Assembly (NCBI GenBank): GCA_001938485.1
Contig: MQRK01238235.1
Span: 1-60,452 of the forward strand
DNA length: 60,452 bases
Origin: Girardia tigrina
Taxonomy: Eukaryota
Direction of reading: 5' to 3'
Both the position numbers and the translations under genes were made by a program. Below the pieces are notes generated by a model that worked only from the letters and a program-made list of their open reading frames with translations, was not told the origin of the DNA and made no database searches. Positions 1 to 60,452 of this stretch are shown one piece after another (positions within the stretch are counted from its first letter, which is position 1; the number at the start of each line of letters is the position of its first letter).

Positions 1-125
1 GCGACCGTTGCCATGGTAACCGCGACCGTTGCTATGGTAATCGCGACCGTTGCCATGGTAACCGCGATAACCTTTACCGTTGCCATGGTAACCGCGATAA
101 CCTTTACCGTTGCCATGGTTATGGC
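1..125. repeat. 21/30-bp tandem minisatellite containing GTTGCCATGGTAAC
   Basis: Units GCGACCGTTGCCATGGTAACC (three, one variant), then the 30-bp unit GCGATAACCTTTACCGTTGCCATGGTAACC and a partial copy. Truncated by the window start. ORF 13..219 is just its translation. Confidence 0.9.
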
Positions 126-278
126 TAGGGGGGGGTGTAGGCCGAATGCCCATTTTCTCCCTACTCTAATCAAAATCCAAACAAACATTTTTAATCACAT
201 ACATACATATCCTATTTGACAAAATTGATCTAATATTGATTTTGAAGCATTTTCTCAAAAGACTTTCGATGTAAATTA

Positions 279-784
279 CGAGGGGCGTTCCGAAAGTAAG
301 TGGAAATACTTATATGCGGGTGTGCGCGTGTGTGTGCATCTTACAGAGGGACAGATGGCGTGGTGGCGTGATGTACTTACCAGCCTTAATTTTTGTTTAA
401 CACATGGAATATGCAGTACGTTCTCAGCTTGCCATCATCTTTTTCCTTTGGAAAGAGGATATTCCAGTGTCTGACATTGTGCGCCGCTTATCAAATGTGT
501 TTCAAGGAAGAGCCCTGCAAAAGTCTGCCGTCTACAATTGAGTGCATCAATTCGAAAATGGACGTGAATCCTTAGACGACGAGGACAGGAGTGGACGTCC
601 AGCAACGACGAGCACGGTAGAAAATGTGGAAAAAGTGTCGGAGACCATCAATGCAAATCGCTGCCTTACCATTCGCGAGTTGGCGGAGATGACAGGCCTA
701 TCTGAATGACATTGTATTCCTTCAATAAATGCTTTCTTGTAGTGTCGTCTTCCTTTTTTCCACTTACTTTCGGAACGCCTCTCG
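279..784 (+). mobile_element. Internally deleted mariner element (about 506 bp)
   Basis: TA-flanked TIRs CGAGGGGCGTTCCGAAAGTAAGTGGAAA and TTTCCACTTACTTTCGGAACGCCTCTCG. Internal remnant reads FENGRESLDDEDRSGRPATTSTVENVEKVSETINANRCLTIRELAEMTGL, a mariner HTH region. Confidence 0.9.
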
Positions 785-1216
785 TATTGAACCATTTTTT
801 ATAGATTGATTTCTCATTTTATTATGTGAATCTTCTGAGTTCAATGCATCAAAAATAATAACAAGTTAGTTTTAAACAAAAATAACTCTGTTGAACGCAG
901 TAGAAAAGAATAAATGTTCGATCACAAAAAATAATAAATAATAAAGTTCGAAGAGTAAATCACGAAAACGCTATCATGAATTCTTTTAAATTCTTAGTTA
1001 CAAAGGTACCTTTATTTGTTTGTGAAAATCGTATATATCTTCGCAACGTTTTAACTTAAAATGAATCTGTATAAATGATACATTCGGTTGTTGTACTGTT
1101 TTTTTATATTCTAAATTTAGGAGTTTAGTCCAAATTTTGAGGATTGAAATCGAGATTTGATAGATGATATTTTGAAGATTTCTTTAATTAATTATTTTGT
1201 GTAACTAATTTATAAA

Positions 1217-1508
1217 TTCAGGTACTTTCTTTTAGAATTTCCAATTTTTTTACTTATGTTGGAAGAAAATCCTTTGTATCAACCATAATCATTTCATCAA
1301 TATTTTTTTCGATCAAAGCAAAGATGTCCGTATGTAATGGGTTCTATAAACTTCAGTTTTTAGCAACACAAACTTCATACACATCACTAAAACTGGAATT
1401 CCATTGTAATTTCGATACATTTTCCCATCGCAATACATTTAAAGTAAAATCATTTAATCGACTCCAATATTCATCATAATTAATAGTTTTAGGACTCAGA
1501 GACTTCAT
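1217..1508 (-). pseudogene. CUL2: Cullin-2-like N-terminal fragment with in-frame stops
   Basis: Manual translation from the ATG at 1508: MKSLSPKTINYDEYWSRLNDFTLNVLRWENVSKLQWNSSFSDVYEVCVAKN*SL*NPLHTDIFALIEKNIDEMIMVDTKDFLPT*VKKLEILKEST*. It matches the CUL2 start (MSLKPRVVDFDETW...[24 protein letters not shown]) as recalled. Confidence 0.75.
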
Positions 1509-1599
1509 ACAAATTTGCGAATTATTAAGTAAGACCTTCTAACGGCTGGGCCTTAAAGATTATACTTATCAATGCTCGGTCAACCATTAAATTTTCCGT

Positions 1600-2112
1600 T
1601 CCAATATATATTATAAAAGCCCAAGTCACTCACTGCTTCACTAACGCTGACGTAATCAAGCGAGATAAAAAAACCCGAGTGTGTCGGGTAGTATATATAT
1701 CCGGCACACTATAAATAACCGATACACTGCACACACGACACACACTTTTACGCGCACACAANNNNNNNNNNNNNNNNNNNNNNNNNNNNNNNNNNNNNNN
1801 NNNNNNNNNNNNNNNNNNNNNNNNNNNNNNNNNNNNNNNNNNNNNNNNNNNNNNNNNNNNNNNNNNNNNNNNNNNNNNNNNNNNNNNNNNNNNNNNNNNN
1901 NNNNNNNNNNNNNNNNNNNNNNNNNNNNNNNNNNNNNNNNNNNNNNNNNNNNNNNNNNNNNNNNNNNNNNNNNNNNNNNNNNNNNNNNNNNNNNNNNNNN
2001 NTTACAGCGTTAGTGAGGCAGTGAGGCAGGCAGTGAGTTACTTGGGCTTTTATAATATAAAAAAATTGAACCCCCGGCAAAAGAGGGCCGCGAAGCGGGC
2101 CGAGCGCGCTAG
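1600..2112 (+). mobile_element. Non-autonomous Helitron-like element (N gap inside)
   Basis: 5' TC...TATATTATAAAAGCCCAAGTCACTCACTG. 3' GC-rich hairpin CCGC-GAA-GCGG at about 2088-2098, followed by CTAG|T at 2109-2113. Confidence 0.65.
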
Positions 2113-2439
2113 TAATAATATAATCAATGATTTAAATAATTTAATTAAATTAATTAATTTAAATAATTAAATAATTTAAAACTTTTAAATGTTACACATA
2201 ATTTATTAATATTATAAAAGTTATTAAAAAGCTATTTCAACAATCTGTATTTGTAGAATTTCCTTTATAAATTGAATTAACAACATTCTTAAATTTTAGA
2301 AAATCATTCTTATTTCCCTTCTATCAACTTTCATGACATTTGATAATGCATAAAATAATTAAATAAATACTCCCATTCGAATAGATACACTCAGTAGTTC
2401 TAATACAGAGCTGACAGATTATCTTTTTGGGTTTTGTGA

Positions 2440-3466
2440 ATTTTCATTTCTAAATTTTTAATTTTGGTCAGTTCCCAAGCGACATTGCACGAGGGATGAA
2501 TAAGTTCTTGCAGTACTGTTTATGATGTCAAAAAGATTTTTTGATGTCACAAACAAAAGTAATATCTTTCCTCAGGACGCTTTACTTATACGCATAATCT
2601 TTTTTCAGGGAATATTGACAGAAAACAGCAATTTTGTTATGTTTCATTTTACGGAATTCAAGACTGATGATTCAACCATTGAGGACATATATCGGCTTTA
2701 TCCAGAATCGTTAATGTCATCAGTCAATATCGCGAGTCAACGATTTCATGCATGATTAATACATTTCACGGTGGAAAGACGCTTTGGCTGACGTTTTAGA
2801 TGAAAAACAAGGCACAAAAGAATATGTGGCCATTTAAGTTTTCATTGTTGAGTAAATGGTTGTAGAAAGATTGTTGGAAGCTATCTTTGAGTAATTTGTT
2901 TTGTTATCATATGACGGCAGTTGAGGAATCGATGAAGTTTGGATCTGGGTCAAAGTTTACGGATTCTTATTCATGGATGATAATATTCATATATTATTTC
3001 TAATCCTTGTACCATTAGTTTAGCATCTTTATTGATCGTATCTTTTCGATATTGTTTGACTAAAATAATTCTTTTTGAATTCAATGATTTTTATTTATGG
3101 ATAACATACAAATGATTGAAATTGTCAAATCATTTAATAATATATTTTATGTTAATATTGAATCAGTAATGATTATCTCCATGGTCAAATGTTCAAGAAG
3201 GACTTTAAAGTATCCATTTTTACCAAATAATCCTTACATTTTGTGACACATTTAATAATTGTAGCAAAAAGGAACATAAATAACCATGAAGTAATTTCAC
3301 TATCATAATCTGTTATATCAATTGCTGAACATATTATCCGATCGTACATACAGGAGACGATATAAGTTTTTCTGGGTTTATTCAATGTTTTTCCTAATGT
3401 ATTTTCTTTCAATTGAAAAATTAAAAAAAGTCTAAATCTTATTCCTTTCCCTTTTATCGTAAACAC
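2440..3466 (-). pseudogene. Possible decayed BTB-BACK(-Kelch)-like gene fragment
   Basis: ORF 3185..3466 has YDRIICSA and VTKCKDYLVKMDTLKSFLNI, resembling BTB HRxxLxA and the BTB/BACK CxxFLxxxLxxxNCLxI motif. Downstream, stop-riddled frames give IYVLNG and STARTYSSLV, which are weakly Kelch-like. Confidence 0.3.
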
Positions 3467-4198
3467 ATTATTTAAATTAATCCCTTTGATAACATTCTTC
3501 TGATCTCAGGGATGAAAGAAAAGAAACACGTAGAAAAAATAAATGGTTAGACTATCAGATCAAAAAATTTTGTAACCTTGTTTGGGGATGCATAAATTCT
3601 GAACTAAGGCCTTGATAATTAAACATGTTTTGATTTTATTGTGACTTTAAAATATAATTTCCCTGACACAATTTAATTTACAAAAAGTAGACTTTCGTTT
3701 ATAATTATATCATTTTTTTTAATGATCTCGGTAAGATAAGCTAAAATAAGAAAGATAATTACTACTTGTGATCTGCAGGGATGTTTAATTGATGGAAAAG
3801 TAAAAAAAAAGTTAAAGTTAATATTAAAGAGTTATTAAACTTGTAAATTTCTACATTTCTGAGTAATAAAGTTTATTTTTTCCTATGCAAGATAATCTGG
3901 TAGATTATATGGTGCCCGGACAAATGCGCCATGTCAAAACCAACATTTGCGTGAAAAAGGGATTATATATCTACAAAAAAAGTATATAACTACATAAAAT
4001 AAATTATTATTTAAATAAAATTATTGTTAATTTAGTACAAAAATATCAATTTGATAAAAAGTATTGAAAGATGAAAATAGTTAAAATAAACTACTTCATA
4101 GATAATAATTTTTTTGTAAAAATATAAATTTAATAAATGTATTGGAAATATTTTAATTGGTTAAACAAGTTACTTCTTTAATAATAAGCAAATCATCC

Positions 4199-5578
4199 CA
4201 TTCATTTGACCAGAAACAACAATTGAATTGCCGTTTCCCTCATTCAATTTACCTAAAACGTAAATTGATTTAATTATTTAAAAATTCAATAATAAAACTA
4301 AACATTTATTAAAAATTAACAGTATACAAATGAATAATTAACCTAAAATTTCTTCTTTCTTGATGCACTGCGGCATATAGTTATATGGCTTTTGACATAC
4401 ATTAAATATTTGAGTTTGGGCACATTTAATATGCTATCCCTCGCCACGCGCAGCAAAATATTCAGACGATGTTGCTGCTGTGTTAATCCAATGGGGCAAT
4501 TATCAAGATTTACTTGTTCTTCTGACAAAGAACTTTTCACCCTTGATTTAAACGTTGAGTGATATTGCTCAACTGGGTTTAAGAAAGGTGAGTAAGGTGG
4601 CAGATATTTAATCTTATACTGGTTAATATACTCCATAGGTATTTTTAGTTGGGCGTCAATATGAGGACGTGCATTATCTAATACTAAATATATAGTATGA
4701 TCATGAGGGAATATATCTTTTGTAGCTGTAATTAAGTCCTTAATAAATTCCCCAAAATTTTCCATTGTAACTCGTTCCACCTTTATTCAGCTATGCATCA
4801 ATCCATATACCTGATTAATCGCAAATGTGCACATCAGGTTTTGACCTTTTTGTTTCGAAACCACTCTTCGTGCCGGTACACCATGCAATGCTCGTCCAAA
4901 GGTTCTTCTTGTCCACACATTGTATCCACATTCGTCAATGTATATAATATCATCCGAGGATGTTTTATCAAGAAAGCATGTTGCGTACATATACCTTTTT
5001 TCTATGTTTTCGACGGTGTTCCTCTGTACTGGTATATCTTCACATAATTTTAAGGTGATTAACATTTTATCCAGTGTCCTTGCAATGGTTTCGTCTGAAA
5101 CATATGGCTTCATTGACAACTGAATACGCAATTTTTTATTAATTTCCTTAAGCGTCAACAGTGGATTTTCTTCAATTATTTGAAAAAGGACTTCTTTCAT
5201 ATCATCGTCTACTTTGTATTATGTACTCCACCACGTTTTAATTTGGTTATTTGATCATTTTTTAAATAATTCCAAATAATTGACCTTGCCGATTCCCTTT
5301 TGATATTTAGTAAATCCGCGACCTTCACATAATCTTGGTCTTGACTTTCAAATGAGTCTATAATACGCTTCCTATCTTCGTCTGAAATGCGTTTATAGAC
5401 TCGTTTATTAGGATTAGAATTTCCATTAGAATTNNNNNNNNNNNNNNNNNNNNNNNNNNTATAATTAGAATTGAAAAAATTGAATTTTTAAATAATTAAA
5501 TCAATTTACGTTTTAGGTAAATTGAATGTGGGAAACGGCAATTCAATTGTTGTTTCTGGTCAAATGAATGCAAAAACC
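4199..5578 (-). mobile_element. IS630-like Tc1/mariner element (DD35E), disrupted transposase
   Basis: About 90-bp inverted repeats at 4199-4290 and 5480-5570. ORFs 4787..5200 and 4343..4780 carry IYIDECG, VLDNARPH and YLPPYSPFLNPVE, with 35 residues between D2 and E. Confidence 0.9.
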
Positions 5579-5806
5579 TATACTAAGAAATTAGAACATG
5601 GTAATAGGATGTTAGAAGGATAACACGCAATAAAACAAAAGCAATGAAAATTCTTACAATGATTTTCGAGAAATAAAATAAAAAAATAAAATTGAATTCC
5701 ACTATTCATTCTATACCGATATAACCTAAGAGTATTCTAAACAGGACGGAATAAAAATTTATTCCATCGTTTTTGAAGACTGTATTTTTAAAAAATAATG
5801 TGTAGT

Positions 5807-5853
<47 letters not shown>

Positions 5854-5979
5854 CTTTTGTGTTAGTTTTGAAAATATAAATAGAAACAATACGTAGCATG
5901 GTTAAACTTATCAATAGTAATATTCAAAATGATAAAAATTGTACTACTCAATCCCCGAGTTGCTCGGAGAATCGGACAG

Positions 5980-5990
5980 TGGTAGCAGAG
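5980..5990 (+). other. Candidate tRNA-iMet primer-binding site of a truncated LTR element
   Basis: ...GGACA-G-TGGTAGCAGAG is complementary to the animal initiator tRNA 3' end and sits one base after an ACA. Confidence 0.45.
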
Positions 5991-6262
5991 TCACACAGTA
6001 GATCATTTGAAAACTCGGTCTTATTGTGTTGGGCCCATTGTATGAATATAATTTGAAACTTGTTCGAGTCGTAAGTTTTATCGAAAAAGATGATATTGCT
6101 AATTTATAATCTCAACATCACTTCTTTAAGAATCAGAATGTGAGGAAATATTATTTTAGAAATGAATCATTTGAATTCCATCAACAAAATTTATTTTAAA
6201 TCAAAATAACATCGTCTCTAAATCAGAGCACAAGAAAACTAACTCAAAAAATTCATCATAAT

Positions 6263-6690
6263 TATTAAGAACACCAACTTGACTTTTTATATTTATATTT
6301 AAACAACAATTTTGATTGTCCTTAAAACAATCTTTGTCAAAACTTTCGTACATTTGCATTCTAAACGAAATTGATTAATGAATTAATTCTCATTATTTTT
6401 TTTAGCAAATGGGGAAATAAATATTTTATTAAAATATTTACTCAAAACTTATTGGATAATAATTAAAATGATTATTAATTATTTAAAAAATATTAATTTA
6501 ATTTATTTATTAAATATTATAAAAATTAATTAACTTATTTAAAATTATTTGAAATTAAAAATAAATTTAAACATTACATATTTTTAGATAAGAATTCAAA
6601 TATTAATCATCCATCTGGGTAGGAGAGACACATTTCCAAATCAACATACACATTCAAACACAAAACATCAACCATTCAAATATTCTTCAC
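6263..6690 (-). repeat. 3' part of AT-rich LTR family A (ends TTCTTAATA)
   Basis: Inverted copy of 14293-15171. Shares the TCTCCYACYCARATGGA motif and the TGTTCTTAATA end with the copies ending at 26797 and 48392. Confidence 0.7.
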
Positions 6691-7269
6691 AATAATAATT
6701 TCAAACATCAAGATATTGTACTGCTTTGAAGTCATCAAAAAATATTTCATCATTCAAGACATTATACTGCTTTGACTTCGTCAAAAAAGTCTCATTCGAA
6801 AACTTTCAAAAATCATTCATAATGATTCAATGCAAAATTCTTGACTTAAAACAAAACAAAATAATAAATGTTCATCACAAAAAATACTACTTTCGAGAAA
6901 TTGTGAAACATAAATTCTGATCGCTTGGCCAATCAGAGTGAGTATTTCTCAATTTAACCAGTAATAATTTCCTTCTTCGGCACACTTACTCGAATCTCTC
7001 ACACACACTGGTCAAATAATTAAATCAAATATGACTCAATGAGTCATCAAAGGATTTAAATATAGTTTGATCATTCATTTTGCAATTATTTATTTAATTT
7101 AAACCTTATATTAAATTTTTATTTTTATTATTTAATTTTTTTTATTTATTTTTTTAATTTTTTAATTTTTAAATTTTATAGAAACATATCGATTGAAATT
7201 GTCATTCAAGGAGAGACGAGAAGAAGGATTCTGAATTAAGTTTGGGATAAATAATAATAATCACAAATA

Positions 7270-8925
7270 CCGTATTTATCGCTTCCTATTTTTTTAATTT
7301 TGAAAATTAAATTCCACAGCGTATAAATCACACTAGTGTATAAGTCACATAATTTTTGTGACTTGAAAACTTGAATCAAAAACTTATTTTAAATTATTCA
7401 AATGAAGAAATCATTAATTTTAAATTAATATTATTTTAATTTGGACTTTAATTATTTTTGTTTTATTCAAATAATTTGAATTTAAAATCCACGTTGAAAA
7501 TGAAAAAAAACAAGAAGATAGTTTACGGTCGAATTAAAATTGGAAATTATTGCTTATTCTGACAAACAAGGGTAAACAGAGACGTAGAAAGAGAATTCGA
7601 TATAAATGAAAAAAAACATTCGGGATTGGAGAAAGTCGAAAAATTTTGTAAACATCATGCCGAAAAAAAGAAAACAAAAAGACGGGGATTTGCATATTGG
7701 CCCGATTTAGAAAAGGCCGTTAAAAAGTATGTAATTGAGAAAAGGGAGAAATGTTTTAAAGTCTATACAATTGATATTAGATTAACAGCGAAAAAATGGC
7801 AAAATATGATTTTAATATAGAAAATTTTAATGGATCGAATGGTTGGTGCACAAGATTTATGAAAAGAAATAATTTAAGCATGAGAGCAGTAACTTCAGTC
7901 GGACAAGCTGATTGGGAAGAAAAAATAATCATTTTTACTTTTTATTACAGATAAAAAGAGAGATATCGATTTGAAGCCTCTTGGGAATATGGATGAAGTT
8001 TCTGTTAGTTTCGATATTCTGGATGCAAGGACAATTGATGAAAAAGGAAAAAAAAGATATTCTGATCAAAACAACCGAAAATGAAAAATATAATTTTACA
8101 GTTATATTAACTGCAACTGCCGATGGAAAAAATGTAAACCAATGGTGATATTTAAAAGACAGAAAATTTTCCAAAATGAATTATTGCTGAAGTCAATAAA
8201 AATGGATGGTCAAATAGTGAAATAATGAAAAAATGGATACCAAAAATTTAGATAAAAAGAAATGATTCCTTTTTTAAGCCAAAATCACTTTTAATATACG
8301 ATTCTGCTAGATGTCATCTTACTGGGGAAGTTAAAAATGAAGTCAAAAAATATTCTGAACTTGCAGTGATTCCTGGTGGCTTCACTAAAAGCCTTCAACC
8401 ACTTGATCTATAAGTTAACAAATCGTTCAAATCTAAGCTAAAGATACATTGGGAAAATTGGATTATCATTTACTGGTTGTCACATTGGTTGTCACATTTA
8501 CAACAAAACGGGGAAAATCAAAAGAGCGACATATTTAGAAATATATGATTGGATTGTTAAAAGCTGGGAAGATTTTACACCACAGTGTATTAAAAATGGA
8601 TTTAAGAAAGCAGGGATTCAAACTTATGATGAAAATATCGAAGGTGATGATGATTCAGAAATTGAAACTGGAAGTGTGGCTAAAGATTTACAAGATATCC
8701 AAACGGAATTTTTACACATTTTCGAAACATTTGAAATAATAAATGATGAAGATTTTGATGGATTCGAGGAAATAGAATAATCTTAAAATAAAATTATTGG
8801 TGTTTTTTATATATTGATGTTTTTATTTTTATATAAGTCACACACGCGTATAAGTCTAACCAATTTTATTTTAATTTTCATACCTTTTTTCATATAGTTC
8901 GCGGTTTATAGTCTGATAAATACGG
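7270..8925 (+). mobile_element. pogo-family transposon, degenerate transposase
   Basis: TA-flanked TIRs CCGTATTTATC and GATAAATACGG. Frameshifted remnants: GWCTRFMKRN (CENP-B HTH), GNMDEV, ADGK, LIYDSARCH and IPGGFTKSLQPLD. Confidence 0.88.
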
Positions 8926-10429
8926 TAAATATTAAAAAAAAATTATTAATATTACTTATATTCCGAAAAATAATAAAATAATCTAATTTCCTAAAAATTT
9001 CAAGGATTGGATAAAACATATTATAAATTCTCAATGAAATGTAATTTGGTTATAAGTTATAATGTTTTACATAACTTGTTCGTGTATATTTTAATTACAG
9101 TTTCATTTTATTATATTACTTATTTTTATATTAAAAAAATAGAAAAGGAAATCATCTTTTTTGGATTATTAATTAAGAATACTAGAACTGCTTTTTTATA
9201 GTTATAACTAATTTTCATTTAGTTATAAGTTATAACTAATAATATTATTATTATTTGATTACACAAAGGGGAAAATAAATTGCTGCTTTTTCACTGATAC
9301 CTCTCTTCTCATTTTCCCTTAATAAATTAATTCTTCGTAGGTGTTGGACAAATAAAAATAATAAAGTTTACAAAATACTTTAAATACATATATGACGAAT
9401 ATACACACATAAATAAATAAATATCACATAAAATGCTCATAAACACATGAATAATACATGCACAATCACACCTACACGAACACAAATATGGCTGCAAAAT
9501 AAGACAACGGCTCTGACATAAAACTATAATTGACCAATGAGCAATAAAAATAAAGGGTGTGGAAAATTCACATTACAATAAGCAAATGAGAATTTGTTTA
9601 TTTTTCGTTGTGTTGTTCCCATCATTTGTCTCTCCCATATAGAATACAACGTTTTATCATTTTGTTCTAATCTGATAATTACTGAGAACATGCACCAATC
9701 ATGAAAAAAGGAAAACATACATTTTATAATCTCACCTAATATAACAGTTGTATTTCTATTTATGTCTAATTCAGACTTATATTAAATGAATATTAATTTT
9801 ATATATTTTTTTACTTCATTTGCTGAAGTTTTTTTATTCTTCTTTAAGCTAAGTACATTTATTTTAATATATTCTGGGAGTATAATTGAAAAAAAACAGT
9901 TCACAGAAATTTATGTATATTATGAAAGAATCATTATGTATTTTTAATAAAAATTGCAAATCTATTGAAATGAAAAATTACTTTTTAGCCTCAAACTTCC
10001 CAAAATTGAAAACCAATTCAAGTAGAACCACTTTCGCCAGGAGAACAAATTATACGGATTTCCACTAATTCACTTTACATTATTTTTATGTATTCGATTT
10101 TCTTCATGAATCAAACATAATTTTACAGAAAAAATAACACAAGATAAATACAATTATTAAAATAATTTAACAGTTTTATTAATAAATTTGCTTTTAAAAT
10201 TTTATTTATTATTTTTATAAACGCCTTTGTCCTATTTATTTTCAAAATAAACTTTGTTGTGTTTACTTGTAATCAAATTATATTTTACTATAGTTATTTT
10301 GAACCTAATAAATATAAACTTAGTTTTATACATTTTATTATTAGATGTAAATGGTCATCCATTTTTCTACAGGTTTTTTATATCATTTTATTTATATTTA
10401 ATTTAACATATTTACATTTAATAACAACA

Positions 10430-11857
10430 CTCATCCATTTAAAAATATATTTCAAGACAATATATTTCGATGGATCTACCGTCATCTTCAGGTTACTATT
10501 TAATAATCAATTCACCTGTATATAAATTCAAAAATGATAATTACGTAATCGATTGCATGAAATCATGCTAATCAAAAATTCTCAATAAGCTGGTTGAGAC
10601 TGCCGATTGAACATTGATTTTAGGGCAACTTGACCTAATTAACAATGCTTCACACGACACTCTCTCCCAGTAACTGTCAAAATGCTTACACAGAATTTTG
10701 AAATTATCAAAATTAACATAACATTTACATTTTTTCCTATGTTCTGCAATATTACTCTTACTCTCTTTTCGACCATGTTCTTGAATTCGTTTACAGAGAT
10801 GACGGGCAGTCTCTCCAATATATGTGGCATCGCATCCATTACATTTATATTCATAAACAAAATCAGAACAAAGTGTGAAAAGTGTACTAGATTTATTACT
10901 GAACATATTTCAAATTTTATGAGATTGTGATATAATTTTTAAATTTAATTCATTGTTAGTTGCTTTTAACAATGCATTTTTTAAAGTTTTTAAATCCTTC
11001 AGAATAAGGTACAATTAAACAATATTTAGGCATATTATTAATATCTAATGATCCTTTGATTTCTTTCTTAGATCCATCAGGAGAAGTCAAACTCTGATTT
11101 TTCGAAAAATCTTTCAAAAGTATTTTATCTACTGTTTCCTTTATTAATTTTTCTAGAAAAGATTTAGAATAACCATTCTGATTTAACAAAGAACTTAGTT
11201 TATTAACACTTTCTACAGATTTAACAAAAGTGTAAGACAACGACCAGGATCGATAAATTCAGCCTTTAATCATGTTTCTTTTATACTTAAGTTCTCAAAA
11301 ACTATCTAGGGAAGTATATAAACCTGTATCAGTTTGCTTCCTATAAATTCCAGTCTCGTAACAAAGAGATTTTCTTTCAACTAAAGGATCCAGGAAAGGT
11401 AAGACTCCATTCTTTTCATTTTCAACTGTAAAAGTAACATTTGAATGTAACGAATTCATAAAATTTAAAAATGGAAGTTCATCAGCCTGATTTAAAAAAA
11501 CTAGAAATATATCATCAACGTATCGTTTATATACTAAAGGTTGATTTCCATCAAACAGTTTAATTTTATTTTCAATCTTTGAAAGAAAAACAGAAGCTAA
11601 CGTTGGTGCTAACGGTGAACCCATAGCAACCCCATCAGTTTGCTTATACCACTCATTATTAAAAAGAAAACGAACATTTGATATTTCAAAACTTAATAAC
11701 TCTCGAAACCCAACCTCGTCGACAATATGATTTTCTGAATGATTATTTTTCCATAGATCACAACACAAATTCAAGGTTTCAACCAAGGGAACATTTGTAA
11801 ATATACTAGAGATGTCAAAAGAAACCATAAATTCCCTTTCATTCTGTACTTTATAAA
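10430..11857 (-). mobile_element. Penelope-like retroelement (RT + GIY-YIG), 5'-truncated and frameshifted
   Basis: RT motifs VSFDISSIFTNVP, GVAMGSPLAPTLA, RYVDDIF and LPFLD. GIY-YIG motif VYEYKCNGCDATYIGETARHLCKRIQEH (ORFs 11295..11888, 10956..11240, 10568..10906). Confidence 0.93.
10456..10491 (-). ncRNA. Minimal type-I hammerhead ribozyme motif in the PLE 3' region (pLTR)
   Basis: Minus strand reads AAC-CUGAAGA-U-GACGG-UAGAU-CCAUC-GAAA-UAUAUU-GUC. Both core boxes are intact, stem II has 4 of 5 pairs, and the stem-III region is palindromic (AAUAUAUU). It lies about 80 nt past the GIY-YIG stop. Confidence 0.7.
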
Positions 11858-11859
11858 TA

Positions 11860-12902
11860 CAGGGTGTCCCAAAAATATGTATACACATTAAAAATTTAAT
11901 TTTATTGATTAAAAAAGTAAAAATAAGTACGAGTAATATTTATTTATATTGGTCACAGTTTGTTCTCAAACTGACGTCCATCTTGATCCAGACACTTCTG
12001 ACAACGCGAAGCAATGGAATCGCACACATCAACAAACATTTCCCTTGGTATTTTGCTGCATTCATGTTCAATTGCTTCTCTCAATTCTGCGATTGTTGCA
12101 GGTTTCTTAGCGTAGACTTTGTCTTTTAAGTATCCCCATAAGAAAAAATCTAGTGGTGTTAGGTCTGGTGAACGGGGAGGATATTCAACAAAACCTCGTC
12201 GTCCAATCCACCTGTTTGGCAAGAGCTCATCCAGAAAGGAACGAACATCGCGATGGTAATGTGGGGGTGCCCCATCTTGCTGAAAAAAAACTCTTCATCT
12301 TCAAAGTCAATTCTAATNNNNNNNNNNNNNNNNNNNNNNNNNNNNNNNNNNNNNNNNNNNNNNNNNNNNNNNNNNNNNNNNNNNNNNNNNNNNNNNNNNN
12401 NNNNNNNNNNNNNNNNNNNNNNNNNNNNNNNNNNNNNNNNNNNNNNNNNNNNNNNNNNNNNNNNNNNNNNNNNNNNNNNNNNNNNNNNNNNNNNNNNNNN
12501 NNNNNNNNNNNNNNNNNNNNNNNNNNNNNNNNNNNNNNNNNNNNNNNNNNNNNNNNNNNNNNNNNNNNNNNNNNNNNNNNNNNNNNNNNNNNNNNNNNNN
12601 NNNNNNNNNNNNNNNNNNNNNNNNNNNNNNNNNNNNNNNNNNNNNNNNNNNNNNNNNNNNNNNNNNNNNNNNNNNNNNNNNNNNNNNNNNNNNNNNNNNN
12701 NNNNNNNNNNNNNNNNNNNNNNNNNNNNNNNNNNNNNNNNNNNNNNNNNNNNNNNNNNNNNNNGGACTGAATCTACAAAAAACCTTTTTATGTTAAAAAA
12801 ACTATTTATATTAAATATAATGAAAGTTAAACATAAATAAAATTCAATAAAATTCAATAAAATTAAATTTTTAATGTGTATAAATATTTTTGGGACACCC
12901 TG
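11860..12902 (-). mobile_element. DD41D (rosa/Visitor-type) Tc1/mariner element, interior in an N gap
   Basis: TA-flanked TIRs CAGGGTGTCCCAAAAATAT and ATATTTTTGGGACACCCTG. QQDGAPPH...WIGRRGFVEYPPRSPDLTPLD gives 41 residues between D2 and D3. Confidence 0.92.
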
Positions 12903-12904
12903 TA

Positions 12905-13063
12905 GATGGATCTAAGAAAGAAATCGAAGGATCATTAGATATTAATAATATGCCTAAATATTGTTTAATTGTACCTTATTCTGAAGGATTTAAAAACTTT
13001 AAAAATGCATTGTTAAAAGCAACTAACAATGAATTAAATTTAAAAATTATATCACAATCTCAT
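12905..13063 (+). repeat. Inverted near-identical copy of PLE segment 10919-11078
   Basis: GATGGATCTAAGAAAGAAATC...ATCACAATCTCAT is the reverse complement of the PLE interior. Confidence 0.9.
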
Positions 13064-13240
13064 ACATAATGTTTAAATATTATACAGTTTTAAATTTTAA
13101 AAATTCTAAAAATTTATGAGTTTTCCCTATATATTTTCAGAAACAATATGTTTTTGATGGATCATCCTTCATGTTCATGCCACTGAGTAATTATTTGAAT
13201 CAATAACATATAAATGAAAATAGATCATTACGTAATCAAT
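13064..13240 (-). repeat. Diverged PLE pLTR fragment with decayed hammerhead (13141-13185)
   Basis: ACAATATGTTTTTGATGGATCATCCTTCATGTTCA aligns with ACAATATATTTCGATGGATCTACCGTCATCTTCA at 10457-10490. The segment also matches 15961-16085. Confidence 0.65.
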
Positions 13241-14292
13241 TGCATATAAAGACAAAGCAGAACACTTTTTATTAACAATATCATTATCATAATTTAGAAA
13301 CTGAAATCTCTTTTAAATATTTCAGTTATCAAACCTAATTTCGAAAATTTTCCTAAACAAATCAGCCATAAGATCTGCTCGAAATGTTAATTTCGCCCTA
13401 TCAATCAGCAGTTGTTATCCATACTCTTTATTTGTCCGGATAGTTTTGTTATCTGATCGTCATATTTACGGTAATTCGACTTCTTATTTGTGTGAGCATT
13501 CTTAGTGCATGTTTATTTATTGTAATCTGTCATGTTAACATATTTTAAAATAGATATTATTTTTTTAAAATTTTAATAATATTTAAATAACTGCTAAATT
13601 TTACAGCTATTCAAATTGATAAAGCTGTAAATGTAAGTGAATTTAAAATAAAAGAATTTGGAACGGGATTAAAAATTAACAAGTCAATTTAAAATCAAAA
13701 AAAATATATTAAAATCAATTTTTTTCATCTACTTTTTATCAAAAAAAGGTTTGTACTAGAAAGGTAATCGAATTTGCAACTGCATGTTAACATAAGTATC
13801 GTGGTTGCCACGTGGATTTTTATGATGATGAGTGTTTTCAAAGAGAAAATCGAACACTCTTTTACAAGAATGCCGGAATAAACTTCAAAAGCAAAACATG
13901 AATTGACATTTTTTAAGTAAATCTCCAAATTTCACAAAAATATTTTTTTTATATTGCATGGACTTTTATACTTATCGTCTTAATACTTTGTGTATTATGA
14001 GTAAGTATTCATTTTTTCTCCAAGTATACTCTACAGGAGAAAGAAATGTATGAAGAAATTTGATATGCCGGATAGCTTATAAACTATATATATAATTTAT
14101 TCATTATAAACGTGCTCAAATTTCGTCTCTTACATTAAGAAACTCTCACCATTAGTTTTTAAATGCTGAAGTTCAGTTTACTTAAAATAAATTATGAACA
14201 CAAATATTAGCCATTTCATTTTAGAGAATAATTATTTTTTTATCATGTTTGTTAGGTTCGTGATCAATACTTTATAACTTTATTTTATAACT

Positions 14293-15171
14293 GCGAGGAA
14301 TATTTTGAATGTTTGATTTTTTTGTGTTTCAATGTGTATGTTGATTTGGAGTTGTGTCTCTCCTACCCAAATGGATGATTAATATTTGAATTCTTATTAT
14401 CTAATAATATTATTAATAAAAAAAATTTTTATAAAAACAACCACGTTTTTCAAGCATTACCAATGCACTAAAAAGAGGAAAATAATTTTTTTTCTAGACA
14501 TGTGAGAAATTTTATACCNNNNNNNNNNNNNNNNNNNNNNNNNNNNNNNNNNNNNNNNNNNNNNNNNNNNNNNNNNNNNNNNNNNNNNNNNNNNNNNNNN
14601 NNNNNNNNNNNNNNNNNNNNNNNNNNNNNNNNNNNNNNNNNNNNNNNNNNNNNNNNNNNNNNNNNNNNNNNNNNNNNNTACATCCGTAAAGTAAATGTTT
14701 TAAAATATTGTATTGTCATCGGAAACAAGCCTGTATAAAAAAATTCAGCTCAATTGGATGACTGAAAGTGGTCGAAAAATCAATCGCAAGATTTGTTGCA
14801 GACAGACAAACAGACAAGAAAGCAAGCTAAGAAAAACGTGGTAAAAATATGTTTTGTTTAAATTTTTTTTTAATTTCAAATAATTTTACAAATTTAAATA
14901 AGTTAATTAGTTTTTACAATTTTTAATAAATAAATCAAATTAATATTTTTTAAATAATTAATAATCCTTTTAATTTCTATCCAATAAGCTTTTAGTAAAT
15001 ATTTTATTAAAATATTTATTTCCCCATTTGCTAAAAAATAATAAGAAGTAATTAATTAATCAATTTAGTTTAGAATGCACTCGTACGAAAGCTTTGACAA
15101 AGATTGTCTTAAGGACAATCAAAATTGTTGTTTAAATAAAAATATGAAAAGTCAAATTAATGTTCTTAATA
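14293..15171 (+). repeat. 3' part of LTR family A, interrupted by a HINE-like insertion
   Basis: Reverse complement of 6263-6690 on both sides of 14405-14845. Ends TGTTCTTAATA. Confidence 0.7.
14440..14842 (-). mobile_element. DINE-1/HINE-like (Helentron-associated) non-autonomous element
   Basis: Short inverted repeats ACCACGTTTTTC and GAAAAACGTGGT. A CAGA/CAAA microsatellite lies next to one end, and the flanks are A/T runs. It interrupts a repeat that is uninterrupted at about 6585. Confidence 0.55.
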
Positions 15172-15960
15172 ATAACAATTAATAATTATTCAAAAAAATT
15201 TTTTTTGAGGAACTTTTCTTTTGTTTTCTTTTTAACCAGATCCATTATACGTAAAAATACTGAATTATAAATACAGAATGTTATTTATTAAAAATGGTAT
15301 TTGTAAGAATTGAATTTATTAATTTTTTAAAATTACAATAATTTTACAGAATTACATTTCAATATATTATTTGATTTAGTCTAAAACAATTTTAACATCT
15401 ATATAAATTTAACTACAAATAATTAATTTACAAGGTTCAAATGTATATTTCTTACTACAAATTTATCATTCTCAAAGTTATTCACATTTTAAAATATCAT
15501 TGTATTAAAAGTTTTTCGGTTCAGAATTTAAATATATATTTAATTCTTAATATTTATTATTCCTTTTAAAATTATTTTAACAAAATCTAAAAAAAATGAC
15601 ATTTATGTTTTTTTAAAATTATTTCAACTTTGCTTATTTTATTCGATTGTAAAAACATATTTTACTTAAATTAACAAAAGATTTTTAGGAATTTAAAATT
15701 ATTTTAATGTTTTTACTTTATTTGTTAAACATTTTTTTAATGAAATTTGTTATTTCATTTTTAAGTTATTTAAACCTTACTTTAAAGTCCTACAATGTTC
15801 AATATTTAATTTTAAATATTTTGAAACTTCCATTATTTAATTTAAAAATTTAAACGAGTTCACCATAATCTTAAAATATACGATTATTATTTATGTGATT
15901 AAATATGAATTTTAATTATTGATAACTTCCTGAATTGTAAAAATTATTTTAAAATTTCTA

Positions 15961-16252
15961 TACATAATATTTAAATATTCTACAGTTTTAAATTTTAAAA
16001 ATTCTAAAAATTTATGAGTTTTCCCTATAAATTTTGAGAAACAATATGTTTTTGATGGTTCTCATGTTCTTGTCCCTGAGTAATTTTGATCACTGAGTAA
16101 CGTGATCAAATTAATAATGCTTTACACGACACTCATAATAACTACAAAATATTTCCTCAGGATGTTGAAATTATCAATATTAATACAACATTTATATTTG
16201 TTTCTATTTTAAACTTTATAACTCTTACCTTCCATTTGGGTACCACGTTAAT
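15961..16252 (-). mobile_element. Old PLE 3' fragment (GIY-YIG tail + pLTR)
   Basis: 16100-16250 is similar to 10638-10780 (AATGCTTYACACGACACTC...). 15961-16085 is similar to 13064-13195. Confidence 0.6.
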
Positions 16253-16399
16253 ACGTCTAAAAAAAGAAAATTAAAAAACAACGTCGAAAAGAAAATGTCA
16301 AAATGTTAAAATATCGTAAAAAAGTCTTAATAAAGCATAAAATGAAATGATGTATTATTAAATAATGATTATGTGAATGAATGAATTAATTAATGTATA

Positions 16400-16666
16400 A
16401 ATAAATGCAATAAATGCATTTCAAATGGCATTTCCAAGTGTCTCATTTAGGACAAAATATTATGAAAAAAATAATAAATTTAGAATTGAAAACATAATAA
16501 AGTAAAAATGAAATTAAAAGAATTTATATCCGCGCTTTAACAGCATTGGCACTTATAGAAAAACCACATATTAGACATGTTTTAAACTTTTTAAAATCAG
16601 GTGAGTCTTTCCAAAATTGCTTTACAGAAATCTTCTTATATTTTCCCGAATATAATATGGGAACAA
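16400..16666 (+). mobile_element. Mutator (MULE) transposase fragment
   Basis: Manual translation gives NAINAFQMAFP...HLGQN and FIRALTALALIEKPHIRHVLNFL...IFLYF, typical MULE blocks. Confidence 0.55.
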
Positions 16667-19600
16667 TGGGTTCTTGATCAAAATTATAATTCATTAACAC
16701 CAAATTTTATTTAAAACCTAATTTTATTTACAATGATTGTTACTCCGAATTATTTATTTCCAAAATGTTTTGTATAATAAATTAAAATTTAATTACAATT
16801 TTGTTATTAATATGAAATATTTTTTTAATTTATATAAATAAATCATTTGAAATTATTTTATTATAAATATGATATTACAAATTAATTATTAAAAAATTCA
16901 AGTCACAAAAACGCCTAACATCCCCCTCGTTTTTGAAATTTTTGAATTTTTCGACATTTCGAATAATTCGCCTCCCATTTTTATCTTCCAACTTGTAACT
17001 TCTTTCTTGAATCTTTTCTATAATTTCATATTGGCCCTCGAATCTGTCGTCTCCTTTTGTTCTATTCTCCTTTTGTATCAAGACCTAACTTTATAAATTC
17101 TTTGAGTCACGTTTTCCTCTGGATTGCTTTTTCTTTTAATCTTATTCTGATATCCTCCCGATTTATTTTACTGTTATCATACCACTTTTGTCTGTCTATT
17201 TTCTTGCCAAATACGACTTCTGCTGGACTGCTCCCTATTGTCTTTTGTTTTGTTGCATTTATAGCAAATTCCACGTCCGGTAATATGTCCGCCCAACTTG
17301 TGGCTTTTCTCTCTTTTAAACTTGCATATATAAATTCGCGTATGGTCTTGAATTGTCTTTCGATTATTCCATTTGTATTGTGATGATATGGACTGGAGAA
17401 AATTATTCTAACGCCTTTAGTCTCCAACATTTTCTAACTTTTTTTTGCTTCGAAACTCTTACCTCAATCAACATAAATCTCCTTTGGTGCACTAAATTTT
17501 AATATCCATTTCTACAATATTGTTTTTACATTTGTTTCTTCATCCTGTCTCTTGGTTGCTTGCTCCCTTCTTTAGCGGTTTTAATACTTTGTTCATTAGT
17601 TCCTGAAATGTTCCTGGGGCTGCTGCTATCCCGAAAGGCATCCGTTTAAAACAGAATTGTTCTGATTTAGTGGAAAACGCCGTTTTTTTCCTGTGGTTGC
17701 TTGTCCAATTCTACTTGGCAATATGCGTTTCCTAAGTCTTTTGTGCTGAAATATTTGGTTCCATGTAGCCTATCCATCATTTTCGCTATATTTGGCATGT
17801 GGAATACTTGTCTTTTTGTAATTAGGTTCAACTGTCTGAAATCTAGATATAGTCTGATTTCGTCCATGTCTTTTTTTCCAAAAACATACTATTAGTGTGT
17901 TCCAGTGTGAATTGCATGCCTTTATTATTCCATTTTCCTATAGATTTTTGATTGCTTCCTCGAGTTTGTCCTCTAAGTGTACTGGCTGTCTTCTCAGTTT
18001 TATGTTTATATGTCCCCCTGTTGTTTCTATTCTATGTCATAATAATTTTGTACAGCCGATGTCCCAGTCGTTTGCCATGAATATGCCTTGATATTGGTGA
18101 ATTATTTCCTCTAGTGCTTTATCGTTTCGTGTATCGATCGTTTTCAATGCTTTCTTTCCTCGTTCTTCGTATGTGATTCCTTTCCCAAACTTTGCATCGA
18201 TTTTGCATATGTTAATTTTACTCATATCCAATTTTTTATCTTCTTTCTATTGTAGCTCTATTCCGAAATCTTTCATTAATTACATGTCCCCAATCATGTC
18301 TGGTCTTAAATTCTTTAATATTATAAATCTTATGTTATCTGATTTCTTCCTAATTTTTATCAATGTTTCTATTTCTCCTCTAACATCCATTTTTAATCCA
18401 TTTACTGCTATCAATTTCTGATTTGTTTGTTCCATTTTTATGCTCTTTAATTTCTTAAGTATTTCTTCGGTCATCACGTTTAAGCTTGCTCCCGTATCTA
18501 ATAGACATTCAATTTCTGTGTCCTCAATCATGACTCTGATACTTGGTCGACCCTCTAATATGTTGTATACAATTAGTACATTTATTTATTATCAACAATT
18601 CTCTTTCATTATACGTGTCTTTTTATATAAATTTTACCACTTTGGGACTTGTTTCTGGTTCCTGATAGAAGTTTGGCTCACTCATGAATTCTGACTTATT
18701 TTTATTAATTTTATATATTAATTTTATATATAATTTTACATTTAATTAATTATTTATTTTATTCATATTATTAAAATTATTACTACTATATATATAATAT
18801 ATATGATCAGGTCTGTGTTTAAGAAAACCTACGCTAATGTCAAGATCGGTTCCTCCTCGTCTCGGCACGTTTCGTTTTTTTCTATATGTTATCGCTCTTT
18901 TCAGTATTCTTCCTTCTCCATCATCGCGATATGTTTTCCTCTTTCAAATACTCTTCTGTAGTCGTCTTAGTTCCGGTTTCCTGACATTTTCTTTTGTTCA
19001 TCTGAGAAGTGTCGGCTATCTATTTGGGTTCTCTTTTGATAATCCGTTCTTCCTTGAAATCGTTTATTCAAATTCGTGTAACATTCCTCAGCTCTATGTC
19101 CTGTATTGTTACATCTTCCACATCTTACCTTTTTGCATTCGCGTCGCACATGACCAACTTCTCCACATGCATGGTATGTGATTCTCCTCTGTCGTTTACA
19201 TTCATAACTTTTATGTCCTACTTCCTTACAGTTCCAACATGTGATGTTGTTCTGTATAGAAGATCGTCTTCCGAAGGTATGTCCTTTACTCGATATGTTT
19301 CTTGTTGCCATTTCCATCGTCGTGCCTGTTTTGACTACATCTCTATATGTTGGTCGTATTGCGTGCACCGGCTTTTCCATTCTCCGTAATTCGTCTACTT
19401 TCTTAATGACGTCCTTCACCTCTGTTAATTCTTTCACTTCTCTAAATCTGATTTCTTTCTTCACGTCACTATCTTTTCACGCATGAATTAGAAGGCATTT
19501 CTCTACCTCCGTCTCTGTCCACTCATGTTTCATCAAGTTTACCGCCAACTTTTTTGCTTTAACGAAAAATTCATCCACTGATTCTCCAGATCTCTCGAAG

Positions 19601-19927
19601 TTTACTGCCTCTATCAAATATTCCATTAACGTGCTTTTTGTCAGAAAAGCTTATCGTGGACGGGCTTCATATACCTTCACTTCGGGATCCACGCTTTCGT
19701 ATATTGGTACGAGTTCATGTGACAATAAACCAATATCTCTTGTATATTTTCCGATACTTTGACCACTTTGAAGTATCTTGTGCAAGCCGAAAAGAATGTT
19801 TCAAATTTATCTTGTCGCCTAAATTTGTCTGGTATGAGCCTCGGAATTAGTTGTTCAGAGCTGCTGGTGATGGTCTACATGTTGGGTTCTTGATCAAAAT
19901 TATAATTCATTAATACCAAATTTTATT
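16667..19927 (-). mobile_element. Ty3/Gypsy LTR retrotransposon, internally deleted
   Basis: 3' LTR at 16667-16920 starts TGTTAGG after the PPT AAAAACGAGGGGGA. A matching 5' LTR end lies at 19880-19927. Coding remnants: gag with three CCHC-type knuckles (18967..19464), protease LLDTGA (18280..18531), RT fragment LDFRQLN..DLGNAY, and integrase SPYHHNTNGIIER (17107..17430). Confidence 0.92.
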
Positions 19928-20209
19928 TCTATAACAATAACAATTATTTAAACAATTTTTCTTGAGGAACTTTTCTTTTGTTTTCTTCTTTGACCAGATT
20001 AATTATACATAAAAATACTGGATTATAATACTGATAACTTATTTATTAAAACGTTAATTAAAATTTAATTTATTTTTTGATTACGTTAATTTATATATTA
20101 TATTAATATATTAATTTATTATTTTATAAAATCTTCAAAATACATGATAAAAATCTAAATAATAACTGTTCTATTTTAAATCATTTTAAACGTATTTTAC
20201 AACATGTTT

Positions 20210-20570
20210 TATTTAAACTAAATCCTGATGATGTTATTGAGTTTTGTATGGTTTCGGTTTTCAATTCATTAAAGATTCTCCGATACATGAATTAACCAAT
20301 TCCTTCGATGGTGGTTTGGGATTACCATTTTGGGTATAAACAACAGAATCAAAGTTCTTCCATTCATTAATTCGAAAATATATCAAATCTTTCAAGGAAC
20401 GAAAAATTCCTATTTCTCCTGGTTGTAGATATGGTGCCAATCCCCCTGGGATCACGATCATTTCAACATTTCTATTAATATAATGTTCTTTTACTTATGG
20501 GCCTAAATGAACTCGACACGAATCCTAAATAATACACTTACCGTTGCTTAAATCAATCAAAGGAAACATA
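20210..20570 (-). mobile_element. pogo DDE fragment
   Basis: VIPGGLAPYLQPGEIGIFRSLK resembles the pogo IPGG..TxxLQPxD motif. Confidence 0.7.
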
Positions 20571-22496
20571 TGGAGAGAAAGACCTCAAAGAGAAAGACGA
20601 AAACCAATTTATTTGAACGAGTATGTAGTGGATATAGAATCTAGTGACGAAGAATATGGTGGGATTGTTACATGCTAAATATTTTATATATTTGTTTAAA
20701 TAATATCTATTAATAAAGTATTTGTGTTGAAAAATAAATTATTTGTTGTTACATTAATTTTAAAAGAATATAATCGTTATTTTAAAAGCAGATTGAAATT
20801 TATAAATACGAAAAATGCATATTGAATTTAATTAGCTTTCGTAAAATTTTAAAAGTATTAAATCAATATGTAAAAATGAGATAGATATACAAATCTATAT
20901 AATATAATATTTTTGTAATTCGGTAAACTGTTGTTATACATATAGGAAGAGGACCTTTAAGTCACTGGGTCTTACTTTAAAATACTTTACGTTGAATCCA
21001 TGTTTATCAAACTTAATAAACAGTGCCTCAGTAATTCTCCTTTCATATTTACAATCAGAAATACAAATCAGAACCAGAAAATCCTAATCATGAGTTTCCT
21101 TTAAAATGGTCAAGAATTCATTCTGTTCAATTTAAATCAAAACATCCAAAAACGATAATTAATTATTACTTTAAATTTTAGAAGTAAAATTAATATTTGA
21201 GAAAATTAGTTATGAAATCTAAAAGATTTTTTTCATCAAACAACTTAATATAATATAATCCAATGATTCACAGCGTGGACCATCTTGGGTCCACATCAAT
21301 TTTTTCTCGTCCGTTGCACGTTTTCATGTTTCATGCCCATTAAATTTTTAATTAATGATAAACATAATTTAATGTCAGAATGATTAGATAAAGAAAAATG
21401 TACTATTATTTGAAATTAAAACTAGGGTCACAGACTCTCAACGGAACTGAAGATGAGCTAATATTGGGCTTTACCGTTAAAAGAAGAATAACTATGGGTC
21501 AAAAGATATACTGTTACAATCACTTCCTTAAGAAGACATTATAAGCATGAGTTTCTAATTGAAAATTTCAATTTTTAGTGTTGTTTTACGTCAATAAATA
21601 TCTAGTATTATATTTTTAAGGTTTTCTTCATGAATTTTGAGGTATATTGCTAAAAAGAAGGTTGTGGAACACATGTGTAAATAATATAATATACATAATA
21701 TAATATATAAAAGATTAAAAAAAATTTATCAGTAATAATAAAATAATTCTTTAGCTTTAAATTTTATTATTTATATAATTTGATTAAAGTGGTAGATAAA
21801 ATATTGTGATTATTAATGTTGGTCATAAATTAATTATATTAATTATCTTGAGAAAAAAATATTTTTTCTCTCAATTATTTAACATTAAATATTAAATGAT
21901 TCATTGATCCGTTAAATAAAAGAGAAACGAACATAATTAAAGAGAAGATTCTTGTATGCAATTTTTCTTGCTAGAAGGAAAATGTTTTTCATATGCTTTA
22001 AGCTAAAACAATTTTATATTTTAATATTTATTTTTTTATAAAAATCTCATATGTTAAAAAAAACGTCATTTAAAACTTTACAACTGTATTAAAATACTAT
22101 GAAAAAGTAACATAGACTTTATGAGCAGTCAAATTTTAATTAATGTTTTATTTTTCCATTTACAATTAAAAACATATTATTTTGTTTTGAGTAAATTACA
22201 TAAAAAAGTTACATAAATGATCAAACAAATGATTGGAAAAACAGAGGGTAAATAAAAAATATTGAGGAAATGAAAATAATAAATATATTTTTCTCAGATT
22301 ATCTCTTTTATTCAATGATTTTATTGTTATTTCTATTATGGTTCTCGGTGCTTTTACCTCAGGTGGTTTGACCATATGTGGTTTGTCTACAGCGGGGGTT
22401 CGACCACAGGGGGTTTGACCATATGTGATATATATATATATATATANNNNNNNNNNNNNNNNNNNNNNNNNNNNNNNNNNNNNNNNNNNNNNNNNN

Positions 22497-22543
<47 letters not shown>

Positions 22544-22544
<1 letters not shown>

Positions 22545-23650
22545 TTAGGCTGTCCCAAAAGTCCTCAGGTGACCTTTAAAAAACACTAATATTTTACAAA
22601 ATTTAACCAACTTTGGACTGAATATTATTCAGAGTGTAATAAATACTCTGTTAAAATTTCAAAGCATAAAATTTGAAACTTACCAAAAAAATAATATTAT
22701 TAACCAACAAAAAAATTAGATGCAGTGAATTTAAAAATTTATTTAAAAAAAATATTTTAAAAATTTCTTAAGCAACAACATATTCACCATTGTTGTCAAT
22801 AACCAACTGACAATAGTTAAAAAGTTTATCTAGTTGATTTTTAATGTTTCTGTTGATAAAGAATTAAAAAAGAATTTACAAGCTTCTTCAATTTCTTCAT
22901 GTGATTTGAAGACATGATTTTTAAAACTTTTTTTTCATTTTTGAAAACAAGAATCTGTCACACAGATTAAAATCTGGAATATTGATAATTTATTTCAATT
23001 TTTCTTCTTTCAAAAAGAAGAGTTGTTTCTTTGCTAGAATGAGGTCTTGCATTATCATGGCACCACTTAAGTTCTTTTAGCTTGATGTTGTTAGATCTAC
23101 ATTTCCGCCATTTTTCACTGGTGTCATGAACAAAGTTCACATACGCTTCGGAATCAATCTTGGTACCATATGGCAGTGCTTTTACATTAAAACGTTTGTT
23201 GCAGGTAAAGATTACGAAAGCAAGAGATTTTTTATCAGTCATTAGCGATGGCTTCATCACTTTTGGTGGAACAGCATTAGAAGGAATCCAAACTTTGTGA
23301 TTTTCTTTCTTTCCTCTACCTTGGAAAAATACCCATGTCTCATCCTCTATCGCTATGTTGGAATATGCTTTATCACCCATCTGTGAAATTACATGACGTA
23401 TATGCTTTGCAGTGTTAATGCATTGTTATTTATTAGCAGCAGAAAGTCCGAGAGGGACCCAAACAGAGCAAACATTTTTTTGTAATAAAGTTTTTCATGC
23501 AAAATTTTGTGGACTTTATTTTTGCCTAAAGAAAGTTCATTTTCAATATAACGCAAAGACGCATTTGTAGCTTCATCAATCACTTCTTTGACTGCTTTAA
23601 TCTTTTCATCGTCCATTAATGACGGCCTGTCACGTCTTGATGAATCGCCG
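22544..23650 (-). mobile_element. Degenerate mariner-like element abutting a (TA)n tract
   Basis: IAIEDETW, WCHDNARPH and a frameshifted YS-D-NLCD. The terminus CTTAGGCTGTCCCAAAAG directly follows (TA)n. The 5' end is replaced by other insertions. Confidence 0.82.
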
Positions 23651-23769
23651 CATATAAATGATAAAATCAAATCAAAACATTAATGCCATGCAAATATTGT
23701 AGTTAATGGAATAACAGTTTTTATGGTTAACTAAATGACAGATATGTAATAGCATGTAATTATGTCAAT

Positions 23770-24052
23770 ACATTTGTTTGACCATTTATCTCAACAGCAC
23801 GTTGTACTTTTTCATACAGGATCTTATATCGCTTCTCAGCTGGATAATTTACTGCAGCAACACCTTGCAGAAATGTATTTTCTGCTTCGTGCAGCCCATA
23901 AGCAGACGGTCAAGGAAACACCACATTGTTTGGTGACTACATTGTAGCAGCGACTGTAGACTGTTATGTCATCCTTCGAAAATGTTGTTCATTCGTGGTA
24001 CACCATCGCCAATCGTATGCATTTGATTACAAGTTTCAATTGCAAATAAGGC
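23770..24052 (-). mobile_element. MULE transposase C-terminal fragment
   Basis: ALFAIETCNQ...VPRMNNIFEG*HNSLQSLLQCSHQTMWCFL corresponds to the MULE RTNNxxEGWH...HPxxWxF motif. Confidence 0.7.
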
Positions 24053-24521
24053 AGTGTTTCATTGTGAATTGCATGGCTTTATTATTCCATTTTCCTCTAG
24101 ATTTTTGATTGCTTCCTCAAGTTTGTCGTCTAAGTGTACTGGCTGTCTTCTCGGTTTTATGTTTATAGGTCCCCCTGTTGTTTCTATTCTGTGTCGTAAC
24201 AAGTTCGTACAGCCGATATCCCAGTTGTTTGTCATGAATATGCCTTGATATTGGTGAATTATCTCTTCCAGTGCTTTATCGTTTCGCGTATCGATCCTTT
24301 TCGATGCTTCCTTTCCTCGTTCTTCGTCTGTGATTCCTTTCCCAGACTTTGCCTTGATTTCGCATATGTTTTTTTATTCATATCCTGTTGTTTATCTTCT
24401 TTCCATTGTAGCTCTATTCCGAATTCTCTCATTAAGGGCATGCCCCCAATCATGTCTGGTCTTATATTCTTTACTATTATAAATCTTATTTTCTCTCATT
24501 TCTTCCCAATTTTCATCACTG
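24053..24521 (-). mobile_element. Gypsy protease-RT linker fragment
   Basis: Clear nucleotide similarity to 17895-18370. Confidence 0.85.
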
Positions 24522-26389
24522 TCTTTTATATTTATTATACCACTTCCAGGTATTTTCATTTAAGCAATAGCACTGTCCAGATAAGATGATGCGTTTTCAG
24601 GTTAAGCTGTAGTAGTTTTCAAAGGCGGCAATAAAATAACGTTTACGCTGAAGGATTGACTGTACTTGTGCTTTTCTGCAATTAAATTGCTGATCAAGTT
24701 GTCTTTAACTATGTCCCTCCTCATCATATTGCTTGATCAAGTTTATTTTGTCATGTAGAGTTAATTCTCATCTTTTATTCATTTGTATAAAAATGTGGCT
24801 CACAAAATCTAAGCACTTATAAAAAATGATTAAATGCTATGTTGAATTTTTGTTGAAAGAGAGAGAGACAAACAGCAGGAACTGTGCAGCCCCTGTTTAT
24901 GAATTCACCCTCTTTATACTACAATGAGCAGAGGTCCCGCACATTTTAAATACTTTCTCTGTATCATGACACACCTTATCAACAAACCCTCATGTACACT
25001 TGTCTGATGATTGTTAATATCTTGTAACAATAAATCTATTTTGTTTAATTATAAAATATAAAATTTTTAACAATTATTTTCATGATGATTTTATGTTGAG
25101 TAATGTAAAAAGGTTTTCTTTAGGTTCCAAATTTTTTTATTAGTTAACAACAATAAGGGGTCATAATAAACAGGTAATTTTTAATCGCGGTCTCTCAAAA
25201 GGGTCGTCGGAATACATATTAGACAAGTGGTCGGAATGGCTATGTAAAATACAGTGGAGAAACTTCCGGTCTCAAAATTTGTGGTCTGAAAAGACAGGTT
25301 GTTGGGGAAACCGTGGCTCAACTCCACAAACCCCATGAATTATAAGCACTCGATTCACTTTGAATTTGAAAATCTCTAGAACTATATACTTTTTCAAAAC
25401 TCGAAGACCTGGTTTATAACAATATTTTTTATTTTAATCAGAAAAAATTGTTAATTGTGACGACATTTTTTTCTCAGATAGAGATATTCACACATGCACA
25501 CAATTTCTCCAATCATAATTTAACACACATTTATACATGCATTTAACACGTTTTTTCACGCCCACATTCACAGACATATTTACACATGCAATACATATCA
25601 CACACATACTAATTTTTATCAGCCCAAATAAACAAATAAAAAAAACAACAAAGAAAATCACGTGATCACCATTATGTGATTTCTCAAAAACACAAAATTA
25701 GTCAATATTCTGGTCTGAGATATAACGTTTACCTATTTTTTAATTATTTAATATTTAAAATTTTTTAATTATTTATTTTAAATTATTTAATTATTTTCGC
25801 TTTATTATTTAATTTACCTATTTATTTATTGCATTTATTAATGGCAAATATATATTCGGTCAAACCAAGATAAATTTCCGCTCCACAGGTCGTCACTTTA
25901 TTCAGGTGGTATGAAGAAGTGGTTATTTTCATATATAAGTAACTTAAATGAAATAATTATAATTAAATTTCAATATTTTTTAATTTTGATAAATTTATAT
26001 TTGTTTCAAATTCTCATTGATTTTTTATGTATAAATTATTCAAACCTAAAATAAATTAAAATCCTTTTTTAAAAAAATTTCCTCGGCTTTTAAATAAAAA
26101 TGAAATATTTTTCCTTTAAAGAAAGTGTTATTAATTATTTACAAATTTTATATTTTATGATTTAGAAAAATAAATGAAGTTTTATGAATTGAGAATTCAT
26201 TTTTGTTAAAGAAAGAATATTTTATTTTTTTGATTCTAAAATATTTCAGAATTTATTTTTAAAAAGTTTTTAAAATTCGACATAAATTATAAAATAACAG
26301 ACATATAAAAAAATAAGTTTCGATTTTTTAGTCGAAAATAAATAAAAACATTTTTATTCCAACATTTAATTTTCAGTATAAATGTTACT

Positions 26390-27895
26390 GTTAAGAATAT
26401 TTTTGAATGGTGTTTATTATATGTTATTTTAAGATTGTTTCTCCCACCCAGATGGAAGATTAATATTTTAAATATTTTAAAACGAGGAATTATTTATTCA
26501 ATTTTAAAATTTAAATAACTAACTTTAAAATAAAATTAATATATAAAGAATATATTTAAAATATATTTTTAAAATAATTAAAATTATTTTGTAATTTAAA
26601 TTATAAATTATTTTGAAATTGAATTTTAAAAAAATTGTAATTTAAATTTTTTTGAAGAATAAGACATTTGAAAGAGAAGTAAAAATTTGTCAATCAAGAA
26701 CGATGATTAGTTAAAAGGATCTGTCAAGAATAGTCCTTTTGGCAATTCAAATTGTGATATCAATAAATGTTTTGAAAATCCAATTGTGTTCTTAATATGG
26801 CAACCAACGACCATGTGGCTCCAAAAATCAGAGGTTCAGAGATATTCGACGGATCTGAGTCAAAAGTAGAAGAATTCTTAAAGAGCTTCGGCAGATATGC
26901 AAAGATCATGGAATTTTCAGTATAAAGAAGAGTCTTGCTGGTGACAGTATTCATGACAAGACCATGAAACCAAGAAATAATAATAGAAGAAACAAAGAGA
27001 AATTTCAAAACGAGAATAATTTCTTGTTGGGCCTGCCATGAAGAAAGTCATGAAAGAATGTCGAAACATTAAATGCAACAACTGTAAGAGGAAAGAACAA
27101 GTAAGAACACAGTTTTATGAAAATCCGAATAGATCCTGAGAATGGGAGCAACGGAAACGAGACAACTGAAAGATTGGAAGAGATGACAGAAGAAATTATT
27201 CGATTGTGAAATCTGGAGTGCGAAGGACAAAGACAAGTAGAAAATATCCAGTGGTTGAATTAGAAGAACAAGATGGGACAAAAGGTCCGAAAAAAATAGA
27301 TAGAAGTGAAGATGTGACAAGAAGAGATTACTTCATAAAAATCAAAACAGCATTCTCAAAAAAGAATGACCAATACAGTTTCAAGAGAATGTCTTTCGGA
27401 ATTGCGGCGGCACCAGCAGAGTTCCAGAAAGTAATGGTAAAGGTTTTGGGTGAATTAAGCTGGATAGAGGCAATTATGTATTTGGAAGATATTCTGATTT
27501 TTGCAAAAGATAACAAAGAACACCTCAAACGAATTGAACATGTATTTAATAAAATGAAAAAAACGGGTCTAATAATAAACCCGAAGAAATGCCACTTCTT
27601 GGTTGAAAAGACAATTTTTCTGGTCTGTTTAACCAGACAAAAATCGATGTGATTTGCAAGATTCAGAACCGTTCACGTGTTAAGCACTTTAGAAGTTTTT
27701 TTTGGGTTTAACAAACTATTACAGAAAATTTCTTAAAGATTACGCAAAATATTCAAAAGTATTGGAAAGGCTGTGTGGAAAGAATAAAGATAAGAAATAA
27801 TATATACGGAAGAATGTATCGAGGCGTTTCAAAAATTTAAAAAATGATCAAAACACCAATACTAGCATACCCATATTTTGAAAATGAGTTCATAC
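26390..27895 (+). mobile_element. Gypsy remnant: family A LTR end, PBS, gag start and RT/RNase H fragments
   Basis: LTR end TTCTTAATA at 26797 followed by TGGCAACC. Gag reads MATNDHVAPKIRGSEIFDGSESKVEEFLKSFGRYAKIM, with a CWAC knuckle remnant. RT reads RMSFGIAAAPAEFQ...YLEDILIF, followed by TPILAYP. Confidence 0.85.
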
Positions 27896-28979
27896 TGTTA
27901 TGTATTTTTAATTTTATTTATTTTTTCTATCTATAAAGAATGTTTTTTTAATTTAACACATAAAAAGAACACTTTTCGAAGAAGTTCAGAATTTTTCGAA
28001 ATGCATATCTAATGATAGAAAAAAATTCGAAATAATTTATCAAAGTTGACAAATTATCTTTTTAAGTTAAAAAAGAGTACTTACCACCATCGTGACCCCA
28101 TTTCTGTTTTGAATTTTATCATTTATGGAGGATTTTGTAACTTTTATACAAATTTAAATACAGTAAAATCTCGATAATTTGTACATTCTATAAAGTGCAC
28201 ACTTTTGAATTTGTTGAATGAATTCGGTTAATTAAACATTCAATTAAATTTAGCTATTTATTAATGAACTATTTTTCAAAAATCACTTCAGGGTAAGCCG
28301 ATGTGTGGCATTGTTGATATGATCAGTAGCAACCGAGTTGTGGAAAAATCAAACCCAACTCAGACGGTTGCTTACCGCCAAGGACATGATATTTGACGAA
28401 AAGGTCACCAATTTGAACCACTGAGTGAATCAGCATCAGGAACATCAACCCCATCATTATATCTTCCGGTATTTGCACGGCATTTGCATGGGTCCCAAAA
28501 GTCTGAAATAACAAGTCGGTAATTTTTGCAACGAATATCATTCGACAAACATTAATTATTTTAAGACAATGAAATTCCGAGTAAAACGCAAATTATATTT
28601 TCATCAAATCAATTTTATTATTTCCACTGAAATTGGGTTTTTTAATAAATAATATTTTACTAATATAAATTTCTTTTTTTAAAATATGCTTATTTTTTTA
28701 AATTCTTGCTGTTGACCCCCTACCTTTTAGGATTTCCATAGTCCGAACGCAATAAAATCAAAAGGTAATTTTAAAATGATATATTCGCACATTGTCGAGA
28801 GTCGTTTGCTAAATCAATACATCCAAATTTGAACTCACAAAAGGTTTTCTTAACCGACAATACATTTGGTTGATATCTATGAATCAAAAACATCTTTACT
28901 TTGTTGTTTTCATACGTAATTTTGCAATTATCAAAATATTTCTGTCATCTGTTGGGTAAAGCATTGTTTTTAAGAAACA

Positions 28980-29302
28980 ACTAGTAAATCAAAAAATTAA
29001 ATTTTTATATCCATTCTTTGTGCCAACAGAAATCTACTTTGCCAACTATGTTTTAATTAAAAAAATAATTAAAAAAACATAAAAAAATTAATATAAACTA
29101 CTTAAAATTTATTAGTAGATCTTTTTAAATTAATATTGTTCAGAAACGCCGAATTTTCCGTTTTTTTTAATTTTGGGACCTTAAAAAGATTTTTTATCAA
29201 ATTTTTACACAATCTTTTATTGTCATAGAGAATGAGTAAGTGTACAAAGTTTGAAGAAAATCGATTGAGTAAAACCTTAAAAACTAGGTTTCTAAATTCA
29301 TG
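28980..29302. repeat. Terminus of an unclassified DNA element ending in CATG beside a TA-rich tract
   Basis: 29090-29302 is an inverted homologue of 53289-53505. 28980-29050 is a direct homologue of 53562-53630. Confidence 0.6.
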
Positions 29303-30008
29303 TATATATGTATATATTTAAAATAAAATTAATATATAAATAATATATTTAAAATATTTTTTAAAATAATTAATATTATTATGTAATTTAAAATATAATA
29401 TAAAATATAAATATATATATATNNNNNNNNNNNNNNNNNNNNNNNNNNNNNNNNNNNNNNNNNNNNNNNNNNNNNNNNNNNNNNNNNNNNNNNNNNNNNN
29501 NNNNNNNNNNNNNNNNNNNNNNNNNNNATATATATATATATATATATATGAATATAAAGTAAGCTAATAAAAAAGAATTAAAAAAGCCAGCAATTGTCAC
29601 AGTCAATTTAAATAACTACAGCAAAATAATTTCTGAAAAGATGATATTAGTTGAAATATTTGAGACAACCAAGCCTTAACGAAGCCATCTAGAACTAGTA
29701 GCAAAATTTATTTAATTGTTAAAAGTTGCTTTTATGAACTCAAAACCATTTGAATAGATACGCGTTCAACATTTTTTGTGATATTTTCTTTTCCTGTTTT
29801 GGCTTCAATCTTTCATAAATAATAATTCTTTCTTGGTCATAATTATAAACAATCTTTCCGAAAGTTTGGGATCAAAACTGAATTTTGCTGCTAGTTTTAA
29901 ATTAGTTCTAAATAATCAAGCATCTAAAGATTTGATCTAATACTATATGTTAAATTCAGATAACGCTGGTTAAATTTAGGGAGTATTGTTGTCATAAAAG
30001 TGTGTTTA

Positions 30009-31177
30009 GGTAGTCATAAAAGTTGATGCAAGTCTAATATTGTTCATATATGACAAAAAAGTTTGTTTAAACTGCGGTAATACCCCCGCCAATTCAATTT
30101 TTGCTGGCATAATATGCACATTGTGCATATATTCCAAAAATGCACTATGTATCGATTTTTTCAAAAATGTTGATATGGAATATGAGTATTCATGTATATG
30201 TTACTATACATGTTGTGGTGATATCATTCCTCACCACATTCAGTAATATTGAACTCCAATGATGTCAAATCTTATGACATAACTAGAGTTCAAATTCCGG
30301 TGATTTCATATGTCATGACATCACCGGAATGTGCAATTGCAAGGTCAATTTCAATTGCATGAACTGACCCCAAAGCATATTATATAATATTGCCTTCATA
30401 TAAAAGGGGGAGATTTCCAAATTTAAATGGTTATTGTACCCAATCTATATTTAATTTAAATATATTTTTATTAGCCGAATTTGTGTTCTTTACACATGTG
30501 TTCAAACAGGTTTTTCATATTTTGCTTGTTTTGCCCTATATAATTGGGCATTCAGCCCCACTTTACACTATAATACATAACATAGCAATAATGCACTAAG
30601 TATTGATTTTTTCAAAAATCTAAAATCATATTTCGACTATTGATCTATAGGTTCCTATACATGTGTTCAAACAGAATTTCGATATCTTACTACCTTGGGC
30701 CTCTATACCATATGAGAGTTCAGTCCCACTTTATACTATATTTTATAAAAAACATGAATATATAGCAATTTGCACAATTGTGAACTTATTGATTTTGCAC
30801 ACTTGAAATAACCCTAGGTAGGCTGCACATGTGAAGTATTGATTAGGACATGTGCATTATATATTTTGAAAAAAATCAATATTGATATTTTGTGTATTAT
30901 AGTGTAAAGTGGTGTTGAATGCTCATAGGTTATTGAGGGCGAAGCAAGCAAAATATGAAAAATCTGTTTGAACACATGTATAGTAACTCATATATGAATA
31001 ATGAGATTCCATATCAACATTTTTGAAAAAATCGATACCTAGTGCTTTTTCGAATATATGCACAATGTGCATATTATGCCAGCAAAAATAGAATTGACGA
31101 GGTATAAGCGCAGTTTAAACAAACTTTTTTGTCATATATGAACAATTTTAGACTTGCATCAACTTTTTATGACTACC
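30009..31177. mobile_element. Foldback-like non-autonomous DNA transposon with about 320-bp inverted arms
   Basis: Termini GGTAGTCATAAAA and TTTTATGACTACC. The left arm (30009-30213 plus 30495-30620) mirrors 30860-31177. Internal repeat units of about 165 bp begin TACATGTGTTCAAACAG. Confidence 0.85.
30214..30494 (+). mobile_element. Solo LTR (281 bp) with 5-bp TSD
   Basis: TGT...ACA termini, flanked by CATGT at 30209-30213 and 30495-30499. The empty site TATACATGTGTTCAAACAG is present at 30657 and in the opposite arm. TATAAAA at about 30399. Confidence 0.85.
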
Positions 31178-31215
31178 GAAAATGGAAATTAAAGATTTTT
31201 TCCATTCATGATAAA

Positions 31216-31257
<42 letters not shown>

Positions 31258-31568
31258 AAATACATGACATAAACAATTAAGGATTGTAAACAAAGTGCAT
31301 GTTAAAGAAAACTGAGAGAGGACTGAGTAATAAAAATACAGTAGAGCATTTACAATACAAAAGATAAATAAACTTGCACTGTGTAAGATGAAGTATCTTT
31401 TGAAGGAGTTGGACGAAATTATAATCAGTTGTAAAAATTAAACTAGGTTACTAACAAAGTGCATAATTTAGCTCTACAGAAGAACCAGTAATGAAGGATA
31501 TCGCATACCCAATTAGAAGCACCGCGAACCCTGCACCAAAAGTCATTGATTTTCAGAAAAGAATGTTA

Positions 31569-32850
31569 CGAGGGCGGGTCAATAAGTCCGTGACTTTTGG
31601 AATAAAACACAGATTTTTTGATAAATAAATCATTTTATTTTTCAACGTAGTCTCCCTTGAGCTCTATACACTTTGTCCAACNNNNNNNNNNNNNNNNNNN
31701 NNNNNNNNNNNNNNNNNNNNNNNNNNNNNNNNNNNNNNNNNNNNNNNNNNNNNNNNNNNNNNNNNNNNNNNNNNNNNNNNNNNNNNNNNNNNNNNNNNNN
31801 NNNNNNNNNNNNNNNNNNNNNNNNNNNNNNNNNNNNNNNNNNNNNNNNNNNNNNNNNNNNNNNNNNNNNNNNNNNNNNNNNNNNNNNNNNNNNNNNNNNN
31901 NNNNNNNNNNNNNNNNNNNNNNNNNNNNNNNNNNNNNNNNNNNNNNNNNNNNNNNNNNNNNNNNNNNNNNNNNNNNNNNNNNNNNNNNNNNNNNNNNNNN
32001 NNNNNNNNNNNNNNNNNNNNNNNNNNNNNNNNNNNNNNNNNNNNNNNNNNNNNNNNNNNNNNNNNNNNNNNNNNNNNNNNNNNNNNNNNNNNNNNNNNNN
32101 NNNNNNNNNNNNNNNNNNNNNNNNNNNNNNNNNNNNNNNNNNNNNNNNNNNNNNNNNNNNNNNNNNNNNNNNNNNNNNNNNNNNNNNNNNNNNNNNNNNN
32201 NNNNNNNNNNNNNNNNNNNNNNNNNNNNNNNNNNNNNNNNNNNNNNNNNNNNNNNNNNNNNNNNNNNNNNNNNNNNNNNNNNNNNNNNNNNNNNNNNNNN
32301 NNNNNNNNNNNNNNNNNNNNNNNNNNNNNNNNNNNNNNNNNNNNNNNNNNNNNNNNNNNNNNNNNNNNNNNNNNNNNNNNNNNNNNNNNNNNNNNNNNNN
32401 NNNNNNNNNNNNNNNNNNNNNNNNNNNNNNNNNNNNNNNNNNNNNNNNNNNNNNNNNNNNNNNNNNNNNNNNNNNNNNNNNNNNNNNNNNNNNNNNNNNN
32501 NNNNNNNNNNNNNNNNNNNNNNNNNNNNNNNNNNNNNNNNNNNNNNNNNNNNNNNNNNNNNNNNNNNNAGAGTCCCCATAGTATTTATCAAGCTTAGCCT
32601 TGGTCTCGGTAATGGTTTTTTTTCGCAAAAAATAATGCTTAATAAGCACACGAAATTCACTTTTTTCCATTTTCTCTTCAAATTACTAGGTAGTCTGATA
32701 AAGATAGCTGTGACACACAAACTAAATGACTCAGCAAGTTAAAATTTTTGAGAGGAGTCAACTGACTCATGCCTGTTGACAGGAGCAGTGTTGCTTTTCA
32801 GTAACGAGGTCAGAAATTCAAAAAGTCACGGACTTATTGACCCACCCTCG
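31569..32850 (-). mobile_element. Full-length mariner, irritans (Himar1)-like, interior in an N gap
   Basis: TA-flanked TIRs CGAGGGYGGGTCAATAAGTCCGTGACTTTTG. ORF ends read MEKSEFRVLIKHYFLRKKTITETKAKLDKYYGDS and WTKCIELKGDYVEK. Confidence 0.93.
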
Positions 32851-35619
32851 TATATTATCATTTATGATAATATTTATTTTTGTAATTATAAAATATTTTG
32901 TAAAAAACTTTAATCTTATTTCAACTAAGAATATACCAAAATTTTTTTAAAATTATAATTTTTGCTCAAAATTAAATATTTTTTTGTATTTAAATCAAGT
33001 AAAATATTATTTGAAATTTCATGGCTGATTGTTAAAGTGATTGGTCTCCTCAAAGAAGAACTGAAAATCGGCGCCTTTTATTTTTATACTTATGTTATTC
33101 TTTCTTAGGCTTTGATCTGAGTAGCTAATTAACGCCTAAACGATTTGTTCGAAAGTTGAAAGCAAGAGCAACACTGCTCATATGAAAGAAAGGTTGCAAA
33201 ACATAATTAAATATGGTAGGAATAGGATGGAGAGGAAAATATCTCGTTTACTCTTGACAACAACCTGTGTGTTTTCGGATAGAAGAAACATCAGTGGAAA
33301 TTTTAAACAATTCCATTGGCAAATAAATTTTTGTATTGTTTCAGTAAAAATTGTATCGCTCTTTGATAGGAAAAAGTATATTTAAAACATACAAGTTTTG
33401 GGGGACATATAACGATAAGTTTTTTTTCTATTTTTTGTTTTAAATTTTATTTTAGTATACTTTTACAATAATATCGCAAAGAAATTATGAAAATATTCTT
33501 TTCTTTTCATTCTTAAAACATATCCAACTTTTTTCGGAAATTTAATTTTCATTTTTACCTTTTAATATAAACTATAATTATCTTTTATATTTTGTTTGTT
33601 TATTAAGAAGATGTATTTGTTATATTAGGTCTTCAAATATGAAATTTACATGACTTAAGTCAAAGTTTACTGATAATTTACCAATATAAATATTTATGTC
33701 ATTCATCAAAGTAAGTACACATATTATCGATACACTTTTGCCATTTGAGCGGCTACTTGTTGAGGCCATTTGAATAAAAATTTGGTGCGTGAGAATTTCT
33801 AAATTCCTGTGTAAGTAGCGTTAATGCCACTTTCATCATTAACAGATTCAATGCTCATAACTCAATATAAAAATGTTTATTAATGAACATTGAGCACTGA
33901 GCTTAAACAAAAGGGTAGTTACAGAGAGATTGAACAACACACTTTATTTTATTTTTAAATGTTTATTTATTTTAGGAGGGTAAGGCATTAATTTATTTTA
34001 AATTTTTATTTTACAAATATTTTCAGTTTCAGAACCTTAACAAATGTGATGAATTTTATATACACTGTCATCTTGGCGAAGAGAACCAAATATTCAAGGA
34101 TAATCTTCTTTACCAAATTCAGGTTATCATTGTATAAAAATTGTTTTGAATAAACTTTTTCAATGTATAATCAATTTCTTATAAATGATAATTTGCAGAA
34201 ATAATAACTAGGTGTAGTTTGAAAACTAAATAAACAACTTAAAATTTTGATTTTTATTTATAAATAATATTGTTTTTAAAACTGTTACAGCTGAAAAAAA
34301 AGATTACAGTTTGTATGAAAATATTGTCTTTTATTTTGGTTTTTTTCGGTTAGCTATGATAAAATCTAACTTACCTTTAATTAAAAAATAAGTCATCATC
34401 ATATGATATTATACATTTCTATACATTGTCTACATTTAAAGAGTCTACTATAAAATAGAGGTTATACAGCGAATTTGAAACGAAAAAAAACACACTTGAA
34501 TAGAATGAAGCTAAAGACATTTTTCGAATGACTAGTGAGGCAAAAAACAGATAAAGTTTTACGTGACAAGTTTTACGGTATTGAGTTTAGCCATAAAGGA
34601 GTCTTGGGGCATCAACGACTTTCAATGAAGAGATTATTTGATTATTAATTCTTCCATAAATTAGCATTTTGTTTAATGTTTTATGAAAAAATCAAAATAT
34701 GGAAAATATCTTCATTGTACGTAATTTTATGTACAAAAAACTAAAAGATGTTATATTTTATTAAAATATGACGCTAGTTGAAAAATAAAGTATTAGAAAC
34801 TAGTCTTTTAGAAACATTCCAACCCTTCTTAGTCTTAAAATTCTTATAAAAAATATTTATATACAATTTTAAATAAATCATTGAGACTTTATCTATTCTT
34901 TCGAGAAGTAGTTTAGCTTAGTTTAAAATTGTAAAGAGAAATAAAACCTTCAATAATGTAAGTGTTCCTTTTCATATTTAGGTAGTGCTTGTCTTTTTTG
35001 GTATATATATATGTATATGTAATTTTTTATAAATTTACGACTACCATGTCAATTGAGATTATCAATATGTATTTCATAGAATGTCGGATATACTAGGGAA
35101 ACTCACAGGACTAGAATGTTTGTGTCTCATGAAAACAAATTGATTTTTACATGTAATAATTTGAAATCGAATACTTGTACAATCAAATGAATAATATAAA
35201 ACTATAAAAAATTTTCAATCAAAAGTAAGAATGAGATAGATATATTAATAAGTATGAGATTTCCAAATAATACAAAACACAATTTACAATAGACACCATT
35301 TGCAAATGTTCCTCACAACCATGTATCTTTCTAATTGATAATAATACTCTGTAAAATTTCAAACTTCAATGATTCAATCATCCAAACAATACTACCTTAC
35401 TGGTGGTTAATCCAAAAACCTAAAAATAAGTTCGCTTTTTATGTTTTAGTTATTACTTGACTATCCTTTCATATTTTACAATAATACATCTCGTTTTCAT
35501 TATATAATATTCTTCATTTGTGATCAGTTATCCTATATCATATATTTATATAATATATAAATATATAATATGAAATAATAAAAATTATGATATATATTAT
35601 GTATTATATGTTATATATT

Positions 35620-36436
35620 GTCAATATCAAGCAAATGTGATGATGAATCGATCCGACCTCGATAACCGTCTCAACCAGAACACACAAAATCACTTTCTTA
35701 TCCATGCGACCATGACGAACAACTTACTGAGTTGGTTTATCATGCTGAAGCCACTTCTTACCTCTACTAGAATTACATAAGAAAATTCATTTTCCATTTC
35801 CTATAATAATTCACTTCCAAAAACGGTTGTTTCTGCGATGATTGAGTAGTTCGCATCAAAGATCAATTCGTCACTGGGCTTCATTATTTGTCAATTCGTG
35901 GGGAAATCGGAGTTGATTTTTATTTACCAAATCCAAGTTATGCAGATGACGAACACTGTTGCTTTGAGAATAACCGAGCTCCTTTGAGAGCCTGCTGGTG
36001 CTAATGCAAGGTTGTTGCTCTACCGTGGTACGAAATTCCTCTTTGTTCAACCCTGATGGTCGACCTGAACGTTTCCGATTTTCAAGGCTAGTATCTTCCT
36101 AAATAAAACGACGAAAACATCACTGAGCTGTATTTTCCTTGATTACGTCATTGCCTTCCCCGTCGTTCATTTCTTGATTCGCAGCTGTTGCTGTGAGGCC
36201 TTTTTTCCAATTATGTCGTAATACGATACTAATTACCGTTTTGTTTAATCATTCTAAAATGTAAAAAAATAGGAGAATGAAGTTTAAAGATTTAACTTTT
36301 AAAATGTAGTTTGATTCACCTTTTTATGGGATTTAGAATGATAGCAAGTGTTAATCATAAATGTCAGACTTAAATGATCTAGTAAAACAAAAACATTAAT
36401 TTACTAAAAACATGAATAACTTTTGACTGAACCTGT
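35620..36436 (-). mobile_element. Degenerate mariner, related to 55590-56766
   Basis: Remnant IVLRHNWKKGLTATAA...ENRKRSGRPS. One terminus reads TA-ACAGGTTCAGTCAAAAG on the minus strand. Confidence 0.75.
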
Positions 36437-37186
36437 TATTATTCAAATGATTTAAAAAATCTTTGTGTGATTCATGAAAATTCAAGTGAAAAAAGATTTA
36501 TGTTATAGATAAAATGCAATAACAAACTTTCCATGATCTGATCTGATCATCTAATAATGAATATGTATAATAAATATGATACTTGTATGAAACAAATTAA
36601 AAACATTTAAATAAATCAAACATAGGCTGCTAGTGTCAATGATAAAAATGTGTTGATTTCATAATATGGTGCCTTACATAAGACATTGGTGGAAGGGTTA
36701 TTTATTCATAAATTTAAGAAGTCCAGAATACGCTTCCTAAGTCATTAAATATTTTCTTCAAATTAGGCAGTATTGATAAATAATTCTATCTCATTTTATA
36801 ATTGTCCAGAACTATATATAATAAAATAATATGAAAAATTGGGAATTTAAAATTATGTTATTTAATTTTGAATACATATTTTAATTCTACTGGGAGACTG
36901 AAATAAATTTGTAAAAGTAAATCAGACTTTTTTTATCTGTTTCCCTTTGAAATATGAATAAATTGATAGAAAATGTCTTAAAATATACAAAAAATATCTT
37001 TGACTAAAATCAAAAAAAAGAGTAAAACAGTTGAAAATAAAAAGAAAAAAGAAATCTTAACTTACACCCAAAAATAAATTATTAGAAAAATGTGGATACA
37101 CCCATTTCGATATTTTAAATTCTTTTTAAAGATCTCGGAAAATAGTAGTTAAATGAAGAATTAAGTATGTAATAATAATAAACATA

Positions 37187-38347
37187 CATGAGAAAAAGAC
37201 CCGTCACATATAACGGGTGAACTGAATTTTCGTCTTAGAAAATTTCTGTTTTAATTTTTAAATCATAATTATTATGATTTATTATTTATTGTTTCAAATT
37301 TTGTGTTGATTTAACAGTCAATCGATTTCGTCCGTTTCGCGGCCTCTTTTGACAAAAGGGCTACATAGACCGATTTGTCTCGATGCGGGCTATACAGATT
37401 AACCACGTTTTTACACGGATTCACTCTGTTTCCTCCACCATTTTGCATTTTATCAGCATTTATATGATAATAGTAAAATTTGAGCTTGACCGACAAACCG
37501 TGATTCAGATGTTAACGAAATTTTGAAAATTTATACTAAAAATATTTTTATCTATACAATTAGTAAATAGGTGATAGAAATCGACAATTATCGATCGAAT
37601 TAATATATTGTGAATAAATTGAAATAAAATTGGCAGATTATTAAAATCAAAATTCCAAAGCCAATTGAAAATATTTATTAATTTCGACGGTTTAACCGTC
37701 ATCGTCAGATCAAATAATTTTTCAAACGAAATTTACTTATATAGTGCAGTTAATGATTACGCAATCCATACGTAATCAGTACATCATTTAAAAACTCTCA
37801 ACAACGTTGTAGAGAATACAGTTTGAACGTTAATTTTAGGATCCAAAGATCTTATATATAACTCTTCACATGTCACTCTCTCCCAATAATTTTTAAATTG
37901 AGCGCACAGAATTTTAAAGTGTTGTGAAGTTATATCTCCTTTACAATTTCTTCTATGTCCTGCAATGTTACTTCCACCTTCATTGCGGTTAAACCGTCGA
38001 AATTAATAAATGTTTTCAATTGACTTTCGAATTTTAATTAATATATTGTTAATGTTTTCTTAAAAATCCTCACGAAATTTCTTGTAGGAATCAAACAAAT
38101 CGGAATAATTCGAATTCGGTGTTGATTTAACAGTCGGTCGACCAGCATGGTTTTCGGTCGATTTCGTCAGCTTCTCGGCGTCTTTCGGCAAAAGCGCTGC
38201 CCCGACAGAACAGCCTTGATACAGGCTATCCAAATTAACCAAATCCTTACGTGGATTCGCTTCGGTCCCTCCACAATTTCGCATTTTGATCATAGCGTGA
38301 CTGACAAACCAACAAACTAACAGTTTAGAAAAATATATATTTTAAGA
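37187..38347 (-). mobile_element. Non-autonomous Helitron-like element with internal duplication and inversion
   Basis: Minus-strand 5' end A|TCTTAAAATATATAT...GTTTGTTGGTTTGTCAGTC. 3' hairpin ACCCGT..ACGGGT (37199-37218), then CATG|T rather than CTAG. Direct repeat 37305-37455 / 38120-38290 and inverted repeat 37637-37698 / 37986-38043. Confidence 0.5.
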
Positions 38348-39285
38348 TTTTGCTTTGCCTTTTCAATTATTTATTTATGTTTTATAATTTAGAGTAATAA
38401 TAATGTACCAGAATGAGATCAATGAAATAAAATTAAAGTTGATCTTTTCGGGATTTACTTTTGTTACAATATTTATTATATTTCTTTTTTTACGGACCAT
38501 TGCAAATTAAAATTTTGTTTTATTTAACTATTCATAATTAACAAATAAAAAAATCACAAAAAATAATATTTAAACAAAATTATTCTTTTAAAAATTGAAA
38601 AAAAATAAACACAAATTTAGAACAAATTTTCGTGTTTATTCACAATTAATATTATTAATATCTTAAATAAATATTTATGCTGAAATAAATCGAAATTCCA
38701 CAGTTTCTATTTATTTCAATAGATTAAATCCGAAAATAATCATTTTCATTGGACAAAAATTAAAGTAAATAGTAAAAATATCACAATTTAAAGCTAAACG
38801 CAATGGAAAAACTTAAATAATTCATAAACTTCCTCATTTTTTATAAGAGAATATCGACAGTTTCCTTTTAGATTTTAGATTACACTCGTTTTGCTTAGCT
38901 AAATTTTTTTATATATCAGATGTATGTTTTTAATATTGACAATAATTTTGGAAAATATTTTTCTTAATAGTTTTTTTTAATTAAATAAATTATAGATTAA
39001 AATCAATATAAATAAGGAAAATATATTAATAATCAAGTCAACTGCCTAGTCAATACAAATAAAAGTTTCTTTTTTAAATAATAATATTTATGAGAGTAAT
39101 AATATTTATTTTATATTCATATAAAAAATGAAAATATTTAATAAATATTTTAAAAAATCATTAACTTAGCAATACTTTCATTACATTTAGCGTACGTAAA
39201 CGAAAGTGTCCAAGATCTATAGATCAAACCTTTTATCATATTTCTTTTATTTTTGGGTCGTAAAAATTGTTAGAAGTTGTATGTA

Positions 39286-40470
39286 ACCCTGTATCAGTTT
39301 TTTTCTAAAGATCCTAGTTTCAAAATCGATATTTCTTTCAAGGATTGATGAAAAAATAAGGCTTTATGATGGTATTAAATCTAAAATTTATAAACTTTAT
39401 GTAGATAATATTATTCATATGTTTGATAATAAAGATCAAGTTACATTTTTCTTAAATTATATGAATACTTTACATTCAAATATTAAATTCACTGTGGAAT
39501 ATAAAAACAATAATGTTTTACCATTCTTAGATTTTTTGATAGAAAGAGCGAAAAATAACCATTTTGAAACTGATATCTACAGAAAGAAAACTGATACATG
39601 GTTATATACAACCCCTAAAAAGTTTTGCGAACCCAAATATAAAAGAAATATAATAAAAAGTTTGATCTATAGATCTTGGACCCTTTCGTCAACATACGCT
39701 AAATGTAATGAAAGTATTGTTAAGTTAATGGATTCGCTTCATAAAAATGGATATTCCAAATCGATAGTTGAAAAATTAACTCTTGAATATAATTATGATA
39801 TAATTATAATATAATTAAATTGGAAAATTAAAATATAAAATTAAATACAATAAATAGCGACAAAAATAACAATCATATAGATAATAATAACTATGATAAT
39901 ATTGGTTTTGTTTTGAGTGTTCCCTACTCTGAGGGTTTCAACAAATTCAAAAAGTGTTTTATGAAACATGATGAAAATAATTTATTAAATTTAAAATTTG
40001 TATCTATTTCATGTATTTTGTAAATATGAAGTTTGTTCAGTAGTAAATCTATCACTCCAACTGCTTTTTGTTCCAATTTAGTTTATCAATATAAATGTAA
40101 TGGGTGTGACGCCACATACATCGGAGAGACTTGTCGTCTTCTCTGTAAACGGATTCAGGAACATAATCGCAGGTAAAGTGATTTTAATATTGCTTAACAT
40201 AGGAATAACTGAATAGTAAATTTGATGTAATTAATTTTTAGATTTTGTGTTCAAAATTTGATAATTACTGGAAGAGGGTGATGTGTGAAGTATTGTTGAT
40301 CAAATACTTTCATCCTAAAATCAATGTCCAAATACCAATCTCTTTAATTTAATTGAGAGTATTTTCATGTTTTATAAATTACATAATGATTAAATAAACC
40401 CGAAAATATCATTGTTAGTTTAGTCTGATGATGACGGTTGATCCGTCAAAATTGAATACAATATATTTTG
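39286..40470 (+). mobile_element. Second Penelope-like element, degenerate, with inverted 5' piece
   Basis: YVDNII, MNTLHSNIKFTVE, LPFLD and YRKKTDT, plus GIY-YIG VYQYKCNGCDATYIGETCR at about 40080-40140. 39286-39341 is an inverted YRKKTDTG segment. Confidence 0.9.
40425..40468 (+). ncRNA. Hammerhead motif in the second PLE (GAAA box mutated to AAAA)
   Basis: CUGAUGA-U-GACGG-UUGAU-CCGUC-AAAA...AAUAUAUU. Perfect 5-bp stem II, at the same position relative to the ORF as 10456-10491. Confidence 0.6.
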
Positions 40471-40570
40471 ACGAACGTTTTTTGATATTCTTTAAACTGA
40501 TTTAAAGATAGATAATTTTGGTCCAAAATATTAAATAAAGAAAAAATATCCCCACAAAATTAATTTATTA

Positions 40571-41655
40571 TTAGGTGTACAAGTATGAAATGCGGATTAA
40601 ATTTTGAAAAGAAATACGTTATAAACAAAAGAACGATAAAAAAAGCTTTATTCAAAATATGCTCCATTACTAATGATACATTTGTNNNNNNNNNNNNNNN
40701 NNNNNNNNNNNNNNNNNNNNNNNNNNNNNNNNNNNNNNNNNNNNNNNNNNNNNNNNNNNNNNNNNNNNNNNNNNNNNNNNNNNNNNNNNNNNNNNNNNNN
40801 NNNNNNNNNNNNNNNNNNNNNNNNNNNNNNNNNNNNNNNNNNNNNNNNNNNNNNNNNNNNNNNNNNNNNNNNNNNNNNNNNNNNNNNNNNNNNNNNNNNN
40901 NNNNNNNNNNNNNNNNNNNNNNNNNNNNNNNNNNNNNNNNNNNNNNNNNNNNNNNNNNNNNNNNNNNNNNNNNNNNNNNNNNNNNNNNNNNNNNNNNNNN
41001 NNNNNNNNNNNNNNNNNNNNNNNNNNNNNNNNNNNNNNNNNNNNNNNNNNNNNNNNNNNNNNNNNNNNNNNNNNNNNNNNNNNNNNNNNNNNNNNNNNNN
41101 NNNNNNNNNNNNNNNNNNNNNNNNNNNNNNNNNNNNNNNNNNNNNNNNNNNNNNNNNNNNNNNNNNNNNNNNNNNNNNNNNNNNNNNNNNNNNNNNNNNN
41201 NNNNNNNNNNNNNNNNNNNNNNNNNNNNNNNNNNNNNNNNNNNNNNNNNNNNNNNNNNNNNNNNNNNNNNNNNNNNNNNNNNNNNNNNNNNNNNNNNNNN
41301 NNNNNNNNNNNNNNNNNNNNNNNNNNNNNNNNNNNNNNNNNNNNNNNNNNNNNNNNNNNNNNNNNNNNNNNNNNNNNNNNNNNNNNNNNNNNNNNNNNNN
41401 NNNNNNNNNNNNNNNNNNNNNNNNNNNNNNNNNNNNNNNNNNNNNNNNNNNNNNNNNNNNNNNNNNNNNNNNNNNNNNNNNNNNNNNNNNNNNNNNNNNN
41501 NNNNNNNNNNNNNNNNNNNNNNNNNNNNNNNNNNNNNNNNNTGAGACACTACATAATTACTCAATATCATGACATCATTGCCTAACCATTGACCTACTTT
41601 TTGCATTGTGCACAATCCGTTTTCTGAAATCCGCATTTCATACTTGTACACCTAA
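40571..41655 (-). mobile_element. mariner, mauritiana (Mos1)-like, interior in an N gap
   Basis: Perfect TA-flanked 28-bp TIRs TTAGGTGTACAAGTATGAAATGCGGATT, resembling the Mos1 TIR. The C-terminus KCIISNGAYFE* is on the minus strand. Confidence 0.92.
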
Positions 41656-43455
41656 TATATTCACCACATGTTTGGTTCTAAATAAAACCTCTTCGTGTGT
41701 TTTGTACATTATGAATACGTAAAATTTAAACAAAAACTATGAACGGTTACTGTGTTTTAAATTACAGAAATTATGAAAATAATCATCGAAGACTTCTTGT
41801 TTAGAAAAAAGTGTAGCGATTGTATAAAATGATTTTTAATGATATTTTTTTCTTTATTTACTATAATTTACTTTTACTTTTACTTTTTAGAACTTCTTTT
41901 AACCGTATTGTTCAGAAGATGTATCAGGACTTAAAACACTTTTTCAAAGAACAAACTTCTATGGATATTGGTTAAAATACGTAAAAATATGCTTAGCTTG
42001 AAATTTTATTTCTAAAAAGTTATCTTCGCTCTCAGTCGAATCTCGAACATTTAGAATATTTGTATGAATGTAGTGACTATTATAATTATAAATCAAATTA
42101 AATAAAATCAAACAAAAAAAACAATGAAAATGAAAATCAATATTAATAAATCTTCTCATAAATATTTAAATTTACATATACTTTGTTAAATATTAAATTT
42201 TCTTATGAATATTTATTAAAAACAAAATTAATGCACAAATCTTTTTAATAATTAAAATAAAATGGAAAGTTCCAATTCGTCAGTGTTACGTTTTGCCTTT
42301 ATTATGTCACTTTTTATTTTTAATTTCACCAGCGCAAATTATTTGAATCTAATCGTGGGGAAATATTTCTATTTCCATATAATTACTGATCCGTCCAGTC
42401 AGATTATTCTCTTCAATTTCTTCGACGGAGTATTTAAGGCGATCCTGATGAAAGAGCAGCACAACTGTGTTACGAGATGGCCATATTCTAAGCATGTTCT
42501 CGACTGCCGGACTATTGATCTGTTTGTTGAGATGGACACTCAAGGGAAATTTGCATCATTTTCCCTCGACAAGTAATCCGTATCTGTTCGCGTTGTGATT
42601 GCCTTTGACCCTTTATTTGAGTACAATTTTGTAATTAAATCATATTAAAGTAAAATAAAATAAAGTAAAGAAAAAATTTAAATTAAATAATAATAAGCAA
42701 ATTAATTAAATTAAATAAATATAAAATTAAATAATTTAAAAACTATCACTTTCATATGGTTTCATGATGATGTATATATGTGTTCGTGGTTTTGGATTTC
42801 GAAAGTGGTTCAATATTCATTATCAATTGACATGTAAATAATTGTTGTCAGTCATAATTTGGTATCATGTGATTCCTATATTATTGATTGCTGTGTTTAA
42901 ATGGATATCAAGTTATCTTCTTTGATTTTTGTTTGTGTGTTTGAGTGAACCAATGAAACTAGAATTCACCAATCAAGTGTAAGTTTGTAATTTGAAATAT
43001 ATGTTTGTGTGAATGTAATGGTCTGATTGGATGTGTGTGAATGTTTGTGTTTGTGTTTTTTGATAACAAAAATTTGTTTCAATTTGCGTAAAAAAATCGT
43101 TGTTTAAAACGACCAGTTTGTAAGAAAATAAAATTTGGTGAATTTAAATTACGAGTTATTTTTTAATGACAATCAAATTTTAAAATGAAATCTTTTGAAT
43201 ATTAAATTAAATTTTAGAGACAAAATAAGTTGTTTCCAGTCGACGGAGAATATTGATCAGTTTTTGAAATTGAATAAAAATTCTGAAAATAGTGTTGAAT
43301 TAATTCAAAAATGTTTTAATTGTTACATTGCTGAATTAAAAGCAAATGAAAAATATCTTGACGAAATTACGTTATTAATAAATGAATTAATTCAAGTGAT
43401 TTGCAAAAATTTTAAGCAATTTACAGATGAAAATTTAAAAATGGATAGTAAATAA

Positions 43456-44200
43456 ATGCCAAAAGATGCGTTTTATGATAAATTTACTTTTCATGCCAAT
43501 AAGCTTATCAATTTCAAATTAATTCGGGAAAATGGAGATTTTGATAACAATGTTAACGATATAACTCCTTTTACTCACCAATTTTATGGAGAAAATGAAA
43601 ATATTTTCGTATATACAAATTTGCAAATAAATTTATGGTTTTCTTTGGGTCGATTAAATCCATATTCCAATATTTCCTATGACAAAAAACTGGAAAATGA
43701 TGATTTAAAAGCTGATGATTTTGAAAAGTCTCTTCTCGCTAACATTCTTTATGTGTATCGTAATATTGAGCTATACTATTATTTTAATTAATTAATACAG
43801 AGAAGCATTGGAAAACGATGATTTCAAACATTTCGGAAAGCTAATTGATGCTTATAAATTTGATGATAAATCGTTTGAAATTTATCACGTTTGTGGAACT
43901 AAAATGGAGTCAAAAAGCGTTGTCAAAGATATCACTGTTGAAAATCCTTCTGATCAATTTCAATATCTTCGAGATTATATTGATTGCAAAAACGTATTAT
44001 TGCTTCCGGAAATTAATAAGGAAATGTAAAAAAAGAATCAGAAAAATATATTCATTAATTTATTAAAGACAAAATTGAAACTTTGCAGTTGTGAAATTTG
44101 TCGAGTTTACGAGATTTTGGGATTGAAATTTGTCAATAAATCCAATATGATTGAAAGAATAAAATACTTTGAAAATAATGATTGTTACATCAATATGATA
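43456..44200 (+). pseudogene. HAT1: Histone acetyltransferase 1-like pseudogene lacking the central GNAT core
   Basis: INFKLIR...PFTHQFYGENENIFVYTNLQINLWF (Hat1_N), ADDFE, DFKHFG, FEIY, VKDITVENPS..FQYLRD and, past one in-frame stop, KLKL...RVYEIL. All are collinear with HAT1 as recalled. Short intron-like segment ending TACAG at 43800. Confidence 0.85.
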
Positions 44201-44366
44201 TCAACAATGAGAATGGAGAACGAATGATTATTTGAGAGGTTACGAGAGCAAGCCGATGGCCGAATACTTCCCGATCCTCAATATGATCAAACACAAAATT
44301 AAAAAAGAATCAAACACAAAAAAATAAAAATCTTTTAAAGTTTAAATTGTAAAATTAAATTTGAAA

Positions 44367-44416
<50 letters not shown>

Positions 44417-45927
44417 CTAAACTAGTCTTAATAATCAAAAGATAAAAATAAATATTGTTCTGAGTTTTTTATACTCTAAATGGCCTTTGCCGATGCAGAT
44501 GATATTATTTTATCTTTTTTATTGTTGTTTTTCCAAACATCATTTATTTCCTTTTATTTGGTGTACTAATTGATTGTTGTAAATTATATTTTATATTTTT
44601 TGAAGTCATGGCTTGATGTTGAAATTATTTTTTACAATAACGCATTTATTAGTCAAATTTTATTTATTATTATATAATGTATCAATTTCAAAAAAAAGTT
44701 ATTTTTTTATATTAGAAAATAGAAAATATTTTTCAAAAGAAATTCATATAACGATTCTCAACGTAGAAAATTGAACTTCAAGACGTTGATCGTCGAAAGT
44801 TTGATAAAAATTATGAAGTTGAAAAAAAACGAATTTTGCAAATTTTATTAAATATAAATCTTTTATATCTTAATTAAAATAATAGAAAAAAATCAGTCAA
44901 AAGTGTAATTATTATTTTTAATAATGACTTCTTCTATTTTTTCAAACAATTTATAAAAATATTTTATTTTTTCTATCAAATCATAGATCAAGTAAATTTT
45001 ACAATGTTTCTTCCCTTTCAAAATTTGTTTCTAAGTTAATCTGAATAGAGGTAAGTCAGAAGGTGCAAAGGTTTGGATGTGCCCAATTTTCAACTTTGCT
45101 CAATTTTAATACTTATCTATTGATGTTTAAGATGTATTGGTTAAATTTATAGCGTAAAAGCAAAAAATTTTGATGTTTTTTGGGTTTCATGTTAAATTAG
45201 TTTACAAATAAATATTTTTTTAATTAATTTCATAAATATTTGGTTCCATTCACGAAGAGCTTGAACGTCTTTCCATTAGCTTAAGTAATGGTCTTGATCA
45301 TTTGTGAACATATTTTTATAGCTAAATTTATTTTCTTGTACAATTTTATTTATTGACTCTTGAGCATTGTAATAATAAATAATGTGAAGATAATTTTTAT
45401 TTTAATTACAAAGTAATTACCAAAAAAGAAATAAACATGAAGACCCTTATCATTCTCTATAGAGAAAATTCTAATCTTTAAATTAATAATTTTCTCACCA
45501 CAGAAACAAAAAATAATTAATATCGTAATTTAAATGTTGTGTTTTTAATATATTTTTAAAGCTTAATACAAATTATGGTATTGGGATATTTTAGTGAAAT
45601 ATTTAATAGATTATATTTATATATATCTAAATACAGATAAAAATTTTAATTAATGTCTTTTTGATAAAGATTCATAAGATGGAAAATTGAATTGCTACCA
45701 AACAATGCTGAGCCCCTCGTCTTGGCTTCCTAAGAATCCCGCAAAACTACTGAATACCAAATTATTCATTAATTATTTTAAAATGTATTCTTTTGATTCA
45801 CATTTCGTTTTGTATTTAATCTCCCTTATCCGCTTCTCCTTATAAATAATTTACATCTTAATGAAATGTACAGAAAATTCTCGACAGTCATGTCTTTATT
45901 TTGAAAATTAATTATTGTCTTTGAAAT

Positions 45928-46140
45928 TGTAAGAAGTGGTTACAACATCAATATCTGAATTTAATTATCTCGCCACAAATTAATCTATTAAATTCTTTTC
46001 GATTCAGTTTTTAAAATCTTGCAAATTTATTAAATACATTTCACATTAAAACTAAAAATTTATTTTAAAATTTATTTAAAATTGTTTCATAACTTATATT
46101 AAAATATATAAATTGTTATGACTGTAAAAATATTTTTATT
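45928..46140 (+). repeat. Probable 5' start of LTR family A (TGTAAGAAGTGG)
   Basis: The same start occurs at 60335 (+) and 58850 (-). Its distal part overlaps 59350-59880 and 47870-47995. Confidence 0.55.
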
Positions 46141-46329
46141 TATAAATAAATATTTAATATTTAATGGTTTTCTTATCATTTTTAATTTTAAGATATTTAA
46201 TAGATACATTAAAAAGATATTTTTTATTTTTAAATTAAAATGATAATTTTCTAAAAATCAACTTTATTGTTTATATGAATGTTTTTATAAATATCATTTT
46301 ATATTATGTTCTCACTTGCGATTTCACAT

Positions 46330-46620
46330 TATTTGTCGAAGTAATTCTATTTTGTAATAAAAAAACTTTTTTGTTTTATTATAATTTTGTCTGATTTTAT
46401 TGTTATTAAAAGTCAAAATGAGAGGAATCCATCTGCTGCAAAGTAACTTTTTTCCAAGTCCTTGTATTATTATGTGGCAAACATTCATTTCTTCAATGTC
46501 TGTGACTCTTGAAATTGCCGGACAGCTTAAATGAAAATCTTCCTCAATCATTTCACATACAATTATGACATTAACTTCTATAGTGCTTGTCTTGGTCTTC
46601 CTAAACCTACATTTCCATCA
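46330..46620 (-). mobile_element. mariner N-terminal fragment
   Basis: GRP...MIEED...CHIIIQGLGKKLLCSRWIP, a WVPHEL-like linker. Confidence 0.65.
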
Positions 46621-47440
46621 AAAAGTGACGAAACCAAAAAGTTATTTCATTTTAACTAAAAACGAAAAAAATATGTTACATTGCTTTGCCTTAAGCTTTT
46701 AGGTAAACTTATGCAACCAACTCTAATCAATTCAGTTAAATTTAAATTTTAAACTCTCCAGTTTTGTTAATGATCTGCTTTAGAAAATTTTAACTTTTTT
46801 ATTTTTATTATATTTTTTATATATTATATTATATATGTAATATATTATATTATACTTTTTTATTTTTAGGTAACTGCTGATGGTGACGAGGAAGATAATA
46901 AATACTGCAATAATCAATTTTCTTTTTGGTGTTAAATACATTTCTGTTATACTACCTTCAACTAAAAAATCTTTTCAAGTTTCAAGATGCTATTGACAGT
47001 AACGGACAGAAAAGTTCTCAAGTACAGTCAATTACTAACTTTTTACCGTGTCCGTCAAAGAAGCTTAAAGATGATAAAGTTTCTACTCACGCAGGGTTAA
47101 CACACAGTGGACTACCAGTCCTCGACATGTTGATGAAGTATAGATTTTATAATATATAGCTCTTCAAAACAAAACTTAAAATTTTCCCAGTCGCCGTACA
47201 ATCGATAATGTCATTGATCAGATATACGAGGAGAAATTAGCATACCATAAAGGAGCTATAAACATCATTAACTGTGTAAATACCGTTTATGCCACTTTCA
47301 TTATTATCAAATTCAGTACTCATAATTTAACACCACAATCTTTATTAATATCACCAATTCACATATAGAGTTGCTTCATAAGGTTTGTCGCAAAAGAACA
47401 CAAAAAAACACCTAAATACAATAAAACATAAAATATTTTA

Positions 47441-47800
47441 TCAATCGTCCACGTCATGCAAATGCGAAAAGTAGTCGCCATTGTGCTCAATACATCTAAG
47501 CCAACGTCCAGGGAGGCTGTATATCCAATTTTGGAAAAAATCATGCGGTTTCTTGTCAAACCAATGTAGAAGATCTTCGTTGATATCGTTAACACAAGCA
47601 TAATTCTTTCCTCTAAGTGCACATTTCATTGGAGAGAATAGATAGTAGTCAGATGGTGAGAGATCGGGGGAGTATGGTGGATGTGGTAGTACGGTGGAAT
47701 CCAAGCGCATTCAGCTTGTCCTTTGTCTTAGCAGCCGTATGCGGATGAGCATGATCGTGGAGATAATGAACATTGTGGTTTAATCATGGAGCAACCGTCT
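47441..47800 (-). mobile_element. mariner catalytic C-terminal fragment
   Basis: HDHAHPH...LPHPPYSPDLSPSDYYLF...RWLRCIEHNGDYF. Confidence 0.88.
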
Positions 47801-47869
47801 ATTTTTTTCGATTAAATTTTGAAAATTTGATAAATTTTAAACTTTAAAATAATTTCTTCATTTGAACGA

Positions 47870-48619
47870 AACTTTATCTTAAAAAATATTAATTTAAATT
47901 TACTATAAGCCTTTTATTAAAAAAATTATTTCTTTAAATTTTAATCCGTTAATTATCTATTTTAAAATTTATTTAAACTTATTTCATAACTATGATGAAT
48001 ATTTTTGAATGGTGTTTATTGTGTGTTGTTATTGTTTCTCCCACTCAGATGGAAGGTTGATATCTTAAATATTTTAAAAAGTCGGGTTGTTTAATCAATT
48101 ATTAAAATTTAAATAATCACTTTAAAATTAAATTAATATTTCATAAATAATAATTTAATAATATTTTCTTAAAATAAATAAAAATTATTTAAAATTTAAA
48201 GTATAAATTATTTTTGTAATAATTAAATAGTAATTGAAATTTGTTTGAATAATAAAACGTTAAAGAGTATTATTAAAGATTATCAATCAAGAACGATGAC
48301 GAGCTACGCATGTTTTACGGAGAATTGTTGTAGTGACAATTCAAATTGTGATAATATTAAATGTAAAGGAAACTCTATTAATGTTCTTAATATGACGACC
48401 AACAACCACGTGACTCCGAACATTAGAGGTCCAGAAATATTTGACGGATCTTAGTCAAAAGTTGAGGAATTCTTAAAGAGCTTCGGCAGATATGCGAAGA
48501 TCATGAGATTCTCAGAAGAAAGAAGAGTCTTGCTGGCGACAGCATTCATGACTCTGGAAGCAATAAACAAATACGAAAATGTACTGGGAGATACACGAGA
48601 TACACTTCTAAACGTCTAA
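47870..48619 (+). mobile_element. LTR family A 3' part with PBS-like site and gag start
   Basis: TTCTTAATA at 48392 followed by TGACGACC. Translation MTTNNHVTPNIRGPEIFDGS*SKVEEFLKSFGRYAKIMRFSEERRVLLA, homologous to 26797-26960. Confidence 0.8.
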
Positions 48620-49518
48620 TATTTCAAACAAATTTATATTACAATTTAATTTTAAAATAATTTATAAATTAAATTACAAAATAATTTTAATTATTTTTTA
48701 AAATCTTTTGCTATTATTTCACTACTCAAGTCAGTTTATAATATTATCATGCGGTTTGGAATTATGTGAATGTAAAAATATGTGAATTATTGCGGGTAGA
48801 ACACTACAATACAAAGCGACGAAAGTTTTGTTAATAATTGTAATAATAATAAAAATACTAAAAATCATATTTGTAAAATTAATAGTCTCAATATAAATAT
48901 AAATGAACTTAGGCAACTTTCAAAATAAATGCTTCAATTAATCAATAAACTTTGTAACTTTACCCACGTGATTGTGACCTAAATAAAATCGTTTCTATAT
49001 TTAGAAGTACAACAACAAAAATCTGTAAATAATTTATAAATAAACATTTCAAGTTGATGGTATTTTTCCCAAGTCATAATAATGTTATCGGAATCGAAAA
49101 TCTAATTCGTTATGTATATATATATATATATATTCACTTTAAAGACAACAAAATTTTATTTATAAAAAAGAGACTGCTAAAATTCATTGATGATGGACAT
49201 TCAAATCAGCGAAGTAAATAATTTCCTTTCTTCACATAATGTAGGAGAGTCTGCTTTATAAATGAAATCGAAATCTATAAATTTAATAAATATTTTGGAA
49301 TTTATTAATTTTAATCAATGTCCTCAGATATTTTCTTCGAATATTTCAAATTATATGAGTTTAAGGATTTGTGGCTAATAAAATAATAAAATTAAATAAA
49401 CTCGTGTTATATATCCTCCGAATTTAGTGGAAAAACTAAATAATCATCTATTATATTTTTAGGTAAAAAACAAGCTGTTCATTGTGTTGTTGATACAAGC
49501 TATCACGGCAACAACCAA

Positions 49519-50258
49519 TGTTAACAGTGAAAAGTACCAAGAAAGCGATATCAAAGCCAGTGACGATGCCTGAAGAGATCGCGGAGGTGGTGGCAATTTC
49601 AGCCATCCGGGAGCGATTAATAAGCGTTCGAAAGATGGAAATTCTACAAGATCGCAGGTGCACCAATTGCTTTCCGACGGAGAGTTATCATGGTGTTTGG
49701 AAGTCTGGTAGCCGATGTCAAGCCCGGTGGTGGCATCCCAAAAAGGATCGCGACGGCGGTGACGATTTTGTCTAATGGCGATAGGAGGGATAGCACGATC
49801 GCTGATCGGGGACGGTTGAACGCTCCGCGTGGAGCTCGAAGTGATCGAGAGCATGGAGTTCGATTGCAGAATTCTCGTTCGGCCTGGATTTGGGCTGTTG
49901 TTGTGCCCGGTAAAAGCGCTTGGGATTGGCGACAGCAACACAGGTGAACACAGATAAAATCGAGAATGCGCAGCTGCGAGTTTGGAAGCGATGCTGGAGA
50001 TCACAAGACTGTCACAATACAATTATTTGACTACCGCTGCAGCCGAGTTTAAATTCGGGAATAGACCTAACTCGGTTACTCGGGGTGCGGTGTAAGGGCC
50101 ATAAATAAGTTGGCTTGTCCCTTGCTGATGCAGGGAATGTGCCTTGATGACAGAGGGACTTGTGATGTATTTGATTAAATCCACTGAATGTCGGATTAGT
50201 TTTTGGTTTTAAATAAAACTTGTGACCTGTTCATTGTATTTCCTACTAATTTTTAACA
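49519..50258 (+). mobile_element. Candidate GC-rich solo LTR
   Basis: TGTTAA...TTAACA inverted ends, a sharp GC rise, CATAAATA at about 50100 and AATAAA at about 50212. No clean TSD. Confidence 0.5.
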
Positions 50259-50779
50259 TGTAAAAATAAATCACTATAATCAAGGTTTCAAAGTTTCACT
50301 AAGCTTCCATAGTTCAAAAATGTTTATGTTGGGTTTGGACATATTTGAAGAACCCCTATTGGAATGGAACTCAATATGAAAAGTAAGCATCATTTCAAAA
50401 TTTTGTTTTCTATACAAATTTTCTTGAAAAATTATTTTCTATTCACAAAACTTTATAAATAAAAGTAGTGTAATAGAAATATAAGTTAAAATTCTAATTT
50501 ATATTTTACAATCACACAATTTTCAAATTTATAATTTCTAAATTTTAATTTTTTAACATTTTAAAGTTTTATAAATTTAAAGTTTCACACTTCGAAATAT
50601 TTACAATTTTAAATTATAATGTTCAAAAATTTTCGTGTGCACAAAATCTTAATATAGCCCTATTTTTGTAAATTTTGAACTTTTTTCATATTGATTAATA
50701 TGTATTTACTATTTAAACTTGAGTCTTCATCTCCTCTAGTGCCCATGCTTAATGATTTTGTATTGACCCTCTAATCTAT

Positions 50780-51290
50780 CCTCTACTTTTGTTCTTCTTT
50801 CCTTTTTAACAAGACTAAATCCCCGATTTTGAATATTTGTTGTGTCACTTTTTTTATCCTTTGTTTTACATTTTCTCGATCTTTTTTTACCGCTTAATCA
50901 TTGATTTAGATCTACTTTCCTGCTAGGAACACCACCTCTGCTGTGCTGCAACATACCGTTTTCTGTTTTCCTGCATTTATAGCAAGTGTTTTCTCTGGTA
51001 AAATATCTCATCAGCTCGCTTTATTTTAGACTTGCTTGTATAATTTTTTGAATTGTTCAAAACTGTCTCTCAATTATCTTGTTTATTTTACAGGGGTATG
51101 GGCTAGAGATGTCAAGCTCGAATCATTTGAAGTCCAGCATTTCTTTGAGTTTCTTAGCTTCGAAACTCTTCCTCAATCAACGTGAATATATTTTGTTGGT
51201 CCAAAATTTATTATCAATTTCTGCAGTGTAGTTTGTACTATTGTTTCCTTGCCCTGTCTCTTTATTGCCATCTAGCTCAATTAGTTACTA
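50780..51290 (-). mobile_element. Gypsy integrase fragment
   Basis: Similar to 17100-17560, for example CTTCGAAACTCTT(A)CCTCAATCAAC. Confidence 0.75.
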
Positions 51291-52799
51291 ACATGATCAC
51301 TCATTCTTACAATATATCTTTCTCTTCGTATCGTCTCTCTCCATCGTCTCTCTCTCCACAAATATCTACATGTGTATTTTTCGAATATTTCTGTTAAAAT
51401 TATTTTCGTGGTTTTCTCTTTTGTCTCGTCGTTGTCATCTTTGTTTGTGAAACTCTGTACATGTGTCTATTACCTCTTTTGCTGTTTTTCCTACTTCATT
51501 CAAATAGTAATACGTTTTTTTTGGCTCATATGTAATATTTAATTTTATTATTTGTTATTTTAATTTTATTATATTTTAATATATGTTTAAATTTAATATT
51601 TGTTTGCATGATCAGTTTTACTTGTTTCTCTCTAAGTATCCATTCTTTTTTAACCTCTCGCGCTTTGCATCTCGTTGTTACTGTGTAAAAATGTGAGTTC
51701 TAATATAAATTTGTATATTATTAGTTCTTCTAAAAGGAATTTGGAAGCATGTATGTTAATGTTAAGACAACCTAATGAGAATGTGGAATAAAAATGAAAA
51801 TTTACATTTGCTTAATTGTATCAATTCAACAATATTCCATTTGTGTCTTTACAAATTTTGATCGGTTTTAAAAATAAAAAACTTTTCAATTCGGAGAATT
51901 AAACAAGATGAAGACTTTAAAAACTTTATCTTTATTGTTGAAACCTTTTAGAATAAGAAGCTTTGATAATTTATAATTATGTTCTATCTGATTCGACGAT
52001 TAAATATTTATGAGATTTTTATGATAGATTTTGTGAGAATTCTTGATGTCTCTTAAATTTTTGAATTAAAGATAAAAAAACATTTTAAATTAATATTAAT
52101 TTATAAAAGTAAAAAATGGAAATTTATTGTAAAATAAGTTGTGGAGGTCGGCCTCAAGTATACCGATCGGATCATGGCGTCCATATGCTAGATCGTCGAT
52201 GCAGGATTCTGTAACACGAGGGAGCAGAGAATGCTCAACGGTACTAAAACGTTACCAGTGAGTAATGGCGTTTGAATAACACAAAGGCCGCCATATTGCC
52301 CGTCAGCGCCACATCCGGATCGCTCGGGTCTGTCCGATTGTCTAACCGGTGATCTCACGAATAGATCCTCCGTTAAAAGATTTGATTCATAAGTAATTTT
52401 CGAAAAGTCATTAATAATGACTCATTGTTGTTAACCACGAACCTAATAGATATATTAAACTAAAATATACGTGATTTAATAATTGAGAAATTTGATGATT
52501 TGAGTTATTGTAAAATAAAATGTTTAGGAAAGATTTTCACTTCTCTAAGTCGTTTCAAGGATTAGTCGTTACAATCGTAATGATATATTTTAAAAAATAA
52601 ATGTCAAAATCTATCGGTTGGAAGCTTGTAAAATTGAAGTTGCAATTAACGATGTGATTGCTGATGAGGACTTTTCTCAAGATAACTTTTACAAAGTAAA
52701 ATTTGTCGAAAGAATTATTACTACATTGAAATTTTTAACACAACAAAGTATCGCCTCTATTTTTTTCAATTTTTCATAACCTTGCTTTCTAAATTTATA

Positions 52800-53190
52800 C
52801 TCTAAAACTTCTAATAATCCCCCATCTTCTAATAATCACACAGTACATCTATTTTTTTCTGATCAAATGTTTTCTCGAGAAAAATCCCCCACTTCTATTA
52901 ATTCCCCATGCTGAAAATTTTTAAATAAAAATTTTTGTCTCATATGATTTAAAAAAAGATTTATGATTATAAGGCTGGAGGCAACAAGCTCCAAACAACA
53001 AAAAAATTCAAAATAGATCGTAAAACACTGAATTGGAATCTAGCTATTCAGATATTGATGAATAAATTTGGTTTTCTAAAATTTTGTTTTGGTTTTTAAA
53101 AATTACTAATAATCCGTCATGTCCTTGTTTTTCCAAATTTTTTAAAAAAAATAGAATAATCTCCCAGGAGGATTATTGGAAGTTTAAACG
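52800..53190 (+). mobile_element. pogo-like MITE
   Basis: TA-flanked imperfect TIRs CTCTAAAACTTCTAATAATCCCCC and GGAGGATTATTGGAAGTTTAAACG. Internal remnant GNKLQTTKKFKIDRKT is HTH-like. Confidence 0.6.
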
Positions 53191-53288
53191 TATATATATA
53201 TATATATATATATNNNNNNNNNNNNNNNNNNNNNNNNNNNNNNNNNNNNNNNNNNNNNNNNNNATATATATATATATATATATATATC

Positions 53289-53630
53289 CATGGAATTTAG
53301 AAAAATATTTTTGAAGGCTTTTTACTAAATCAATTTTCTTCAAACTTTGCACATTTACTCATTTTCGAGGACAATAAATGATAATGTGAAAATTTGATCA
53401 AAAGAACTTTTTAAGATCTCATAATTGGAACAGAACGGTAAAATCGGTGTTCCTGAATAATATAAGCATAAAAATATCTACTTATAAATTATAAGTAGTT
53501 TATATTACCCAAAAAAATAAATTGAAAGATAAATTAAGTCCAGTAAACCGATGTAGAGTGTAACTAGTAAATTAAATAAACATTTTTTGATATCCATACT
53601 TTATGCGGGCAGAACTTTACTTGACCAACA
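53289..53630. repeat. Second copy of the CATG-terminated element end, abutting (TA)n
   Basis: Homologous to 28980-29302. Confidence 0.6.
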
Positions 53631-55589
53631 ATATTTGTAAAATTTTTATTGTATTTTTTTGAAAATAGTTTTTTTTAATTAAAAATTTTATAAATTAAAC
53701 AAAAAAGCAATAAAAACATTGAAAAATTGAAAAACAATCTTTCCCTGGAACGTTAGAATCTTCACACAAGAAAAAGATATTCGTGAAAACACTAACACAC
53801 ACACAGATTTTCTTCATTGTACAATGTATGGAGAAATGAAAATTGAAATTTAGTTAACTTAATTATAGAAATTTTAATTAAAAAAAATATATTCAAAAAA
53901 CAATAAAAATTAAAAAAAATTCTGTTGGCCATGTGGAGTTCTTTTTCGCGTAAAGAATGGATATAAAATTTTTTTATGATTTACTAGTTCACAATATAGA
54001 AAGGATTTTATATCACACTTTCTATAAAAAATCTTTATTGAATCTCTTGTTAAAGGACTTTTAATGCTCCACGACGCAACTGCAATCATGTTCAAGACCA
54101 TGTCTAGGTACACTTGCTAAATCGAAATGAACTAGTTAGATGACAATTACCAAAGCTCTGCAGAATCATAACTTGATTATCGTTTCTTTAAATGTTAAAG
54201 ACATCAAGTTCTTCAATTTATTAATCAATTTAATTAGATTTTGCGAATTTCTAACATATATTTAAATAATCTTTATAATTTACTAATCAAAATCTTATGT
54301 CAAATTTAATAAACATAAATATAAAACTGGAATTTCGCTGCTCTAAAGCATGCATTTTTAATTACTTAATTTTATTCGCTGAAGAATTACACCAAAAAAA
54401 CATTAAAATAAATTAATTTTCTTTTCTGTAATTTTTTTCTTTGAAAAATTGAAAATATTTAATTTTTCATGAGAACTAATAATTATCATTCATTTCTGAC
54501 ACTATTTTTTCCTAATGAGTTTTGATGACTATTAATTCCGATCGTCTTGGGACATCCTTCTCGAATAATGAATTTATTATTGTAGCTAGACTTCTTTCCT
54601 TTCTCTCTCTAATTTTTATTAAAATTATTCCACTTGATTTTTCTTCACTTTTCGTCTAATTTTATTTCTTACTCAAACGTAATTTGAAAAGTGAACTGAA
54701 CCAAAATGAAATTATAAATGATAATATAACTAAAAATTCTTGAAATGCACAAAAAATGAGAATGAAAGAGAGTGACAAAAAGATTATTGAGGAGTCTTTT
54801 GATATTTAATGGAACCTTTAATTTCCTTTTGAGGAGTTCTTCAAACTGATGTATGTGTATTCCTCGCATTATGTTCCAAGCCTTCAAATTAAACACGCAA
54901 TATTCTGACAACTGATAAGAATTATATACATATTCATGTGGGCACAATTGAGGATCCTTCAAGAGCTTATTTGGTTAGATCAATTGTTTTCTCAAAATCA
55001 CTTACATAAAATCAGGTCTGAGTAATCATTGATCCATTCCTCAAAGATTTCAGGATAAATAGAAATTACTTAGTTCATTTTGAATTAATCGTTGTGGCTC
55101 TTTATTGAAACTTCCCTTTATTATTCAAACAATCTACATACAGAAAGAGAAATCTTCGAAAAAATCAGGACGGGTGTATTCTTGTACTTGATGCTAAGAA
55201 AACACTAGAATCAAATATTGTGACAAGTGATCTAAAAAAACAACCCCTCTCAAAACAAGAATTTGTCATCTTTCTCAACTGAAATGGAAGCTAGTCAATA
55301 AACTTTTGAAGTAACATAAAGTATGTTTACAGATTTGGAAACATTGAATGCAAAATTAAAGATTATTATGTTAACTGTTTTCGAAAATTGATATTTTATC
55401 AATAAAAGATAAATTAAACCATAATATCAAACCACCACAATTTTTGGTATTTTAATGAAATATCTTCTTACTTCAGCAAGCGTTTCTCCGTAGTTTCTCA
55501 ATACTTAATCTTATTCTATATTACAGAAACGACAAAGTTTTAATGATGAAAATATAGAAAACAAATGTGTTCAAATTATAAATTATATA

Positions 55590-56766
55590 TTAGGGTGAAC
55601 CAAAAGTATTTTTGTATTTTTTATTAAAAATTTAAACATCATTTTACAACAAATAAAAAACATTTAAGTTTCAAAGTAAAGGCCATTTGAATCTATTGCT
55701 TGAACCCATCTATGGGCAAGTTGTGCGATCCTGCTGCGGTACCAATCCTTGTTCTTAGAAGCAAAGAACTGGTGACACCCGTTTTCGACTTCGGCCAGAT
55801 TATTGAAGCTGCAACCACGAAGAAAGTGTACCATAGAGCTGAAAAGGTGATTGTCGGATGGCGCAGGATCCGGACTATACGCTGGGTGTGAAAGAAGTTC
55901 AAAGGCATCGAGATTTTTGATTTTTTCTTTGTTTGTTTGGCGGTGTGCGGTTTTGCATTGTCCTGTTGTAGAAGAACTCGCTTTCGATTGATCGAACACA
56001 CTGATAAACACACAAAAGTGCCTTCCTTGAAAAACGATCTCGTTTCGCTATCGGTTTCGCCATTTGTCCGGGGTCCAACCCTTGACTTTGTTGGTCTGAA
56101 TTACTGAAGTAAACCAACTTTTCATAGCAAGTTACAATTACACGGATGAAATGGTTATTGCGCGGATTTTCAAGCAATTTTTGACAAGTTTCGAAACGCT
56201 TTTCGACTTGAATTTGTGTCAATTCATGAGACCCTTCTCGACATCGTCTATTGACCTTGCTAAGAGCGTGAAGGTGTCGTACAATGGTTGTTTGAAGAAT
56301 ATCGAGTTCGACCGACAATCTGTGAGTACTTATTGACGGATTTATCTCGACGGCTTCATGAATTGCTACGGAATATACGGTGATAGGTCGGCCTGAACGT
56401 GCATTGTCTCCGAGGTCAATGTCGCCTTCGTTGAACCTTTTAAACCAATTTTGTGCAGTACGATTTGAGACCATATTATCGCCTTCAACTTCGCATATCT
56501 TCTTTGTTGTTGCAGTTGCGTTTAAGCCAATTTTCCAGTAATGGCGTAAAAGAACACGAATTTCAAAATTTTCCATGATTTTTCTAAAAGACCATAAAAA
56601 TTATATTAACCACTAATCAGAAGTTTTAATATATATATTGCGATAGAGCAGTTTAAGAGCTTTCAAAACATATAACACATGTATATAAAATATCTTTATA
56701 ATGGTAATAAGAAACAATTGAACAAAAAGACGTAGAAAATACGAAAAGAATTTTGGTTGACCCTAA
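55590..56766 (-). mobile_element. Near full-length mariner with an internal deletion
   Basis: TA-flanked TIRs TTAGGGTGAACCAAAA and TTTTGGTTGACCCTAA. ORFs read MENFEIRVLLRHYWK...RSGRP, QQDNAKPH and HPAYSPDPAPSD...NGLYFE. Confidence 0.93.
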
Positions 56767-56960
56767 TATGTTTTAAATTATATATGTTGTATATAATAAA
56801 TTATAAAATGACCCGACAAATGCGTTAAAATGGATTGCATAAATGTTTTATTATTAATTCGTTAATGCAAAAATATTTTTTAAACATAAATCTGTCTGAC
56901 CAAAATAATGGACCAAAAAATAAATAAAAAACAAATTTATTAATATCAATTAAACAATTA

Positions 56961-58046
56961 CACTGATAAACACAAGTTTTGTTTCCTGTTTGAAATCGCT
57001 TGTTTCTAGTTAATTTGAATGTGCTGATCACGAATCTGAACTTCATTTTTGTCGAGGACCTATAGTTTATTATGTATGCGTCAGTGGTGGCTGTGGTTAA
57101 GAATAGGCTTCTTGGTTTTTCTCATATGCCAAATGAATGGCGACTGTTCATAGACAAATTCAGTTTGAAGGCATTTCTTCTGGACATAGGAAATAAATCC
57201 ATCTGTCCCTGTTAGATACGCTGTACATATGAAGGAGATGTACCAAAATATGGAGGAGTTGCTACTGAAGATACAGTTCTCCAAGCATCAAGGGGACATT
57301 TTTGATGATCTGAAAGTGATCGGGCTGTTGCTAGGTATGCAGTGTGGCTATACAAAGTATTATTGTTTCCTATGTGAGTGGGATAGCAGAGTAAGAGAAC
57401 AGCATGACATCAGACAAGACTGGCCTCAAAGAGAGATGCTACAGCCTGGGCGCATGAATGTCAGTATCCCAGATAGATACTGCTACCACCACTACATATT
57501 AAGCTAGAGCTAATGAAGAACTTTGTGAAGGCAATGGATCGAGGTGCTGCTGGTTTCCAGTAGTTACAGGAGAAGTTTCCACACATAAGCCAAGGGAAAT
57601 TAAAGGAAGGAATCTTTGTTGGGCCAAAAATTCATAACATTATGTTGCATCAAAACTTTGACGCAGCACTAAAGCCAGATGAACTAGAAGCTTGGAATGT
57701 CTTCAAAGCCTTCGTTACTCAGTTTCTCGAGAATGAAAAGTCCTCAAATTACCAGTTCGTCATCAATAACCTCCTACAGTACTACTAGCGTTTAGGGTGC
57801 AATATTTCCTTGAAAATTGATTTTCTCCACTCTCACTTGGACTTCTTTCCTGCCAACCTTGGTGACGTCAGTGACGAGCAAAGGGAAAGATTTCACCAGG
57901 ATATCGGTTGCTTGGAAAAGCGGTATCAAGGCAAATGGAGTCAGGCCATGTTTGCAGACTACTGCTGGACTCTGTCTTCTACAGCTACCCTGGTTGTAAG
58001 ACAAAATAAATACTGCAACTTTATTTGATAACATTTATTTACAGTG
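56961..58046 (+). mobile_element. Chapaev3-like (CMC) DNA transposon, internally deleted
   Basis: CACTG...CAGTG termini with a TTA duplication (56958-56960 and 58047-58049). Motifs DLKVIGLLLGMQCGYTKYYCFLCEWDSR, PPLHIKL.LMKNFVKAMD, KEGIFVGP and FLHSHLDFFPANLGDVSDEQRERFHQDI...ADYCW. Confidence 0.82.
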
Positions 58047-59003
58047 TTACAAATTTCGTACTACATACAAAAACAATATTGTCTAAGTTGTAGGGAAGGA
58101 CCTGCTTCTTGTACTAACTCGCCACCTTAGAACATCTTGTCACTACTCTTTCGCTTGTGCCTAGTGGCTGCATTGTAATGCAGCTGAAGTTGATATATTT
58201 CAGTTGATAGTTTTAAAATAATAATTTTAAAAGAAATAATACAATAAATAAAAGTTTTTGCGTAAATTTATATATCAAGCTGCTAAAAAAGTTTTTTACG
58301 AAATTAAATAGTTTTCTATAAATTAATTTTAAAATTAGATGTTATATAAATGTAAAAAATTAGTTTTATTGTGTTTAGAATATTATTTTAAAAAATACAA
58401 AACAATAAATATTTATAAATTTTTATAAGTTGATTGCATCTTATTTAAATTAAATAAATTAATTTTATAGGTAACAAAATTTTTAAAAGCATTCTAAAAT
58501 AATAAAAAAAGTTTTAATTAAAAAGAAAAGTTCAAAAATATGTTATCGAATATAACAAATTATTTTTAAATTTTTTAGACATTAATTGGATTTTATTTAA
58601 TGGAATAAATAATTTTATTTTTCATATAATTTTTAAAAATGCATTGTAAAAATAATAAAAATTTGAAATAGTAAAAAGTCAAAAATAAGTTATAGAATAT
58701 AATAAATTCTTTTGAATGTAAAATAGAATTTATGAAGCGAGTTGAAAATTTTAATTAATGAAAATTTGTTTGAAAATTGGGAGTTGTCGTATTAATAAAT
58801 TTTGGTGTTAAAAATGAATTCTGATATTGATGTTGCAACCACTTCTCACACATTTAATGGTTAAAATTAAGGTTGACTCAGTAATTTCACTGAAACAGTC
58901 AAATTGCGAAAATTTGTTTAAATTATTTATAAATATACTTTTTACAAATCTTTTAGAAAAATCCTACATTTTAAATGTAGAAAAATTCCGAGATCATTTA
59001 TGA

Positions 59004-59110
59004 CTATTTCCAAAACTATTCTGACTAAAACTGAAATGATTTTGACAAATTCCAAAATGAATCTCACTACTTCTAAAATGAATTTGACTACTTCTAAGTT
59101 GAACTTTATT
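59004..59110. repeat. Degenerate 21-bp tandem repeat (five units)
   Basis: ACTATTTCCAAAACTATTCTG / ACTAAAACTGAAATGATTTTG / ACAAATTCCAAAATGAATCTC / ACTACTTCTAAAATGAATTTG / ACTACTTCTAAGTTGAACTTT. Confidence 0.65.
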
Positions 59111-59593
59111 AAACATGAAATATATATTTCTGGTCTGAGACATTCGAAATTTTCTGTAGCTTAAAGACCCTAAATTTTAATATTGTTTTATAAATTATTT
59201 TAAGTAATGTTGTGATTTACTCACTGAACTGTGATTAGGTATGTCAGTTGCGTTTATGCCATTTTCATTATCCAAAATTTCAGAAGTCATTTATCGCAAA
59301 ACTTTTATATTGACAATAATACACATACATAAACAAATTTCTTGTTAATTCAATTATTTCGCCAAAATCTATCAATTAAATTTTTCTTCCAATTTAATTT
59401 GTAAAATTTAACTTATAATTATAAAATAGACTTTAAATTACAACTAAAAATGTTTCCTAAACTTTTATCCTAAAACTAATTAATGTAAATTTACCATAAG
59501 CCTTTTATTTTAAAAAATTATTTCTTAAAAATATTATAAATTTCAATCCGTTTATTATTTATTTTAAAATTCTTATTTCAAAACTTTTATTAA

Positions 59594-59834
59594 CCCTACA
59601 ATGCGCCGTGATTCATATTTGAATCAACCATATTTTACCTCAATATCTTTTAATCACGTGATATTCTTTGAGTGTTTACATACTGTGAACCAAAAACATT
59701 GTCTATGGAATGATAACTNCCCATAAAGTCATAGATGCAATATATTTTGTCAACAAAAATGACAGTTCAGTTTGTAATACTGGCCGCGTGTGTTGCATAT
59801 ATTTTTATATTTAAAAAAATTGCGCATTGTAGGG
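59594..59834. mobile_element. piggyBac-type MITE (241 bp)
   Basis: TTAA-CCCTACAATGCGC...GCGCATTGTAGGG-TTAA. An empty paralogous site with a single TTAA is present at about 46100. Confidence 0.9.
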
Positions 59835-60334
59835 TTAAAATATATCAATTGTTATGACTGTAAATTTTTTTTATTTTTATTTAAGTATTTAATTTTTGTT
59901 GGTTTTCTTTTTAATATCATTTTTATTTTAAAACCTTTTTGTATTTACTAAGTTTTTGAAAACTTTCACATTTAAAAAAATGACAAATTATTTTGCCGAA
60001 GTGCAAATTTAAAGTGCAAATATTTAAAAGTAGAGTTTAATTAAAAACCCAAAAGGTTTTAAAGTAAAATTGTTTAGGTATTCTGGAGTGTTTTTAAAGA
60101 TATGAGAGCGGAAAACTATTAAATATATTATGACCAGGGACATGACTATTCCGCGGGCCGAAAATACATGATGAAAACTATATCCCAAAGAGTTAAGATC
60201 CCTTGAAATCGTCGAAATAAATAATATTTGTATTGTTATAAAAAAAGTTTTCAAAGCAAAACTTATTTTTGATCTTGTACAAGAAATATCTTTCTAAACA
60301 AAAGTAAAAAGAAAATAAAATATTAAATATTATA

Positions 60335-60452
60335 TGTGAGAAGTGGTTACAACGTCTATATCCGAATTCATTTTTTTAAACACCAAAATTTTATTAATAT
60401 AACAATTCACATTTCTAAAACAAATTTTCCTGTTAATTTAATTTAATTATCT
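60335..60452 (+). repeat. LTR family A start, inverted relative to 58745-58850
   Basis: TGTGAGAAGTGGTTRCAAC...GAATTCATTTTT..ACACCAAAATTT in both copies. Confidence 0.65.

Follow-up and report, generated by a model that had tools for sequence, protein, structure and literature searches.

Minimal hammerhead motifs in Penelope-like elements of Girardia tigrina and their predicted overlap with the start codon

Hammerhead motifs of Penelope-like elements (PLEs) have been known as a class since 2014, and their role has been described as 'still unclear' (PMC8557442). One such motif lies in a stretch of 60,452 nucleotides from Girardia tigrina (contig MQRK01238235.1, GC content 27.6%), here called the window, in which 10491-10456 (-) reads CTGAAGA-T-GACGG-TAGAT-CCATC-GAAA-TATATT-GTC and follows the stop codon (10570-10568 (-)) of a GIY-YIG endonuclease piece after a gap of 76 nt. 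The original prediction held that the ribozyme processed the transcripts of its element. Whether the motif is a hammerhead, how it has been kept, and whether its cleavage made the ends of the RNA that was copied into the genome are the questions that this locus raises. The first has a plain answer: the motif, here called copy A, is a mutated minimal type-I hammerhead in the pseudo-LTR (pLTR) of a PLE, and is of a known kind. Since the class itself is not new, the finding in its original form is ordinary; what gives it value is the test material that this genome offers for the role of PLE hammerheads, namely five covarying families, thousands of intact copies and, in three families, an AUG in the core.

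The features of copy A and of the other copies in the window are collected in Table 1. The core of copy A is intact; one mutation lies in stem I, which retains two of its three pairs, and one in stem II. The endonuclease piece has two cysteines between the equivalents of GIY and YIG. The 5' junction of this family A element lies near 11857, and an inverted fragment of the same element, likely a 5' inversion, is parted from the element body by a TIR-bounded insert (11858-12904). The inverted repeats at the ends of this insert are 51 nt long and 98% alike, with TACAGGGTGTCCC as their first letters, and the insert looks like a non-autonomous DNA transposon.

Table 1. Coordinates of hammerhead motifs and associated element pieces in the window.
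Feature	Position	Strand	Remark or basis
Family A minimal hammerhead, whole motif (copy A)	10456-10494	-	sequence reading
Copy A, stem I 5' side	10494-10492	-	AAC (family form GAC)
Copy A, core CUGAAGA	10491-10485	-	
Copy A, bulged U	10484	-	
Copy A, stem II	10483-10479/10473-10469	-	CCAUC (family form CCGUC)
Copy A, GAAA	10468-10465	-	
Copy A, palindrome AUAUAU	10465-10460	-	
Copy A, H17 = U	10459	-	
Copy A, stem I 3' side GUC	10458-10456	-	
Copy A, predicted cut	between 10459 and 10458	-	
AUG from A9, bulged U and G10.1	10483-10485	-	at the window locus followed by tail only
ORF start repeated as 3' end of the insertion	10417-10458	-	short-tail class, end at about AUG+68
GIY-YIG endonuclease piece	10568-10909	-	Pfam GIY-YIG, E 2.3e-06
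Reverse transcriptase piece, 5'-truncated frameshifted family A copy	11298-11849	-	Pfam RVT_1, E 2.8e-10
Inverted fragment of the same family A element	12905-13064	+	sequence comparison
Decayed pLTR, core broken (C3, G8 and G12 changed)	13129-13245	-	homologue nearest to families A/E
Duplicate of the decayed pLTR	16038-16075	-	3' half of the motif alone recognisable
Family C hammerhead (copy C)	37673-37711	-	preceded by a GIY-YIG tail at about 37790-37990
Family B hammerhead (copy B)	40423-40459	+	terminates a degraded PLE (about 39160-40500)

Assembled by inspection from several broken copies, the single ORF of the element encodes a reverse transcriptase (RT) and then a C-terminal GIY-YIG domain (Pfam RVT_1 and GIY-YIG). 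A DKG motif is present in the form KFDKG, as is a CCHH motif made up of YEYKCNGCDATYIG and two later histidines, and the linker between RT and endonuclease, read in three frames, contains no CX2-5CxxC zinc finger, a feature present in Neptune and Nematis (PMC8557442). 5' truncation, inverted 5' pieces and an optional tail of 30-40 nt were all found. Read against the clade criteria for Penelope/Poseidon given in the same source, these features point to an EN+ PLE of the Penelope/Poseidon type. The pLTR that lies 3' of the ORF holds the hammerhead, which in tandems recurs 5' of the ORF.

Both PLE copies that had been recognised in the window are present, and the letters quoted for copy A and for copy B (40425-40451 (+), CTGATGA-T-GACGG-TTGAT-CCGTC-AAAA) agree with the sequence, but a third copy, of a third family (copy C), had been overlooked. 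Copies A and B both lie 3' of GIY-YIG tails, and their elements are 67.6% identical over 1,020 nt. Copy B carries the mutations G12>A and U16.1>A, and its ribozyme is predicted to be dead. Copy C, in which core, stem II, the hexamer AUUAAU and H17 = A are intact and the second stem I pair is broken, is the sole window copy with both core and stem II intact. The suspicion that copies A and B may be dead is right in so far as all three window copies are damaged (A in stems I and II, B at G12 and U16.1, C in stem I). The palindrome thought to be shared by copies A and B had been misplaced: AATATATT, at 40460-40467, lies 3' of the cut site of copy B, and the true palindrome is the hexamer from A15.1 to U16.1, which in copy B reads AUUGAA, mutated from the AUUAAU or AUUGAU of family B. 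As for the two decayed homologues reported earlier, that at 13129-13245 is genuine (72% identity to 10445-10558), whereas in the other only the 3' half of the motif can be recognised; since 13062-13163 and 15960-16061 are 95% identical, the two are not independent. Every hammerhead copy in the window trails a broken or truncated element, and an ORF follows none of them. A scan of both strands for CTGA.GA...GAAA returned six strings, namely copy A, copy C (37708 (-)) and four without visible stems. Neither stem II nor stem I was seen by eye in the core-like strings at 51014, 52661 and 57265, and CTGACGA...GAAA at 38170 (-), within the duplicate 37322-37451/38158-38287, has no stem II; all four were treated as chance.

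In the 1.43-Gb assembly (255,254 contigs), the core with stem II, searched as CTGANGATGACGG-N4-6-CCGTCGAAA, has 12,214 exact matches and its reversed control none, and the complete family A motif, both strands of stem I included, has 2,233. An anchor of core and stem II, with at most two substitutions, gave 270 hits in 279 loci, 229 of them distinct; as the loci were picked by likeness to the query, they form a non-random sample, to which families with another stem II are invisible. Sorted by their flanks, the copies fall into families A (95), B (49), C (65), D (5) and E (5), with 10 unassigned. At positions outside the anchor, U16.1 is kept in 221 of the 229 copies and H17 is other than G in 226. 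The first and second pairs of stem I are formed in 209 and 217 copies, respectively, and the third in 83/95 copies of family A, 63/65 of C, 5/5 of D, 4/5 of E and 2/49 of B. Stem I reads GAC/GUC in A and D, GAU/AUC in E, GUU/AAU or AAC in C and GU/AC in B, with a length of 3 bp in A, D and E, 3-4 in C and 2 in B; these changes are compensatory across the five families. The hexamer from 15.1 to 16.1 is AUAUAU in A and E, AUUAAU in B, C and D, and AUUGAU in 12 of the 49 family B copies, all three forms being self-complementary, and stem II is identical in all five families sampled.

When 13 natural copies from the five families (ten family representatives and the three window copies) were set on the fold, 95.1% of cells were paired, against 23-62% in slid controls. 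Their covariation score of 0.311 was equalled in none of 500 shuffles, and the number of doubly changed pairs (three) was reached in 453 of 500; the covariation support comes from four distinct stem I types, and related rows inflate such tests. The unpaired nucleotide between A9 and stem II is present, and G10.1-C11.1 is GC in 13/13 copies, although these are anchor positions whose counts are not independent. The positions outside the anchor fit the requirements of a hammerhead. The identification as a minimal type-I hammerhead of PLE pLTRs is thus upheld by the genome-wide matches and by a structure kept across families, and in the family consensus, on which it had been made to depend, the CUGANGA/GAAA core is intact and stem I is 3 bp long, with 2,233 exact copies in family A. 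At 1167 (-) of locus L069 lies a hammerhead-like motif whose stem II differs (GGCGG...CCGGC); it possibly represents a sixth family, beyond the reach of the anchor. In two other loci (L182 and L184; G000:C227858 and C252055) the 13 nt between two GTC repeats are deleted, and G12 to H17 are gone.

The extra U after A9 had been correctly noted in copies A and B, but its part in the first AUG of the ORF had escaped notice. A9, this U and G10.1 form an AUG that opens M-T-V-x-P-S-K in all five families, in a frame that is open across the shared tail in most copies. The frame was traced by walking upstream from the RT in families A, B and C. In a first set of family A loci, three of 30 have an upstream ribozyme on the same strand: the AUG frame is open for 270 codons without a break in L173, reaches the RT motif FMVSFDISSLFTNVP after one stop and an in-frame deletion in L169, and resumes after a stop at codon 37 in L156. 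In a second set of 30, three loci are open for 149-253 codons (L191 149, L192 253, L219 235), one further locus starts in an N gap, and 26 are without a long open frame from the AUG (early stops, indels, truncation, N gaps). An in-frame stop lies seven codons upstream of the AUG in family A, without an intervening methionine, and just upstream of it in family C, with no other methionine. The frame evidence for families B and C is thin. Three of 30 family C loci are informative, and two of them are in frame (L224, open for 192 codons, and L248, with one early stop), the third (L233) being shifted by one base; the single informative locus among 30 of family B (L273) agrees in its overall frame but has, within a stretch that is shifted locally, a stop at codon 23. 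The N-termini of the three families are 52-54% identical (98/180, 96/184 and 94/175), and codons 1-7 are alike base for base, codon 4 excepted. From these frames, A9-U-G10.1 is likely the start codon of the element ORF in all three families. Where N7 is U, as in families B and E (e.g. L273, 1149-1160), a second in-frame AUG (A6-U7-G8) directly precedes A9-U-G10.1.

Reading the codons onto the fold places G12 at the third base of Ser6, A13-A15.1 at Lys7 and the predicted cut after ORF nucleotide 27. One side of each stem II pair is non-synonymous in M-T-V-x-P-S-K, and stem II is likely invariant for this reason; we infer that it is frozen by its double duty in codons and fold. The overlap with AUG is not general, since A9-U-G occurs in only 10 of 56 published examples by our own count in the supplement of PMC4209133, a paper whose main text, in the part available, mentions neither AUG, ATG nor start codon. 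Protein and Pfam searches with the N-terminal 270 residues gave no match, and none of 64 longer relatives, compared as proteins, starts with M-T-V-x-P-S-K.

The ends of genomic copies bear directly on whether the copied RNA had been cut. In family A, 90 copies have flank enough to place the 3' end: it lies at AUG+55 to +84 in 31 of them and at +95 to +114 in 41, and the other 18 run on; among 63 of family C, 18 end at +55 to +69, 41 at +85 to +109 and four run on. The ends thus form two clusters, 30-85 nt past the cut site, and none of the 153 copies ends at the cut site (+27) or anywhere before AUG+55. On the 5' side, none of 29 other copies bearing the 5' end of the ORF starts at the cut site; four of the 29 are true tandems, and in L200, L205, L211 and L219 an upstream copy has a pLTR match of at least 248 nt. 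A pattern for starts at the cut site has five matches, and a control boundary 2 nt upstream has one, an excess that is not significant; the five consist of two genuine cases (L180 and L181), one microhomology jump and two GTC-GTC deletions. Because the copies span the cut site at both 3' and 5' ends, the RNA template of genomic copies was uncut, or cut and re-ligated. The claim that the ribozyme processed element transcripts for transposition is, in that form, not supported by these counts, and the genomic record speaks for a regulatory or late role rather than for end-processing.

Two insertions have a 5' end exactly at the predicted cut: L181/L189 (L189 = G000:C226362, 114-1380), which extends about 230 codons into the ORF, and L180 (G000:C104082), which extends about 75 nt to the long-tail end. 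Both are possible copies of cleaved RNA. Public RNA data comprise 21 runs, all of them assembled contigs and mostly of unrecorded library type. Seven runs, compared on two stretches, have high depth over the whole 3' end and show the presence of the families alone; in these contigs neither a ribozyme-specific feature nor a well-supported splice or circle joint was found. For an intron like that of D. virilis, immediately 5' to the ribozyme, no supporting joint was found in the contigs compared.

Folding is consistent with weak activity. In a model without the tertiary contacts of the core, the active monomer of natural near-typical copies is marginal (-2.4 to +0.6 kcal/mol), and the probability of the first stem I pair is at most 0.021 in all five families. 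The strand-swapped dimer gains 10-13 kcal/mol over a pair of active monomers. In family A the active dimer (-17.6 kcal/mol) ties with twice the best fold of the monomer (-17.0 kcal/mol), and in families B-E it loses to the best alternative folds. Slow cleavage, as a dimer or assisted by protein, is predicted for the intact family form, and such marginal folds fit the low or protein-dependent activity published for the class. A second AAUAUAUU within 10417-10458 (-) is able to pair with the core; in families A and E it can pair with G12-U16.1 (0/200 shuffles each), and anti-core pairing is absent from B, C and D (161 and 94-108 of 200 shuffles). An anti-core hairpin as a general off-switch was rejected, being confined to A and E and automatic from a local duplication of the palindrome.

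The minimal hammerheads of metazoan PLEs (Cervera and de la Pena 2014, PMC4209133) have in common with those described here the type I topology, a U-rich 5' flank, CUGANGA with one bulged nucleotide, G10.1-C11.1, a palindromic 15-16 region, a short stem I, a place in the pLTR and many families per genome. In Fig. S3 of that paper, the row for Schmidtea mediterranea agrees with the motifs here in the bulged U, in the 5 bp of stem II and in the 5 nt of its loop. The motifs here differ from the published ones in stem III, which has a 2-nt insert and a 6-nt palindrome like the Drosophila variants (PMC4209133), and in stem I, which is 2-4 bp long. The small PLE hammerheads of Lunse, Weinberg and Breaker (2016/17) have the same very short palindromic stem III, for which cleavage as a dimer was proposed (PMC6765202), a likeness drawn from review passages and not at the level of variants. 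Non-LTR retrozymes (bioRxiv 10.64898/2026.07.22.740005) also carry type I hammerheads related to those of PLE pLTRs; however, they are non-coding tandem units, whereas the motifs here lie on the ends of coding PLEs, and in an unsystematic look at the fetched loci no short tandem units were noticed.

In the literature, where most titles were judged from listings, an overlap with the start codon is stated in PMC11167929 only. The element concerned, PAc (Frangieh et al. 2024), is a Poseidon of Anolis carolinensis in which the ORF begins at stem II and the cut falls 26 nt after the start codon, compared with a predicted cut after ORF nucleotide 27 here. PAc is cleaved only in the presence of protein, and its uncut RNA is the main substrate (PMC11167929). 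'Tail' 3' ends at two sites are common to PAc and families A and C, although they lie at +111 to +118 in PAc and at about +65 and +100 here. The host here is AT-rich, stem II is shorter and the elements are known from sequence alone; the overlap, described in one lizard element, is found here in three families whose proteins are no closer than 52-54% identical.

We consider it probable (about 0.8) that the ribozyme of these elements overlaps the start codon and is slow and dependent on a dimer or on protein, and that the uncut RNA is both message and template. In a tandem, transcription from the upstream copy would read through the ribozyme, and the uncut RNA would be translated from the AUG inside it, where A6 of the core would provide the A at -3. 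The same uncut RNA would serve as the template of reverse transcription, with initiation at two points in the ORF, about 65 and 100 nt from its start. A cut after ORF nucleotide 27 would part the cap and start codon from the ORF, and since it would strip both, it is likely a rare, late or inactivating step and not the maker of the template ends. The model of Cervera and de la Pena, according to which tandem transcripts are cut to unit-length RNA, linear or circular, and then reverse-transcribed, would agree with catalytic positions kept across five families and with the two insertions whose 5' end is the cut site itself; copies that span the cut would be expected from a re-ligated circle, too. 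Nevertheless, normal processing of this kind appears improbable to us, given the lack of ends (0/153) and starts (0/29) at the cut site, a cut-site pattern of five matches against one for the control in a family of at least 2,233 copies, the loss of the AUG from cut linear RNA and the finding that ribozyme mutants of PAc still insert in vitro (PMC11167929).

It is more improbable still that the motif cleaves no more and is kept as start codon region and as a hairpin for the protein of the element, its hammerhead look being inherited. Stem II, G12 and A13-A15.1 do fall within codons 1-7, folding predicts that the active monomer is rare, and the core of families A and E can be sequestered by pairing with the repeat downstream; but C3-A6 and G8, located 5' of the AUG, are invariant, the 5' strand of stem I, which is non-coding, changes together with codon 10, and H17 avoids G despite its third codon position. 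Chance resemblance in AT-rich repeat DNA can safely be set aside: an Rfam scan of the window did give eight matches at E<=10 with no hammerhead among them, yet the genome-wide counts and the cross-family pairing refute chance, and position and geometry fit the published metazoan consensus (PMC4209133). Beyond the preferred reading of a slow ribozyme over the start codon, the hammerhead might conceivably be a translation switch throughout a broad Penelope/Poseidon branch, from the lizard to the elements studied here, with the core supplying the AUG and its context and a protein-assisted cut after codon 9 removing the AUG. This extension is tentative, we would sooner doubt than adopt it, and it may already have been published. 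If it were true, the protein of the element would shut off translation of the very RNA that it binds, and the palindrome repeat downstream in families A and E would keep the ribozyme off beforehand.

Some minor observations concern other repeats. An internally deleted family B unit (L188, G000:C170731, with relatives L252-L259) joins an N-terminal piece of the ORF to the endonuclease end and pLTR; it occurs twice, 1,590 nt apart, and again on several contigs at 96-99% identity, and is perhaps carried by another repeat. Within the window, 4199-4290 and 5479-5570 are inverted repeats of 99% identity. The frames at 4199-5570, 22967-23425, 31635-32738 and 55664-56600 are presumably broken transposases of Tc1/mariner- or IS630-like type, and the zinc-knuckle and RT-like fragments at 18967-19476 and 27170-27652 look like what we take to be broken pieces of LTR retrotransposons.
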